Shown here one piece after another: positions 1 through 64,000 of a DNA stretch of 64,000 nucleotides (the first letter of the stretch is position 1; each line of letters opens with the position of its first letter). Both the position numbers and the translations under genes were made by a program. A model generated the notes under the pieces. The model saw only the letters and a list, made by a program, of their open reading frames with translations. It did no database searches and had not been told where the DNA came from. Origin of the DNA: Folioceros fuciformis (lineage: Eukaryota); NCBI GenBank assembly GCA_049999805.1, contig JBNGIO010006406.1, positions 161,129 through 225,128 of the forward strand, given 5' to 3'.

Positions 1-1205
1 GCAGGAGCGGGAGTGGGAGCGCGAGAGCGAGCGAGAGCCGGAGCAGGAGAAGGGATGCCGCTGCCAGAAGTCGACATTTCGCCCCCGCTCACGACCCGAC
101 TCCAACCCCAATCCCGGCCTGGGCCTCCACCTCCACCTCCACCTCCACCTCCACCTTGGCCCCAGCGTCGCCCAACCCCGGCTGCGTCCGGTGAGGTGGA
201 TGTCGCCACAACGTACCCTTGAGTCCACCACACTCTCCGTCTTTCACCTACTTCAGCCCAATTCGCGCACTCACTCGCCCATGACGGACCCCTTCTTACT
301 TTAATAAACATATATTACACCGTAAATACGACCCACTCGCACCCACGACGACCTTTTTGACTAGGTACAATTCATTCTCTCCTATGAACGTATATATGTA
401 CATGTACTTGGCTTCGTACCCATCCCTCATCCCATCCCTTCCTTCCGTGCTGCTGTCCACACTTCTTCCTCTCGCTCACCTATCTTCTTCACCTATTATT
501 TTAATTACTCTTCCTCTGCTTAACTTGATATATATAATAAAACTAATCTATCATATGATTAGAACCATAGATATATCAAAGATTCGAAAAGAGATGACCT
601 TTATCTAAAAAAACTGGAAAAACACTACATTATTTTTTAATCATTTTAGCATAACTTATGAGGTCCTGCTACAACACTAGCTTACAAAACGATAGTTTGG
701 GTGGATACTCTTTCTATGGGAGAACAGTAGCCAGAGGGAGAATAGGAGCGAGTGGGGCTCTCTTACATATCATGGAGGATTGTTAGGAGGAGCGCTGTTG
801 AAGATCATCTCCGAGGCAAGTACGACAGAAAAACAACTCATGTGAATTTTCGAAGGGTCAGAATTAAAAATGAACATGGACAAGAAAGAGCCGGGCATAC
901 GCGTGATGTAGTGAGGCACGGGAATCCGGTTGTCGCCAGGGTGGGGTCGACGGATGCTTCCAAGGAAGCCCACTTGCACGCTTTCTCACGCGACACATGG
1001 CCTGGACGCCACCCGTGGAACATGTGGGGCACCGGGCACTTAATTCCCAAACGCTGTGGACTGTGGCCCAGGGAGAAAATCTTTCCTGACGCGGAAGGAA
1101 TATACAAAAAGAAAAACAAGCAAAAAATGAACCAAGAAGTGATTAGGGCCGCACCGCGTCAGAAAAATCTCGCCGACGGCCAACGGCGGAAGCCGAAGGA
1201 AGGCG

Positions 1206-4200
1206 TTACAGTTGCTGGCGTTGGATGTCGTCCGACAGGAGCTTGTGCTGGTTCAAAGTGTCCATGAGCAGCGGCGGGGCGTGTAGCGCGGTGCCGTTGT
1301 TCTCTTCGCAGTCCTCGCAGAAGGAGAGCAGAATCGTGTCGATGGCCATCTCCACCACTGCGAAGAACATGGCTGCTACGATGTACCCGGTGAGCCAGCA
1401 GAACTGCGACAGCACAAGGCGAGGTTTAGGGTTAAAGTGATCACACAAGGAAAACAACTTGAATCATAATCCTGAAGGGAGCAGGAAAAGTAAGGAAGGA
1501 ATAAGGAAGGAAGGAATGAATGAAGGAATGAAGGAAGGAATGAACGAACGAAGGAATGAATGAAGGAATGAAGGAAGGAATGAACGAATGAATGAAGGAA
1601 TGAATGAAGGAAGGAAAGCGGTCTCACCAGGACGGGGAAGAGAGGGGACGACACTTTACTGCTCCCGGACTTGAACCGATGCTGGTCCAGCATGAGGAAC
1701 GCGAACACGGCTGCAGCAAGGCTCACGGTGATCTTGCCGATGAAGAGCATGACATCGCCGATTACGTTAACAACCCCGACCCGGAGGATGTTGCTAATGA
1801 TCAAGGAGGTGGCCCTGCCAGCAGCACGGCAGAAACCGGTTCCGGTCACGGCGATCTGGGGCCGTCACGACAAGAACGAGTTAGTTAGGGTTTAAACACA
1901 CACGACGTTCGTCATGAACGATGTTGGGGGCGATTGCAATGCCTTACCACAACGTACGCGTTGCGGTTGATGAACTTCACGGTCCACTCGATGCAGCCGA
2001 GACAACACTGGGCGCAGCAGCACAGTATGGAGATGCAGCAACCCCCCGGAGCTGCCTCTAGAGCTTTGAGCTTGGTGCGGATCCATTCCAGGATGAAGCG
2101 GATCATTTCGATTATGGCAACCACAAGAGAACCCAGAGCCATGGACCCCAGGCTGTAACGGAGCACCCGTTTTGCAGACTTCAGTAAGGGGAAGTCGGAG
2201 ATTATCTGCAGTCATTGTGACGCCAGAGATGAGAAGACCACAGAATGTTCAGGAACTGGAAAATCTTGGATTGCTCACAACTGGACGACTTACAGAAATC
2301 TCCCCCCGAGACCAGTAGTAGGCCGCGACTGCTCCAGCTATGGTGGTGAGAGAGCAAGCGATGATGAACTGGACTGTCCAAAAAAAACCGAATATGTGAT
2401 AGAAAATTGCCCATCCTATGTTCTTGGCGTAGTGAATTTCGTATCCGCAACATCCTTCACTGCTGAGAGTCCCCGTGGCCAGGCTGTAGGCCTGGCAGCC
2501 GCCATTGCAATTGTTCTGCCGGACACTTCCAGCACTGAACAGGTACAGAGCACCTATCACCCAGTAAATGCCAAATACAAGAGTTCCGATGAAGGGAATG
2601 ACGGGGTAGATGGTCAGGGTTGGGATAGCTCCAAGAGACTTGGCTGCAACCTGCACACATGCATGTATTCATTTGAGTCACTACGGTAGCGCATTGATGC
2701 TGTTCGTCTGCTGTCTCGTAACTTCACAATCTGCTCACCTTAATGACGGCTATGGCAATAACGAGTCGCCTGATGAGGACGATTGTGATCAAAATTGTTA
2801 GCACAGTGATAATAGTCATTATGACGGCAACAATCTTCAAGTGTTTCTGCTCCTGCACGACAGTGAGTTTGCAGAACAGTTAACGTGAAGTACGATAGAG
2901 CGACGCCCAAAATCTGTCACATGTACAGGCTAGCTACCGTTGAGGAGGCGTCCAGAGGCAGAGCGTCTGCAGCATTACTCCCTATCACTGCAGAAACTGC
3001 ATCATGCCCGATCCATCCAGCTGTACAAAACCAAAATTACAATTTAGTGCCCATGTCATACATAGGACTTCACCCTTTCCCAACTTCAAATGCAGTGAGT
3101 ACATCAGCGACCACCAGATGAAAGAAAGAACAAGGCAGCACCTTTAATGTAGAAGAAGACCGTGACGATAATCATCAGGATGTTGAAGAGAGCAATCGTT
3201 ACCCAAGCCACCAATCCCACAAAGAACCGAATTAAGACCAGCCAAGCCACAGAGAGCAGAAACGGGGCGATCACACCACACACTACCAGCACTGGCCAAG
3301 CGTTGCCCAGGTCTGCGACGTATCTCTGCACCAAGACATGACAAACCAATGCTTAGACATGGAACTCAAGGAACGTAATCAAACGCTTCAACAACGAAGA
3401 AACAAACAGTGATATAAAATGATGATGAGACAGCTGATCTTAGATCGATGGATCTACCTTGGCAACAGCCGTGGAACCAGTCAAAGCCTTGTTCACTGCC
3501 TCAGAAATGAAGTTGCCGGTATTTATTGTGGCACCGCCAAGTACTCTCCATGTCTGGACTGCTGCATCTGACGGACTACTCGATAGCTGGCAGCTCCAAA
3601 ATACTGGTACAAGTTCCCACTGATCAGCAATTGAGTTTCTTTGCCGTAGTCAAGGGCTTGACCCGAGGCAGACGACTACATTCCAATCAGACAGGCTCTT
3701 CAGTTTTCAGGCACAAGATCCGAGAGGGTAACCCAAACAATGAACTTCGCTTACAATTCTTGCTTGAGAACAGCACCGGGTAGCACGGCCCAGTGAGGTT
3801 GAGGGAGGAAGACTGTTGTTCTGGTGTCAGCAAGTTATAGTAGTCATAATTTCTAGCCCGCCACTCTCCCAATGACAAACTACTGATGGACCCTTCTGGA
3901 TAATCACAAATCCAACTCAGGGTCCCATTGCTGGCTGGTGTAGGGCAGCCTCCTAGACAAATGCTTCTTGCATCCACAAGATTGAACGGATTGTCAAAGT
4001 TTCCTGCATCATACACCTGGTTTGGATTCATCCAGTACCGGACCTTGTAATCTTTCAGGTTGGGGTGAGCCTTGCGGTCGCCACAGACATTCCCCTTATA
4101 GTCTAAGCCAAACATCAATCTGGAGAAAAACCAACAAAAAAAAGACAAGACCCATGTCAGCGACGAGCCTTCGGTCACTTCAGCCCAGTAACTCAACCTC

Positions 4201-4431
4201 ACCGAATACCTCTTACCTTCTTGGATCTCCCTTGTTGATTCCATAGCTGCTGTTAATGATCATTCCCACCCAGAAAGCCACAAACACAATCAAAAACAAA
4301 ATGTCTTGACAGCTTCTGTTCTCCTCAATCCTAGACTTCCGTTGTCCACCTGGGTTGACATCTGTGGAGCGGGACGGGCTTGGGATCCCTAATATGGCAC
4401 CTGTAGGTCCAGTTGGTTCGCCTTTCCCCAT
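1206..4431 (-). CDS. CTL1: Choline transporter-like protein (SLC44/CTL1, CHER1-type), multi-exon
   Basis: Spliced ORF pieces: ATG 4431 MGKGEPTG...RSCQDILFLIVFVAFWVGM; GLDYKGNVCG; YRLYSLGSMALGSLVVAIIE-like segment (RYSLGSMALGSL); KFINRNAYVV; AITGTGFCRAA; FFAVVEMAIDTILLSFCEDCEEN; stop 1206. These are typical CTL/SLC44 family motifs, with GT-AG introns. Confidence 0.93.
1490..1618. repeat. Compound (GAAG/GAAT)n microsatellite in the last intron of CTL1
   Basis: A direct run of gaaggaatgaatgaaggaatgaaggaagg..., which produces the SFLH/SFLP low-complexity read-through in the ORF track. Confidence 0.9.
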
Positions 4432-5675
4432 CTCAATTCCGGGAGGACCTCCTGAGCGGATAAGAGCTCACTGGTGCTTCGAATTGTGTGGCTAAAATGC
4501 GTACACCTGTCGATTCAGCTTCTCCGCCCTTCGCACGTTCCCAAACTGACATACCAGGTTCCTCGGGGTTAGCTGCCTACATCAGTAAAAGGCATTGCAC
4601 GTTCGACTTGCGATCACAGCAGATGCTAAGAAATCGTACCGCGGACGCTGGACTTCGCCTTCGGGAGACTAGCTGAGGAAGAACGATTCCCAACGAATTA
4701 TGACCCACACGTCAGCACCGAGCTGAGAAGGAAGAAACAATGTCAGCAAGCCACCGATTCCAAGCCCTGACCTTGCAACACCATCACGAGTGCACTACAT
4801 GCAATGCACATCTCTGGAACATTCATTCTCACCGGATTCAGCTCATTTCCTGCCCTCCGAATGCTCCCACTGCAGCTCCGCGTATAACCGGGAGTTAAAA
4901 GCAGCAGGTGAGTGAAGCCAGGCTCCTGGAAAGTGAGGGTAATACATGAAGTTTCCCGGCCAAGACGACTCCTGCGGACGCCAACGAGCTGGCGCGAGGT
5001 CGGCCCACCCGCGCTCCGAAACACGCACTCTCCACGAGCAGCTTCGAGGAAGGAGAGGCCTGGGTTCGTTCGGCGCTCCAGCTCCCGCCTGGGCGCTGTT
5101 TCGGCCCAACGAAGGCTGCGGGCGGGAGACGGGCGAAGCCCCCCGGCGAAACCCCGTGGCGAAACCCGTGGGTGATACTGCGTAGATATATATGTATAGA
5201 AGTCAAATCGACTCGTGTGATGTGGTTTTTTGATTTTCTACAATTGTTCAAACGCTTTGAGCGCGCGTGAGCGTAGAACGGCACGGGACGGGACAGGACA
5301 GGACAGGACAGAACGGGGCGTGAATGGCGTGACGGGACGGTATGGGAAGCTCGGAGCCCTAAACCCTGAGGGACAGCTTGTGGCAGAGACGATCTCTGGA
5401 GACGTTGCAGTCATGTGATTTGATTTGTGTTCCTCAGATGAGGAGAAACCCCAATCTCAGGTCGGAAATCCGGTAGATTTGAGGACAGATTGTAATTGCG
5501 CTGTTGTTATTCAGGTTTCAGGAGGTGCAGTTGCTTCGGGGGATTGAGAGTCACAGGACCTGCTGAGGAGGAGCTTTTGGCGTCGATGAAAGATTCAAGG
5601 AAATTGGCTAGCCGGGGGTAGGGGCTGTGGGGTTTTCGTTGTGGAAACGGGTCGAGCATCCTCGAGAGGTGCGTT

Positions 5676-6638
5676 ATGGAAGACGGAGATGCAAGGGAGG
5701 ACCCCGCATGCAGCAGGCCTCAGTGCTACGTGGTGGTGTATAACGTTGCAAAGCGGCATAACATAGGAACGTTGGCACGCAGCGCCACAGCTTTTGGGGT
5801 GACTGAAATTATTCTGGTGGGGAAGAAGGACTACAATGCTTTCGGCAGCCATGGAGCCACGGTGCACATGGGGTTCCGGCACTTCCATACCTTTCGACTT
5901 GGCGGACTCTTCTTGAAGGTTGGTGGCGCAAGCATACGTGGCTGGGACTGTGTAGTGTTTGGGTGCAGGTGGGTTTACCCGAGGTACTGTGTGGGATTGA
6001 TGTATGATTCAGGAGCAGGAGTGCGACATATGCGGAGTGGAGATCGCTGACGGTGCTCTTGCGGTACAATCCCACCCTTTCAAGCGCAACACTGCGTTTG
6101 TGCTCGGCAACGAGGTGTGTCATTGGTGCTCGAGTTCCCTTCCTTGCTGTTATTTCGCAATTTGCCTTTTACTTGGATAGGATTCATGTGCAGTGTGACT
6201 GTATATTACGTGCTTTTTGCAGGGGAGCGGGCTGTCCTCCAAAGAGAAGGAAGTGTGTGACTTTTTTGTCTATATCCCACAGTATGGTTCCGGCACGGCA
6301 TCCCTCAATGTCACTGTAGCGGCATCAATCGTGTTGCACCATTTTGGAGGTACGTCTATTATGCTGGAGAGGCATAGGGCATGACGGAACTGCTTGATCT
6401 TGCCGGTCTGAGGTCAGATGTTTGCTGTTGGTTCTCAGTGTGGGCGGGGTTTCGTGAGCGCCAACGAGAGGGCCAGAAATTCGTGGTCGCTGACAGACCG
6501 GGTACGCGCGAGGCGCGGACCATCTGCTCAGAATCACGTGAGCTGGTGGCAGAGAGACGACGCCAAAAGCTTGGAGATTATTCGGACGAATGGCTGTGTT
6601 GTGGGCCTGCTGTCCATGTTCTGGGCAGTGAGACATAG
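5676..6638 (+). CDS. SpoU/TrmH-family tRNA/rRNA methyltransferase, 4 exons
   Basis: VVVYNVAKRHNIGTLARSATAFG (motif 1), CDICGVEI, TAFVLGNE|GSGL (motif 2), FVYIPQYGSGTASLNVTVAASIVLHHF (motif 3); the exons join in frame at GT-AG sites. Confidence 0.92.
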
Positions 6639-6857
6639 CTGGCAATGTAACTTTATGGTTTATGCATTGGAAAATATGCATTGAAAACACAGGGGAAAAG
6701 GATTCTTTCTCCGAAAGAAGGGTAGTACCGTTGGTAAAGACGTGAGCTTGTATCAGGATTCCAGCTTCGGATAAGGGGGGATGTATCGGGCTCTGGTGTC
6801 CGTCATCTGTGAAGGCTGCCTAAATAGGCACTCGGGCAGCTCGTCACACAAGGCAGC

Positions 6858-8077
6858 ATGGTGGGCTTCGAGAGGCCCGTCTTCGTGCTCTTCGGCTCCT
6901 CGCTTGTGCAATACAGCTACAGAAAACTAGGCTGGGCCTCTGTTCTCAACGACCTGTATTCTCGCAAGGTTGAAATCTGCAGTTATGCTTGAATTGAGTG
7001 GATTTCTCTTGCGCGAATGACTTGAGCTGGTGTCGAAGTTGCACGCAGGCGGATTTTCTGCTCAGAGGATATTCTGGATGGAATTCCCGGCAGGCTCTGG
7101 CTGTGCTGGATCGGGTTTTCCCAAAGGTGAGTGGTTCTGGAAGTCAATCGTAGTTCCAACCCAGTTCGTGAGCCTGACAGCGGACAATCCATGTATCTCG
7201 ACAGTTATTGTCTACCTTGTTCGTTGCAGGAGTCTGGCGTTCAACCTGCATTGGTGATCATTTTGCTGGGTGGCAACGACTCGGCTTTGCCCACCAAAGA
7301 CATTAATTGCCCGCACGTTCCACTTGCCGAATACAAGGAGAACATGAGAAAGATCACAGCTCACATCAAGGTAGCCTGGCACACCAATTTGCGATCAATT
7401 TGTGACACGTAAAGCTCTGTGTGACAGTACTGGTGTCAGACTAAAAGACGCGTCCCGATTTGAATGATGTGGATTATCCAGGGCCTATCTGACACCACCC
7501 GTGTGATACTGATCGCCTGCGCTCCAGTGAATGTGGCTCTGATGGACTCGCATCGAAGGTTACGACGGTCCCTTACAAGCCCTCCCTCAGGCTCTGCTTC
7601 GATTCATCTGACTTCGGACATCTGCTTACGAGAGGTTCAATATTGGTCTTCCCGTGCAGGCAGCTGCTCGCAGACAGTGTGTGGGCGATTCCACCGCCCG
7701 AGAAGTCCTTGGAGGGCACCAAAGCTTACGCGGAGGCTTGCAAGGAAATAGCAGCGGAGTTTCCTGACGTCGGAATCGTGGACCTTCACACCGCGATACA
7801 GCGAAAGCACAATTGGGAGAACACGTGCATAGTGAGGTGAGACAGAGTGCTGGCGCCGGGCATCGCCTGTTTCCAAGGCCTTCCAACCTGACTGAGCGGC
7901 GCCCATGTTTATTGCAGCGACGGCGTGCACCTGAGCGATGAGGGGAGCGCTGTTGTGGTGGAGGAAGTGCTCAAAATTCTCAAGAACGCTGATTGGGTAC
8001 CCTCTCTGAACCGGAGACACATGCCTTCTCAATTTCCACACTTGAGTCCTCTGGATCCAGTCTTGGAAGGCGTGTGA
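6858..8077 (+). CDS. SGNH/GDSL esterase, CPRD49/IAH1-like, multi-exon
   Basis: ATG 6858 MVGFERPVFVLFGSSLVQYSY...; RGYSGWNSR (block II); ILLGGNDS (block III); HVPLAEYKENM; DGVHLSDEG (block V); stop TGA 8075-8077. Confidence 0.9.
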
Positions 8078-8697
8078 CCCTCACCCCTGGCTTCCAAGTC
8101 ACGAAAACGGTAATCCCCGAGTGCCGGGTGCTGAGTGCTGCTTGCTTCCGCCTTCGTTGGTGTGATGTCTCTTTAGAATAGGCGACCATTTATCGTACCA
8201 TAAACCCGCGGCGATTGGACGGCCCGCTCTCGCTATGTACACATGTACTTAGGCACTGTAATTCACTGATCGTTGAATTACTGACCCACATACGACAAGA
8301 AAATGACAAGGCTCGATAGAAGAAACGCAATACATAATGTATCATTTTATTTTTGTTCGGATTTGAGTTCATGGTATTTGCATTTCATCCAGTTGAATTG
8401 GATGTTCCAATCCTATTTTGTTTTATTCTATTTATTACAATTTTTTATGGGTTAAGGGAATTGAGTTTACATGACATATCTTTTATCACCATTATATCTA
8501 TAAATTTATGATAATAAATTTGGACTGAAGCTCTCGATATTTGGATCTTAGTTTTCGAGTTAAGCTCTCGATGTTTGGATCTTAGTTTCGAGTTAAACTG
8601 CTCATTCGATGCTATATGTGTGTAGCCTGGTGACACAATACTTAGCTATCTTTTGGTGTTGTCAAGTTTCCATATTCCTCCCTTTAGCTTGCCGATT

Positions 8698-9570
8698 ATG
8701 GCTAGCTGTACTCTCCTCTTAGTGTTTATTGCTTTGGCAATGGGCGCCATGGAGGTGCATGGCAAGAATTTTGTTGTTGAGCTCCAAGCACATGTGGGCC
8801 CTGGTAATGTTCGTTCCATGAATATTTCAACTTAACTTCTAGTGTCTAGAGTGTGTATCAAGCTACTATGTGTTAGTTGCTGTTGATTTTCGGTGAAAGC
8901 GTATGAAATGATCTATTATTTCTTCTTTTAAAGAGAGTGAGTTTAAAATGCTAGACATAGATTTAACATAATATTTATATTCTCTCTAACAACATTTGTT
9001 GTACATGTATTAGAAGTGAGTGCTCATGCATTTCTTCGTGGAGGACACGATACAACGTCGAGGCACATTGAGTCAAATGTGTTATACTCTGCCAGCAATT
9101 CAGCATTTCATCTTCTTCCAAGTATGTCCAGTTGATTGCATACCTCAAATGTTGCACAACATTCGTCTTGAAGCTCAATTGAGATAGCTATACATGTGTG
9201 GGATCCATAACGTCTTGTTTATTTACACGGAATTCATGCAGGCAATAGTTGCTTCTTTAACAACAAGAAAAATGTGTCAGTGGACCCAATTGGACAAATT
9301 ACAAGTGGAGTGTGGGCGGTAGCAAGTAATGACATATGGAACAATGGAAACAATTGCGATGTGGTATTTTCTATGTGTAGTGCTGATCCAAGTACAATAA
9401 CGTGCAGCAAACCTTCTGTTGACATCCCGATAGCAGATCTATTGGTTGTGCCGAGTCCTGGCATTCCTAGTCAAGGTGAGGGAGTTGTGTTATCGCAAGA
9501 GGCATGGCAACTTGTGTTTGGAGATTCTGATTTTAATAATTCTCCGAGGTCAATATATGTTCAACAATGA
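8698..9570 (+). CDS. Secreted EG45-like / plant natriuretic peptide-like (DPBB-fold) protein, copy 1; exons 8698-8803, 9014-9121, 9242-9570
   Basis: Signal peptide MASCTLLLVFIALAMG. The C-terminal domain SCF...AVASNDIWNNGNNC...C...C...IPIAD...VVLSQEAW...IYVQQ matches the recalled EG45 pattern AAxxxIWxNGxxCG...IVD...LSxEAF...IxYQQ. The three exons join in frame through two phase-1 introns. Confidence 0.72.
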
Positions 9571-10209
9571 TTTTAAGCTAGTAGAAGAGCCAACTTTTAT
9601 GCATTTGCTTATAGTCGGCTTCTGCGACATTGGGTTTAGGATCTTACAAGTGTATTAGACAAGGTCATTGTTTTGACAAATTATTCAATTACACTCCTTC
9701 TCCCATTTTTTTGTCACAAATTGCCAACACTCTCAAAATTCTCCTCTTATCTAGTGCATAAAAGTTCTACACCTTCTCATGCACATTCAGCCCATGCTAC
9801 GCTGTGATACCATGTGGGTGACAGGCTTGTTTGGTGTGTACCTTGTAATGTAATGCTTCTTGCTCGACTTTAAGCTGTAGTAAGACACATTGAACTAATG
9901 AAGCACCCGAAGATGATAACACCAAAGAAAATTTTGCGAAGAGAAAAACAAAAAATGCATTAGTGAGCGGCATTATGTTTGTATCTTGCAGTTTTTTTTA
10001 ATGATCTACCGTGTTTGTTCTTATAATTATATACAAGGGTGGAAGGAATGAGGTTCATGTTATATCCTCTTGATCTCTGTCGAAGGGGGTACCTAGATTG
10101 GCGAGGTAAGTCCATCATTTTGTGCTATATATGTGTGCCTAGGTCCCATGCTATTCATCAACTTTTGGAACTTGGGTTCGTCTTGCTTGTTTGGAACTTG
10201 AGTTCAAAG

Positions 10210-11045
10210 ATGGCTAGCCATGGTATGCTCCTAGTGTTTCTTGCTTTGGCAATGATGGGTGGCTTCATAGTGGATGGCAAGAGTTTTGTTGAGCTCCAAG
10301 CACATTCGAGCACCAACAATCATGTTCATTCACGTATGCAATACACTTTGCCTGATGTACTAGCTTTCAACTCTTTTATTTGCGGTTTCACTTCTTGCAC
10401 AAGTTCAACTATGCCTTATTGTTGTTTTGACAATGGTTTTGTACCAGGTGTGAGTGGCTATTCACCTCTTCGTGGAGGACATGCTACAACAGCAAAGCAT
10501 ATTGAATCAAATACTCTATATACTGGCAGCAACACGGCCTTCCACACTCTCTTAAGTATACCTCCTTCATTGTAGACCTCCAGTGTTGTATGATCATTTT
10601 CTTGGACCATAGTTTTGTTTTATGACATAGATCTATGAAACGGATATGCTCGTGCAAATTAGGTTGTAGGTTTTGACAAGTGGAGACTAAGTTGATGTAT
10701 GTGGAATGGAATGCAGGTGCTAGTTGTTTCACCCACAATCGGCATAATGTACCTGTCGATCCCTCTGGAAAAATAACAAGTGGAGTTTGGGCCTTGGGAG
10801 ATAATTCCTTGTGGAATAGTGGAATGAATTGTGATGTGACCTTTGCTATGTGCAGTCCAAATATTGACAGCATCACATGTAATAGAGCACCAATTGATGT
10901 TCCTATTGCAGATCTTTTAGTTGTAGGAGACATTGGCATTCCTTTCCAAGGAGAAGGAGTAGTGCTTTCGCAAGATGCATGGCAAGCTGTGTTTGGCGAT
11001 TCTGACTACAATAATTCACCTAGATCCTTGTATATCCAGATATAG
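10210..11045 (+). CDS. Secreted EG45-like / PNP-like protein, copy 2 (tandem paralog); exons 10210-10333, 10448-10555, 10717-11045
   Basis: Same exon structure and intron phases as copy 1, with clearly homologous peptides: LRGGHATTAKHIESN vs LRGGHDTTSRHIESN, and QGEGVVLSQDAWQAVFGDSDYNNSPRS. Confidence 0.72.
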
Positions 11046-13626
11046 GTTTATGGATTGGGTAGTGATTATGGTTGCTTTGCTTTAAAAGGTTTACAAAACA
11101 GGGTATGTTGGTGTCCCTTGATGAAATCGTGAAAGAAAAAGGCTCGTCTCACCATGGTGGGATAGACCTTTTCGTCCCTTCCTCCTTCTCGGCTTCCTAA
11201 AGTTCTGTTTTCTCCTGTTCCACACACAGCCTTACCTCATCATCTGTTCTGATGTCGTCTACGCACTGTCTCCACATGGTTGACTACTACATCCAGGCTC
11301 GAGTACGATTCATTTAGCCTCAGCGTGTGATGTCGCTCTTCGATGCCGGTTTGATCGAAACTTGCATACAGCAGTAGCGGTAATAGGATAACCTGTTCCT
11401 GCTGGCGCTGCTCCTTCCTGTGAGCAGCAGCAGCGGTCCACTGCCAGGGGATGCCACCAGGCTGGGAGCTGGCAATGGTCAAGACTTGCTCTTGCCTCGC
11501 CCTAGGCCCCGCCCTTCACATTCGAGCTCAACTGCGTGATTACGACGGCTCGGCGGGCCATCTGCACGCTGTACGCCGGACCCGCCCGGCAAGTTCGTCG
11601 TCTCTAGAGACATAGACGTGGCTCCGGTTGGGTACACGCCAACGGCAACAAGGTGCAGCAGTGAAAGGAGGACAGCCAGTACGCCCCGTAGGTCCAATTC
11701 CCATCGGAGCTCGTCACGAACTTGGACCAAGACAGGCTATGGGAGCACGGCTGAAGCACGTCTTTGGCGGCGAGCTGTGGCTTCGCCAGCACACCCGACC
11801 AGACAGGGGGCTCCAGCGGATCTGACAGCCTAGGCTGGTTACAGGTCGACACCCCGCCAATGGCAACTCCCTGCACTCCTATAGAATGTTGATGGTGGCC
11901 GTCGGGATCGACACGCAAGTACTCGGCAGATGAGGTACACCTTGCGTGGGCAAGGATGGTTGGTTTGGCACATTCGGATATGCCTTGTCATGAGGTAGAC
12001 TCCTCTTTCCTGACCTTGAGCTACATGGTTTCTGACTCTCTCGAGTGTAGGGTTTGGAATGTGATGCGCCATAGCCGTGCGCGAAGAAAGGCACTCATGC
12101 TTCCGCTTCGAACCATCCTTAATCCCAAACCCGCAGAACTCCGAACAGAGTTTTAGCTCAAACTGGAGAAGACGCAGTTTGCACCCAACGTCGCTGATAG
12201 ACTGACCAGTAACGCGGCAGGACAGATATCACTGCAGAGCCAATGCGATCTGCAAGTATTGAAAACTCCTCGAGGGATGAATAAATCTACCTTAACTAAG
12301 GTTTCAAAGTGCGCCAGGGATCCAAGTGGTTGCTGTACCTCGTAATGGGGCAGGGCTAAAAATTAAGTGAGCCGCGGGCCAATAATTGTGGTGTTCACTT
12401 GACGTAGTGAAATATTGCGACCTTGGTCCAATATGCCTGATAACTTGAGGCTAACATTTGCTTGTGTGCTCTATCCATCCGTAAAGGGGAAAGGACGCAC
12501 GTCACCCATTTGGCATCATGTCTTCGCCGACAAAACAACTTGAATCCCTGAGTTTCGATGTCTGGCCCCATGTATTTTGCGAGAATGAAGATGGTTCCAA
12601 ACATACAAAAGCCAGCACCACCTCAGGGAGAGCTCTTCCGGTCCCCCACCTCAAATACATCCGCACTGCAATTAGAGGGCGTACCTTTTTCTTCCTAGCG
12701 AGTCCCTCTCCCCCCTCCTTAGGGTGACCACCACTTCCTCTAATCACTTCCACGATTGTCAAATGATTTTGAGAGACCAATTTGATTCCCTGGCCTCTGG
12801 GGATGTCATCCGGCACTAGTAATGTACCCAGGCCCATCAGCAAGGCGGGGTGTTGCCCTTGCCTGATTCCTGGCAAGCCCACGTCAACCAGCTGCCAACT
12901 GATCAAGGGGTTCAAGAATCCCTAAACACTATCGTAACCCAGCAAAACCATCGGCAAGCCCATCATTGGGACGTGAAACATGCTGTTCTCCAAGGTTTTG
13001 AACTGGATAACTACAACCTCTGTTGACATCATCATCACTAGAGAGCTCCGATAATTGTGTTCCAATGATTGGATACAAGCTAGCAGCTACTACCGCCCGC
13101 ACAATCCCAGGATCCGTGTATTCGAACAGCAAACATGGTGCCCGCGCCATAGGTATCCCTTTCGAGCAAGCTCCCGCTACAGCTCCTTTACCATACTGGC
13201 CAAGCGTGGCAATAATTCCACCTGAAACAAAATTCTCTGAATGGAACTGCTGCTCCGTACCGGCAACCTTTGCAGCTTCCAAAGCCTCAAAGGCGGCAAC
13301 TACTGCCAAGTGATGACTGTATACCTCAAACCTAGTTGGGGATTCTCACTTGGCTGCAGCTGTATGCAACTTTTCCTAAGGGGCCCCTGTGCAAAACAAC
13401 AGACTCTCTGTACCTGTTTGCACAAGCAATGGTTGAGGCAGGGTCGAGACAATCAATAGTTTGGAGACACGGGTGTGCAGGCAGTGATCCAACCTGTGTA
13501 TCCAGCTCAGTTAACTTCTCGTCTCCTGTAAATGCTCCAAGGTCTTAAAGCAAAATAAGAGTATGCAGGACAACCAAAGCGAGTAGAGAATCTGTTGGAC
13601 AGCTAGTCCAAGAGCAATGAAAGGGA

Positions 13627-14790
13627 TTATTTCAGGCCAGGTTCCAACGCCGCAACAGTGGCTTGGACATCAGCCACAATATGGTCATAGGATTCATGCA
13701 GGTGCATGGTCTGTAAGGCAGCCTCCGCGGCCTGGAGTACGTGGGGAACAACTGGAGAAGGGCCGTCGTCAGCACCTCTGCAATCTTGTGGTGGTGAAGA
13801 TCCTTCCTTTTCAAGTTGCCATACTGTGACATTACACCGATTTGGAAGCTCCCACAGCAAGTCGTCATATGCCATAACCACCGCCACCATGGCCTCAGGC
13901 AGTCCCAGGGAGAACTCAACTAGGTTGTACGGCAAGCTGTGATAAACCTCACCCAGCTGATCGCCTCTTGTTTCCCTCAACAAGTTCAGCTGCTCCCGGC
14001 GTGCAACATAGGCTTGAAGAAGGCCGTCAATTTTGTCAATAAAGAGCTTAGGACTGGTGGCAAGGAAAGCCTTCTCTCCATCCATAGAAAGGAAAAATGG
14101 GATAGTCTGTTCACACATGGTCAGTTTGTCCGCCGACGACTCACTGGTAAGCGCACAGTAGTAACTCTCGTAGGCCTGTCCTCCGAAGCTAGTCTCGAAC
14201 CGGATGCCGATGCGTCTTCTAGGCAGACCGCAGATGACAATCCTGGCTCCTACTCGATACGAGAATCTGTCCTCCGAGGAGAAAGGCACGGCAGCCATAT
14301 CTGCGCCTCCCGCGTTCAGACGGTCTCCATAATAAGGCTCACTCTCCACTCTCTGCCACAGAGCCGTGATCACGTCGTCATTCCAAGCTTCTCCATCCAC
14401 GTCACACTCGGTGGAGTTGAGCACGGCGAAGTCCACCTCCTGCTGCAGCGGGTCCCTGGTGTCCCTACCAGTCGTCAGCCGCAACCGCAGCTCCTCGTGC
14501 CGCTGCTTGAGACCAAGCAGGCTCACCTTTGCGGCTTCCAACACACCACCTTCCTCGTCGCCTCCCTGCATGTCCTCTTCCTCCTCTCCAGCTAGCCGCC
14601 GCGTCTGCTTCGTCAGCTGTTCCAGGTGCTTGGAGGACGCAGCCAGAACCCGCTTCACCCGCTGCTGGCTGGTTCTCCGTTCCCTCACCTCCTGCTTCTC
14701 GGGCTCTGCCTCGTCCTGAGCGATCGCCATCTCTACTACCGCCCGCTCCCGCTTCTTCCGCTTCTCCCTATACATGAACAGCTGTGACAT
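13627..14790 (-). CDS. CENPO: Centromere protein O (CENP-O/Mcm21)-like, single exon, about 387 aa
   Basis: N-terminal coiled coil, then RIGIRFETSFGGQAYESYYC...EQTIPFFL...FIDKIDGLLQAYVARREQL...GEVYHSLPYNLVEF, matching the recalled plant CENP-O core. The first in-frame ATG is at 14790. Confidence 0.85.
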   Translation of the reverse strand: MSQLFMYREKRKKRERAVVEMAIAQDEAEPEKQEVRERRTSQQRVKRVLAASSKHLEQLTKQTRRLAGEEEEDMQGGDEEGGVLEAAKVSLLGLKQRHEELRLRLTTGRDTRDPLQQEVDFAVLNSTECDVDGEAWNDDVITALWQRVESEPYYGDRLNAGGADMAAVPFSSEDRFSYRVGARIVICGLPRRRIGIRFETSFGGQAYESYYCALTSESSADKLTMCEQTIPFFLSMDGEKAFLATSPKLFIDKIDGLLQAYVARREQLNLLRETRGDQLGEVYHSLPYNLVEFSLGLPEAMVAVVMAYDDLLWELPNRCNVTVWQLEKEGSSPPQDCRGADDGPSPVVPHVLQAAEAALQTMHLHESYDHIVADVQATVAALEPGLK

Positions 14791-15834
14791 TCCCTTCCTT
14801 GGCCGCAAGCTCCCTGGTCTCTGAGTTCTCCCGCATACGCATCCCACTCCACCTTCATCTCCCCGTCCCGCTCGTCTCCCGCCTACAGCTGCGTCGTCTC
14901 ATCGCGAAAACGAAATGACCAGGTCCCGCGAACTCCAGATTCCACCGTTTCCGTTGCAACCACGCTAGTCTCACTTTTCCGTTCAGATTGGCTGGTCACA
15001 CGCCGTTGAACTCTACCCAATCCAACGACGAAGATGGAAAGTCCTTGAAAAATTGTTACACTCCTGTCATGTATGGCTATATACTTATTTGAACTCTCCG
15101 TCATCTTTGAACTCAAGTTCCAAACAAGCGAGATGAACCCAAGTCCAAACAGTAGTCGATTAGCATGGTTTGTTGAAGGTGCTTTTTTATGTTGAACACT
15201 CTCTAGAGAGTGTATTAAAGTGTTTTCTTACATGATTTGCCAATCGTTAGTTGCTTTTTGGTAGGGAGTCATAAAAGAAAAATAGAATACAAAGGTAGAA
15301 TACATTGCTCCTTTCTGATTAAACTACTTTTGGTGAACAAAAGGTTATCCGTAAACCCTGAACCTGAGGTTGACCTTACATTCTAAAGTCCAGGACTGTA
15401 GTATGCTGATTGCATCTCTGCCTGTCCTGTTTCTTCACGTCCATCTCCTCGTCAGTTGCCAACCACCTGGGTCCAAACCTCAAACCTGGGACGGAGACAA
15501 GGATAAATAATTAAGTGGTAACGAAATTACTCTTATACTTTACATCATATTTTACAGTCCGCAGTTGTGGCAAACTCCTGAACCTGTGGCGATTCTCCAT
15601 TTCTAACTCTATGGCCTTCTGAATGACCTCGGGCTGCCCAACCCCTGAACGTGAGTTGCAAAGGGTAAAGGCAGACGAAGCTCCCTGGTCTGCCCATGAT
15701 TACATCATGGCCTTCATCCCAGACATGAAGCTGTTTCTGCTCCAGAATCAGTCAGAAATCAATGCAGTCTCCACATGGTTTACAGACTCCGGGTATAGCA
15801 ACAGGTCACGAACATGATAGAACACGAGACCATG

Positions 15835-18800
15835 TCATGAGGTACACGAATCTCGACTAGATGTTGCACGGTCAAGCTCCTCCTGTAACTGCCTCTTGTC
15901 ATCCAACAGTTCCTTATTCTGCCTCTCGAGCTCTTCAATCTGCTTCGTCTGATCGGAATCCTTCCTGTTCAGATACCCGAGGTCAGAGCTAAACGCCAGT
16001 TCTCCTCCAGTAACAAAGTAGTGACCAGATGATGTGGTGGCAAACCTATTCATGAAGCCAAGATTGAGCTTTAGAGACCGAACTTCCTTCTCTAGAGCTT
16101 CAGCACGTTTGATGACAGCTTGCAGGTCGGCAGGAACGTAGCACCTTCCCTTCGCCTCCGCCATCCTGGCCCCGCCAAGACGACAGCCTTAGACGCACCC
16201 TCATCTTTTTTCATTGTCATAGCAGTGCACAAGAGAGCAAAACTTACTTTCGCTGACGTTCCACTCGCCTCTTCTTGGTTGCATCATCTATCTGATCTGT
16301 TTGGAAGCCTACAAGACAGATTCAGGATTGTCAGTATTGACTGATGCCATTACTCAGAACAGCATCAGTCTTTGGCAACAAGTAGTTGTCTTTCGAGAAG
16401 CTGCACCTGATCGACCAGATGATGTTATTGATCCCGCCCGTTGCAGTGCAGGATGCTCAGGCTTCTGTTCATTCATTAAGGATAGTGATGAGAGAGGTCA
16501 TAATCCATAAAAATAAAAGAAAAAGAAAAAGAAAGAAAGAATGAAGACCAAAAAAAAGAAGCTTATATGATTCAAGTCGGTGGATCACCTTGGGTTTCAG
16601 ATCGTGGTTGCTTGGACTTTCATTTAGGACGCCTTGACTAGTATCTGCCGCACGAAAATGCAACTGTTAGAGCCCCGCAGATAAACTTGCAGTTAGTATA
16701 GAACACGGGTCACGAGTCACTTACTATGGACAGATATTGGACTGCGATGGTTCCCGTTGGATTGGGCATGTGCCTGCCGCTTGGCAGGCTGGTCAACAGA
16801 GCCAACTGCCATTCGCTTTAAGGACGGATTGTGTCCACCAGCTTGGGTATTTGCTTGATTGAGTGTGGAGACAGTCTGGCCCGAATTACAAGGCCCATCT
16901 GCACTAGCAGCAGTTCCACACCCTGAAGATCCACTTGGTGATGGACCGTGTTGGTTGGGTGAAGATATTCGAATGCCATTCTGGAGCAGATCAGGATGAC
17001 ATATCAGAAAAGAAATCAACTTGCACGAAGCCTCATAACAATCTCTCAGGTCATTCAGATGAACAGAAAAACAGCTCCATACCAGTCCATTTACTGTTGG
17101 CCCTTCACCATGCGATCTGTTAGGAGAATTAACCACCTGGATCCCGATGTCATTTCCTACGTTCCCACCATTCTTTTGACGACCATCACTTGCAGTGGTA
17201 CCGCTTGGTCTTTGCAGCTGCCTGTTGAATGAGTTCGGACCTTCAGGTTTCATTGCCTCACCTTCACCACTGCCATTGTTCTGGAGACGGGCATTCCCAG
17301 AAACACTACAGGAGATGGCGGCGGAAGAAATGCTGCTAGGATCAGCATGGTTAATGCCAGGCGCAAGAGGTGGCTTCACTTCCAAGCCGTTCACACTTCC
17401 ATTCAGAACAACATCTCGCATGTTGGACTGCTGTTTCTTCTTCTCGATGCTCCCCTTAAGCAGCCCGACCACTGCAGATATTTGGCTCTCTCCTGCATTA
17501 CTCATGAACTGACCAAGCCCTGGACCATTGAAGCTACTGCTGGTGGTCAGTGACGCAGAAACTGGTGGGTTCATGTTGACAGTCTGATAGTACAGAGACG
17601 ACTGAACCGAAGTCTCCATGGAAGGAACCATCTGGTGACTTGGGGTAGAAGGGTGCAAAGGTGGGATACCACTGTCCTGATGTTGCGGCTGGGCGAGCTG
17701 GTGGTGTAGCTGGGGCGTATCATACTGGCCCAGCTGCTGTTGAAACAGCTGAAGGTGCGGTTGAGGTTGATGGTTTTGAGATGGAGGAGGTCGGCTCGGA
17801 TTGTGATTCAATCCTACGGGTGGGTGATTATGACCAAGGTGAGAGTGGTGGTGAGTTGAAGGCGCAGGCGGTTTGCCATGGAATGTGGTGCCACGGTTAT
17901 TCCATACCGTGCCCACAGTTCCATGTTGCTGATTAAGCTGGTCATTAGTCGCATGACTAGCAAGTCGTTGGAGGGATTCTGCAGTAGGCGGAAAAGGCAG
18001 TCCTTGCATTTCAGCTAACTTCCTGTGAGCAAAAAGAGGAAACAGCACAAGTAATGAGCACTTCTACTTCCAGCTCGCACCACATAAAGCAGCCAGGGAG
18101 AGAAAGACAAGAGCTTGCCTGAGTTCAGAAGATCTGCTGCGAGTCATGATTGGGGACGGTTGCTGAAACCATGGGACGTTCTGAAAAAGGGCAAACACAG
18201 AATACCCTTTAAATGATGGAAACCAAACAAAACTATCCTCATCGACTCCTCACTAAAGGTTATTCAAAAGATGGGCGAAGTCTGAACTGGATACATTACC
18301 TTCAAAGCTGACACATTCGTCGGCGGCTTGCCGGCACTTCCGTTCCTGAAAAAGCTCCAAGCAGGAACCTTGCATTAGTCTGAAGCGAATCCTCAACACC
18401 ATTCAGTTGGCAGCAAGTGAAGGGGCCGGAGATGTAGCTACCTAGTACTTGTCTTTTGCTGATACATATTATCCCCAAACACAGTTTCGTCGCTGTAAAC
18501 GGGTTGATTGAAGACGGCGTACTCGCCACTCTCAATCCGAGGCATCATAGGTCCGTTTTGCTGAGCAAGCAAGGCTGCCAACTCACTTGACATTCTGTCA
18601 AACGAGCGAGCACTGGATCAGGAATCCACACACGACCGTGCAATTACTGTCGCAGCAGATGTCCGAGGATGAATACCTTACCTGCGGGAGGTCATCCGAG
18701 AGCTATCGGGAGGAGCAGGAGGCTGATGCGCACTCTACTCATCAAGCAACATCCGTGCAAGGAGAGAACTCAGTACACGACAAAATCAAGCCGAGCGAGC

Positions 18801-19191
18801 AGCGACGCGACATCTACAAGACCCAACGCCACACCTGGTCCAGGGAAGAGTTGGCAAGCATGTTCTGAAACAAGTCATCGCTGCTTATCCGATTCAGCGC
18901 TGGAGAGCCCATGAAGCCTTCAATACTTGGGGTGGACGGAACCACCATGCTCCCCTCCATCAAGTTCTGCAGGAAAATCTCTTCACTCGTCCCCCTAAAA
19001 TACCCAGAGGAGTTCTGCGACGGACCTGCCTCCCCTCTACAGGACTGCATCTCCACGTGCTGGTGGTAGCCGTTGGACCCATTCCCCAGCCCAGAGTCCC
19101 CGTGAGTAAACGAGGATTGCGCTTGCGCAGCCCGCTTGATCTCATTCGAAATGCTCCTCGTTATCCTCCGGTTCTCAAACAGAAAATCCAT
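15835..19191 (-). CDS. CYCLOPS: CYCLOPS/IPD3 common-symbiosis transcription factor, multi-exon
   Basis: N-terminal TSEEIFLQNLME and RISSDDLF; WFQQPSPIMTRSRSSELR|KLAEMQ; QISAVVGLLKGSIEKKK; C-terminal coiled coil/DNA-binding region MAEAK...LEKEVRSLKLNLGFMNR|KDSDQTKQIEELERQNKELLDDK. All are diagnostic of CYCLOPS/IPD3. Confidence 0.95.
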
Positions 19192-20727
19192 AGTACCAAC
19201 ACTCCAGCAAGCCTCAACAAATCAGACTAGGCTGGCTACAACCCCTCCCCTTCACAGACATCCCTCCATGCCACCATCCTCCTCATCCCAGCAGCAGGAC
19301 TCCCCTACCTCCAGTCCCCACAACAGAGCCAACTCCACGGGCCCCTCGCAGCCCCAACACTGCGCAGCCCAGCTCCGCGTACGGCGCAACAGTGCACCCA
19401 ACCTGACGAGACTGCCGCATCTGGATCCGCACTCCGCAGGCCCGCACAGGCACGCAGCCGTCTCCCCCGTTCTTCTGACACAAAAGACGCTTTACCTTCT
19501 CCCTCTCCCTCCTCCTCCTCCCCCGATCCCCACGTAATAGATTCCCCACACCACCCTCGCCTGCATCCATTGCTCTCTCTCCCCGCACTCTCTCTTCCAT
19601 CTCTCCTACCCGGGGCCTTTTCTGCCCTCCGGAGAACGTTACATGCCGACCACAGCACAATGTGCTCCCAAGTTGCCGCTCGCCTCCTGCTTCTCTCTAC
19701 ACCCGTGTCCCACCCTACCCCTCCATCCTCCTCCTCCTCCTCCTCCTGCCAAATCTCCACACAAACCGCGCAGTAGTTAGGCCTGCCTGTCACCACTCCC
19801 TGCTCTTCTCCAGAGGCTCCAGATTCGTCCCACCCGGAGACACGTACAACATGAACAGTCCGAGGACCGAGGACCCCCCCACTTCTAGGTACACAAGGTG
19901 ACATGTCGGAGACCACGCCAGGTAGTAGTACAGTACCCCGCAGGACTCCTTCGGGCCCACCCGACCAAACAGGGGCGGCCATCGCCAGCATCGCCGGCTT
20001 GCGATCTCGGAATGTTGGTGGCTCGGCCTGGCTGCGGGTACCTTCGGCGAGGTTATCTAACCCCAGGCGCGGGTTAAGCGCGGCTGCCGGCCCCGGTTTG
20101 GCTTCCAGAATAGTCTTCGCCGTCCAGGGTGTCCAGAAGCCGGGGTCAAACTCGACCGCGTATTTGCTCGTCTGAAAGGCACCGCGGCAGGGAGATGCTC
20201 GCGCATCTGCAAAAGGTTGAGCCTTGTCGTTTTCGAAAAGTGGAGGCGGAGCCGCATCCTAGGCAACGTGGGACCAATCGCGGTGCCTCATCACACGCAC
20301 TCTTCATACGTCTCCGTTTCTGTTAAGAAGATAAATAAAAAAAAGGATAATTTTATCACACTCCACTGAAGATCAATCCACACTACACTGGATTTCAATC
20401 ATGCACTTGGAACACTAAACAATTCACAGCTACTGGCTCCAGGAGGCAACTTCGGATAGATTTGTGACGTGCACGCACCTTTTCATCGATGCCTTTCAGC
20501 TTTTCTTCTTCTTGAAAAGTTCCAGATGCTCCTGTTGGTCTGGATGCTCCTTTTCCCCTTTCCGCCCGATCCGTTCTCGAGGGTTGTCGGGAAATCTAGT
20601 TCTTGATGGCCGTTTCTTCTCCTCGGGTCTGGGGTGGATGGGACATTCAATCATGCACAATATCATTCAATTCTGTAAACTTGTAGCTTACATTGTCAAA
20701 TTGGACTCCAGAAAGCAAGGCAAGGGC

Positions 20728-23700
20728 TTACTGCACCGCCATCCCTGATGCGGTTAGTTCAGACCAAGTCGCGGACGACTTGGGCCAGGTCCAGTACCAC
20801 TTCCGTGAGAAGGTCGGCAGTTGAGAGAGTCTGATTGTCGACTTGTAGACCGTGAGGCGGAGGGTCGGCTGGGTAGACCGAGCTTCTGCCTGATTGGGAC
20901 TTGCTGATCCATTTTTGCAAGATGGCATTCACCTTGTCAGGGATCTCGTCGTGGGGGCAGTGACCTGGGAGGATGAAAGGGTAGCGTCAGGGGAGATCCG
21001 TCACTTGCATGTGGTGGAAGCGACTGGCGAGGGCGGGCGGGACGTGATGGAAAGAAACAGTACCTGCATCCACGAGTTTGACCGTGACGTTCTTGCAATG
21101 GGATTGGAACAGGCTGGCCCTGAACGGGGAGTTAGTGAGGGGATCCTTCGCTCCCTGCAGCATCCCATCCGAGTAAGTTATTCGTTGTGCTGGTTCTACA
21201 CACAGCAAGGGTTAGGGTTTTTGGTGGTCACCTGTAGGACTAGCACCTTGCCGCTGAAGCGGTCCAAGAACAAGTTGATAGGCAGCGGCGGCTGCAGGAA
21301 GAAAATGCTCTCCAGGACAGTGATGGCTCCAGGGTCGTAAGACTGGTGCTGTTGTTAAGTCCTCCCCGTTTGGACGTCTGGTCTGGAAGTGTAGGAAAAT
21401 GGAGGAGAGGTGAAGGATACAGCTCGTGTCACTTCCTCAGCTAGCCAGTCGTCTGCCCTAGCCGTGTTCTGGATCACGTGACCAAGAGTGATGAACTGAT
21501 GAGCAGATTCGTTAGACGGCCATAGGGGAATATGCGGGGTAGAACGTGCATACCACGGGGTAACATTTCCGTAACAGGTTGTTGGACGAGTTCTGGAGAT
21601 AGAGCATGAGCAACCGTGAGCCGGCCCATGCTACCTGTGATTTGCTCCGTGGCTGCAGCGAAGGGGACGATGCGTTAGGCAATGACTCTCGGACAAAGGA
21701 TTTGATGCCTGTGTGAACGTAAGAGCCCTGGCAGCTGCTTCACCTTTCGGTACTTCATGCCCTCGTAATTGGGAATCACTTTGCCAGCGGGACAGATCAG
21801 CACCAGGGACTTGACAAGCTGCGGCCACAGTCCAGCAACTACGCTGACGGTGTATCCTGCACACAAGGAACTGACTCGAAGTTACTTCAGAAACCATCCC
21901 TTGCATCGTAAGATTCCGGGTGCATTCACAAGCAGTCGTCCCTACCTCCGATGGAGTTGCCAGCCAAGACAACTGGCTCGCCCACCACCTCAGCGATGAA
22001 GTCCCTCACAAGCTCAGACCAGAAGAGCTCCGTGTACAGCACATTGGGCTTTTCTGATCTCCCAAAGCCCAGCAGAGTCAGAGCCCAGACTCGGTTGCCT
22101 TTGCTTGCGACCTCTTGGACATTATTGCGGTAATGCTGCCAAAAGGCCCCAAAACCATGCACGAGAAGCACTGCAGGCCCCTCCTTGCCAGCATGCGTGT
22201 ACTGCACAGCCACGGTAAAGGGGGTGAGGCATACGCCATGGGGCGACAGTGGACAGCGGGGACACCATCTCGTGCATTGGTCTTGCGCATAAGTCTGTGA
22301 GATCCAAGACCTGGAGGAAGGTGAGTGAGTACCTGCACCAGAAAGTTCCGCCACTTCCAGGTTTTGGTAGTCAGGCCGGTTGCTCGTCCCTCGGCCTGGC
22401 TGTTCTTAGCAAGACGTTGGTACCACTAGAAGATACAAATGCATAGCATAGTATTAGCCATCCCTCGTTTACCACTCATGCACAGACTTGCCTACCCTTG
22501 TTCTGCAACCGGTTCTGTGGTCTCAGAACTGCAGAAAGCATGAACTGAACCGATGACAGCCCTCCTAGCAACACCTCAATAGATTTGGCATCTGAAACTG
22601 CTGAAGCAACTGTGAACGTCGAGAATCCGAAGGGGGATAGCCTGCCCCCAAGCCGCTCTTTCTCATATTCAACAGCCTCGTGATACACTCTTCTTAATGA
22701 GAGGGTACCAAGTCCCAGCACACAACCGAAAAGACTTCGGAAAGACGCTCCGGGTCTGGACTCAAGTTCCCATATGCCCTCATACATCCTACACGGCAAA
22801 CACCATCACTGAGGAACACAACCAAAAATCGGCCCCAAAGGAACCAGGGTCACTGGAGCAGACCTTTGCCAGTCATCCCGTGCCGTTGGCTCCAAGAATC
22901 TGAGGTACCCACTGAGAGCATTCGCTGCTCCTGCAGCACCACCAGTAATCACATATCCCTCAGTCCTGGTTGCAGCTTCGATTGACAGCTTTCTCTGTTC
23001 CAGTGCTGCGTAAGGGCTAGCCAATATATATTTCTCTCGCCATTCAAGAAGGCTTCGGAAAGGCGTAGCCCCAACCACTGGAGACGATCCATTTGACGCT
23101 CCGTCCTCAACCTTCAGGATGCTCTCCGCGGATCCAAGCTCAGGTGACCATGATCCTTGCTTGGTGTTTCCTATCGTGCAGCTACAAACTTCTTCCAAAG
23201 TAAGGAGTCTTCCTGAAAAACGCCAATCCGAGCCTCACTCACTGGTTCACGAAGTCAGAGAAGAGACAGCAAAGACACAATTCTCAGCACATGATGTCAG
23301 CTTTACCCTTGTCTACGCCCTGAGGCAAAGGGGGCAAGGAAGTCGGAGGATCGATTGGACGACTTGGTGCGACCCGAGACTTCTGGAAGTCCTTGAAGCT
23401 AACAGAAGAAGTCACATCCCCATCCTGGACAACCAACAATTCCTGGACATGAGAGCCCAAGATATGGAAGTACTGATGTTGCAGCAGCACCTGATGAAGT
23501 TGCTTCGACACACCAACTGACGGCAGACCTCGTACAGAGAGGCAGTCCATTGAGACACAGAAAGCTCGCCCTGCAGCTTCGTCGACAGGCCCCCCCGGAC
23601 TCTGGACACAACTTCCTGCCATGTCTCCTCCACTTCCTCTTCAAAAAAGATGTCCCGTGCACCTGTCTGTTAACCGTTTCCGATCATCCACCCTCCCCGT

Positions 23701-24362
23701 TTTCTTTCCGCACACATCAACCACCAGCCCAACCCAATTCACGATACTAACCAACCTGCTGCACCAGCTCTGCAATGGCATCCTCCGAGCTCCCAACCCG
23801 GATCACCAGGTCTGACCCCACAACCCGCAGATCTCGTTGCAGATAAACAACAGCGTCGTGCAGAGCCTCGAGCACGGAACCGGACCATCCTGCCAGGAAA
23901 GTGTGCACATCAAAATGCATTGCATCAGGACACCCCCCTGAACCTGAACGCAATCACTGCACATGCTCAGGTGAACCACTGACCATCCAGAAGCAGAGGA
24001 TCAAATATGTACACCGGCACGACGGCGTTATATTGAGCTGCCGCTGCCTGCAATCCGGGGTGGTCATCCGTCCTCAGGTCGTGCTTGAACCAGACTATAC
24101 ACGCTCCCTCCTTCCTGGCAGCTGCCACGCCCTTGCCCCCAGTCGTGAATGCAGTTCCAGCTCCAGCTCCAGCCGATGCACACGCAACCTGGAAGCGTCT
24201 GTATGAGACGCGTGTGCCTCTCACGCACACACTGCTCCATGGCCGAGCTCCTGGCGCTCCAAGGCCATGGTAAGAGCTTCCACCAATCCGAAATGGCTGT
24301 ACACTGCCAGCCACAAGGATCCTCGGGGCAGCACACAGGACCGGGACCATCTGGCTCACCAT
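20728..24362 (-). CDS. Photolyase/cryptochrome N-terminal alpha/beta domain fused to an alpha/beta hydrolase (At4g25290-like), probable plastid transit peptide
   Basis: CIVWFKHDLRTDDHPGL...VPVYIFDP (photolyase N-domain); later PAVLLVHGFGAFWQHYRNN, LLGFGRSEKP, LAGNSIGG (nucleophile elbow) and GHCPHDEIP (catalytic His). Confidence 0.88.
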
Positions 24363-24579
24363 CCTCGCCCAGGTGCAGTTGCAGTTGCTACAGCGCGACC
24401 ACCAAGAATTCACCCGGGGCCGGAATCTTCACCCAGAGAGCGGAAACTGGGCGTCGTTGGAGTAATCTGCCCTTCTCTCTTTCATCCTTCCTCCACCCAA
24501 CCAGGATTTCCGATTAGATTTGGTCCCGGAGATACTTTCATCCACATCCGAAGCGGCTAGATGCATTCCAGTCCTGGCC

Positions 24580-25911
24580 ATGGCGGAGCTGAGGGCGGTG
24601 CTGCCGCTTCCCAACCGCGGTCTTCACAGGGTGCAATGCGAGGTTCCTCTTGGGACGCTCCAGCTGCTGTCGCTCCGGCGGCAGCAGCAGCGGCGGGGCC
24701 TGGAGGTGCGGGCTGTGGCCGCGCCTGTAGCCCAGGTTCGGGACCTGCGCAAGCAGATTCTGGAGGAGGAGGTGGAGAGGAAGAATTTCCGCATCCGGGA
24801 GGTGGACACCACTGAGCCTGTGGAATGGCACGCGGGCACCGTGCTCAGGGTGGCTGAGGTGGTACCGGGGGTGCGAGCCGTGACGCTGGAGACGGAGTGT
24901 TCCCGGGAGGTCAGTGTCTGTTTGTGGGCTGTCACGGAAATCTGCATTGCTGCATTGGCTGATCCTGGGGTGTGGACGGGGGTGTCCTTAGCTGGTGAAG
25001 CGGGCCAATGCCTACTTGAAGCCCGGGCAGCTGGCCCAGGTGAGGATCGGGGAGGAGGTGGTGACGGTGGCGTCGTCCAGCCCTCCGTTTCCTAAGGAGA
25101 ACAACGAGCCCGTGCTGTACAAGGTCCGGGGGGACATCCCTGCCGGGACCACCAAGGTTCCGCAGTACTCCTTGTCTGTGCTCGCTCCTCTGGACCTACA
25201 TGTGCAGGAGACGACTGCTCGGGCCTTGTACAATGTGAAGGAAGGTGGGCAAGGTTGCTGGTTGCTGGAGCTGCCGATCAAAATCCCGTTGTCCATTGCG
25301 CACTCAGTGACATGGTTTTGCGGGTGGGCTGGCAGGGGACGAAGTGCAGGTGGGGCCGTTCCTGCCCACGGGGCTGGACCTCAGGCCGGTCATGTTCATC
25401 AACCGCTTCTCCACTCTGCTCATCTTCGCACAAGGGGATGGGATTGCGGTGGCTCGAGCCATGGTCGAAACCCAGGACGGCAATGTGGGCACCCTGAACT
25501 TGAGCATGCGGCAACAGACGAGGCTGTTCTACTCGGCTCCCCAACCATCTCTGATTGCTTACCGGGTACGCGCAGACTCTAGTCTATGCCTTGAGTGGCT
25601 TATGCCGTTTCCTTTTCCTGCTATCTGCAAAGGCAGGAGGACTTTGCTGAGCTGCTTGGCTGCAGGAGAAGTTCGACGAGTGGGAAGCCAGGAAAGTGGA
25701 CATCCGCACCACAGTGGACACCGATGCCGGGGAAGCCTGGGACGGGTTTGTGGGCTCCTTGAGTACTTTGTGGGACGAGGATGACATCGAGTATGATCCA
25801 GAGACCACCGCTGCCCTGGTCTGCGCGGAGAAGGATCAACGAGAAAGCATCAAATCCCTTCTCACAGACGCTGGCATCCCTGACCAGCAAGTTGTTTTTT
25901 GGGAAGCTTGA
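24580..25911 (+). CDS. FNR-like FAD/NAD(P)-binding oxidoreductase-fold protein (pKIWI502-like), probable plastid; exons 24580-24909, 24992-25244, 25336-25565, 25666-25911
   Basis: Transit-peptide-like N-terminus (...GLEVRAVAAP); AYLKPGQLAQVRI; VQVGPFLPTGLDL; LLIFAQGDGIA; RLFYSA; IAYREKFDEWE; WDGFVG; AALVC. The order matches the pKIWI502/FNR-like family. Confidence 0.75.
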
Positions 25912-26651
25912 AGTTTGGGACAACCATCCTGCCCTTCCCTGTCTGAAGCTCCTCGGAGGTGCGGATGAGATTGCTCACTGAAGGCGCATTGTAGGTGCGG
26001 AGGAAACGAAGGAGAGTTGTTATCTGATACACTTGCGGCCATGATAGGTTTCTAGATGAATGTGTCTCCCTGCACTTTGTTTCAATTCTACGCAACCCCT
26101 TTACACCCACTGCACTGTATGCACCATTTCCAGTGGAAACAGTCCCTCTGGAGAATTCTCTCCCGGGACGCCAGCAGGGTTGTCGTACAAGAAGGTGGAA
26201 AATCCACCTCCGGCACCATCCTCCTCAGCACCCTCCGCAATGGCCTATAGCTTCCGTTTTCGAACACATGTGGGGATTGTGTGGCCTCTACACATCTGCT
26301 TTGCCCTTAGCAAACTCACATCGAAGGGTATGATTTCCAACGGCACAAGAGCAGGGCCTCGTCTTGCCATGCTCGGGTTTCGCGGACTCTCAGGAACGGC
26401 TGTTATGGCTAATCGATGCATGTTTTATACGCATGCAAGTCCTGGATGATGCATCCCATCGCACCAGGGTTTTCGAGTCTCGAGTGTCCAGGAACACAGG
26501 CTCAGCAGTTCGTCTGCCTGTGTGACGTATGGACATACATATTTCCCTTTAATTCCTCTCACCTTATGTTATCGGGGCAGAAGGCTCGGAGAGTTGGTTT
26601 GGTGTCTAGGTTTGGCTCCTCGTCGCTGGAGGGCGCGAGCACAGATCCTGG

Positions 26652-28553
26652 ATGGCGATGTCGATGCCGAGGATGAGGGCTCGCGGCACTGCGACGCTGT
26701 GCCTCGCGCTTGTGCTGGTCGCTTCTGCCCTCACAGCAGCTCAGGTTCCCATGCACCTCCCTCCTGTGGCATTTTCGGAAGCGGGATCTCTGGCGTTCTC
26801 TGTCTGTTCTTGCCTGCTGCGAGGAGACTTAATCCGTGAGCTGCTCCGGGGAAAGTCCGAATGTCGGTTTTCTTGACCTCGTGTTTGTTGACATTGTTTG
26901 AGCCTGGTTTCTTGGCTGATGAAACGTTTTACGCCTCCTTGTTCTGGAAGCTGCTTTTTTGAGGCCATCTCCGTAGACGGTGCAGCAGTAGTTTGAGTAC
27001 TAAGCGGAGACGACGATTGCTAGAAAGCATGACCGAATTGCAAGTAAACGATGGGAAAACTGTCACGCGCTTGAAGGATTGCACCGCATGATTTCATGTG
27101 GGAGCTTGCGTGTATCTGCCATGCTGCCTTGGATGTGCTGCGGCTTGGCACTCGAGGTGGCACTGCTGGAATGTTCTGTGCGGCGTCGTCAGCTGATCTG
27201 ATTCTCTGCTGTATTTATGTGGTGATGATGTCCAGGTACTTGTAAGTTCATGGATTTGCAATGGTTTTGCAGGCTAAGAGTAAGGAAAGTCTGGAGGAGA
27301 TTACTCATAAAGTCTTCTTTGATATTGACATCGATGGCACAAGGGCTGGTGTGTTCTTCTCGTCCTATCATGGCGCAAGCTTTAATTTGAGTGTTATTCG
27401 ACAATGTTGGTAACCTGGGTGAGTCTTTGGCTTTGCAGGGCGGGTGGAAATTGGGCTCTTTGGCAAAGCTGTCCCCAAGACAGTGGGTCTGTTCTGAGTC
27501 CTTCACGTTTCAGTGACGAATAAGTTTTTTTTTTTTTTTGGTGCACTCGTTGTTTGATGTCGACTTATTCTTATCAATCGTGTCTGTGCTTCTTTCCTGT
27601 GCAGAAAATTTCCGTGCCTTGTGCACAGGTGCGAGTCACTGAATCCGTGAGACTTCGTGCAAAATGCTGTCATCCTATTTCTTTTGGCTGACTGGGAATT
27701 ATGCTTCTGTAGGTGAGAAAGGGAAAGGGTTGATGGGCAAGAACCTGCATTTCAAGGGGAGCGTGTTCCACCGAATTATCCCGAGTTTCATGATCCAAGG
27801 TGGTGATATCACACATGGGAACGGCCGAGGTGGAGAGTCGATCTTCGGCGAGAAGTTTGCTGATGAGAACTTCAAGCTGAAGCATACTGGAGCAGGTATT
27901 GATTTCTCGTCCTGACTGTGCCGTCTTCCAGCTCCTGCGGTTAGCCCGTCCTCAGATTGGACCCGCCTATTTTGTGCAGGTATTTTGTCCATGGCAAACG
28001 CGGGACCCAACACCAATGGATCGCAGTTCTTCATCACTACAGTCAAGACTAGCTGGTGAGTAAGGACTGCACCCGACCAACTCCCGCACAGCAGTCAGTC
28101 TCATGGTCCGTCCGAGTGTAGGGAGAGGGGTCTGAATGCAGTACGCATTTTCAGAGGTCGAGTCAGCCGAAGATGATCGTACTTTCCACTTTTACAGGTT
28201 AGATGGGCAACATGTTGTCTTTGGGAAGGTCACGAGCGGTATGGATTTTGTTTACATGGCCGAGGGGGCCGGCAGTCTGAGTGGACACCCCAGAAAGACT
28301 GTCAAAATTGTTAAGTCCGGGGAGATCCCTCGTAGCAAGTGGAGACGTAGCAGGCCTGGCCTGATGTCCGTGTGAGTCGGTGACATCTCTGTTCTGTTGT
28401 ATGTCCGCTTGAAGGTTGGATGGAAAGCATGTGGTGTTCGGGAAGGTTATCGGCGGCATGGACGTTGTGTACAAAGTGGAGGCGGAGGGCACCCAGGGCG
28501 GAACTCCAAGAAAGACCATCTCCATCGCCGACAGCGGTGAAATACCTCTGTAG
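26652..28553 (+). CDS. Secretory-pathway cyclophilin (PPIase) with signal peptide; 6 shared exons plus two alternative last exons (28198-28375 and 28415-28553)
   Basis: Signal peptide [93 protein letters not shown]; then two separate LDGxHVVFGKV exons. Confidence 0.95.
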
Positions 28554-29462
28554 AAGGGCGATGAATTGGTTTTTTTTAATTCGGACCAATGTCTGCTTGG
28601 GACCCAATGACTGTCCCACATCCTTCTTCCCGTTAAAATATTACTCAAAACTAAACTGTCCCCTTGCCTGGTGGCGGGAGCTTGTCTCGTGGCTTTCGCT
28701 CCAAATCGATTTCCTCCTGGAGGTGTGTACCATGATCCCTCTTTGGCGCCGCAACAGAACTTGCCTTAAATAGAAATTGAAGTCGATGATCCTCGCGCTG
28801 CAGCTGGTTCCGGCAGCCTGATCCGCGGAGCAACAGCTGCTACCATTGCTACTCTCGCCGTGGCGCCAGGCTCGTGAGGCTGATGTCGGTCAAGCCTGTT
28901 CTCCTTGCACCGTTCCGACTGTAGGGATCTGGAGGCGGGAACAAAGATTCCACACGAGTCAATACATTTGAGCAAAGCAGAGGATGGTCTGGAAACGAGA
29001 TTTGTGGAAAAGTTGTCTTGCGTTCGTCAGCAATTTTGTGCGCTAGAGTCTCTGTGGAGGAGTTACGTGACCCTGTAGGGCGGCCGGGGTAGAGATCTTC
29101 AAGCTGAGGAAGCACCGAAAACGGGCGCAGATCCATGTCGGAACATAAATTTCCCCGGCTTAGATTTTCGGCCACAGGTGGAGGATTTGTTTGAGCTCAG
29201 GATATTGCTGTATGGAATATTGTTGTTCCAGGAGGTTGATATCGATCTCTAATCCTGAACCGGAAGATTGGCAGCAGCGTTATGACGCTCGAACTGGATT
29301 GTCTTCACAGGTCGGCGTCTTGCAATTTTTACCGGCAGAGACAGGAACAAGGCCAGGCTATGGTACTTGAGGAATTGCAACACTTAGAAATTGGCTCAAG
29401 GCCTTCGGGTACAGTAGGAGAGGACGCTGGTTCACAGCTTGCCCCGCTCACTGCAACCTCAG

Positions 29463-32400
29463 ATGCAGCTTTCTGCCATCGGGGCCTTGGCCCCTGTGGT
29501 GCTTCTATGCGGTTAGTACCCGCTTCTGAGTAATTATTCTCTAACGTTGCTACTAGAAGAACTGCTCGTAACGTTGCGTCATTCAAGCTCATGCTGGCAT
29601 TACATGCTAGAACGACTGTCGATCAAGATAATTGTGTGCGGTCGTTGTGCACTGATGTCGTTCCCGATTTCGTGCCAGCTTCATTCTCGGGTTGGAGTTT
29701 GCTCTCATTTCTGTTTCTTCTAGCCTTTCTGGTTGTGCAATACAAGTCCCAGCAAGGTATGTTGAAAGCTACGTTACTCTGCTTGGCAGCATCTTAGTTT
29801 GGTTGTGGTGCACTGGAAGTTTTTGTACTCTGATGTCTGTGTGGGTCCTCATGTGCTTTGTGTGTTTCTCAGGCCTATATGCAAGGCCAAGACCCCTCCT
29901 TTGGATGTCAGTGGTGCTCCTAGCAACTGCTGTGATTGTCGCCGAAGGCATTACTGAACTTGCGTGGGCTGTATTTGGGGACACGTTGAGTTTTCTGGAC
30001 TCCCCGTGGTTGAAGATCATTGGGTTTTCCAGGTGTGTGGGCGACCTCCTCCGGGTGTGCTTCTTAAATTATGATATCACTTGTGGCCAGGAGCGCTCCT
30101 CAGCTAAAAAAGTTCTTGGTACCTGGCACATACATCATGGTTACTGCTTGCTGTTTTGCAGGCTAAATCCCTGGGAGAGCAGCTCTGGAGTATTCCTGGC
30201 ACTTCTTCCGCAGATTGCTGTAGCTGTGACAGCTGCATTTGCTCTTTACCACGAGCAGTACCTAAGTCATCGTTCTTATGATTCACGATGGGGTGAGTTT
30301 TTTTTTATGCTATCGATGTAGGTCTCCAGGGAGACTCGGCCGTCTCATTGTTACCCTGAATCTATTTAATCCGTCTCCCTGTTCCATTCCCTGCCTGCTC
30401 TAAAGAAACTAGTGTGATTGAGCTCTGTTCAAACCCAGCCTTAGGTTGGAGGCTCGATTTATCAACTTCCCGTCTTGTGCTGTTCTGCTCGGTACTGCTA
30501 GACTGGCTGACGCTTCGTCCTTTGTCCAGCAGATGACAATGTTCTCCTATTCAGGACGACCTTGAGGAATTTTGTGCTCCCAGCGATCCTGGTTCTGGCC
30601 GGTGCTGTTCGGCCGTCATGGATCTCGCTCCCATATTTCATTTTCAGCTGTGTGGGGCTTCTGCACTGGTCTACTACCTGCAGTGCTAGTGGTCTTGCCT
30701 GGTACGCCACTTGTATGTTGCAAAAACTGCTGCTCTTTTCACTCTGGTTTTAGGGTGCAAACTTGACTTTCTAAGACGGGAAGTGTAGGGGATGGATGCC
30801 TTTACTCTATTTCACGGGGATGCACATCATGCTTCTGTACCTCCATCAAGTCCCTCTACCTTTGCCAGACAGTATCTATGATGCTGAGGAGTATTTGGGC
30901 CTCTTCAGAATTGCTGACATGGGGTGGCCAGAGGGATTCCAGGTCTTCTCTCTGTTAGCGTTGTATATCCTGGTACACACTCCACTGCCTTCCAACCATA
31001 TAATCATGGATTTGACTTTGTTTGGAATGACAGTCTTTCTTCCGTTGATCTTATTGCGGTGATTTATGTTGACCCCTATTTCTCTTGCTCCTGGCAGCTG
31101 TGCGTTGCTGTAAGTGACTTTCAACAACCACGTCAACAAAGTTCAGCTAGTTCCCTCACGGACAGCCTGCTTCCATCGCACATGCCAAACATCCAGGGAG
31201 ACCCAATGTAATGGTCAGATCTCAACTCCTGCAAGGCTTCCGTGAACTGCGCTTGGTCCAAAGCCGGTGATGCTTGGTCGTGGATGTCAGGGCTTGAGGT
31301 CTGCCTTGAGTCTGTCTGTCTGTCTCCAAAGACTGCGTATAGTTGGTCAGGTCTTTCAGAGATGAAAGGGTTGCTGTGGTATGTAAGTGCTTCTGTCCTC
31401 TGCTTGAGGATGCTTACTTACGTTGTCACACAGACCGTCAAGACGTTGGGCAGTGGAGCAAAGAAGGCTAGCAGCGTTTCATCATGCGACCATCAACTTT
31501 TTCACCTATGGCTTTCCTGTGAGCCTACTACCGTTATGCCCTCCTCTACTTCATTTGGATGGTATTAAATACTTTCAGACTGAATGGCTTGCCTGTCCCC
31601 AGATTTGTCTTGTGGCGCTGATATTTTGGAGCTTTGCTTATGCAAGCCTTTGTGCATTTGGGCTTCTTCTCTATGTGGGCTACATATTTTATGCCTTCCC
31701 ATCAATCCATTGCCTGAGGCGATTGAATCCTGTGTTACTGGGTTTCATTCTATGTTGGACTCTGTGTACATTTCTCTTCAACGCAGCCTTTGACATTGTT
31801 CCCGACGTGGTAAGTTGCATGTTCTATCTGTGATCCTCTGTGGTCTTGCTCGTTCAAGAGTGTCTGATACTGTTCCACCCACAAACACTCTGGGTTGTTT
31901 GATTAGCCGGACCATCTTGTGAGCAGGGTACCAAAATTTGGAGTACAGTTGGGCTATGGCACTATGCTCATGCAGGACTATTTGTTCTCGCACAATTTAC
32001 ACTGAGTGTGCTGATCGGAACTGACATTTTTGTTAGTAACAGCATCCTCAAGAACTTGAATGACGCAGAAATTGCTCAAAATGATGACCCGGCAGCACTG
32101 GAAGAAGGTGAATACTGTGTGTTTCGTACTCTGCAAAACACTTCAAAATGGCTTATGCTGTGGCACAAGCTTGCCAATAAGTGTTCTGTACAACAAATCC
32201 ATGTTGCAATTGTTCTCTCATTGACCAGTGCAAATGTTCTATGTTTCAGACCGGCAAGACATTACAGTACTGATTTTGGCTGTATTTGCATGGTGTCTGC
32301 ATAAAAGTGCTCACATAATCTCGCTGGTTCTCCTATTTGTTGTTGGGATGAAAAGTGGGCTTCTTCATGCAATTTACAGTAAGTCTCTGCTGACAGTATG

Positions 32401-35400
32401 GACTCCGTTGATAACTGGAAGTGAAGGATCCCTTCACTATCCTGTATCAGAGTAGAAATATGACAACTTTGGTTTACAGCTTGGCTGAGCTTATCTTTGT
32501 TTCTCGTGATATCGAGTAAAGTTTCGAAATTGTTGTGTCCACAGTGATTTTCTTTATGATTTATCTAGTCAGCTCGTCTGTGGTACGAAAGACCCGACAG
32601 CAGCTGATTTTCTTGTGCGAAATTCACTTTGCCACTCTTTATCTGCTCAAGCTGGAGTGGGTATATAAAGCAGTTGAGAGCCAGGAGGTATATTTGAAGC
32701 CAATATTGTCACAACTTGGTAGGTCCACTACACATTTCTTGGTCACCCTGTGATAGATTTCTCTCCGTATGTGCTTGGTTTGACCTGCGGATCATGTCTA
32801 ATTCTTGGCAGGTCTTTGGACTGAAGCCACGGTGGAAGACTTTGGCAGCATTGCCTTGTTATTAATCTTTACTGCAGTGCAGAATCATGGACTGAGAGTG
32901 TTGAGCTCGTTGTCGGCTACTGTTCAACAGAGCCCTCAGTCCCCTCTTGGACTGGGCATCTTAAAGTACGGAAATAGTGGTTCATTTCTCTTGTATGTGT
33001 ATGCAACACATAACGTTGGTGATTTACATCAAGAGAGTAATCATGGTAAGAGTTGATTTGTCTGATGAGTACTGCAGCATTGGTCTGGTTTGAGACTCAG
33101 TCATGGTCTTGTTCTGGTGCTTCATGTAGCTTTTAAGTACAGCGTATATCCGAAAACCAGGTCTGTGAACTAGCACTGACACTTATGTAAACTTTGTTAT
33201 TGGCTGATCCAGTGCACTGGGTAACGAGGCAGCTAGCAGCTATTGCAGAGACTGTGCGTGCAACGTATCGGTCTATTGGGACTTATATCGTCTATGCAAC
33301 AGTTCTGTTCGTGGTATACAGCGTCAAACCAAATTACGTTGCATTGGGATATCTTTGTCTTCTGCTGTTTTGGATAATTGGTAGGCAATTTCGTGGGAGG
33401 ACGGATGCTGCCCTTTGGCTTCCGATGATGCTGTTTGCAGGCGGTGTGTTTGTTCTCCGCTATGTACTGACTGCCTTTCCAGATCTTCAAAAGTGGCTGT
33501 CACAATGGGTTGCTCTTTTGGAGGGGCTAGGCTTTGACCCGAATGCATCCCTTGTTGAGCACTTGTGGGATTCATTGGCCATACTGTGTGTGATGCAACT
33601 GTACCGATATGAACGCATCCAGGAAGCTCTCCATCTGGAGGAACAGGATGGCATTGGTGACTATGTCAATCATGCCCATGGTTACGTTGGATTCTTGAAA
33701 AGGCTTCTGATTTTGCACAGTGGCAAGTTGTTATCTATTGCAGTATTCTATGCCTCTATTACCCCTGTCAGTGCTACTGGGTTCTTGTATCTCATCATGC
33801 TATTGATTACATGCAACATGTCAAAGAGTTCCCGAACCCCGGCACAATTGTTTGCTATCTATACTGGTTTACTGATTGCCTGTGAGTACCTGTTTCAGAT
33901 GTGGGGCAGTGAATTCGGAATGCTTCCTACTCAATCCCACGGGAAGTTTGCAGCTTGGCTAGGGTTCCAGCCATATGAGAAAGGATTCTGGGGAATTGAG
34001 ATGGGTTTGAGAAGCAAAGCGCTAGTATTGGTGGCCTGTATCATACAATATTGTACATTGGGCTGGCTGAATCACCTGCCAGACTCCCTGCGAGTTGACG
34101 AACCGTATGAGGAGCCATGTCTGCTATTCCTGCCCTATCCTCGAAGAGGTAAAATTGTCACCCAGGCATCAGGAGTTACTGAACCCTTGCTCAGAACTTT
34201 GGTTGATGACAATGTGCGTAAGTCTGAGTGCCGCCCAGAGCCTGCAACACCTGAACCATTGAGCCTAAACGTAGGAAGGAGTCACTTCGTATCTGTTGGA
34301 ACTTCCGAGGTGAGCAAGAAGGAAGCAAGAAACGACTCAGCTGGGACTCCTGACCGGTATTCTGTGAGCTCTCCATGGGGAAGCTCTAGAGAGAGCCGCA
34401 AGTGGACTAAGAGGGCTATGCTTCTGCTTAAGCAGGAGAGATATGAAGCACAGTGGAGGACCCTGAAAATATATCTCAAGCATGCTATTGAGCATTTTTG
34501 CCAGCTCTATGGTCTTGAGTTTACAATGCTTGTGTTGTTGGTTGCAAGTTTTGCAGTGCTTAACGTGATCTCCCTGTGCTACGTCCTTCTACTGGGACTG
34601 TGTATCATCCTGAAGCGACAAACTCTTCGTGCAATCTGGCCATTCTTCGTTCTGTTATTTGCCTGTATACTGATCACAGAGTATGTGGTACTGGGAGGAG
34701 CCCCACCAGCATGGAACATTCCACCATCCTTGGATGACACTAAGACTTGTGTGAACTGTTGGAAGACATGGCTTGGTAATTGTTTTTCTTGAAGCTGTTT
34801 TCTGAGCTTATCTTATCTGATGCCATACTTCGTGGGCTCTTGAGTAGGACAATTGCTCAATGAAGTTGACCTGGCTTGTGATTGCAGGTCTCACTGTGGA
34901 TGATCGACAAATGCTTGTCGCTCATTTCTTGGTTTTCATCGTTAGTTGCTTCCAGCTGCGAGCCAATTTGTCCGCAGGAGGTCTGGATATGAGATCGGTC
35001 CAGGCAACCGTCATCCCTGCGAGTGACAGATTAGCGTGGAAAGAGATTTCCTATGAAACGACTGGTCAGTGGACATGGCTGGATCATCTCCGTTTCTTTT
35101 ACTATCGGCATTTACTTCATGTCGTGCTCTTCCTGGTTTTTGTAACTGGGACTCTGCAGTATGATATTCTTCATTTAGGTTACCTGGCCTTTTCGCTAGT
35201 ATTTTTTCGAATGAGGAGCACAATTATGGCAGAGCGGGACCGTATATTTCGCTTCTTGCGGATATATAACTTTGTTCTTATTGTTGCATCACTGACCTAC
35301 CAGGCACCATGCTTTCCTGAAATTCATGAGAAGTGTACAATGCCGACCTGCTTGTATTACTTGGTGGGTTTCGTAAAGTATGACTATGGGCTCAAGGTTA

Positions 35401-38400
35401 CTGCGAGGTCTGCTTTGGTGGATATCACCATTTTTTGCCTTGTAGGCCTTCAGGCCCATGTGTTTCGGTCACATGAATTTGAGCAAGTATTAAGATACCT
35501 TGAAGCCCAGCAAGTTGATGCAAGAGCTCATGCACATGAAGATAAGGCTGCATGGAAAAAGGAACAGCTTCAACGCATTCGGGAGACAGAGGAGCGAAAC
35601 CAGCGACGTCGAGCTCAAGTGGATAAAATCAAAACAGACATGCTTCATCTTCAAGTAAGGCTGGACGTCTTAAACTCTGTTGGCAGATTTTCTGATGTCT
35701 CGTCTCCAATGATTGAGCTTGCAGACCGCAAGCGACATGACCCTTCATATCCGTCAACTTCTGAACCTATCAAACCTGATCTTAACACTCCAAGAGGTCT
35801 GGAGCGGATAACAGAGAGACAATCTTCAACAGGGCAAGTGTATGATAGAGAATCTCCACCTTATAGGTCTCAGGGAGTTGAGGCTAACGAGGGGGACTTT
35901 CCTGTTATCAGAAAGAGAAGAATTGCTCGTATTCGCGAGGAAGAGAGTACAGGTGACTTGCCCAGCACAGCCAAAATGGACCGGGCAAAGAATGCTTTTA
36001 CAGGTACAGCTTTCAGTACAACCTCAGATCATCTTAGTTCCAGCAATTCTGAATTGGATGGCACCTCAAGAAGCCCTACTGTAACGAGATTGAGTAGCCC
36101 AAGGAGGAGGGAGGAGAGTCACCAAAAGCAGGCCCTGCTGTCAGGTGTGCAATTGATTGGGGATGCTGTTGCCCAGATCCCCGCCTATGGGAGCAAGGGA
36201 ATTGCAAATCTTGTGGATTATTTGAACCTTGAGACGAATGACTCTGATGAAACGTCCAGCTCCTCAACTGAGGATGAAGGAAGATCTGACAAGCATGATA
36301 GACAGGAAATTCAGGCGGTCTCGAGCTTTGAGGAAGCAAAACTGTCTGATGGATCGGCACAAGGCAGAAATAGTACAACACCCAGCACATGGCATCGTCT
36401 CTTCGTACTGTGGCTGTATTTCTGGTCCCAGATAAACTCGAACACTGACGTTGTGTGCTACTTCTTCTTTGTGCTTGTATACGTCTGGAATTTTAGCCTT
36501 CTGACCCTTGTATTCCCGGCTGCACTTTTCCTATATGCTTTGCTCGCCAATCCTGGTCCCAGTCAGTATTTTTGGTTGGCCATGCTTATTTATACGGAGT
36601 TGAACATTCTCGTTCAGTATTTTGCCCAGATATATGCGAACCACTTTGACGAACAGGTTATGCCGTTGTGGGTCCAGAAGCTGGGAATCTCACCAACCAG
36701 GCAAAACTCTTTTGTAGTGAGTGTTTTCCCTCTGTTTCTGGTATATCTTGCAACTTTGGTGCAAAGCTCTATCAAGGCAAGAGATGGTGAATGGATGGTG
36801 GTGAATGAAAATGGTGCCTTCTCCTCTGGAAGGCGCCTGCATGATCCCGAGCTGGAGCTGGAATATGTGGAAAGGCTTTCGATGTGGGAAAGACTTGCCA
36901 GTTGCTGGACAGGGGTGAGAGAGAGTTTTTTTGCGCTTGGCAGGGGTCTATTGCGTTATTGGCTATCTCTTATTCACGGATCAGAAGCTCCTCCACATTT
37001 TGTCCAGGTGTCCATGAACGTGAAGAAGTGGCCAGAGTACGGCATTCAGCCCGAGAGAATTGAATCAGGTTTCAACAGACTCTTGGCTGCTCTGCGGAAA
37101 TTGGGAACAGATTTGAGTCTAGAAGAAGTTTCCTCACACAAGAACTGTGTAAGCAGAGTGCGTGTCGAAAGCATTGAAAGTAAGCCTGACAACCCAATGA
37201 CAGCTCTGGCTATCCTAGAGGTCATCTATGCGGCACCTCCAAAGGGTTCAACAGCTCCTGCTCACTATCAGTCACTGACCCCTGCAGCCGATGTTGCCTT
37301 TGAGTTGCAAAGGGCCAAAGATGAAGGTTTAGAAGAGGAAACTGCGTTCCCACATGAAATTTTATCCGTTGTTGCTGGTGGCAAGCGAGAGGTCGATCTA
37401 TACGCCTACATCTTTGGAACAGACTTGATCACGTTTCTCTATGTTGCTTTGCTTTACCAGTCTGCTGTAAAGAACAATCCAGAATTTTTCAATGTCTACC
37501 AGTCGGTTGATCAGTTTCCTAAGGAGTTTGTATTCGTGCTCATGGTTAGTATTTTAAAGAAGTTTTGTTGATATTGGGAGCTCAGACTACTTGGCACAAA
37601 GTTCTCACTGCTTTTGGTGTTGTTGGTTGTGGATGCAGACTCTTTTTTTCATGATTGTGGTGGACAGAGTTGTGTACCTCTGGTCTTTTGCACTTGGAAA
37701 GGTCTTGTTCTACCTTTTCAGCCTGGGGCTGTACACAATATATGTCACTGACTTTGTTTGGGGAATCGACCCATCAGGAAATGATGACTGGTTCATGCCA
37801 CTGCTTCCATTACGTGGCTTTTATCTGATGAAAGCTCTGTCATTGTCTTTTCAAGCCCTGCAAATCAAGTATGGTCTGCCACAGAAGAGCGCTCTGTATG
37901 GGCAGTTCTTCACGAGGAGTATCAATCAGCTCAGCTGGTTTGGGTTCCGCGTTTACAGAGCAGTGCCCTTCTTGTTTGAGCTACGATGTGTGCTGGATTG
38001 GTCATGTACAACGACAGCACTGACTATGTATGATTGGTTGAAGGTATGTTCGAAAGCTGTGAATTTTGCTTCTGCTCGAGAATGCAACAAAGTAAGTAAC
38101 TGCTAACTGCCTAGAGCATGTGACTTGGCTGCAGTTGGAGGACATCTATGCTAGTCTTTTCTTGGTGCAGTGTGACATAAAAATCGTTCGGCAACCACAT
38201 TGTTTAGGGCAAAGGCAGGGAATGAGGATCAAATTTTTAAGTGGTGTTCTGGTTTTCTCCTTCCTCATATGTGTGATATGGGCACCGATGCTGGTATGTC
38301 CTCTGAGGGGCCTGGATCTGTTGTCGTGGAAGTGCCCTTTTCCCTGCCTCTAACGATAGAATTGTTTGGTAGCTTGCTTGTTCTCAAGTCGCAGTGCTGT

Positions 38401-39528
38401 TGGATGTGCAGATTTACAGCAGCGGCAATCCGACTAACGGAGTGAATGCCATCTACGATACCCGCATACATCTTGAAGTGAGGACCACCGGTGGGAGGTT
38501 TACCCTGTATGAAACAGGGCTTTGCCAAATACCCTTTATGGAAGACGTGCTTCAAAAAGGATGGCAACCCTTCAGTAGCGATGCTCTGGTTGGGTACGAG
38601 ATGCAAGATGTGCAGCTTCTCTGCTGTGGTGCTGACTCTGATTTTCTCTGGGCTGTGCCTGCCCCGTCACTTAGCAACATGATGGAGAGCATAGATGATG
38701 AGTTTGAGCTTATCGCCTGGTGGGAGTTCACAAGAAACAGACCAAAGTCAAAGGAAATTGCAGTCTACTCATCACTGCTGTCGGACCCGCTTATCTTTTC
38801 AGATGAAGAGACAGTTACCGGCCTGAAAGAGACCTTGAAGGGGAATAGGAATTCCCTCTACATCAACGCTACTTTTCCGAAGTACCTACGAATACCTGCC
38901 TCCGGTGAAGTTCATGATTTACTGGATGGTGTTGTTATTTCGGAGACAATCAGTGGCAATCTTAGTCTTGTCCGTTCGGATGGTTATTCGTGGTGGTCAT
39001 TCATCCGGAGTAACGTTAGTCAGGAGGATGGGTGTGGCAATATTCGAGGCCCATTAGCAATTGCAGTATCTGAGGAGGTTCCAAGTAAGTTCTCGATTGA
39101 TTTGTTGCCTTGCAGGATGGGAACAGATTCTGCGTATTGACAAATGCTTGTCTTGCGCAGCGGGTATATTTGGAGACACGCTGAGCCGATTCAGTATCTG
39201 GAGCTTGTACATTACCTTTGTCCTAGCTGTCGGTCGCTTCATCAGACTTCAGTGTGCAGACATCAGAATGAGGATCCCCTACGAAAACTTTCCAGCTTGT
39301 GACAGGTGCCCACACGTTTCCTACTCCCATCAAACCTATCTTGCACCAAGTCCCCCGGCCCTGACTGAAGATCCCTTTTGTCGCTCTTGCAGATTGGTTG
39401 CGATTTGCGAGGACATTTATGCGGCCCGAGCACAGGGCGAGCTAGCCTTAGAAGAGGGACTGTTCTGGACGCTGATCAATATTTACAGATCACCCCATGT
39501 TCTAATGGAGTATACAAAAGCTGACTAG
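29463..39528 (+). CDS. PIEZO: PIEZO mechanosensitive channel, many exons
   Basis: Predicted start MQLSAIGALAPVVLLCA|SFSGWSLLSFLFLL and a very long multi-TM ORF set. The C-terminal PIEZO core reads YRAVPFLFELRCVLDWSCTTTALTMYDWLK|LEDIYASLF, IWAPML|IYSSGNP, SIWSLYITFVLAVGRFIR, AICEDIYAARAQGEL, YRSPHVLMEYTK; stop 39528. Confidence 0.96.
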
Positions 39529-40684
39529 AATCCGTGTGCAGGCCGCAGTGACCTGCTCGGTCTGCTGTCACAGGTAGTTCTTAGCCAGCGAAATCACGCG
39601 TAATGCAGTGATTGTGTACCATGTATTTGTAAGCCATCCGTAGTCTGAATTGCTTAGAATTTTGACCGTCCTCCCTGCTTTAGCTTGGGTAATGTAACGT
39701 GGAGTAACATGTACGCAACCACCTCCCCCCATGCAGCATGCTCCTCTTCACAAGGATCCTTCCCAAAGATACATACTTACATACCGTACCTTGGGATTCC
39801 GGCAAGCTCCCCGGAACCTCATCCGCTAGCCCGGCTGCGGGGCCCAAGGCCCAAAACAGATCTGGCATTGCACTGTCTGGTCCTCATCCTGATCGCCCCT
39901 CAGATCCCAGATTCTTGGACGCCGCATCCTTCAGTTCCTTGTGGTAAACAATTAGCTTGGCTATCTTTAGCTTCAGACCACCGAGACGGCGTAATTAGAC
40001 GGTCTATATATATGTGTACGTATATGTCAGCGTGTGCAAGTGGCTGCGACGTAATTTCGATGGTCTACATATGTGTATGTATATGTCAGCGTGTGCAAGT
40101 GGCTGTCGAGGGTAATCTTGACTTTGAAGGGTATAGAGGCTGCGAGGGCAATTTCGCAGCAGTGGAGTATCTCGGAGCAGGCGGAGTGCGTCCCACCTGT
40201 TACACCAGCTGCAGAAATTACAGTACATGTATATGTGAATGTGAATACGGCAGATCTGAACGCAGCCGGCAAGGTATCCTCATCACCCAGTCCGGTCGTC
40301 TGGATCTTGCGTCCAACATTGTTGACCCAGTCCCTGTCCCAGGCTCGTGACCCATTGGTCTGCGTCCAGGCTACATCTGGGTATGTCGGAAACTGCTGTC
40401 GCCGCTCTCTTTCTGCCTTTGCCTTTGCCTTCGCTTTTGCCTTTGACTTGCTTTTCCTTTCTGGACGAGACTGCTGTGACAGTCTCTCCCGCATCTTGAC
40501 GTATGCACGTGCATGCTTGGTTCTGGGCCTGCAAGTTGTGAGGATGCTGCGTGGAGCTCGCTTGCAACCGACGGCGTCCAGAACCGCATCACCGCGCTAG
40601 CGCCAATTCGCTTCCCATGCTAAGCTATTGTGGCCTCTGTTTGATGCAGCGCTCCGACGACACTCACAGTGGCGCCAGCACAAC

Positions 40685-43600
40685 ATGACAACAAAGTCCA
40701 TGGGCTCCCGCCTCCCCAAACGGGCTGCCACACCGCCCTGTTTCCTCCCTGGGCCGGCGAGCTTGCCCGTCCTCTTCGCTATCTTCACCGCTGTGTCGGC
40801 CGTCATCGACCCGCTGGACCTGGCGGCTCTCACCCAGGTCGTACAGGATCTCAATGTTCCCAAAGGCACCCGGTGGGCGCCCGGTTCCGATCCCTGCACC
40901 ACCTGGGCCACACACGCAACTTGTGATGAAACGCAGACGCGTGTCACGAAGCTTGCTCTCAACAGCTTGGGCCTCACTGGTGTCGTGTCTCCGGCCCTGG
41001 GAAATCTCACCCAGCTCACCGTCATCAATTTCAGCAACAACCTTCTTCACGGTTACATTCCGGAGTCCATCGGATTGCTCACCAATCTCACCTTCTTGGT
41101 TTTGGGCCTTAACAACCTCACGGGGCCCATACCGGACTCCATCGGGTACATGACGGCATTGACTAGCTTGTTTCTGGACAACAACTTCCTGTCCGGGAGT
41201 ATTCCAGCGTCAATTGGCAACTTGACGAAACTCACCGAATTGCACTTGTACTGCAACCATCTGGAGGGTGCGATACCACCTGAGCTAGGAGCTTTGGCAC
41301 AGCTTCAAGATTTCCAGCTGCATTCCAACAAGCTGGCCGGCCAGATTCCCGCAACGTTCGCCAAGTTGACCAAGGTGACGGCAGTCAGGCTAAACAACAA
41401 CCAGCTTTCAGGTACATCTAACAGTTGGCCAGGACAGTGGGTCTACTGTCACAAATTTGATCAACTTCTTCCAGCACTGCTCACGAGGTTTTTTTCTTTG
41501 TCCACATGGCATTGCTTGCTCCCTCACATGTATCCTCCTGATGACAGGTCCTCTCGACCTTCCCCTCCTGCAATCTTGGGGCTCCAGCCTTACGCTCCTG
41601 CACCTTCACCGCAACTCGTTCTCGGGGAGCATCCCGGCTCTGGACCAGACCACCTTTCCTGTCTTGAAGAACCTCAACCTTGGCTTCAATAACCTTACCG
41701 GCCAACTTCCGGAGTCCTTTGGCTTTATGGCGTCACTCTCCTCCCTCTTCGTGGGCCACAATTTTCTGGAGGGCCCTGTCCCTGGAAGCTTCACGCATTT
41801 GGAGGACTTGCAATTTCTTGACCTGTCACACAATGCGCTGAATGGAAGCTTGCTGAACCTTACAGGCATCGGATTGCTGCAGACACCACAGTTTGACCTT
41901 ACATTCAACAATTTCAATGCAGTCGACATCCCAAGCGTTCTTGTGCAGGAGAATAACACTCTATACAATTGCCTCGACTCAGTAGCTGCTCCTCCACCTT
42001 TCGCAGCTCTTGCTCCTTCCCCTCACCTCGGAGGATTCCCTGCGGAATCAGCAGCTGTGTCCCGACCCCTCCCTTCCCCCCCTCCAGCTTATTCAGTCTT
42101 GCAGTGTGTTCGCTACTTGCCAGGAGGAACCACGGAATTTGCAGTGAATGCAGGAAGCGTCCAGGAGGTTTCCAATACCAATCACCAAGTGTTCACCCCA
42201 GACAATCTCTTGGACAAGATCACCACAGGGACCGAAGTTGAGAGTTCAGGACAGTGGGCTGTACAAATGTCAGGGGAACAAGGAGGGACGTATTCTAACC
42301 CTGTGCGAGTGTCCCAGACTGCCGACAACCAAGCCCTGTATCAATCTATGCGCTGGTCGTCCCAGTACCTTGCCTACATTGCCAGGAACATGAGGATTGG
42401 CATCTTCCGTGTCAAGCTCCACTTTGCAGAGATCGCTTTCAATTATCCTGGGTATCGGGTCTTTGATGTGGTGGTTCAAGGGAAGATGATCAACGCATCA
42501 CTGGACGTTGTTGCCGTTGCTGGTCCCAAAGCAGCCTATGTGATTGACTTGCAAGACGTAAGTAATCTGCCAACTGATTTGCAAATCCAAAAACTCGTGC
42601 TTAGCTTTTCTTTCATGTCTCTGGCCGCTCGCATGACCTTGCATTAATGAACTGGAAGTACTTGTGATCCAACCAGGTCGCGGTGGAGGATGGACTCCTC
42701 CGCATCGAGCTAATTCACGTATCTCCTATCAACCGCTATATCGACCCTATCTTTGGCGTCCAAGACACAGGGCCAATGTTATCAGCTTTCAGCGTGCAGC
42801 CTGTTAGCCTGGATTTAATCCCACCTCCAACCATAGTTCCAGGTGGCCCGGACATCCCAAACCCGCAGAATTCTCCAGGAAAAGGGTCAAAAAAGAGCAC
42901 CCCTTCGATCGTGCTATCAGTTCTAGGTTCTCTTGTGGTAGCGCTGGGCTGCACGCTCATTGCCTACTTCTGCTTCTTCAAAGGACGAAAGGATTCAGAA
43001 TCACTACCCGGAACAGCTGCTGGAAGAGTTCACAATGAAATGCGCACAGCCGGGAGGAGTTCATCAATAACTCAGGTTGGATCGTAAGCCTTAAGGTGTG
43101 TCTTGACTGATTTGTGAGATGAGCTGATCTTGCTGGTGTCTTCTGTTTGTGTTACATGTCGTCTCTAAATTACAATTCATATCTTCAATTAATCTATAGC
43201 ATGAAATGATCCTAGCCATCCTATACCAAGTCAATGACAATCCTTGTTAGATACAGCATCAGATGTGTGGCAGACTTTTCGTCTAATCTTGCAGTCAAGC
43301 TGTGTCCTGACTGACAACTGGTAACCGTTACCATTTCTACATCATATCACAGGTGTCTGCAGGGACCACCAAGGTTCAGGACCTTAAACTCAGTATTCCA
43401 GGGGAAGGTTGGCCTGTAGAAACATCACGCAAAACTTTGCCGCTGGCCACTGAAGTGGTGGCTTCTGAGCTCTTGGCTTCTCTAAGGGAAGCATTGGCTC
43501 AGCAGCAACAGCAGCTCGATGGCTTGAGGCAAGAAAATGCACTGCAAGCTGCTCAGATAACTTCTCTGGAACGCGCTATATGTCGCTCCAGTTCTAGAGG

Positions 43601-45239
43601 CCTCTCCAGATCTCCAGCGGTCGATTCAGAAATTCGGCTTGAACCTAATTGACTTGGGTAGCCTACATTGACACCGTGTCTTTTGGTGGGTGCATAACTT
43701 CCAGGGGGTCGGTCATTCTTATAGAGCCGTCCCGATTATCTATCTCTATCAGAATTAGGAAGTGAACTGAGCTTGTGATTTCCTAGCGCTGAATCATCTC
43801 TGCCATTTTTGAGAAGTCCAACTGTGAGAAATTCCTCTGACCTCCCCGTTTCGCAGTCGAGTGGAGAGTCCTCCCTTCTTTGCGACCTAGGCTGATGACT
43901 CTTCCAGCAGTTGTACATCGGTCAGACTGTGGTAACGGTGCAGCACTTGTGACGTTTCTATGCCAGGGATCCAGCCCTCCCCATGAACTGTCAGAGATTG
44001 GCCCAACATTTTATACCTACGACGAACTCTTTGTTGCTACAGACGGGTTCTCGAAAGCAAACGCGCTGGGACGTGGTGGGTTTGGGGCAGTCTACAAAGG
44101 GGTGTTTCCGGATGGATCGGTCGTGGCTGTTAAACAGCTAACAGCAGAGACTGAGCAGGGCAAAGAATCATTTCGAAAAGAGATTGCATTGATCTCCAGC
44201 GTTCACCATCGGTAGTGACCTAAACAACCTCCTCCTACAACTGTGTTGATGCTTGCCAACCACTAGGCATTTTACCGTGTTCTCCTCTTCTCTTCTCCAC
44301 CTTGTAGGAATCTTCTCGCCGTCAAGGGGTGCTGCTTCGAGGCTAAGCATCCTCTTCTGGTTTGCGAGTATATGCCCAATGGCAGCCTGGACCAACTGCT
44401 TCGTGGACAACATTCCCAGCCTTTGGATTGGCCGTCGAGACGAAATATAGCAGTCGGAGCAGCATGTGGGCTAGCCTACCTCCACGATGAATCCAAGTAC
44501 AGTATCATTCACTGTGACGTGAAACCTGCTAACATTCTGCTGGACAAGGACTTCAACGCCCGGATAGCAGATTTCGGTCTTGCCAGACTGTACGATGATG
44601 GCAACACCCATATCACCGCCAGCAGGGTCCAAGGCACCTTGGGGTACCTTGCTCCAGGTAAACCTTTTTACAGGCTTGCTGCTGCATACTCTGTAAACAT
44701 ACTGACTGCCCAGTTGCAAACTTTCTAACGTTGCGACATGACAACAACCAGAGTACGCCCTCCACCACCAACTCTCAGACAAGGTAGATGTATACTCGTT
44801 TGGCATCGTGCTCCTGCAGCTTGTGAGTGGAAGACGCACATTGGACCCGGACTTGCCCCCGAAGGAAATCGTTCTGGTGGAGTGGGCTCACCACCTGGGC
44901 CAAGAGGGCTCCTCCGCCCTGCAGCAACTGGTGGATCCGCGGCTCAGCCTCCACTCCCCTGAAGAGAAGGAAGTACTCGACATGGCCATCATTGCAAACT
45001 GGTGTACCCAACGTGCATCCAGCGTGCGGCCCAAGATGCGGACTGTATGGCTCATGCTCAACGGCACCATTGACATCCCAGAGCTCCCCAAGAACACTCA
45101 ATCTAAAGGCTCATTCGGCTATCCCATATTGTCGGACAGGTCCAACACCAACAGCTCATCTCCCAGCTCCGGATCAGTCTCCCAGTTTGCAGAACATCAG
45201 GAGTCGCAAATGGCCAACCTCATCCCCAGAGGTACCTAG
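40685..45239 (+). CDS. LRR-malectin receptor-like kinase (non-RD, HCD); exons about 40685-41411, 41548-42557, 42677-43075, 43967-44211, 44308-44657, 44752-45239
   Basis: Signal peptide, LRRNT (W...DPCTTW...C), plant LRRs (LxxNxLxGxIP), a Pro-rich linker, malectin (AVNAG...LYQSMR...VKLHFAEI...RVFDVVVQG...LRIEL...PMLSAFSV), TM IVLSVLGSLVVALGCTLIAYFCFF, and kinase motifs GRGGFG/VAVK/HCDVKPANILL/DFG/GTLGYLAPEY. Confidence 0.92.
43353..43652 (+). CDS. Candidate alternative terminal exon of the receptor kinase, encoding a coiled coil
   Basis: Acceptor cacag|GTG is in phase 0 with the TM-exon donor at 43075. It is followed by 99 open codons including LLASLREALAQQQQQLDGLRQENALQAAQITSLERAI, then TGA. 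Confidence 0.5.
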   Translation: MSAGTTKVQDLKLSIPGEGWPVETSRKTLPLATEVVASELLASLREALAQQQQQLDGLRQENALQAAQITSLERAICRSSSRGLSRSPAVDSEIRLEPN

Positions 45240-45761
45240 GCGCAGCTATCTCGCCGGTCACCTTCTCCGTCTTACATCCTACATTTCCCTACAGGCACAT
45301 CAGCACAACATTTTTTGCGAGGCCAATGTTGCACAAGGGAGGAGGTCAAATTCGCTTTCAGGGCCTGCTTAAGGTAGTGTTGGGAGTACGAATTCTGCTT
45401 CGCTTTCGGGGCCTTGGTACGGTGGTGTACAAGACTTGCGATTCCCATTGGCGTCGTAACTGACGAATCAAAGTTTGACCAGCCGAACTTGGATCAGTCA
45501 AGCCTTCAAGCTCTCCCCAATGAGCTCTAATCCTTGGGCCTGAACAAGAAGGGTCAACAGCGCAAAGTTTACACATGTGTTGTCGCAGTCGCAAGAAATG
45601 GCTATGGAGACTTAATCTTGACTACTTTCTCCTTTTTTTCCGCATATGATAATACCCATCTCCGTTTCTGTCGGTAGCTGTTTCTTCAGCGCCTCACGCG
45701 CCTCAAAAAATGGCCATGGCACCGAGTTTGGTGTCTTTAACTGAGACGGTCTCGAGGGTGC

Positions 45762-47228
45762 TCAAAAAACCGGAGAATTAACAACCGTTTCCAGTTCTCT
45801 CGTTTCCGTGTCTGCGGCAGGAGCAGTGGGAACCTTGGGCTGTAAGTCGATGAATTCGTTGGACTTGCGTGCAAGATGGGCTATGCTCACTCTTCCCGTT
45901 CTCTTGATGTAGTCAGCAACAGCTTGCATCTCCTCTGGAGAAATGTAAATGAATTTTCCTCTATCATCCATCACTCCTGATAGTCTCCCTGTGAAGTGAA
46001 ATAGCAGCCGTCAGTGCTCATATCTGTGTATGGCAATGTCATTTCTTTTTCTTTGAAACTCCGGGCAACAAAAGACATGACTCACCTATTTGCTCCAGTT
46101 CTTGGATCCGGTTGATGCAATCCTGAGACTTCATCTTAAACTCCCCAGCTAAGTCTTCTATGCCGACACATTTCTGCTCCTGTACATATACAAAAACAAG
46201 TCAACTTGCATGGCAACTTGTCCTGCCATACTTTAAGAATCATCAGGGCATGACAGCATTCCCATACCTTGATAAACTCCACGAAATCGTTTAAAAGACT
46301 TTGTGTCTCAGCTTCTTCCGCCGCTAGGGTACCTTCATTTTCTACAGAGAACGCCCCCTTCCACTTCTCAAACTCCTCATTGGCTGCTGCTTCCTCTTTT
46401 TCTTTCTGCAGTCGAGCCGCTTCTTCCTGTTCCACACAACTGGTAAGCAACAAACGCAGAACTGCTTTCGCAAGCACCATCTTGCACAAGGAAATGTATC
46501 CATACCTTACGCTGCTCTTCGGCTTCCCTCTCCAAATCTTTTTTTCGTCGCATCTCTGCATAGTGGTCTGCTTTCTCCTGCCTGCTCTCTCTAGCCAAAG
46601 CTTCTGCCTGCATCAGGAAAGAGAGCTCAGGATCCGGACTGCAGCCGAATTCTGGACCCCATGCCCAGATGCAAAGCTCTCGTACACCGAAATCCTCACC
46701 TGCCTCCTGGCCGCGTTTTCTTGCTTCTTGGCATCCTTCTTCCTAGCGTTTTTCGCCACGTAATATCCACCATCCCCTTGCCCCTGCTCTTCTTCTTCCT
46801 CAGCCTCTCCACTTCCTTCACCTGCAAGTAGACCAACGGGCTTAGGGTAGACTACACACAAACAGCTCCACAACAACCTCTCGGCAAGAGAACAGCATCT
46901 ACACCAGAAGTAGAAGCCGCGGCTGCTGCTGCTGCCGTCGCTCCTGGTCTCCTTCGCATCCGCTGCGTGCCCCTGGTTGCTGGCCCCCGTGCAACAGCAG
47001 GACCGGGAGCGCCATCCACCCTCTCCGCATCCTGTGCAGTGCATCCCGCAAACAGTCACCACCTTGCTCCACGAAAATGCTTCCTCATACTTCTCTCACA
47101 TCTCCATCCACAAATACCTCGTCAGAACCAGGGACGTCAACGGTACTAGGATGAGATTGGCCGCGCCATCTCCTCACGCCAAGCACCAGCAGCACCACGA
47201 ACAACACCAACCCAACTAAAGGAAGCAT
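45762..47228 (-). CDS. DDRGK1: DDRGK domain-containing protein 1 (UFBP1, ER UFMylation adaptor), 7 exons
   Basis: N-terminal TM anchor [18 protein letters not shown]; a charged helix; [63 protein letters not shown]. Confidence 0.95.
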
Positions 47229-47649
47229 GGTTTTCCAGCAATGGAAAGGAGGAGCGCAATGCCAATTCCTGATCCCGATGGTGAGTTTTCCTGTAGCCAC
47301 TCGGTTTCGAGGCACGGTCGATCAAGTTACGGATATACCATGTTCATAGAAGCTTTCCTTGCAACTCCGATGGTAATGTCACAGCTAGTCTTCTGCCAAC
47401 ACCACTGCCAGCCGGCGCGGAACGCGAATTTAAACTTGTGGTCTGTGCAGTCCGAGTGTTGTTTAGATTCGCAAAACAGAAGAAATTCCGAGAAATTACA
47501 CGAGGCATCGTCTGCTTGCATCTCGGGGTCGCCCGGCGGGACCCGCGTTCTTGACCTTCCACGCAACATTGGCCTCGCAAAATCAGTTGTCCTGATGTGT
47601 GCGTGTAGGGAATTGTAGGATGTAGGATGGGCAGGTGGCGGGCGACACC

Positions 47650-48330
47650 AGAATGCCAGGTATTAGGCAGTGGTATGGGTTGTGGAGGTGAAAAGGGGAG
47701 GCAGTGGTGTTGGAGCTGATCTGAGGCAGGTCGGTTCTCCTGCCCATTGAGAAATCCGGTATGGGCTGGACAGAGCTGTCCGATAGTATGGGCTTCACGA
47801 CGACCCCATTATATCGTGCCGGAGCTCTGGGATATCGATGTGGTGGACATGTTCAGTACTTCCTTCTCTTCAGGGAACTGGAGGCTGAGCCTCGGATCTA
47901 ACAATAGAAGGGAGGAATCCTTTTGGCTTAGTTTCTGAGCCCACTCCACCAGGTCGACTTTCTTCGAGGGAAAGTCCTGGTTCACTACGCCTCTTCCACT
48001 CACAAGCTCCAGGAGGACGATGCCGAAGGAGCGTACTCTGCTTTGGTCATGTCGGAAAGTTTCAAGGATGTCAACTGGACAGTCAGTGTGTTTACATAGT
48101 ATGCAGCAGCGAGCCTGTGAAGGGTTTAGGGTGGAGCAAGATACCCCTTATGGCCCCGTGGTGATATGGGTGTTGGCCAACATCATCGTACAGGCTTGCA
48201 ACTCCAAAATCTGCTACCCGGGCATGGAAGTCCCTGATGTTGATAGGTTTCACGTCACAGTGAATCATACGTTTGAAGTACCGTATACGGTACTTGGATT
48301 CATCATGGAGGTAGACTAGTCCACTGGCAC
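47650..48330 (-). pseudogene. Degenerate inverted copy of the neighbouring receptor-kinase catalytic exons
   Basis: GLVYLHDESKY...IHCDVKPINI...ARVADFG and LLELVSGR...LVEWA...LDPRLSLQFPEEKEVL are near-identical to the 44.4-45.2 kb peptides but carry insertions, deletions and frameshifts. Confidence 0.85.
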
Positions 48331-49247
48331 TCCACGGAAACCTGTAGAGTACCTGTCTAGGGGATTTTCCGGCAAGAAATCCAGGCCTGCATTGTGCTTG
48401 CATTCTGTGCAGATTCAGGAGTCTGTCTCACCCAGACAATGCAGGAGAATTCAGACACGCTAGCTTTTACAGCATGAGTTTGTATGTGGAAGCGACCCAG
48501 ATTTTAAGTGGTAAGAGATCACCCCTTTCCCAGGAAGGCCGCTGACGACCATTTTCACTTGTCAGCCACAATACAAGTCTTGCCCGAAGAATCGTTTTCA
48601 CATTTGGTTGGAGGCACAATCTGGAGCTTCAAGTCGGGTGGTTGAGCCAAGTAGATCTGCCAGTTCGGATGAACAAATTCCCAGTTCTGCATATGTAACA
48701 CAACACGGAAATATTGTAAGAGGATCTGTGTGGCTGAATGTCGAGCGGGGAATTCGACAGGCCACGCTTCCACCTCTACGGAACGAAAGCTGTAGCGACA
48801 ACGGGAAGCCTCAGTCCAAGAAAGAGTGATGATAAACAGGCCCAACAAATTAGGGCAGCAGATTTTGACTAGCATTCATGGTAAGGAGGTGTATTACGGG
48901 AGCACAGACCGTGTTCACATTGTGCATCATTTTATTGTCATGGTCCACTTGTTTTTGTAGTTTTGTTTTCCCTTCGAGAGGTAAAGAGGGGCAAGTAGAT
49001 TGCTGGCCATAGAGAAGCTCCTTCTGGGGTGCATCTGATCCTTGTGGGAGAGGCTTTCTTGTGGCTCGCTCTCGGATCATTTCCAGTCTCATCTCAATCC
49101 TCATCAATTTGAGACTACGACTCTAAGAAGGCTGTGCAATCAAGTCGCATTGGGGCTTTTGGGCTTAAGTCTTACCCAGACTAGGTCACTATGTAGGTGG
49201 ACATAGAAAACGCCTTCAACACAATATCTAGGGCAGCTATTTGGGAT

Positions 49248-49282
49248 GGGCCCCCGTCAATTCCTTTGAGTTTCATTCTTGC
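49248..49282 (-). pseudogene. Plastid-type 16S rRNA fragment (35 nt)
   Basis: gggcccccgtcaattcctttgagtttcattcttgc is the reverse complement of the conserved 16S region targeted by 907R/926R-type primers. Confidence 0.85.
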
Positions 49283-49727
49283 TTTGCTATTTGAAGATAT
49301 CTCTTCTAATCACTCTTCTTTGTAATTTTCCTCTAAGAGGGGGAATAGATGAATTATTAAACTTTTTCCGCATCAGTTATCCTAGCACAGATATTTCTCC
49401 ACCTCGTGGGAACTACGAGATCGCTCCAAGGATGCCGAAAGCATGTGAAGGCCCCCAGCCGCATAGATAGTTCAATGATTCAATATTCCAAAATGGTATT
49501 TTTTTGATGAGAATAAAAAGATTCTAATCTTTTACGAGATTAATCCTTCTACATCCTTAAAAAACTCCTCATACATTATCTGAATGTAGGTAAGTGTATG
49601 TGACAAAGTGTAAGAAAATATAGTAAAATTTAGTCAATTAAACTTAAATAAGAAACTTAATCTTGCAGTATCAGTCAGCCATAACCCCCCGTTACACAAA
49701 ACAGAATTCATACTAGTTTTTTTATCA

Positions 49728-49756
49728 GCGGGTATAGTTTAGTGGTAAAAGTGTGA
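49728..49756 (+). pseudogene. trnG: Plastid trnG-UCC 5' exon plus first bases of its group II intron
   Basis: GCGGGTATAGTTTAGTGGTAAAA immediately followed by GTGTGA; no 3' exon is seen. Confidence 0.8.
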
Positions 49757-50189
49757 TCCTTTATTGCTTCGATGGCATGGCAAGTAGATCTAGTAAGCGT
49801 AAGAAATAATAATCACTACAATAGAAATATGGGAAAATGTAGGTAAATGTAGTGCGTAATAGCTCACTGATCAAGCGCTCTTGCGCCGAAAAGACCAAAC
49901 CCTTTGCGTGGGCCCGCCGTGCTTCTCTCGCAGCCGGCACCGAAACAGTTAAATAGCTTATGCTCCTAGAACAGAAGCCTTTTGAAGTGTGGATATGAAG
50001 TGTAGAGTTAACATAAGAGCGTTTTGTAAAACATAATGCTCAATAATGCTCATTGGGCTTCTTTCACCCTGCTTCATACCGTCATTGCTTCTTCTCTAAG
50101 AAAAGGAGTTTGACGAAATAGGAATAGATAAAATTGAAACAGACTGCCGGTGATAAGCAGGAGGAAGTGAGAGCGAAATGGGAGTAGCC

Positions 50190-50230
50190 TATCCAATAGG
50201 ATTCGAACCTACATCATAGGTTTAGAAGAC
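50190..50230 (-). pseudogene. trnR: 3' half of a plastid-type trnR-UCU
   Basis: The reverse complement gtcttctaaacctatgatgtaggttcgaatcctattggata shows a TCT anticodon loop and a GGTTCGAATCC T-arm; the 5' half is absent. Confidence 0.7.
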
Positions 50231-50536
50231 GAATTTTTTCCTAAAATTGGGGCAAGCCATAAGCCTTTGCTATTCCTTTATTAACCAATCAATCACTTAT
50301 TCTTATTCCGGTATGATATTCACATTCGAGTGCAATGCTCTGACCTCTGAGCTAAACAGGCTTGTCTTTTTTTTCTTGCAAAAAATGAAAATATTTTTTA
50401 TTGGATTTATTTTTATCAAAAAAGAAATAGGCCCCAAGTCAAAAAAGTTATTGCATGAGGTTTTAGTAGCATTGGGAGAGAAAGAAAGTAAGAGCTGAAA
50501 AGTGCGGTTGGATCACAATTTCTCAATTTCAACTTT

Positions 50537-50580
50537 TTGAAGGAAAAATGACTTTAAATCTTTGTGTAATGGCTCCTAAT
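50537..50580 (+). pseudogene. atpE: Plastid atpB end / atpE start fragment
   Basis: ...gaaggaaaaATGActttaaatctttgtgtaatggctcctaat translates as MTLNLCVMAPN, the recalled atpE N-terminus with an ATGA overlap. Confidence 0.65.
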
Positions 50581-53055
50581 GCTTATGGTTCTAATTATCT
50601 TCGTCCCCAATGTGTATATGTCAGTAATAATAGTTTTTTTCTTTGAAGAAAAATAGGAAAAAAATTCATTCTTTTTTTCTTTCTATAGTTTAATATAGAA
50701 AAGCCGAAAAAACAAAAAAAATGAGCTTTTGGGCTTTGGTGGGCAATTGATGAACCTCATTCCTTTTACCCCTTCATTCTATAGCTCACCTTCTCTCCTC
50801 TACTAGGGAATTTTGTGCGTGATTCAATGGAAGGCACAAGACAGGGTGTTCCATTGGGGCATCTTTATGATGTCTCACTTTAGAGCCCTTTCTCTTACTG
50901 CCTTATTAATTACATCCCTCTATTCTTATATCTCTATGTGGCGAACAATTCTCACATTTTGGGACCAAGTGATACACAAGTGCAGCTTTCAAGCTTTTCT
51001 CCTTAGAGCTAGCTCGTATTGGTCTTAAGGTGAAGTTATCTAAGTGTAGGGTTTGGTCCACTTCTACATGATTGCTTCCTTTGCTCTTCTCGGGAGATGA
51101 AATTACTTCCTCACAAGACCTCCAAGTTTTGGGGGTCATGGTGGGACCTCCAACCTTTGTCCCAGGCTTTGCGAATGCGGCCCTTGAGAAGGACCTAGCC
51201 CATGCAGATGACTTCGGTAATTTAAGAGACCTACATGTGGCTTTCGGAATTCTTTCCTCATGTTTTGCACATCATCCGTTGTACCTTCTTCGAACCCCCT
51301 CTTTGACATTCTTAGCAAGCTAGAGGAGCTTTAACAATATGATCATGTAGGTTTGTGGTGATATGATTGGTCGTGGTACTTTTGAGTATGACATGGGGGA
51401 CCTTGCTTGGCAACATGCATCTCTTTCTATCTTGTTTGGAGGCATTTGTTTGCTAGTAATGGAGATATTGGCACTAGTAGCATTTCTCAAGAGTAGGGTC
51501 CTTTTGCCTCCTACTTTAACTTTCCATTTTCTCATTCATGATGCGTGCATTTTGGAATCTTTCGTCCTTAGTGGTGAGAAGGGTGCCCTCCCTTTGCAGG
51601 TGTCCCTAAGATCGGCTAGGGACTCTCTTTCTTTTGCGGCTAAGACTGCTATGCCTCAATTTTCATCTCTTCTTGCGAGGGGAATTCAGGGGCTCCAAGT
51701 TTCTCTTCTTGAGAAGAATTACGAGTAGATGTAGCTCAATCTTCTTCATGATTCTTTTATCCCCAAGCCTGTTTAGGTGCAAGCTCTTGGCTTGACCAGA
51801 CATTTAGGCTTTCCAAATCGCTCCAACCACATTCTCTATTGCAATGACGTTTTGCCTTGATTTGGTCTAGCCTTTGGCCTGCTCTTTCTCCTCTTGCAGT
51901 TGCGGGGCGCATATAGACAACTTTGGTACTCATCTTGCCCCTTGCCTGATTGGGGGTCAATGAATTACTACACAACGTTGTGTGAAGATGTCATGTTTTT
52001 GTTGGCCAAGGAGGTAGGCTTTGTGCCCCTCAGGGAGCGCCAATACACTTTACTTAATGGCATTTCTCTTCGGGTTGATCTTTTCCTCTTCAAGGAGATA
52101 TATCAAGTTTTTATTGCTAATGTGGTCATAACTAACCCCACACGGGTCACAGCCTATGAGTAGGTTGTTTTCAACTCTCAACGTAGGGCGGCAAAGGGGA
52201 GTGCATTGGTCAAGGTTCATAAGTACAACCCTTTACAGGTTGGACACATCTTTATCGTGCAAGGTATTTTCCAAGTTTTTGAAGTCTTGCGCCAGGGGAT
52301 TCATAAGAGGAAAAATGAGCTTGGTCTTTTCTCTTTCATATATTGTAGCATTTTTCTTGGTAGAGGTTTCCATTGCTCTATAACAAGCATTGGCTAATGC
52401 CATATATAAGACGTTAGCAATGGCAGATTGGGCAACATCAACAACTCTAGTGCTTGGTAAAGCCTTTCTTCTCCCACCAAACCATGATGTTTTAGGTGGT
52501 CTTGGTAGTGATTAGGCTTTGAGGGGTTAACCCCTAGTTTATCTCCCTCTCTCTAGGGTTAGATGGATTTTTCCATCTTGATTTTCTAAAATAAATCATA
52601 TTATTTAAAGGTAGATAAAATTATCAAATAGGATTAAAATTTTAATAAGTTCCTCCCAAAATGCATAATTATAATTAATTACTTCCTTATTATAATTTTA
52701 ATGTATATATAAAACAAAGCTATGTAGGATATTTTAGTTAATTCATGAATCCTTCATAGAAAATTTGAGCACCAATCTACAGGGAAGAGGAGACATCCCA
52801 CCATAATAGTTCACGGCCATGCTGATCTTAGCTAGAGTCTAAGGAGTGCCATTGCGATGTAATTTGGGTAGAAGAATAATTTAGACAAGATTGATTGGGT
52901 TTCATCATTTGATCATAAGTGTTCACAGATCGGTTTGTTTTCCCTTGTCTCGATTGGCTTTTGATCATCAGTAGCCAAAGATCGGCTTGTTTTCCCTTGT
53001 CTTAAACACAACAATGGTTGGCAAAGCTTGGAATCGACTTGTTTCTCCTTTGTCT

Positions 53056-53485
53056 CATGAACTAAACAATCTGGCATCGACTTCCTTCTTCGTCATCCCA
53101 TGAACAAAACAATCTGGCATCGACTTCCTTCTTCGTCGTCCCATGAACAGAACAATCTGGCATCGACTTCCTTCTTCGTCGTCCCATGAACAGAACAATC
53201 TGGCATCGACTTCCTTCTTCGCCGTCCCATGAACAAAACAATCTGGCATCGACTTCCTTCTTCGCCGTCCCATGAACAAAACAATCTGGCATCGACTTCC
53301 TTCTTCGTCGTCCCATGAACAAAACAATCTGGCATCGACTTCCTTCTTCGTCGTCCCATGAACAAAACAATCTGGCATCGACTTTCTTCTTCGTCGTCCC
53401 ATGAACAAACCAATCTGGCACCGACTTCCTTCTTCGTCGTCTCATGAACAAAACAGCCAGGCATCGACTTCTTCTTTGTCTCATG
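53056..53485. repeat. 43-bp tandem minisatellite, about 10 copies, with degenerate flanking units
   Basis: Unit catgaacaaaacaatctggcatcgacttccttcttcgtcgtcc starts at 53056, 53099, 53142, 53185...53443; related degenerate units occur at about 52930-53055 and 53485-53600. Confidence 0.95.
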
Positions 53486-54479
53486 AGCGGAACGTCTTCT
53501 TTGTCTCATGAGCGAAAGTCTGGCATCAACTTGCTTCTTTGTCTCATGGACAGAACAGCCTGACATTGACTTGTTTCTTGTTTCCCCTTTGTCTGATGAA
53601 TAGGACAGCTTGGCATGATGGCATGAACTTATTTCTGCTTTGTCTCCTCTACCCTCCACAGTCTATTTGTCTCATATAGCCTACAGAACCTATTTGTCTC
53701 ATCCTGCCTACACTAGGTTGTGTTCAACGTGCTTGCCAGGGCTGGTTGATCATCAGTAGCCAGACATCGACTTGTCCTTCCTTATCTAAGACCGCAGCAA
53801 GGTCTTTCTTGTATGAGACAACGTAGCCATCGTCAGCGGTATTCGACGCGGATCATTAGCCTTATGAGACGTCAGTCGCAGTTGACAGCACATCAATTGC
53901 AACAGGCTTAGGGAGAACTTCAGGGTCTAACCGTGGTGGTGCATTGCAGTAGACTAGGCCCGAAGCTACCAGACTAGACCCGAAGCTGACAGACTGTGGT
54001 CAACTCTGGTGGAGGCCATACCCAAGATCCAACAACACCATTCTCGTCTGGCGAGATCATCCGAGATCTGCTACTACTACAGTGAACATACGGGCACAGG
54101 TTGGGAGTGAGAAGCGAGCAGGGATCGTTGACAGGAAGAACTTCTGTTGGCTTGATCACATACTGATGTCAAGACTTTGACCAGACTTCGCGTCTAGAAG
54201 ACACTTTGGAACATGTGACAAGCAATTTTCCAGACCATGACCCGACCTTCCCATCTCCCCGGAACAATGGTTTGAAGATGAGCAAGCCAACCACAACGCC
54301 AATGAGACTAACCAGTTCACACCTCACTTCTCTCAGCTTCAAGAATTGGCCTTGATGACGAGAGAAAAACTCAACTGGGGATTCCCCATCCGTGGACATC
54401 ACTCATGTACTTGCAAGGAAGTCCATCAGAGGGTCACAACAAGCTGGGCGGGAGGTGATACGGTTTGAAAAACTTAGCA

Positions 54480-55115
54480 GCCAAGCTGGGCAGCTGTGGG
54501 ACTGTGTCCCCCATTCACCACAACGATTGCTGGCATAATGCAGATTCAGGAGTGCAGTGATTTGCTCCCGTTCTTCGAACCGACCATGGATCTTCCTCAA
54601 AATCCGCGACACCAGATGCTTGTGGGACAACTTTGGAAACACATCTTCTGCATCCTTCATGCACCTACACTTGGCATAAACAAGAAACAGAGAGATTATG
54701 ACCAATAACTCAGACCCACAACCTAGCCGTGCCTGTTGCATGGGTGTACCTCTCTTCTGCAAGGACACCAGTTTGACAACATTATCAACAACAAGTGCTC
54801 CCTTCTCCTCTTCTACGAGGGTGGCATGTGCTTCAGCGCACTTACCAAGGTGCTTGCTAAGGGTTGTTCCCCTTGTCTTGGGGCAGATGGGTTTTTCTCT
54901 TTTTCGTAATCAAGTTTCATGACACTTGCCAAGTTGCAGGAATTTGGCAGGGCACCTTGTTCCCACATCTGGGGATACATCTGCAAAGCTTTTTCCCTTT
55001 GCTGATAATGAACATGTGGTATGAGAATGCTGTCGAGTCCCGATGGCTCGTCCACCATGGCCAGGACAAATTGCCTGCATCCGTACAGGAGCACACATGT
55101 ATGTACATACAAGAT
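54480..55115 (-). pseudogene. Degenerate PLS-type pentatricopeptide repeat gene fragment
   Basis: EKALQMYPQMWEQGALPNSCNLASVMK and LVYAKCRCMKDAEDVFPKLSHKHLVS resemble PPR P/L/S motifs but lie in broken frames. Confidence 0.6.
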
Positions 55116-56487
55116 TCAGCGTGAGGGTTTCAGATGAAGAGAACGGGTGAGTGTTTCTTTTGTTTCTCGAAGTTTCCAAGCATGCGAAATTTCATCGCAT
55201 CAGACATGAGTACCAACGGCTGCTCTTTCAATCCACAGGGAGACTCTGAGAGGTGAGGGATGACAGAGGAAAATTCATTTACATTTCTCTGAAGGGGATG
55301 CTGTATTTTGCTGGCTACGTCAAGAGGACGGCAACAGTGAACATAACCCATGTTGCACACACCAAGGAATTCATCGACTTCCAGCCACTGCTCCCACCAC
55401 AGGAAAGGAAACACGTGATTTAGAAACTGTTGTGAATTTCTCCGGTTTCTTGAGCATATTCCTGATCTGTATCAGACAAAAGAATCCAAACCTTGGCGCC
55501 ATGGAATGTGTGCTTTTGAGACTGGAGACTCTGAAGGACATGCGTTTGGCAGGTGCGTGTTATCAAGAGACAGTACGTACTCTCGAATGGATGTCGCACA
55601 CGAAACGTGTTTCCACAAATAGAGATCGGGCAATCGAGACACCGAAAAGCAGCCCTTGAAGCTATCGGGGCCTGCAGGCAACAAGTATATAGAATAGAGG
55701 GCCTAATGATTTCCTACCGTATTCAGGCATCAAGAGCTACAATTCTCTAACTAACCTAGGCTTCAAAGGAATCATCCGAGAGGAGATTCCTCGGAGACAA
55801 GAGACGAGAGATCCGTCTTCGATAGCAGCCACCAGCTGCCTACTTGGGAGGCTCTTTCGGGCTCAGCATCAATCTGCGATTCGGCACCGGCTACGGACAT
55901 AGGAAGCAGGCAGGTCGTCTGGGGAAAAACCCAGGGAAGAAAAGCAAGCTCTATGCAAGTCAGACTCATTCAATGTGCTGCTGTAGCGTTTGTTTAGGGT
56001 TTGGTAGTTTTGCTCAGAACTGTCATCAGGGCAGAGAAATGCTGGTCTAGTCCGGGTGTTCAAATTCGTAGGGCCGGGAAGTGTCTTAATTTGGTGTCTG
56101 GCGAAAGCGGGATAGATTGGCTTGGTTGGCGGTGTTGTGTCCAACATGCACTCAAGTCACTCAACAACGCCATGTACCTAGGTTCATAATAGGTAGTGTG
56201 TTGTTCCGTGGTAATGACAGCCACTTTGCGCTTGCACGAGAGTAATTGTGGCTCAGCTGGTGGTGCTCGGGCGGCCTTGAGGGTTTGTAATCAGCTACGT
56301 TGAACTTGGGCTTAATTGTTGCTGGCAGGTGCGGGCACAGCTGCGGGAGCACGGGAAGGGGATGGTAGAATCGGCGCAGGGCCGGTTGTGGTGAGGCGAA
56401 GGGGAATTGATCGCTCGCCCGCGAGCCAGAGCAGTCACTGCCTGCAATATTGGATTGTGGTGAAGGCTTCGGGGTCGGGAACCAAAC

Positions 56488-57927
56488 ATGGCGGATCACG
56501 AAGCGGACGCGGACACGAAGCTCGCACACTTCCAGGATGTTACGGGCGTGGATGATGTTGCCCTTTCGCTGCAAATTCTGGAGGCACATAACTGGGACCT
56601 GCATGCGGCTGTGTCCACCATGATGATCGACAACGTCCCCACCAGCGACGCCAACCAGCAGCGGGTGGCTTCGCCGGGGCCTGCCCTGGCCGGGGATATG
56701 GACTGGGATCACAACAATTGGCATTCCTTGGGGGATTTGGAGAGCGGCGCGGTGTTTGCGCCATCGAATGGGAGTGGGAGCGATGATGTGGATGCTGTGG
56801 CCCCGGAGTCCCAGACGCTGCAGCGAGTGCACTCCGGGTCTCTGCCGTTTGCTGCGGGGTTGGGGCATTCGAGATTCAGGTCCGCGCACTATGAGGGACT
56901 GCTGCCTGATGAATTGGTAAGGGTTAGCTCACCGGAACGGGTGTGTGATGGGGCGCCTTTTTGTTCGCTTTGGAAGGTGTTGTTGTGGACGGTGTATGGC
57001 CGTGGAGCATTTCTGTTGAGGCTGTTGCATGTCTGAGTGCTGGTTTGTGATTGTGATGTGGATTTACGGGTTTGGATTCAGGCATCAGGGACACCTGACG
57101 ATCTAGCTGGGGTGCTGCGGGGATCTATAGATGATGAAAGTGCCCTTCTTGCAGCAAGGGTAGAGGAGGAGGAAAGGCGGGTTAATAGACGGTTGAGGGA
57201 GAAGCAGGATGCTGCTTTTCAGGCTTCTCTGCAAGAGGACCAGGTAGGTTAAGCTCTAGTTTGATGAGACGAGGGGGTCACTCGTTCTGATAAAATGAGT
57301 GTTTTTCCGCTATATCTTGTGTAGCAATGTTTTATCTGTTGTTGGGGGCACAGGAAAGGGAGCGAAGATTGCAGGAGGGAGTACACCTTGCTGCCAAAGC
57401 AGCAGCCGAGCAGGAACGGAAGCGGAAGGAGGAAGAGGAAGCTGCTGCTCTGGCAGCAGCAGAAGCAGCTGAGAGGGAAGCCGCTCTGGAGAGGCGCAAG
57501 AAGGAAAAGGCTGCAGCCCTAGGCGCCGAGCCGGAGAAAGGTCCAGAGGTTACGCAGGTACTAAAACAATTTCACTGACTACTCTATCACGTTTAATATG
57601 TCATGGCGACTCCCCGTATGTCATGCCAGGCGTACTCTCGAGCTTGGGTTCGCATTTGTGACTTACTCTCTGTTCGACGCCTTGTTTTTGCAGGTAGTTG
57701 TCCGTCTACCTAATGGTGAGAGAAAGGAAAGAAGATTTCATAACTCCGCTACAGTTAGATCGCTGTATGATTTTGTGGATTCTGTGGCAAGCTTTCACGC
57801 CTCTAAGTATAGCTTGATCACAAACTTCCCCAGAAAAGTGTATGGCCCAGATATGTTGCAGGTGTCTTTGAAGGATGCTGCTCTTCATCCGCATGCAAAT
57901 CTGTTCGTGCTGGTGGAGGAAAGCTAG
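56488..57927 (+). CDS. Plant UBX-domain protein, PUX10/FAF2-like (UBA-like, coiled coil, UBX), about 342 aa; exons 56488-56916, 57082-57243, 57354-57557, 57694-57927
   Basis: KLAHFQDVTG...LQILEAHNWDLHAAVS (UBA-like); AARVEEEERRVNRRLREKQDAAFQASLQEDQ; LGAEPEKGPEVTQ|VVVRLPNGERKERRF...LYDFVDS...NFPR...LHPHANLFV (UBX with the R...FPR motif). Confidence 0.9.
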
Positions 57928-59054
57928 GGTTATGGGCTATGGGTTTCAGTTTTTGGTATATAAGCAATTGTAAGGAAAGGTTCTCAGTTTCATCACTTTG
58001 AGAGAGGCTTGTCCAAGTGAACGGGCCCTCGGCCATGAGAGCGTGCAAAAAAGCAAATTGCGGTGCAGAAATTGCGATTAAGTCTAGACTGAAGTTAGAC
58101 AAGTGACAACTTAGCTTCGGGGTCAAATTTTGTAGTATCGAACTTTGGCAGGAACTTGACTAGACATCACATTCGTGCTTTGGGAAGTCACCTGATAACT
58201 CTGGACATCGTTACAGTTGCTTTTCCCACTTGGTGTCAGGTCTCAAGTTTGGGAGCATCCTCTCCCAGATCATTTTCTCACAATCGAACCGTTCTCGACG
58301 TTGTCCACTACGCCATCCGTAGGCATGTGGTCATATGTATTCGTTTTAGGTATGTGTCTATACGAGGTATGTGTCCATACGTGGTCCAATGAACTCTTTT
58401 AATCCCCTATGACACGTGGGTCAAATATACCCTATACCCTAAGCGAGCCTGACACCTGCACGAATGAATGAATTTCTTTGCATTTAAAAAAATATTTATG
58501 AGGTCCCTAAGTAGTTATATGTCTAATAATTTCTACTTAGTATGCTGAACTACTAACACGAATAAAAACAGAAGAAGTACTAAAAATCTCCCATTAAAAT
58601 GGTACATAGTGCTTCATAGTTTGTGATGTACTAGAAATCCTCCATTAAAATGGTAATCCTTCACTAAAATGATACATAGTGCTTCACATTGCTTGCTATT
58701 ATTTGTGATGGTGTCTGAAATGTATATAACATCCTTTTAAATTGATTGAGAAAGTATCATCCTCTCCGACTTTTAATACATGTAAAAGATATAAGTAAAG
58801 AGTCTATTTTGATATTCAAAAGAAAATACAATAAAATAATGGATTATTATAGCTAATTCTAGAACTAGATCTTAGAGATTCTTGTAGAATAATTTTTCAT
58901 AAAATAAAAAATATATTATTATTCAAAAATTACACATGCCCTAATTTTAACTTGTAGATGATGATACCATGGCAGTTCTTACAACATTATAATAACCAAC
59001 ATGTATAAAAGTGGTGTTTTCATATTGAGATTGTAGATAAACAATTATTTCCCT

Positions 59055-59254
59055 TACAATCATTTTCATTAATCATTCATTATGTATCTACAATCATTTC
59101 CATTAATCATTCATTGTGTATCTACAATCATTTCTATTAATCATTCATTGTGTATCTACAATCATTTCCGTTAATTATTCATTGTGTATCTACAATCATT
59201 TCCATTAATCATTCATTGTGTATCTACAATCATTTCCATTAATCATTCATTGTG
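59055..59254. repeat. 34-bp AT-rich tandem repeat, about 6 copies
   Basis: Unit tacaatcatttccattaatcattcattgtgtatc at 59055, 59089, 59123, 59157, 59191 and 59225. Confidence 0.92.
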
Positions 59255-62040
59255 ACTTTCCACTACCATGTTCAATGCTTGGACACATTCATCTTCTTCA
59301 TCAAACGTACTTACATTTTGTTACATTACTAACTCAGAACATATGATCGAAGGAATATTGATTAACATAAAAGTTTTGCTACTCACATTTGCAATAAGAT
59401 ACTCTACATTCAATTAAATTTCTTGGATAACACCTACCATAAGTAATGTTGTCATGTCTCTAGTGTGGATTGATAATTTGTGTCTAGGGACATAAAGAGG
59501 TCCGCATTCATCTTCTATGTCGTTGTAGTCCTAGAATTCATTTCTAAGGAAATGATTTGTGTCAAGAAATTCTAAATCTATGGGTCTAGCTGTCCTACAA
59601 TCTGTTCCTACCAGAGAGGGAATCAACCACTGTACTTAAGTCCACCACCACTGGACTTGGTTTCACCACCGTGGTAGATTTAGTCACCATGGTAGGACCC
59701 ACACATTTGGGTCGCAGCATCTGGATGACATGGTTTTTCCTACCATGTCTATTAGGGAGCTATGGCCTATGCATGCTAATTCTCATGCACACTAGGCCAC
59801 ACTCATGTAATTTCACACCCAGAGCTCACTAGTAGTTGAGTAGTTGCACTTAAGGGTCACACTCGCCACGACCCTTCCCTCCATCACCGGTTCTCATTGA
59901 TCCTACACACAATTCATACCCAATCTTGAATAGCACTCCACGTTTTTAGGCACTCACACTCCACCATGCACAAAATAACCACACAATTCCCACCTTGGTT
60001 TACACAAACCCGTCTTTATGTCATATAAATCCCTCCTCAGGTCACACAGACCTCACCTTGGGCGACACAAACCCCTCATCAAGATTAAACACAATTTAGC
60101 TAGACAGCGAAATGGAAGAGGGAAAAATTAAACACTTGGTCGACTCCACAAGTGTGTCACAAACTTGCGTTCCCACCCCATCTTCTGCAAAAAAATTTCT
60201 CCCTTGCCAAGTGTTGAGCATTCTTCACCACTAGTTACAGCAATTGTGGAGCTTGGTCACATAGCTTTTAACCACCTAAGGATCTCCCTGATCCTCTTGT
60301 GACAAGAAGACAACACACCGAATCAGGCCATCATTGATCATATGACTCCAACTCACAATGCACACGAATTCGACACAAGGGAGCTCACACATGAAATTGT
60401 CTAATGAGAGAGACACAAAAAGGTCTCTTATGCATTTGGACTCAAAGCGTCATTAATCCCATAACTTTCCAGAGTCTAAAAATACTAGCCCATCACAGAC
60501 GCACCAATAAATTCGGTGTCTCTAGGTTCAAAATTTTCCAGCACCTTATCTTTTAATCCAAAAGAAAATCCTAACCTATGATGCTACTCTCCTCCTGAAT
60601 TAGCATGCTCGCCCCCACTATGACCACCTAGCTTTTCGGTCTCTAGGCACTCCCCTTGCCCTCCTACCTCGTCGCTAATCTGGGAGGTCTTCCCATAATA
60701 CCTCCACCTCACTCCCACTGTCCAATGTCCCTTTACTCCTCCCATGAGGTTCTCTGCGTGAGTCCCCTCGTTCTTCATCACTGAACGGCCAAACTATTTG
60801 CTCCTCCACCCATGTCCTAACCTCCTCTTCAATCATTTCCTTCAGCACCACTTGTGAAGGATATGCCCTAGCTCCCATTTGAAGGAGCCACTAATAACAA
60901 CTAGTGGCTATTAGGATGTGCAGCCAGTAATCTCTACCCCCTCCTGTGCGAACCACCACATACACATTTAGAATGAGCACCCGCTCACCATGCAAATAGA
61001 AGCTAGGGACATGAGCAGCTACATCCCCTTGCCATAGCACAATGTGCCCTTTTGCTAAAGAGGCTCTTACCCTCTCCTCCCATTGACAGTCCTGAGATGG
61101 CTACCTCCTGACTTCTAAGAGGGTTGTACCTCCTTCTGCTGCAGTACAGCCGGTGGCTAATTCCACCACTTTGGTTCCTCCTTTTGCAATGATGGCCGAC
61201 TTGGCTACTATGGTGGCTGGTTCAGCCACCTTAGTAGTTGACCCCCCTGCCCCTCTTCGGCTGACCTAGAGATCGACCGCAGTCATCCCAGTAGTGAGTC
61301 GATCACTTTCCTTGTATCAGTCACCACCTGTTCTTTCTCTCTCTCGGATAGATGGATGTCTGGAGAGCCTACCTCACATGGTCCATTCTCACTAAGTTGA
61401 ACCTATGGTTTGGTACCAAAGCCAAGTTTCCTTAGGCTTGGTACCAAACCTACTCCCATCCTAGTGACAACACTACCCTCCATCCCCCGGTTAGTCAGTC
61501 AACCCTTGTCCGTTGCCAGGTGTAGAGGAAAAAAACTTTCGACACTCCCATTTTGAGTGACAGAATGAGCAGGCTGCAATTTTTTGTATGAAGGAACGAG
61601 CGAATTGGCTTAGTAGGTGAATAAGATGGGGTATTCATACCCAAAAATGGCCTTGGTCTTTGGGTGTTTGGGATACGGAAGACCACGATCTGGAAGTGAG
61701 TGAGTGAGGGTGCCCTTGGGCCATGGTGGTTCGGGGGCATTTAGGAGATTATATATATCTCCCCCTTTTGGAAATAAGGAATAGAAATGAGTAGGGAAGG
61801 GGGTTAGCTAGTTGTGGATTTAGGAAAAAGGATGGGTTGAGGTGACTGAGCGACGATGGCCAGTGGGGCAACCGTCGCGAAAAGGACGACTGGTGGTAGT
61901 CTAACTGGCAGTAGTGAGAGAAGAAAATGGCCAGTATAAAAACCCTAAAGGGAAGTCTGGAAGGGAATTAAGTTAGTCTTCGAAACGTAAAGGGCAGTAA
62001 CCCGGGAGCGTGAAGGCGGCTGGAAGGGAAGCAGATGCTG

Positions 62041-63898
62041 AGGCAACAGGACGGGCCGAGGCAAGCAGCGAGTGCTCAGCGAGAGAGAGAAGGGACCGCA
62101 GAAGCCGGAGCACGAGGAGGAGATTGGCAGGATGAGGTCATGTCCTGAACTGCTGCCTGGAGTACCAGAGCAGGAGGGGGAACCTCCTGTCCCCCGGATT
62201 GATCTACTCTTGTGGCCCAACATGGAGCACTGGAGGGTCAGAGCAGGAGGGTTGGTGGATGAATTGGGTCTGGGTTTCATGACCCAGAAGTGGAACCACA
62301 CGGCGCCACAGTTGGTCAGGGAGTGCGCCCTAAGGTTGAGGAAACCTGTCCGTGAGAAAGGGATCAGAGGTAGACCGCAGGGGTGGAATCTGGAGCTAGT
62401 AAGGAGGGTGTATGGCCGTGACCAGCGAGAAGAGGGAGGATTGGTGCTAGAGTCCCTGAGGAAACGGGGGGGTACGTGAGATGCTAAAGGACTGCTCAAA
62501 CCAGGCACAAAGAAGGAGGCTAACGGATGGTTGGTTCGCGACATGGCGAGCCCGCAGCTGATGGGTCTGGCCAGGTGGTTTCTTAGCTTTCTCCAGGTTC
62601 GTAAACAGGATTATCTGTCTGACCAGATGCTCCTGTTTGTGCATGAGGTAGTGAAGGGGACCAGGATTGATTGGGGAAAAATTCTGTATGCCAGGATGGA
62701 CGAGGAGAGGCAGAATTTGACCCTGTCCTCTCCTCAGCCCTCGATGATTTCCCCGTTTCTAGTGCATATTTATAGTTATGCTAACCTGGTGTCGGAACTG
62801 GAGGTGTTGGCTTCACTGCACATGTGGAGGCCAATCAGGGATGTAAAATGGAAGCCTGCTGAGCCAGTGAAGGCTGACTCCAGCAGTTGGGAGTCGGGGA
62901 GTGGGGACAGCTCGGAGGGGAAGGTCCTTGTCAGGCCTAAGAAGAGGACAGCGGCTTAGGGGAAGACCCTTGCCAAGAGGAGATGGGTCAGCGGGCAGAG
63001 CACGAGAGGAGGGAGTAGGCCAGAGACATCGGAGACAGCCCTGGAGCAAACCGAAGGTCAGACAGAGGAGCAGGCTGTAGAAGAACAGGAGGTAGAATAG
63101 GAGCTCGCTAATCAGGGGGTTATGGATCAAGGACTGGAAGAGCAGGGGCAGGATGAAGTAGGGCTGGAGGGGTCTCAAGAGCAGACATTAGCCGCTGAGT
63201 TAATTCCTCCCAGGCATGAGAGCAAATTAGGGCACGATTCGGCGCAAGGAGCTTTTTCCGGATGGGAGGAAATCTTCAGGAGCATTCCTCAAAAGGATAG
63301 GCTGCAAGTGGGAGACCTAGAGAAGCTGAGGGAGTTTCTGGGCAAGCAGATTACGGCAAGGGGGATGACAGTTGGAAAGGCGCAGGAGGTGACTGCCGCA
63401 ATGGTACAGGCCCAAGCAGATCTCCTGGACCAGGTTGCTAGGGCACTGACCTGGTTGAGTGTGCAGGCAGAACGAGAAGCCGAGGCCCGAGGGAAAGAAG
63501 CAGAGGCATACCGGAAGGAGGCTGAAGCTCGGAGGCTACTGGCAGAATCAGAGACGGTGCAGCAGCAACTGGAGGAGAGACAACGAGTCCTGGATAAAGA
63601 GAGGGCACAGGCTGAGGAAGAGGTACGCCAGGCGAAGGTCGAGGTCCAAGCGCTAAGGGAGCAACAAGGGATCCTACTAGCTCAGGTAAGGGAGGCCCAT
63701 GAGATTAACTTGGAGATACAGCAGGAGATGGCCAAGGCGCAACAGCTGGAAATAGCAGTAGTGGAACAGGCCCAGAAGCTGGCTGACAGGTATAAGCGGG
63801 AGCAAGACGAAGCCAGAGAGAGAGTGAAAGGGAAGGGTAAGGTAGGGCGCCCAAGTCAAACGGCGACCCCGGTATCTGAAGAGGCTACCGGTAGTTGA
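62041..63898 (+). mobile_element. Broken long ORF, probably a retrotransposon accessory ORF (Ty3 Tat/Ogre-like) with a coiled-coil C-terminus
   Basis: ORFs 62072-62479, 62531-62959 and 63122-63898 share one frame and are separated by isolated stops. There are no introns, an IDWGKIL...FLVHIY segment, an acidic linker and a long coiled coil. The flanking 59.6-61.9 kb looks like decayed coding DNA. The family call is from resemblance only. Confidence 0.5.
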
Positions 63899-64000
63899 GT
63901 AGGGGAACCGGTAATCGAGTGGACTATCGGTAGCCCGGCTGAGCCCAAAGTAGCCGAGGGACCAGCCTTGGGAACCAAGGAAGAAATAGCGAAGGCGCCT

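What the first reader, a model, noticed from the sequence alone, without database searches (positions are those of the whole stretch)
28198..28553. One cyclophilin gene with two tandem, alternative last exons resembling two different angiosperm paralogs
Seen: exon 6 ends mid-codon in the active-site Trp (AGC TG|gtgag, 28055). Two downstream acceptors each complete it in frame. Exon 7a (tacag|28198) gives [58 protein letters not shown]. Exon 7b (aag|28415) gives [45 protein letters not shown]. Both are intact, diverged at the DNA level and conserved at the protein level, which argues for selection on both. From recall, 7a resembles the CYP21-1-type C-terminus (GAG..SG.PRK..V...SGEIP..KW) and 7b the CYP19-4/CYP20-1 type (KVEAEG.Q.GTP...IADSGE.PL). 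Inference: one locus makes two secretory PPIases by alternative splicing or polyadenylation. This could be the ancestral state later split into separate genes.
Basis: partly seen in the sequence, partly recalled or inferred. Interest (0 to 1): 0.75.

Follow-up and report, generated by a model that had tools for sequence, protein, structure and literature searches.

The report
Hornwort cyclophilin with two alternative ends
A hornwort gene for a protein-folding enzyme carries two interchangeable last exons, each resembling the end of a different, separate gene of flowering plants, so one gene appears to do the job that flowering plants give to two.

Summary
Observation confirmed. A seven-exon secretory cyclophilin of a hornwort-like genome has two tandem homologous last exons, 7a and 7b, both in frame after the split Trp codon. 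One RNA-derived run splices exon 6 to 7b and skips 7a. The hornwort Nothoceros aenigmaticus has two assembled transcripts identical through residue 166, one ending 7a-type and one 7b-type; 7a is the better conserved (41/45 against 35/45). In three trees 7a joins seed-plant CYP21-1 (support 99-100) while 7b lies among CYP19-4/20-1, but AU tests do not reject a hornwort-only duplication (p about 0.3). No separate CYP21-1 gene was found in this assembly. The shared exons are CYP20-like. Only 39 nt separate the 7a stop from the 7b acceptor, so competing 3' splice sites are likelier than alternative polyadenylation. Whether this is the ancestral state later split into two genes, or a later chimera as in SYP13II, is unresolved. 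A 7a-like exon that may come from Sphagnum is an unverified lead.

The parts
26652..26744 (+). exon 1, coding part: start codon and hydrophobic signal-peptide-like segment
   Evidence: model; GT..AG joint 26741-27270; 12-residue window, mean hydropathy 2.9, from residue 16
27273..27348 (+). exon 2 (shared)
27439..27486 (+). exon 3 (shared)
27605..27628 (+). exon 4 (shared, 24 nt)
27713..27895 (+). exon 5 (shared; catalytic Arg101 and Phe106/Met107/Gln109)
27980..28055 (+). exon 6 (shared), ends in phase 2 inside the Trp167 codon; single donor for both last exons
28056..28197 (+). 142-nt intron to exon 7a; CAG acceptor, 13 of 17 pyrimidines before it
   Evidence: use not seen in run X1; use inferred from the Nothoceros isoform
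28198..28375 (+). alternative last exon 7a (CYP21-1-like end, Lys-Trp tail, then a 10-residue extension not conserved in Nothoceros)
28376..28414 (+). 39-nt spacer: T-rich tract and AAG acceptor of exon 7b, with a branch-point-like GTGAC 35 nt upstream of the exon
   Evidence: acceptor use shown
28415..28553 (+). alternative last exon 7b, coding part (CYP19-4/CYP20-1-type end); the major form in the one run laid
28554..29000 (+). 3' UTR, continuing 124 letters beyond the stretch laid; presumed shared by both isoforms
   Evidence: contig 4; sharing is inference

Best explanation
One gene for an ER/secretory-type cyclophilin (peptidyl-prolyl isomerase) makes two full-domain proteins. The single donor after exon 6 chooses between two competing 3' splice sites 217 nt apart. 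The far site (7b) gives the CYP19-4/20-1-type enzyme and is the major form; the near site (7a) gives a form with a CYP21-1-type end, in whose mRNA exon 7b becomes 3' UTR and the poly(A) site is shared. The swap replaces the last quarter of the domain: the active-site residues Trp167, Leu168 and His172 are kept, while the surface around them and the tail change (net charge of the last exon +6 against -1 here, +4 against -1 in Nothoceros), so the two forms most likely share catalysis and differ in partners, clients or retention in the secretory pathway. History: the last exon duplicated in tandem before bryophytes and vascular plants split; hornworts kept both exons in one gene, while in the line to seed plants the whole gene duplicated and each copy kept one exon (CYP21-1 kept a, CYP19-4/20-1/21-2 kept b). 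Shown: anatomy, exon 6-7b splice, both isoforms in Nothoceros, conservation of 7a. Inferred: use of 7a in this species (about 0.85), shared poly(A) site (0.8), 7a homologous by descent to the CYP21-1 last exon (0.75-0.8), direction 'one gene, later split' (about 0.6 given that), functional difference (not tested).
For: Anatomy. Splice to 7b and all five upstream introns GT..AG at depth 255 in run X1. Nothoceros aenigmaticus Trinity gene DN356_c0_g1 isoforms i1 (P0122) and i3 (P0033) are identical through residue 166 and then diverge into 7a-type and 7b-type ends. Window against Nothoceros: 7a 41/45, 7b 35/45, shared domain 117/126; cross comparisons 28-30/45. Exon trees unite 7a with CYP21-1: 100/100 (48 rows, 51 columns), 99/99 (44 rows, core 45 columns without the tail), 100/100 (45 rows, LG+G4). 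Trp at exon position 48 in 112 of 112 CYP21-1-type ends, 0 of 112 CYP20-type ends, and in both hornwort 7a exons. CYP21-1 genes start their last exon at the same motif and none of 34 CYP21-1-type loci held shows a second last exon (many contigs are short or are transcripts). No other CYP21-1- or CYP20-type gene in G000: four searches return this locus first and then only other subfamilies. Shared exons are 76-91% identical to 19 CYP20-type proteins and 64-74% to 8 CYP21-1 proteins, group with bryophyte CYP20-type sequences, and CYP21-1 falls, weakly, among angiosperm CYP20-type rows, as a later whole-gene duplication predicts.
Against: Run X1 has no contig on 7a and no joint to 28198, and its main contig skips it, although contigs drop rare forms. 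AU tests do not reject a clade of hornwort 7a plus 7b (p 0.287; 0.303) nor of all a-type plus all bryophyte b-type exons (p 0.113). By raw identity the CYP21-1 last exon is as close to window 7b (30.5/45) as to 7a (30.6/45) (same: 63 and 64 bits). CYP21-1 has a one-residue insertion that 7a lacks, and hornwort 7a and 7b share Arg-Lys-Thr/Ser at positions 32-34 where most CYP20-type ends differ. Both 7a and CYP21-1 sit on long branches. The shared-exon tree does not fix the order of events (AU p 0.48 and 0.30 for the two opposite constraints; outgroup not on one side). None of the 62 proteins listed for nine moss- or liverwort-type clusters had a 7a-type end. The assembly has 7240 contigs and may be incomplete. 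Trinity isoforms can be chimeric.
Confidence: 0.55

Rival explanations
1. Later chimera: CYP21-1 and CYP20-1 were already separate genes in the land-plant ancestor; in hornworts (or bryophytes) unequal crossover or a deletion between tandem paralogs placed the CYP21-1 last exon inside the CYP20-type gene, and the rest of CYP21-1 was lost. Present-day working is the same as in the best explanation; only the direction differs.
For: Exactly this is reported for eudicot SYP13II syntaxins, chimeric by unequal crossover between paralog clades and making two isoforms (PMC9158536, passages). AU test does not reject CYP21-1 branching outside all CYP20-type bodies including the hornwort one (p 0.30), nor the hornwort body grouping with CYP21-1 (p 0.48).
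Against: The best tree puts CYP21-1 bodies among angiosperm CYP20-type rows (lnL 9.2 better, not significant). No CYP21-1 gene named from a bryophyte, lycophyte or alga appeared among the 120 listed of 582 hits, but that list is cut and dominated by angiosperms.
Confidence: 0.22
2. Hornwort- or bryophyte-only tandem duplication of exon 7b; 7a diverged on its own and resembles CYP21-1 by convergence and long-branch attraction.
For: AU p 0.29-0.30 and 0.11; shared Arg-Lys-Thr/Ser at 32-34 in hornwort 7a and 7b; 7a lacks the CYP21-1 insertion; equal raw identity of CYP21-1 to window 7a and 7b.
Against: Support 99-100 for 7a plus CYP21-1 in three trees; the tail with Trp at position 48 (112/112 against 0/112) is not used by the likelihood where b-type rows have gaps, so it is extra evidence; Gly-Ala at 23-24 and Lys/His at 30 also match. 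The shared 32-34 motif could come from conversion between neighbouring exons or be ancestral.
Confidence: 0.15
3. In this species exon 7a is no longer used, or only as noise; it is a recently silenced remnant of an isoform still made in Nothoceros.
For: The one run laid skips 7a with no contig on it, while contigs of depth 3.9-5.3 were kept elsewhere in the stretch; the stop after the conserved Trp has been lost or moved, adding 10 residues.
Against: Frame intact, CAG acceptor with the joint-highest pyrimidine count (13 of 17) of the seven acceptors of this gene, 41/45 identity to Nothoceros, higher than for 7b. One run, contigs only.
Confidence: 0.08

Closest known systems
Eudicot SYP13II / Medicago SYP132 alpha and beta syntaxins (PMC9158536, passages; the primary papers Huisman 2016 and Pan 2016 were not read)
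   Same: A plant gene with two homologous last exons giving two proteins whose ends correspond to what other lineages keep in separate paralogous genes.
   Different: SYP13II is described as a late chimera from unequal crossover within eudicots and is switched by alternative polyadenylation; here the spacer leaves no evident room for a second poly(A) site, the swapped piece is part of a catalytic domain, and the arrangement is shared by at least two hornwort genera.
Splice isoform separation of mutually exclusive homologous exons in vertebrates: CALU, MARVELD3, U2AF1, CDC42 (PMC4494069, abstract and section 7)
   Same: Homologous alternative exons in one gene in some lineages, one exon per paralog in others; exon trees group by exon type. 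MARVELD3 is likewise a pair of last exons.
   Different: Those cases are vertebrate and the direction was fixed by outgroups; here the direction is not fixed and the clade is land plants.
Angiosperm ER-type cyclophilins CYP19-4, CYP20-1, CYP21-1, CYP21-2 (PMC6358970 and PMC3012604, passages)
   Same: Signal peptide, single PF00160 domain, last exon starting at the same Trp-Leu-Asp-Gly motif; isoform B is CYP19-4/20-1-type throughout.
   Different: Separate genes with one last exon each; isoform A is a mosaic of a CYP20-like body and a CYP21-1-like end.
Rice OsCYP19-4 splice variants (PMC4964526, abstract)
   Same: Alternative splicing in the same subfamily, with isoform-specific location and activity.
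   Different: Intron retention and exon skipping that alter or truncate the domain; no duplicated exon is mentioned in the abstract.

Membership tests
Cyclophilin-type PPIase (PF00160) | Complete domain above the Pfam cut-off with either last exon | tested here: met
   Nothoceros isoforms 158.7 and 163.4 bits over positions 4-157 and 4-156 of 159; each window exon covers positions 117-156/157
Cyclophilin-type PPIase (PF00160) | Active-site residues retained (cyclophilin A numbering R55, F60, M61, Q63, A101, N102, F113, W121, L122, H126, recalled) | tested here: met
   R101, F106, M107, Q109, A147, N148, F159, W167, L168, H172 in both window isoforms, located by motif
Cyclophilin-type PPIase (PF00160) | PPIase activity and cyclosporin binding of each isoform | not testable with these tools
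   needs an enzyme assay
ER-type CYP19-4/CYP20-1 group | Shared exons and exon 7b closest to named CYP19-4/20-1 proteins; N-terminal hydrophobic signal segment | tested here: met
   (76-91% against 64-74% to CYP21-1); ER location itself not tested
CYP21-1 group (whole gene) | Whole domain groups with CYP21-1 | tested here: not met
   Shared exons group with bryophyte CYP20-type rows in the best tree, though the constraint with CYP21-1 is not rejected (p 0.48). The gene is not filed as CYP21-1.
CYP21-1 group (last exon only) | Exon 7a forms a clade with CYP21-1 last exons and shares their tail | tested here: inconclusive
   Support 99-100 and Trp48 in 112/112 against 0/112; but AU p about 0.3 for the alternative, and the CYP21-1 one-residue insertion is missing
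Alternatively spliced homologous (tandem-duplicated) exons | Two homologous exons, same phase, each joined to the same upstream exon in transcripts | tested here: met
   both joins in Nothoceros transcript-derived proteins; in this species only the 7b join is seen
Splice isoform separation after gene duplication | Two-exon state is ancestral and each paralog kept one exon | tested here: inconclusive
   One last exon in 34 of 34 CYP21-1-type loci held; direction unresolved
SYP13II-type switch by alternative polyadenylation | Own poly(A) site after the first last exon | tested here: inconclusive
   39-nt spacer holding the 7b acceptor elements; no AATAAA-like word between 28056 and 28553, one at 28636; plant signals are degenerate and no 3'-end reads were available

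The most novel reading that the evidence does not exclude
The last common ancestor of land plants had a single ER cyclophilin gene with two alternative last exons; hornworts, and probably peat mosses, still run this splice switch, while seed plants fixed the two isoforms as the separate genes CYP20-1 and CYP21-1. It would be a protein-diversifying homologous-exon switch as old as land plants and a deep plant case of splice isoform separation.
Probability: 0.4. Interest if true: 0.7.

Novelty: new member of a known kind. Interest (0 to 1): 0.52.

Why it matters
Conserved alternative splicing that yields two intact proteins is thought uncommon in plants (PMC2674458, passage: few events have conserved effects at protein level). 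This locus is such a case and ties it to two named seed-plant paralogs. It offers a natural swap experiment: the same enzyme body with a CYP20-type or a CYP21-1-type end, which points to the last exon as the part that first set CYP21-1 apart, a gene whose location was still unverified in PMC3012604 and for which the review passages read give no function. It also makes the question 'isoforms first, genes later, or the reverse' testable with existing bryophyte, lycophyte and fern genomes, and warns that annotations listing only the 7b form would score CYP21-1 as absent from hornworts.

Tried and rejected
Run search: no RNA holder on record; one run listed, whose spliced GT..AG joints show it is transcript-derived. 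Lack of cover on 7a in its contigs is not taken as proof of silence. Homolog search with exon 7a alone against longer proteins: 5 candidates, none scored. Scan of genome contigs with P0128 to reach its DNA: 435 pattern matches, none confirmed. ESM Atlas with P0128: generic cyclophilin clusters, no taxa. AlphaFold2 of the Nothoceros A isoform with a 48-row alignment: mean pLDDT 51.9, not used. PDB search: cyclophilins only, nothing that bears on the exon choice. The idea that the longer angiosperm 'CYP20-1 isoform X1' entries carry a 7a-type end was rejected: their ends are b-type. Column counts for positions 23-24 are partly circular, as those positions were in the filter that sorted the rows; only positions 30, 47 and 48 are independent of it, and the CYP21-1 set was fetched with a profile containing 7a. 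dN/dS could not be computed (no Nothoceros DNA). Earlier findings of this scan: nothing by sequence, place or the first word set. Pfam found nothing for three exon pieces of the upstream gene.

Full report
Observation. The + strand from 26652 to 28553 holds a seven-exon cyclophilin gene. Exon 6 ends at 28055 after two bases of the Trp codon. Of all AG dinucleotides between 28056 and 28430, two restore the cyclophilin frame and motif: 28198 (exon 7a, isoform A, 225 aa) and 28415 (exon 7b, isoform B, 212 aa). Each exon alone matches the last 40 positions of PF00160 above its cut-off. They are 28/45 identical in protein; identity by codon position is 36, 33 and 18 of 45, and 16 of the 28 identical residues have different codons.

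Organism. The genome G000 has 87 Mb in 7240 contigs. The best single-domain relative of exon 5 is from the hornwort Nothoceros aenigmaticus (92%), and the shared domain groups with it at 99/85 (117/126 identical). I therefore treat the window as hornwort-like; this rests on this one gene.

Transcripts. One run was listed, not on record as RNA. Its contigs show all five upstream introns and a joint that skips 359 nt from exon 6 to 7b, all GT..AG, at depth 255; no contig lies on 7a and no joint leads to it. So isoform B is the major form in that run; contigs drop rare forms, so A is neither shown nor excluded here. The decisive evidence came from Nothoceros: the cluster of P0033 has 2 members, isoforms i3 and i1 of one Trinity gene, identical through residue 166, one ending b-type and one a-type. 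Between the two hornworts 7a is 41/45 identical, 7b 35/45, and a against b 28-30/45. Exon 7a is thus older than the split of these two hornworts and at least as constrained as 7b. The ten residues after its Lys-Trp are missing in Nothoceros and are probably a local extension.

Which paralogs. Exon 7b matches the ends of named CYP19-4/CYP20-1 proteins from mosses to angiosperms. A phmmer search with 7a over 1.84 billion representatives gave, after three two-domain proteins, a run of ends with 61-69% identity; those with names are CYP21-1 or unnamed plant proteins (three of ten named CYP21-1 or CYP21-1-like). Trees of the last exon join both hornwort 7a exons with CYP21-1 at 100/100, at 99/99 with the tail, three long outgroup rows and P0128 left out, and at 100/100 under LG+G4; bootstraps had not fully settled and columns are few. 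A Trp at exon position 48 is in 112 of 112 CYP21-1-type ends (of 115 ids, sorted by a pattern filter), in 0 of 112 CYP20-type ends (of 136 ids; 7 non-plant-looking rows dropped by hand, the rest lacking the exon or the pattern) and in both 7a exons. Against: AU tests do not reject a hornwort a+b clade (p 0.287, 0.303) or an all-bryophyte a+b clade (p 0.113); raw identity of CYP21-1 ends to window 7a and 7b is equal (30.6 and 30.5 of 45; for Nothoceros 32.6 and 29.8); CYP21-1 has a one-residue insertion absent from 7a; hornwort a and b share a three-residue motif at 32-34. I put homology by descent of 7a and the CYP21-1 end at 0.75-0.8.

Rest of the gene and of the genome. The shared exons are 76-91% identical to 19 CYP20-type rows and 64-74% to 8 CYP21-1 rows, and group with bryophyte CYP20-type proteins; CYP21-1 forms a long-branched clade placed weakly among angiosperm CYP20-type rows. 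Constraining the hornwort body with CYP21-1 (p 0.48) or placing CYP21-1 outside all others (p 0.30) is not rejected. A PF00160 scan (31 matches; sorted by tblastn, 19 loci printed) and searches with 7a and with two CYP21-1 pieces found no second gene of either type in G000; the assembly may be incomplete. Of 62 metagenome loci, 34 are CYP21-1-type, begin the last exon at the same motif where genomic, and each has one last exon within the DNA held.

A lead beyond hornworts. P0128 and P0399 (unnamed, ENA and Logan) are genomic last-exon peptides with the same acceptor position, 30/44 identical to 7a and 24/44 to 7b, grouping with hornwort 7a at 93/100 and 95/85 but lacking the Lys-Trp tail. P0128 is listed on an ENA contig of 5868 nt, the same source and length as P0040, whose exon 5 is 61/62 identical to a Sphagnum gene annotated with a b-type end. 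If they share a contig, peat moss also carries both exons. I could not fetch that DNA, and none of the 62 proteins listed for nine moss- or liverwort-type clusters has an a-type end. This is an inference from matching lengths, not a result.

Mechanism. The 7a stop lies 39 nt before the 7b acceptor, and this spacer holds a branch-point-like word and the T-rich tract; no AATAAA-like word lies before 28636. The simplest reading is one donor with two competing acceptors and one poly(A) region, exon 7b being 3' UTR in isoform A (inferred). The near acceptor is CAG with 13 of 17 pyrimidines, the far one AAG with 11 of 17, yet the far one dominates in the run seen, which suggests active repression of 7a or tissue-limited use (inferred). 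Both proteins keep the signal-like segment and all ten active-site residues located by motif (cyclophilin A equivalents recalled); the last exon differs in net charge, +6 against -1 here and +4 against -1 in Nothoceros. Most likely both are active isomerases with different partners or location. A structure prediction was too poor to use.

Comparison with what is known. Arabidopsis CYP19-4, CYP20-1, CYP21-1 and CYP21-2 are predicted ER proteins encoded by separate genes (PMC6358970, passages); rice CYP19-4 and CYP21-1 are about equally similar to Chlamydomonas CYN20-1, read there as an ancestral gene, and the location of CYP21-1 was unverified (PMC3012604, passages). Rice CYP19-4 is alternatively spliced by intron retention and skipping (PMC4964526, abstract). 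Separation of homologous alternative exons into paralogs is documented in 11 vertebrate cases (PMC4494069, abstract and section 7). That is the reverse direction and the main rival. Ten literature searches (listings seen, passages also read in PMC2674458, PMC5306129, PMC3266260, PMC7641896) showed no report of this cyclophilin arrangement. The library lacks most subscription papers, I read no supplements, and hornwort annotation files or exon-duplication catalogues may already list both isoforms.

Verdict. A real, conserved pair of alternative homologous last exons in a hornwort secretory cyclophilin, each most like a different seed-plant paralog. A new member of a known but, in plants, seldom documented kind. 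Its value rises if the moss lead holds and the direction proves to be one gene first, two genes later (about 0.4). Interest 0.52.

Noticed in passing
P0128 and P0399 (unnamed) with P0040: A 7a-like last exon without the Lys-Trp tail, listed on a contig of the same source and length as a Sphagnum-like exon 5; possibly the same two-exon arrangement in peat moss.
   Followed up: partly
L038:220-852: Unnamed transcript encoding a complete CYP21-1 that is closer to the hornwort gene than angiosperm CYP21-1s are (74% in the shared part, Gln at exon position 4 like 7a); may be from an early-branching vascular plant and would be a key row once its lineage is known.
   Followed up: partly
window 28340-28414: A weak GT donor inside the 3' end of 7a could in principle join 7a to 7b in frame over a short intron; no transcript support seen.
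   Followed up: no
window 26849-27058: Low-depth (3.9) contig inside intron 1 in run X1: retained intron, pre-mRNA or DNA.
   Followed up: no
window 24580-25911 (+): Upstream spliced gene with a transit-peptide-like start; three exon pieces had no Pfam match. From recall it resembles plastid FAD/NAD(P)-binding oxidoreductase-like proteins; untested.
   Followed up: partly
L007 and L012 (G000 C6762, C1024): Two loci with similar cyclophilin domains of one nuclear-type subfamily in this genome; subfamily label not tested.
   Followed up: no
P0053, P0056, P0110: A liverwort-type secretory cyclophilin paralog (Calypogeia and two unnamed) with a b-type end extended by seven residues.
   Followed up: no
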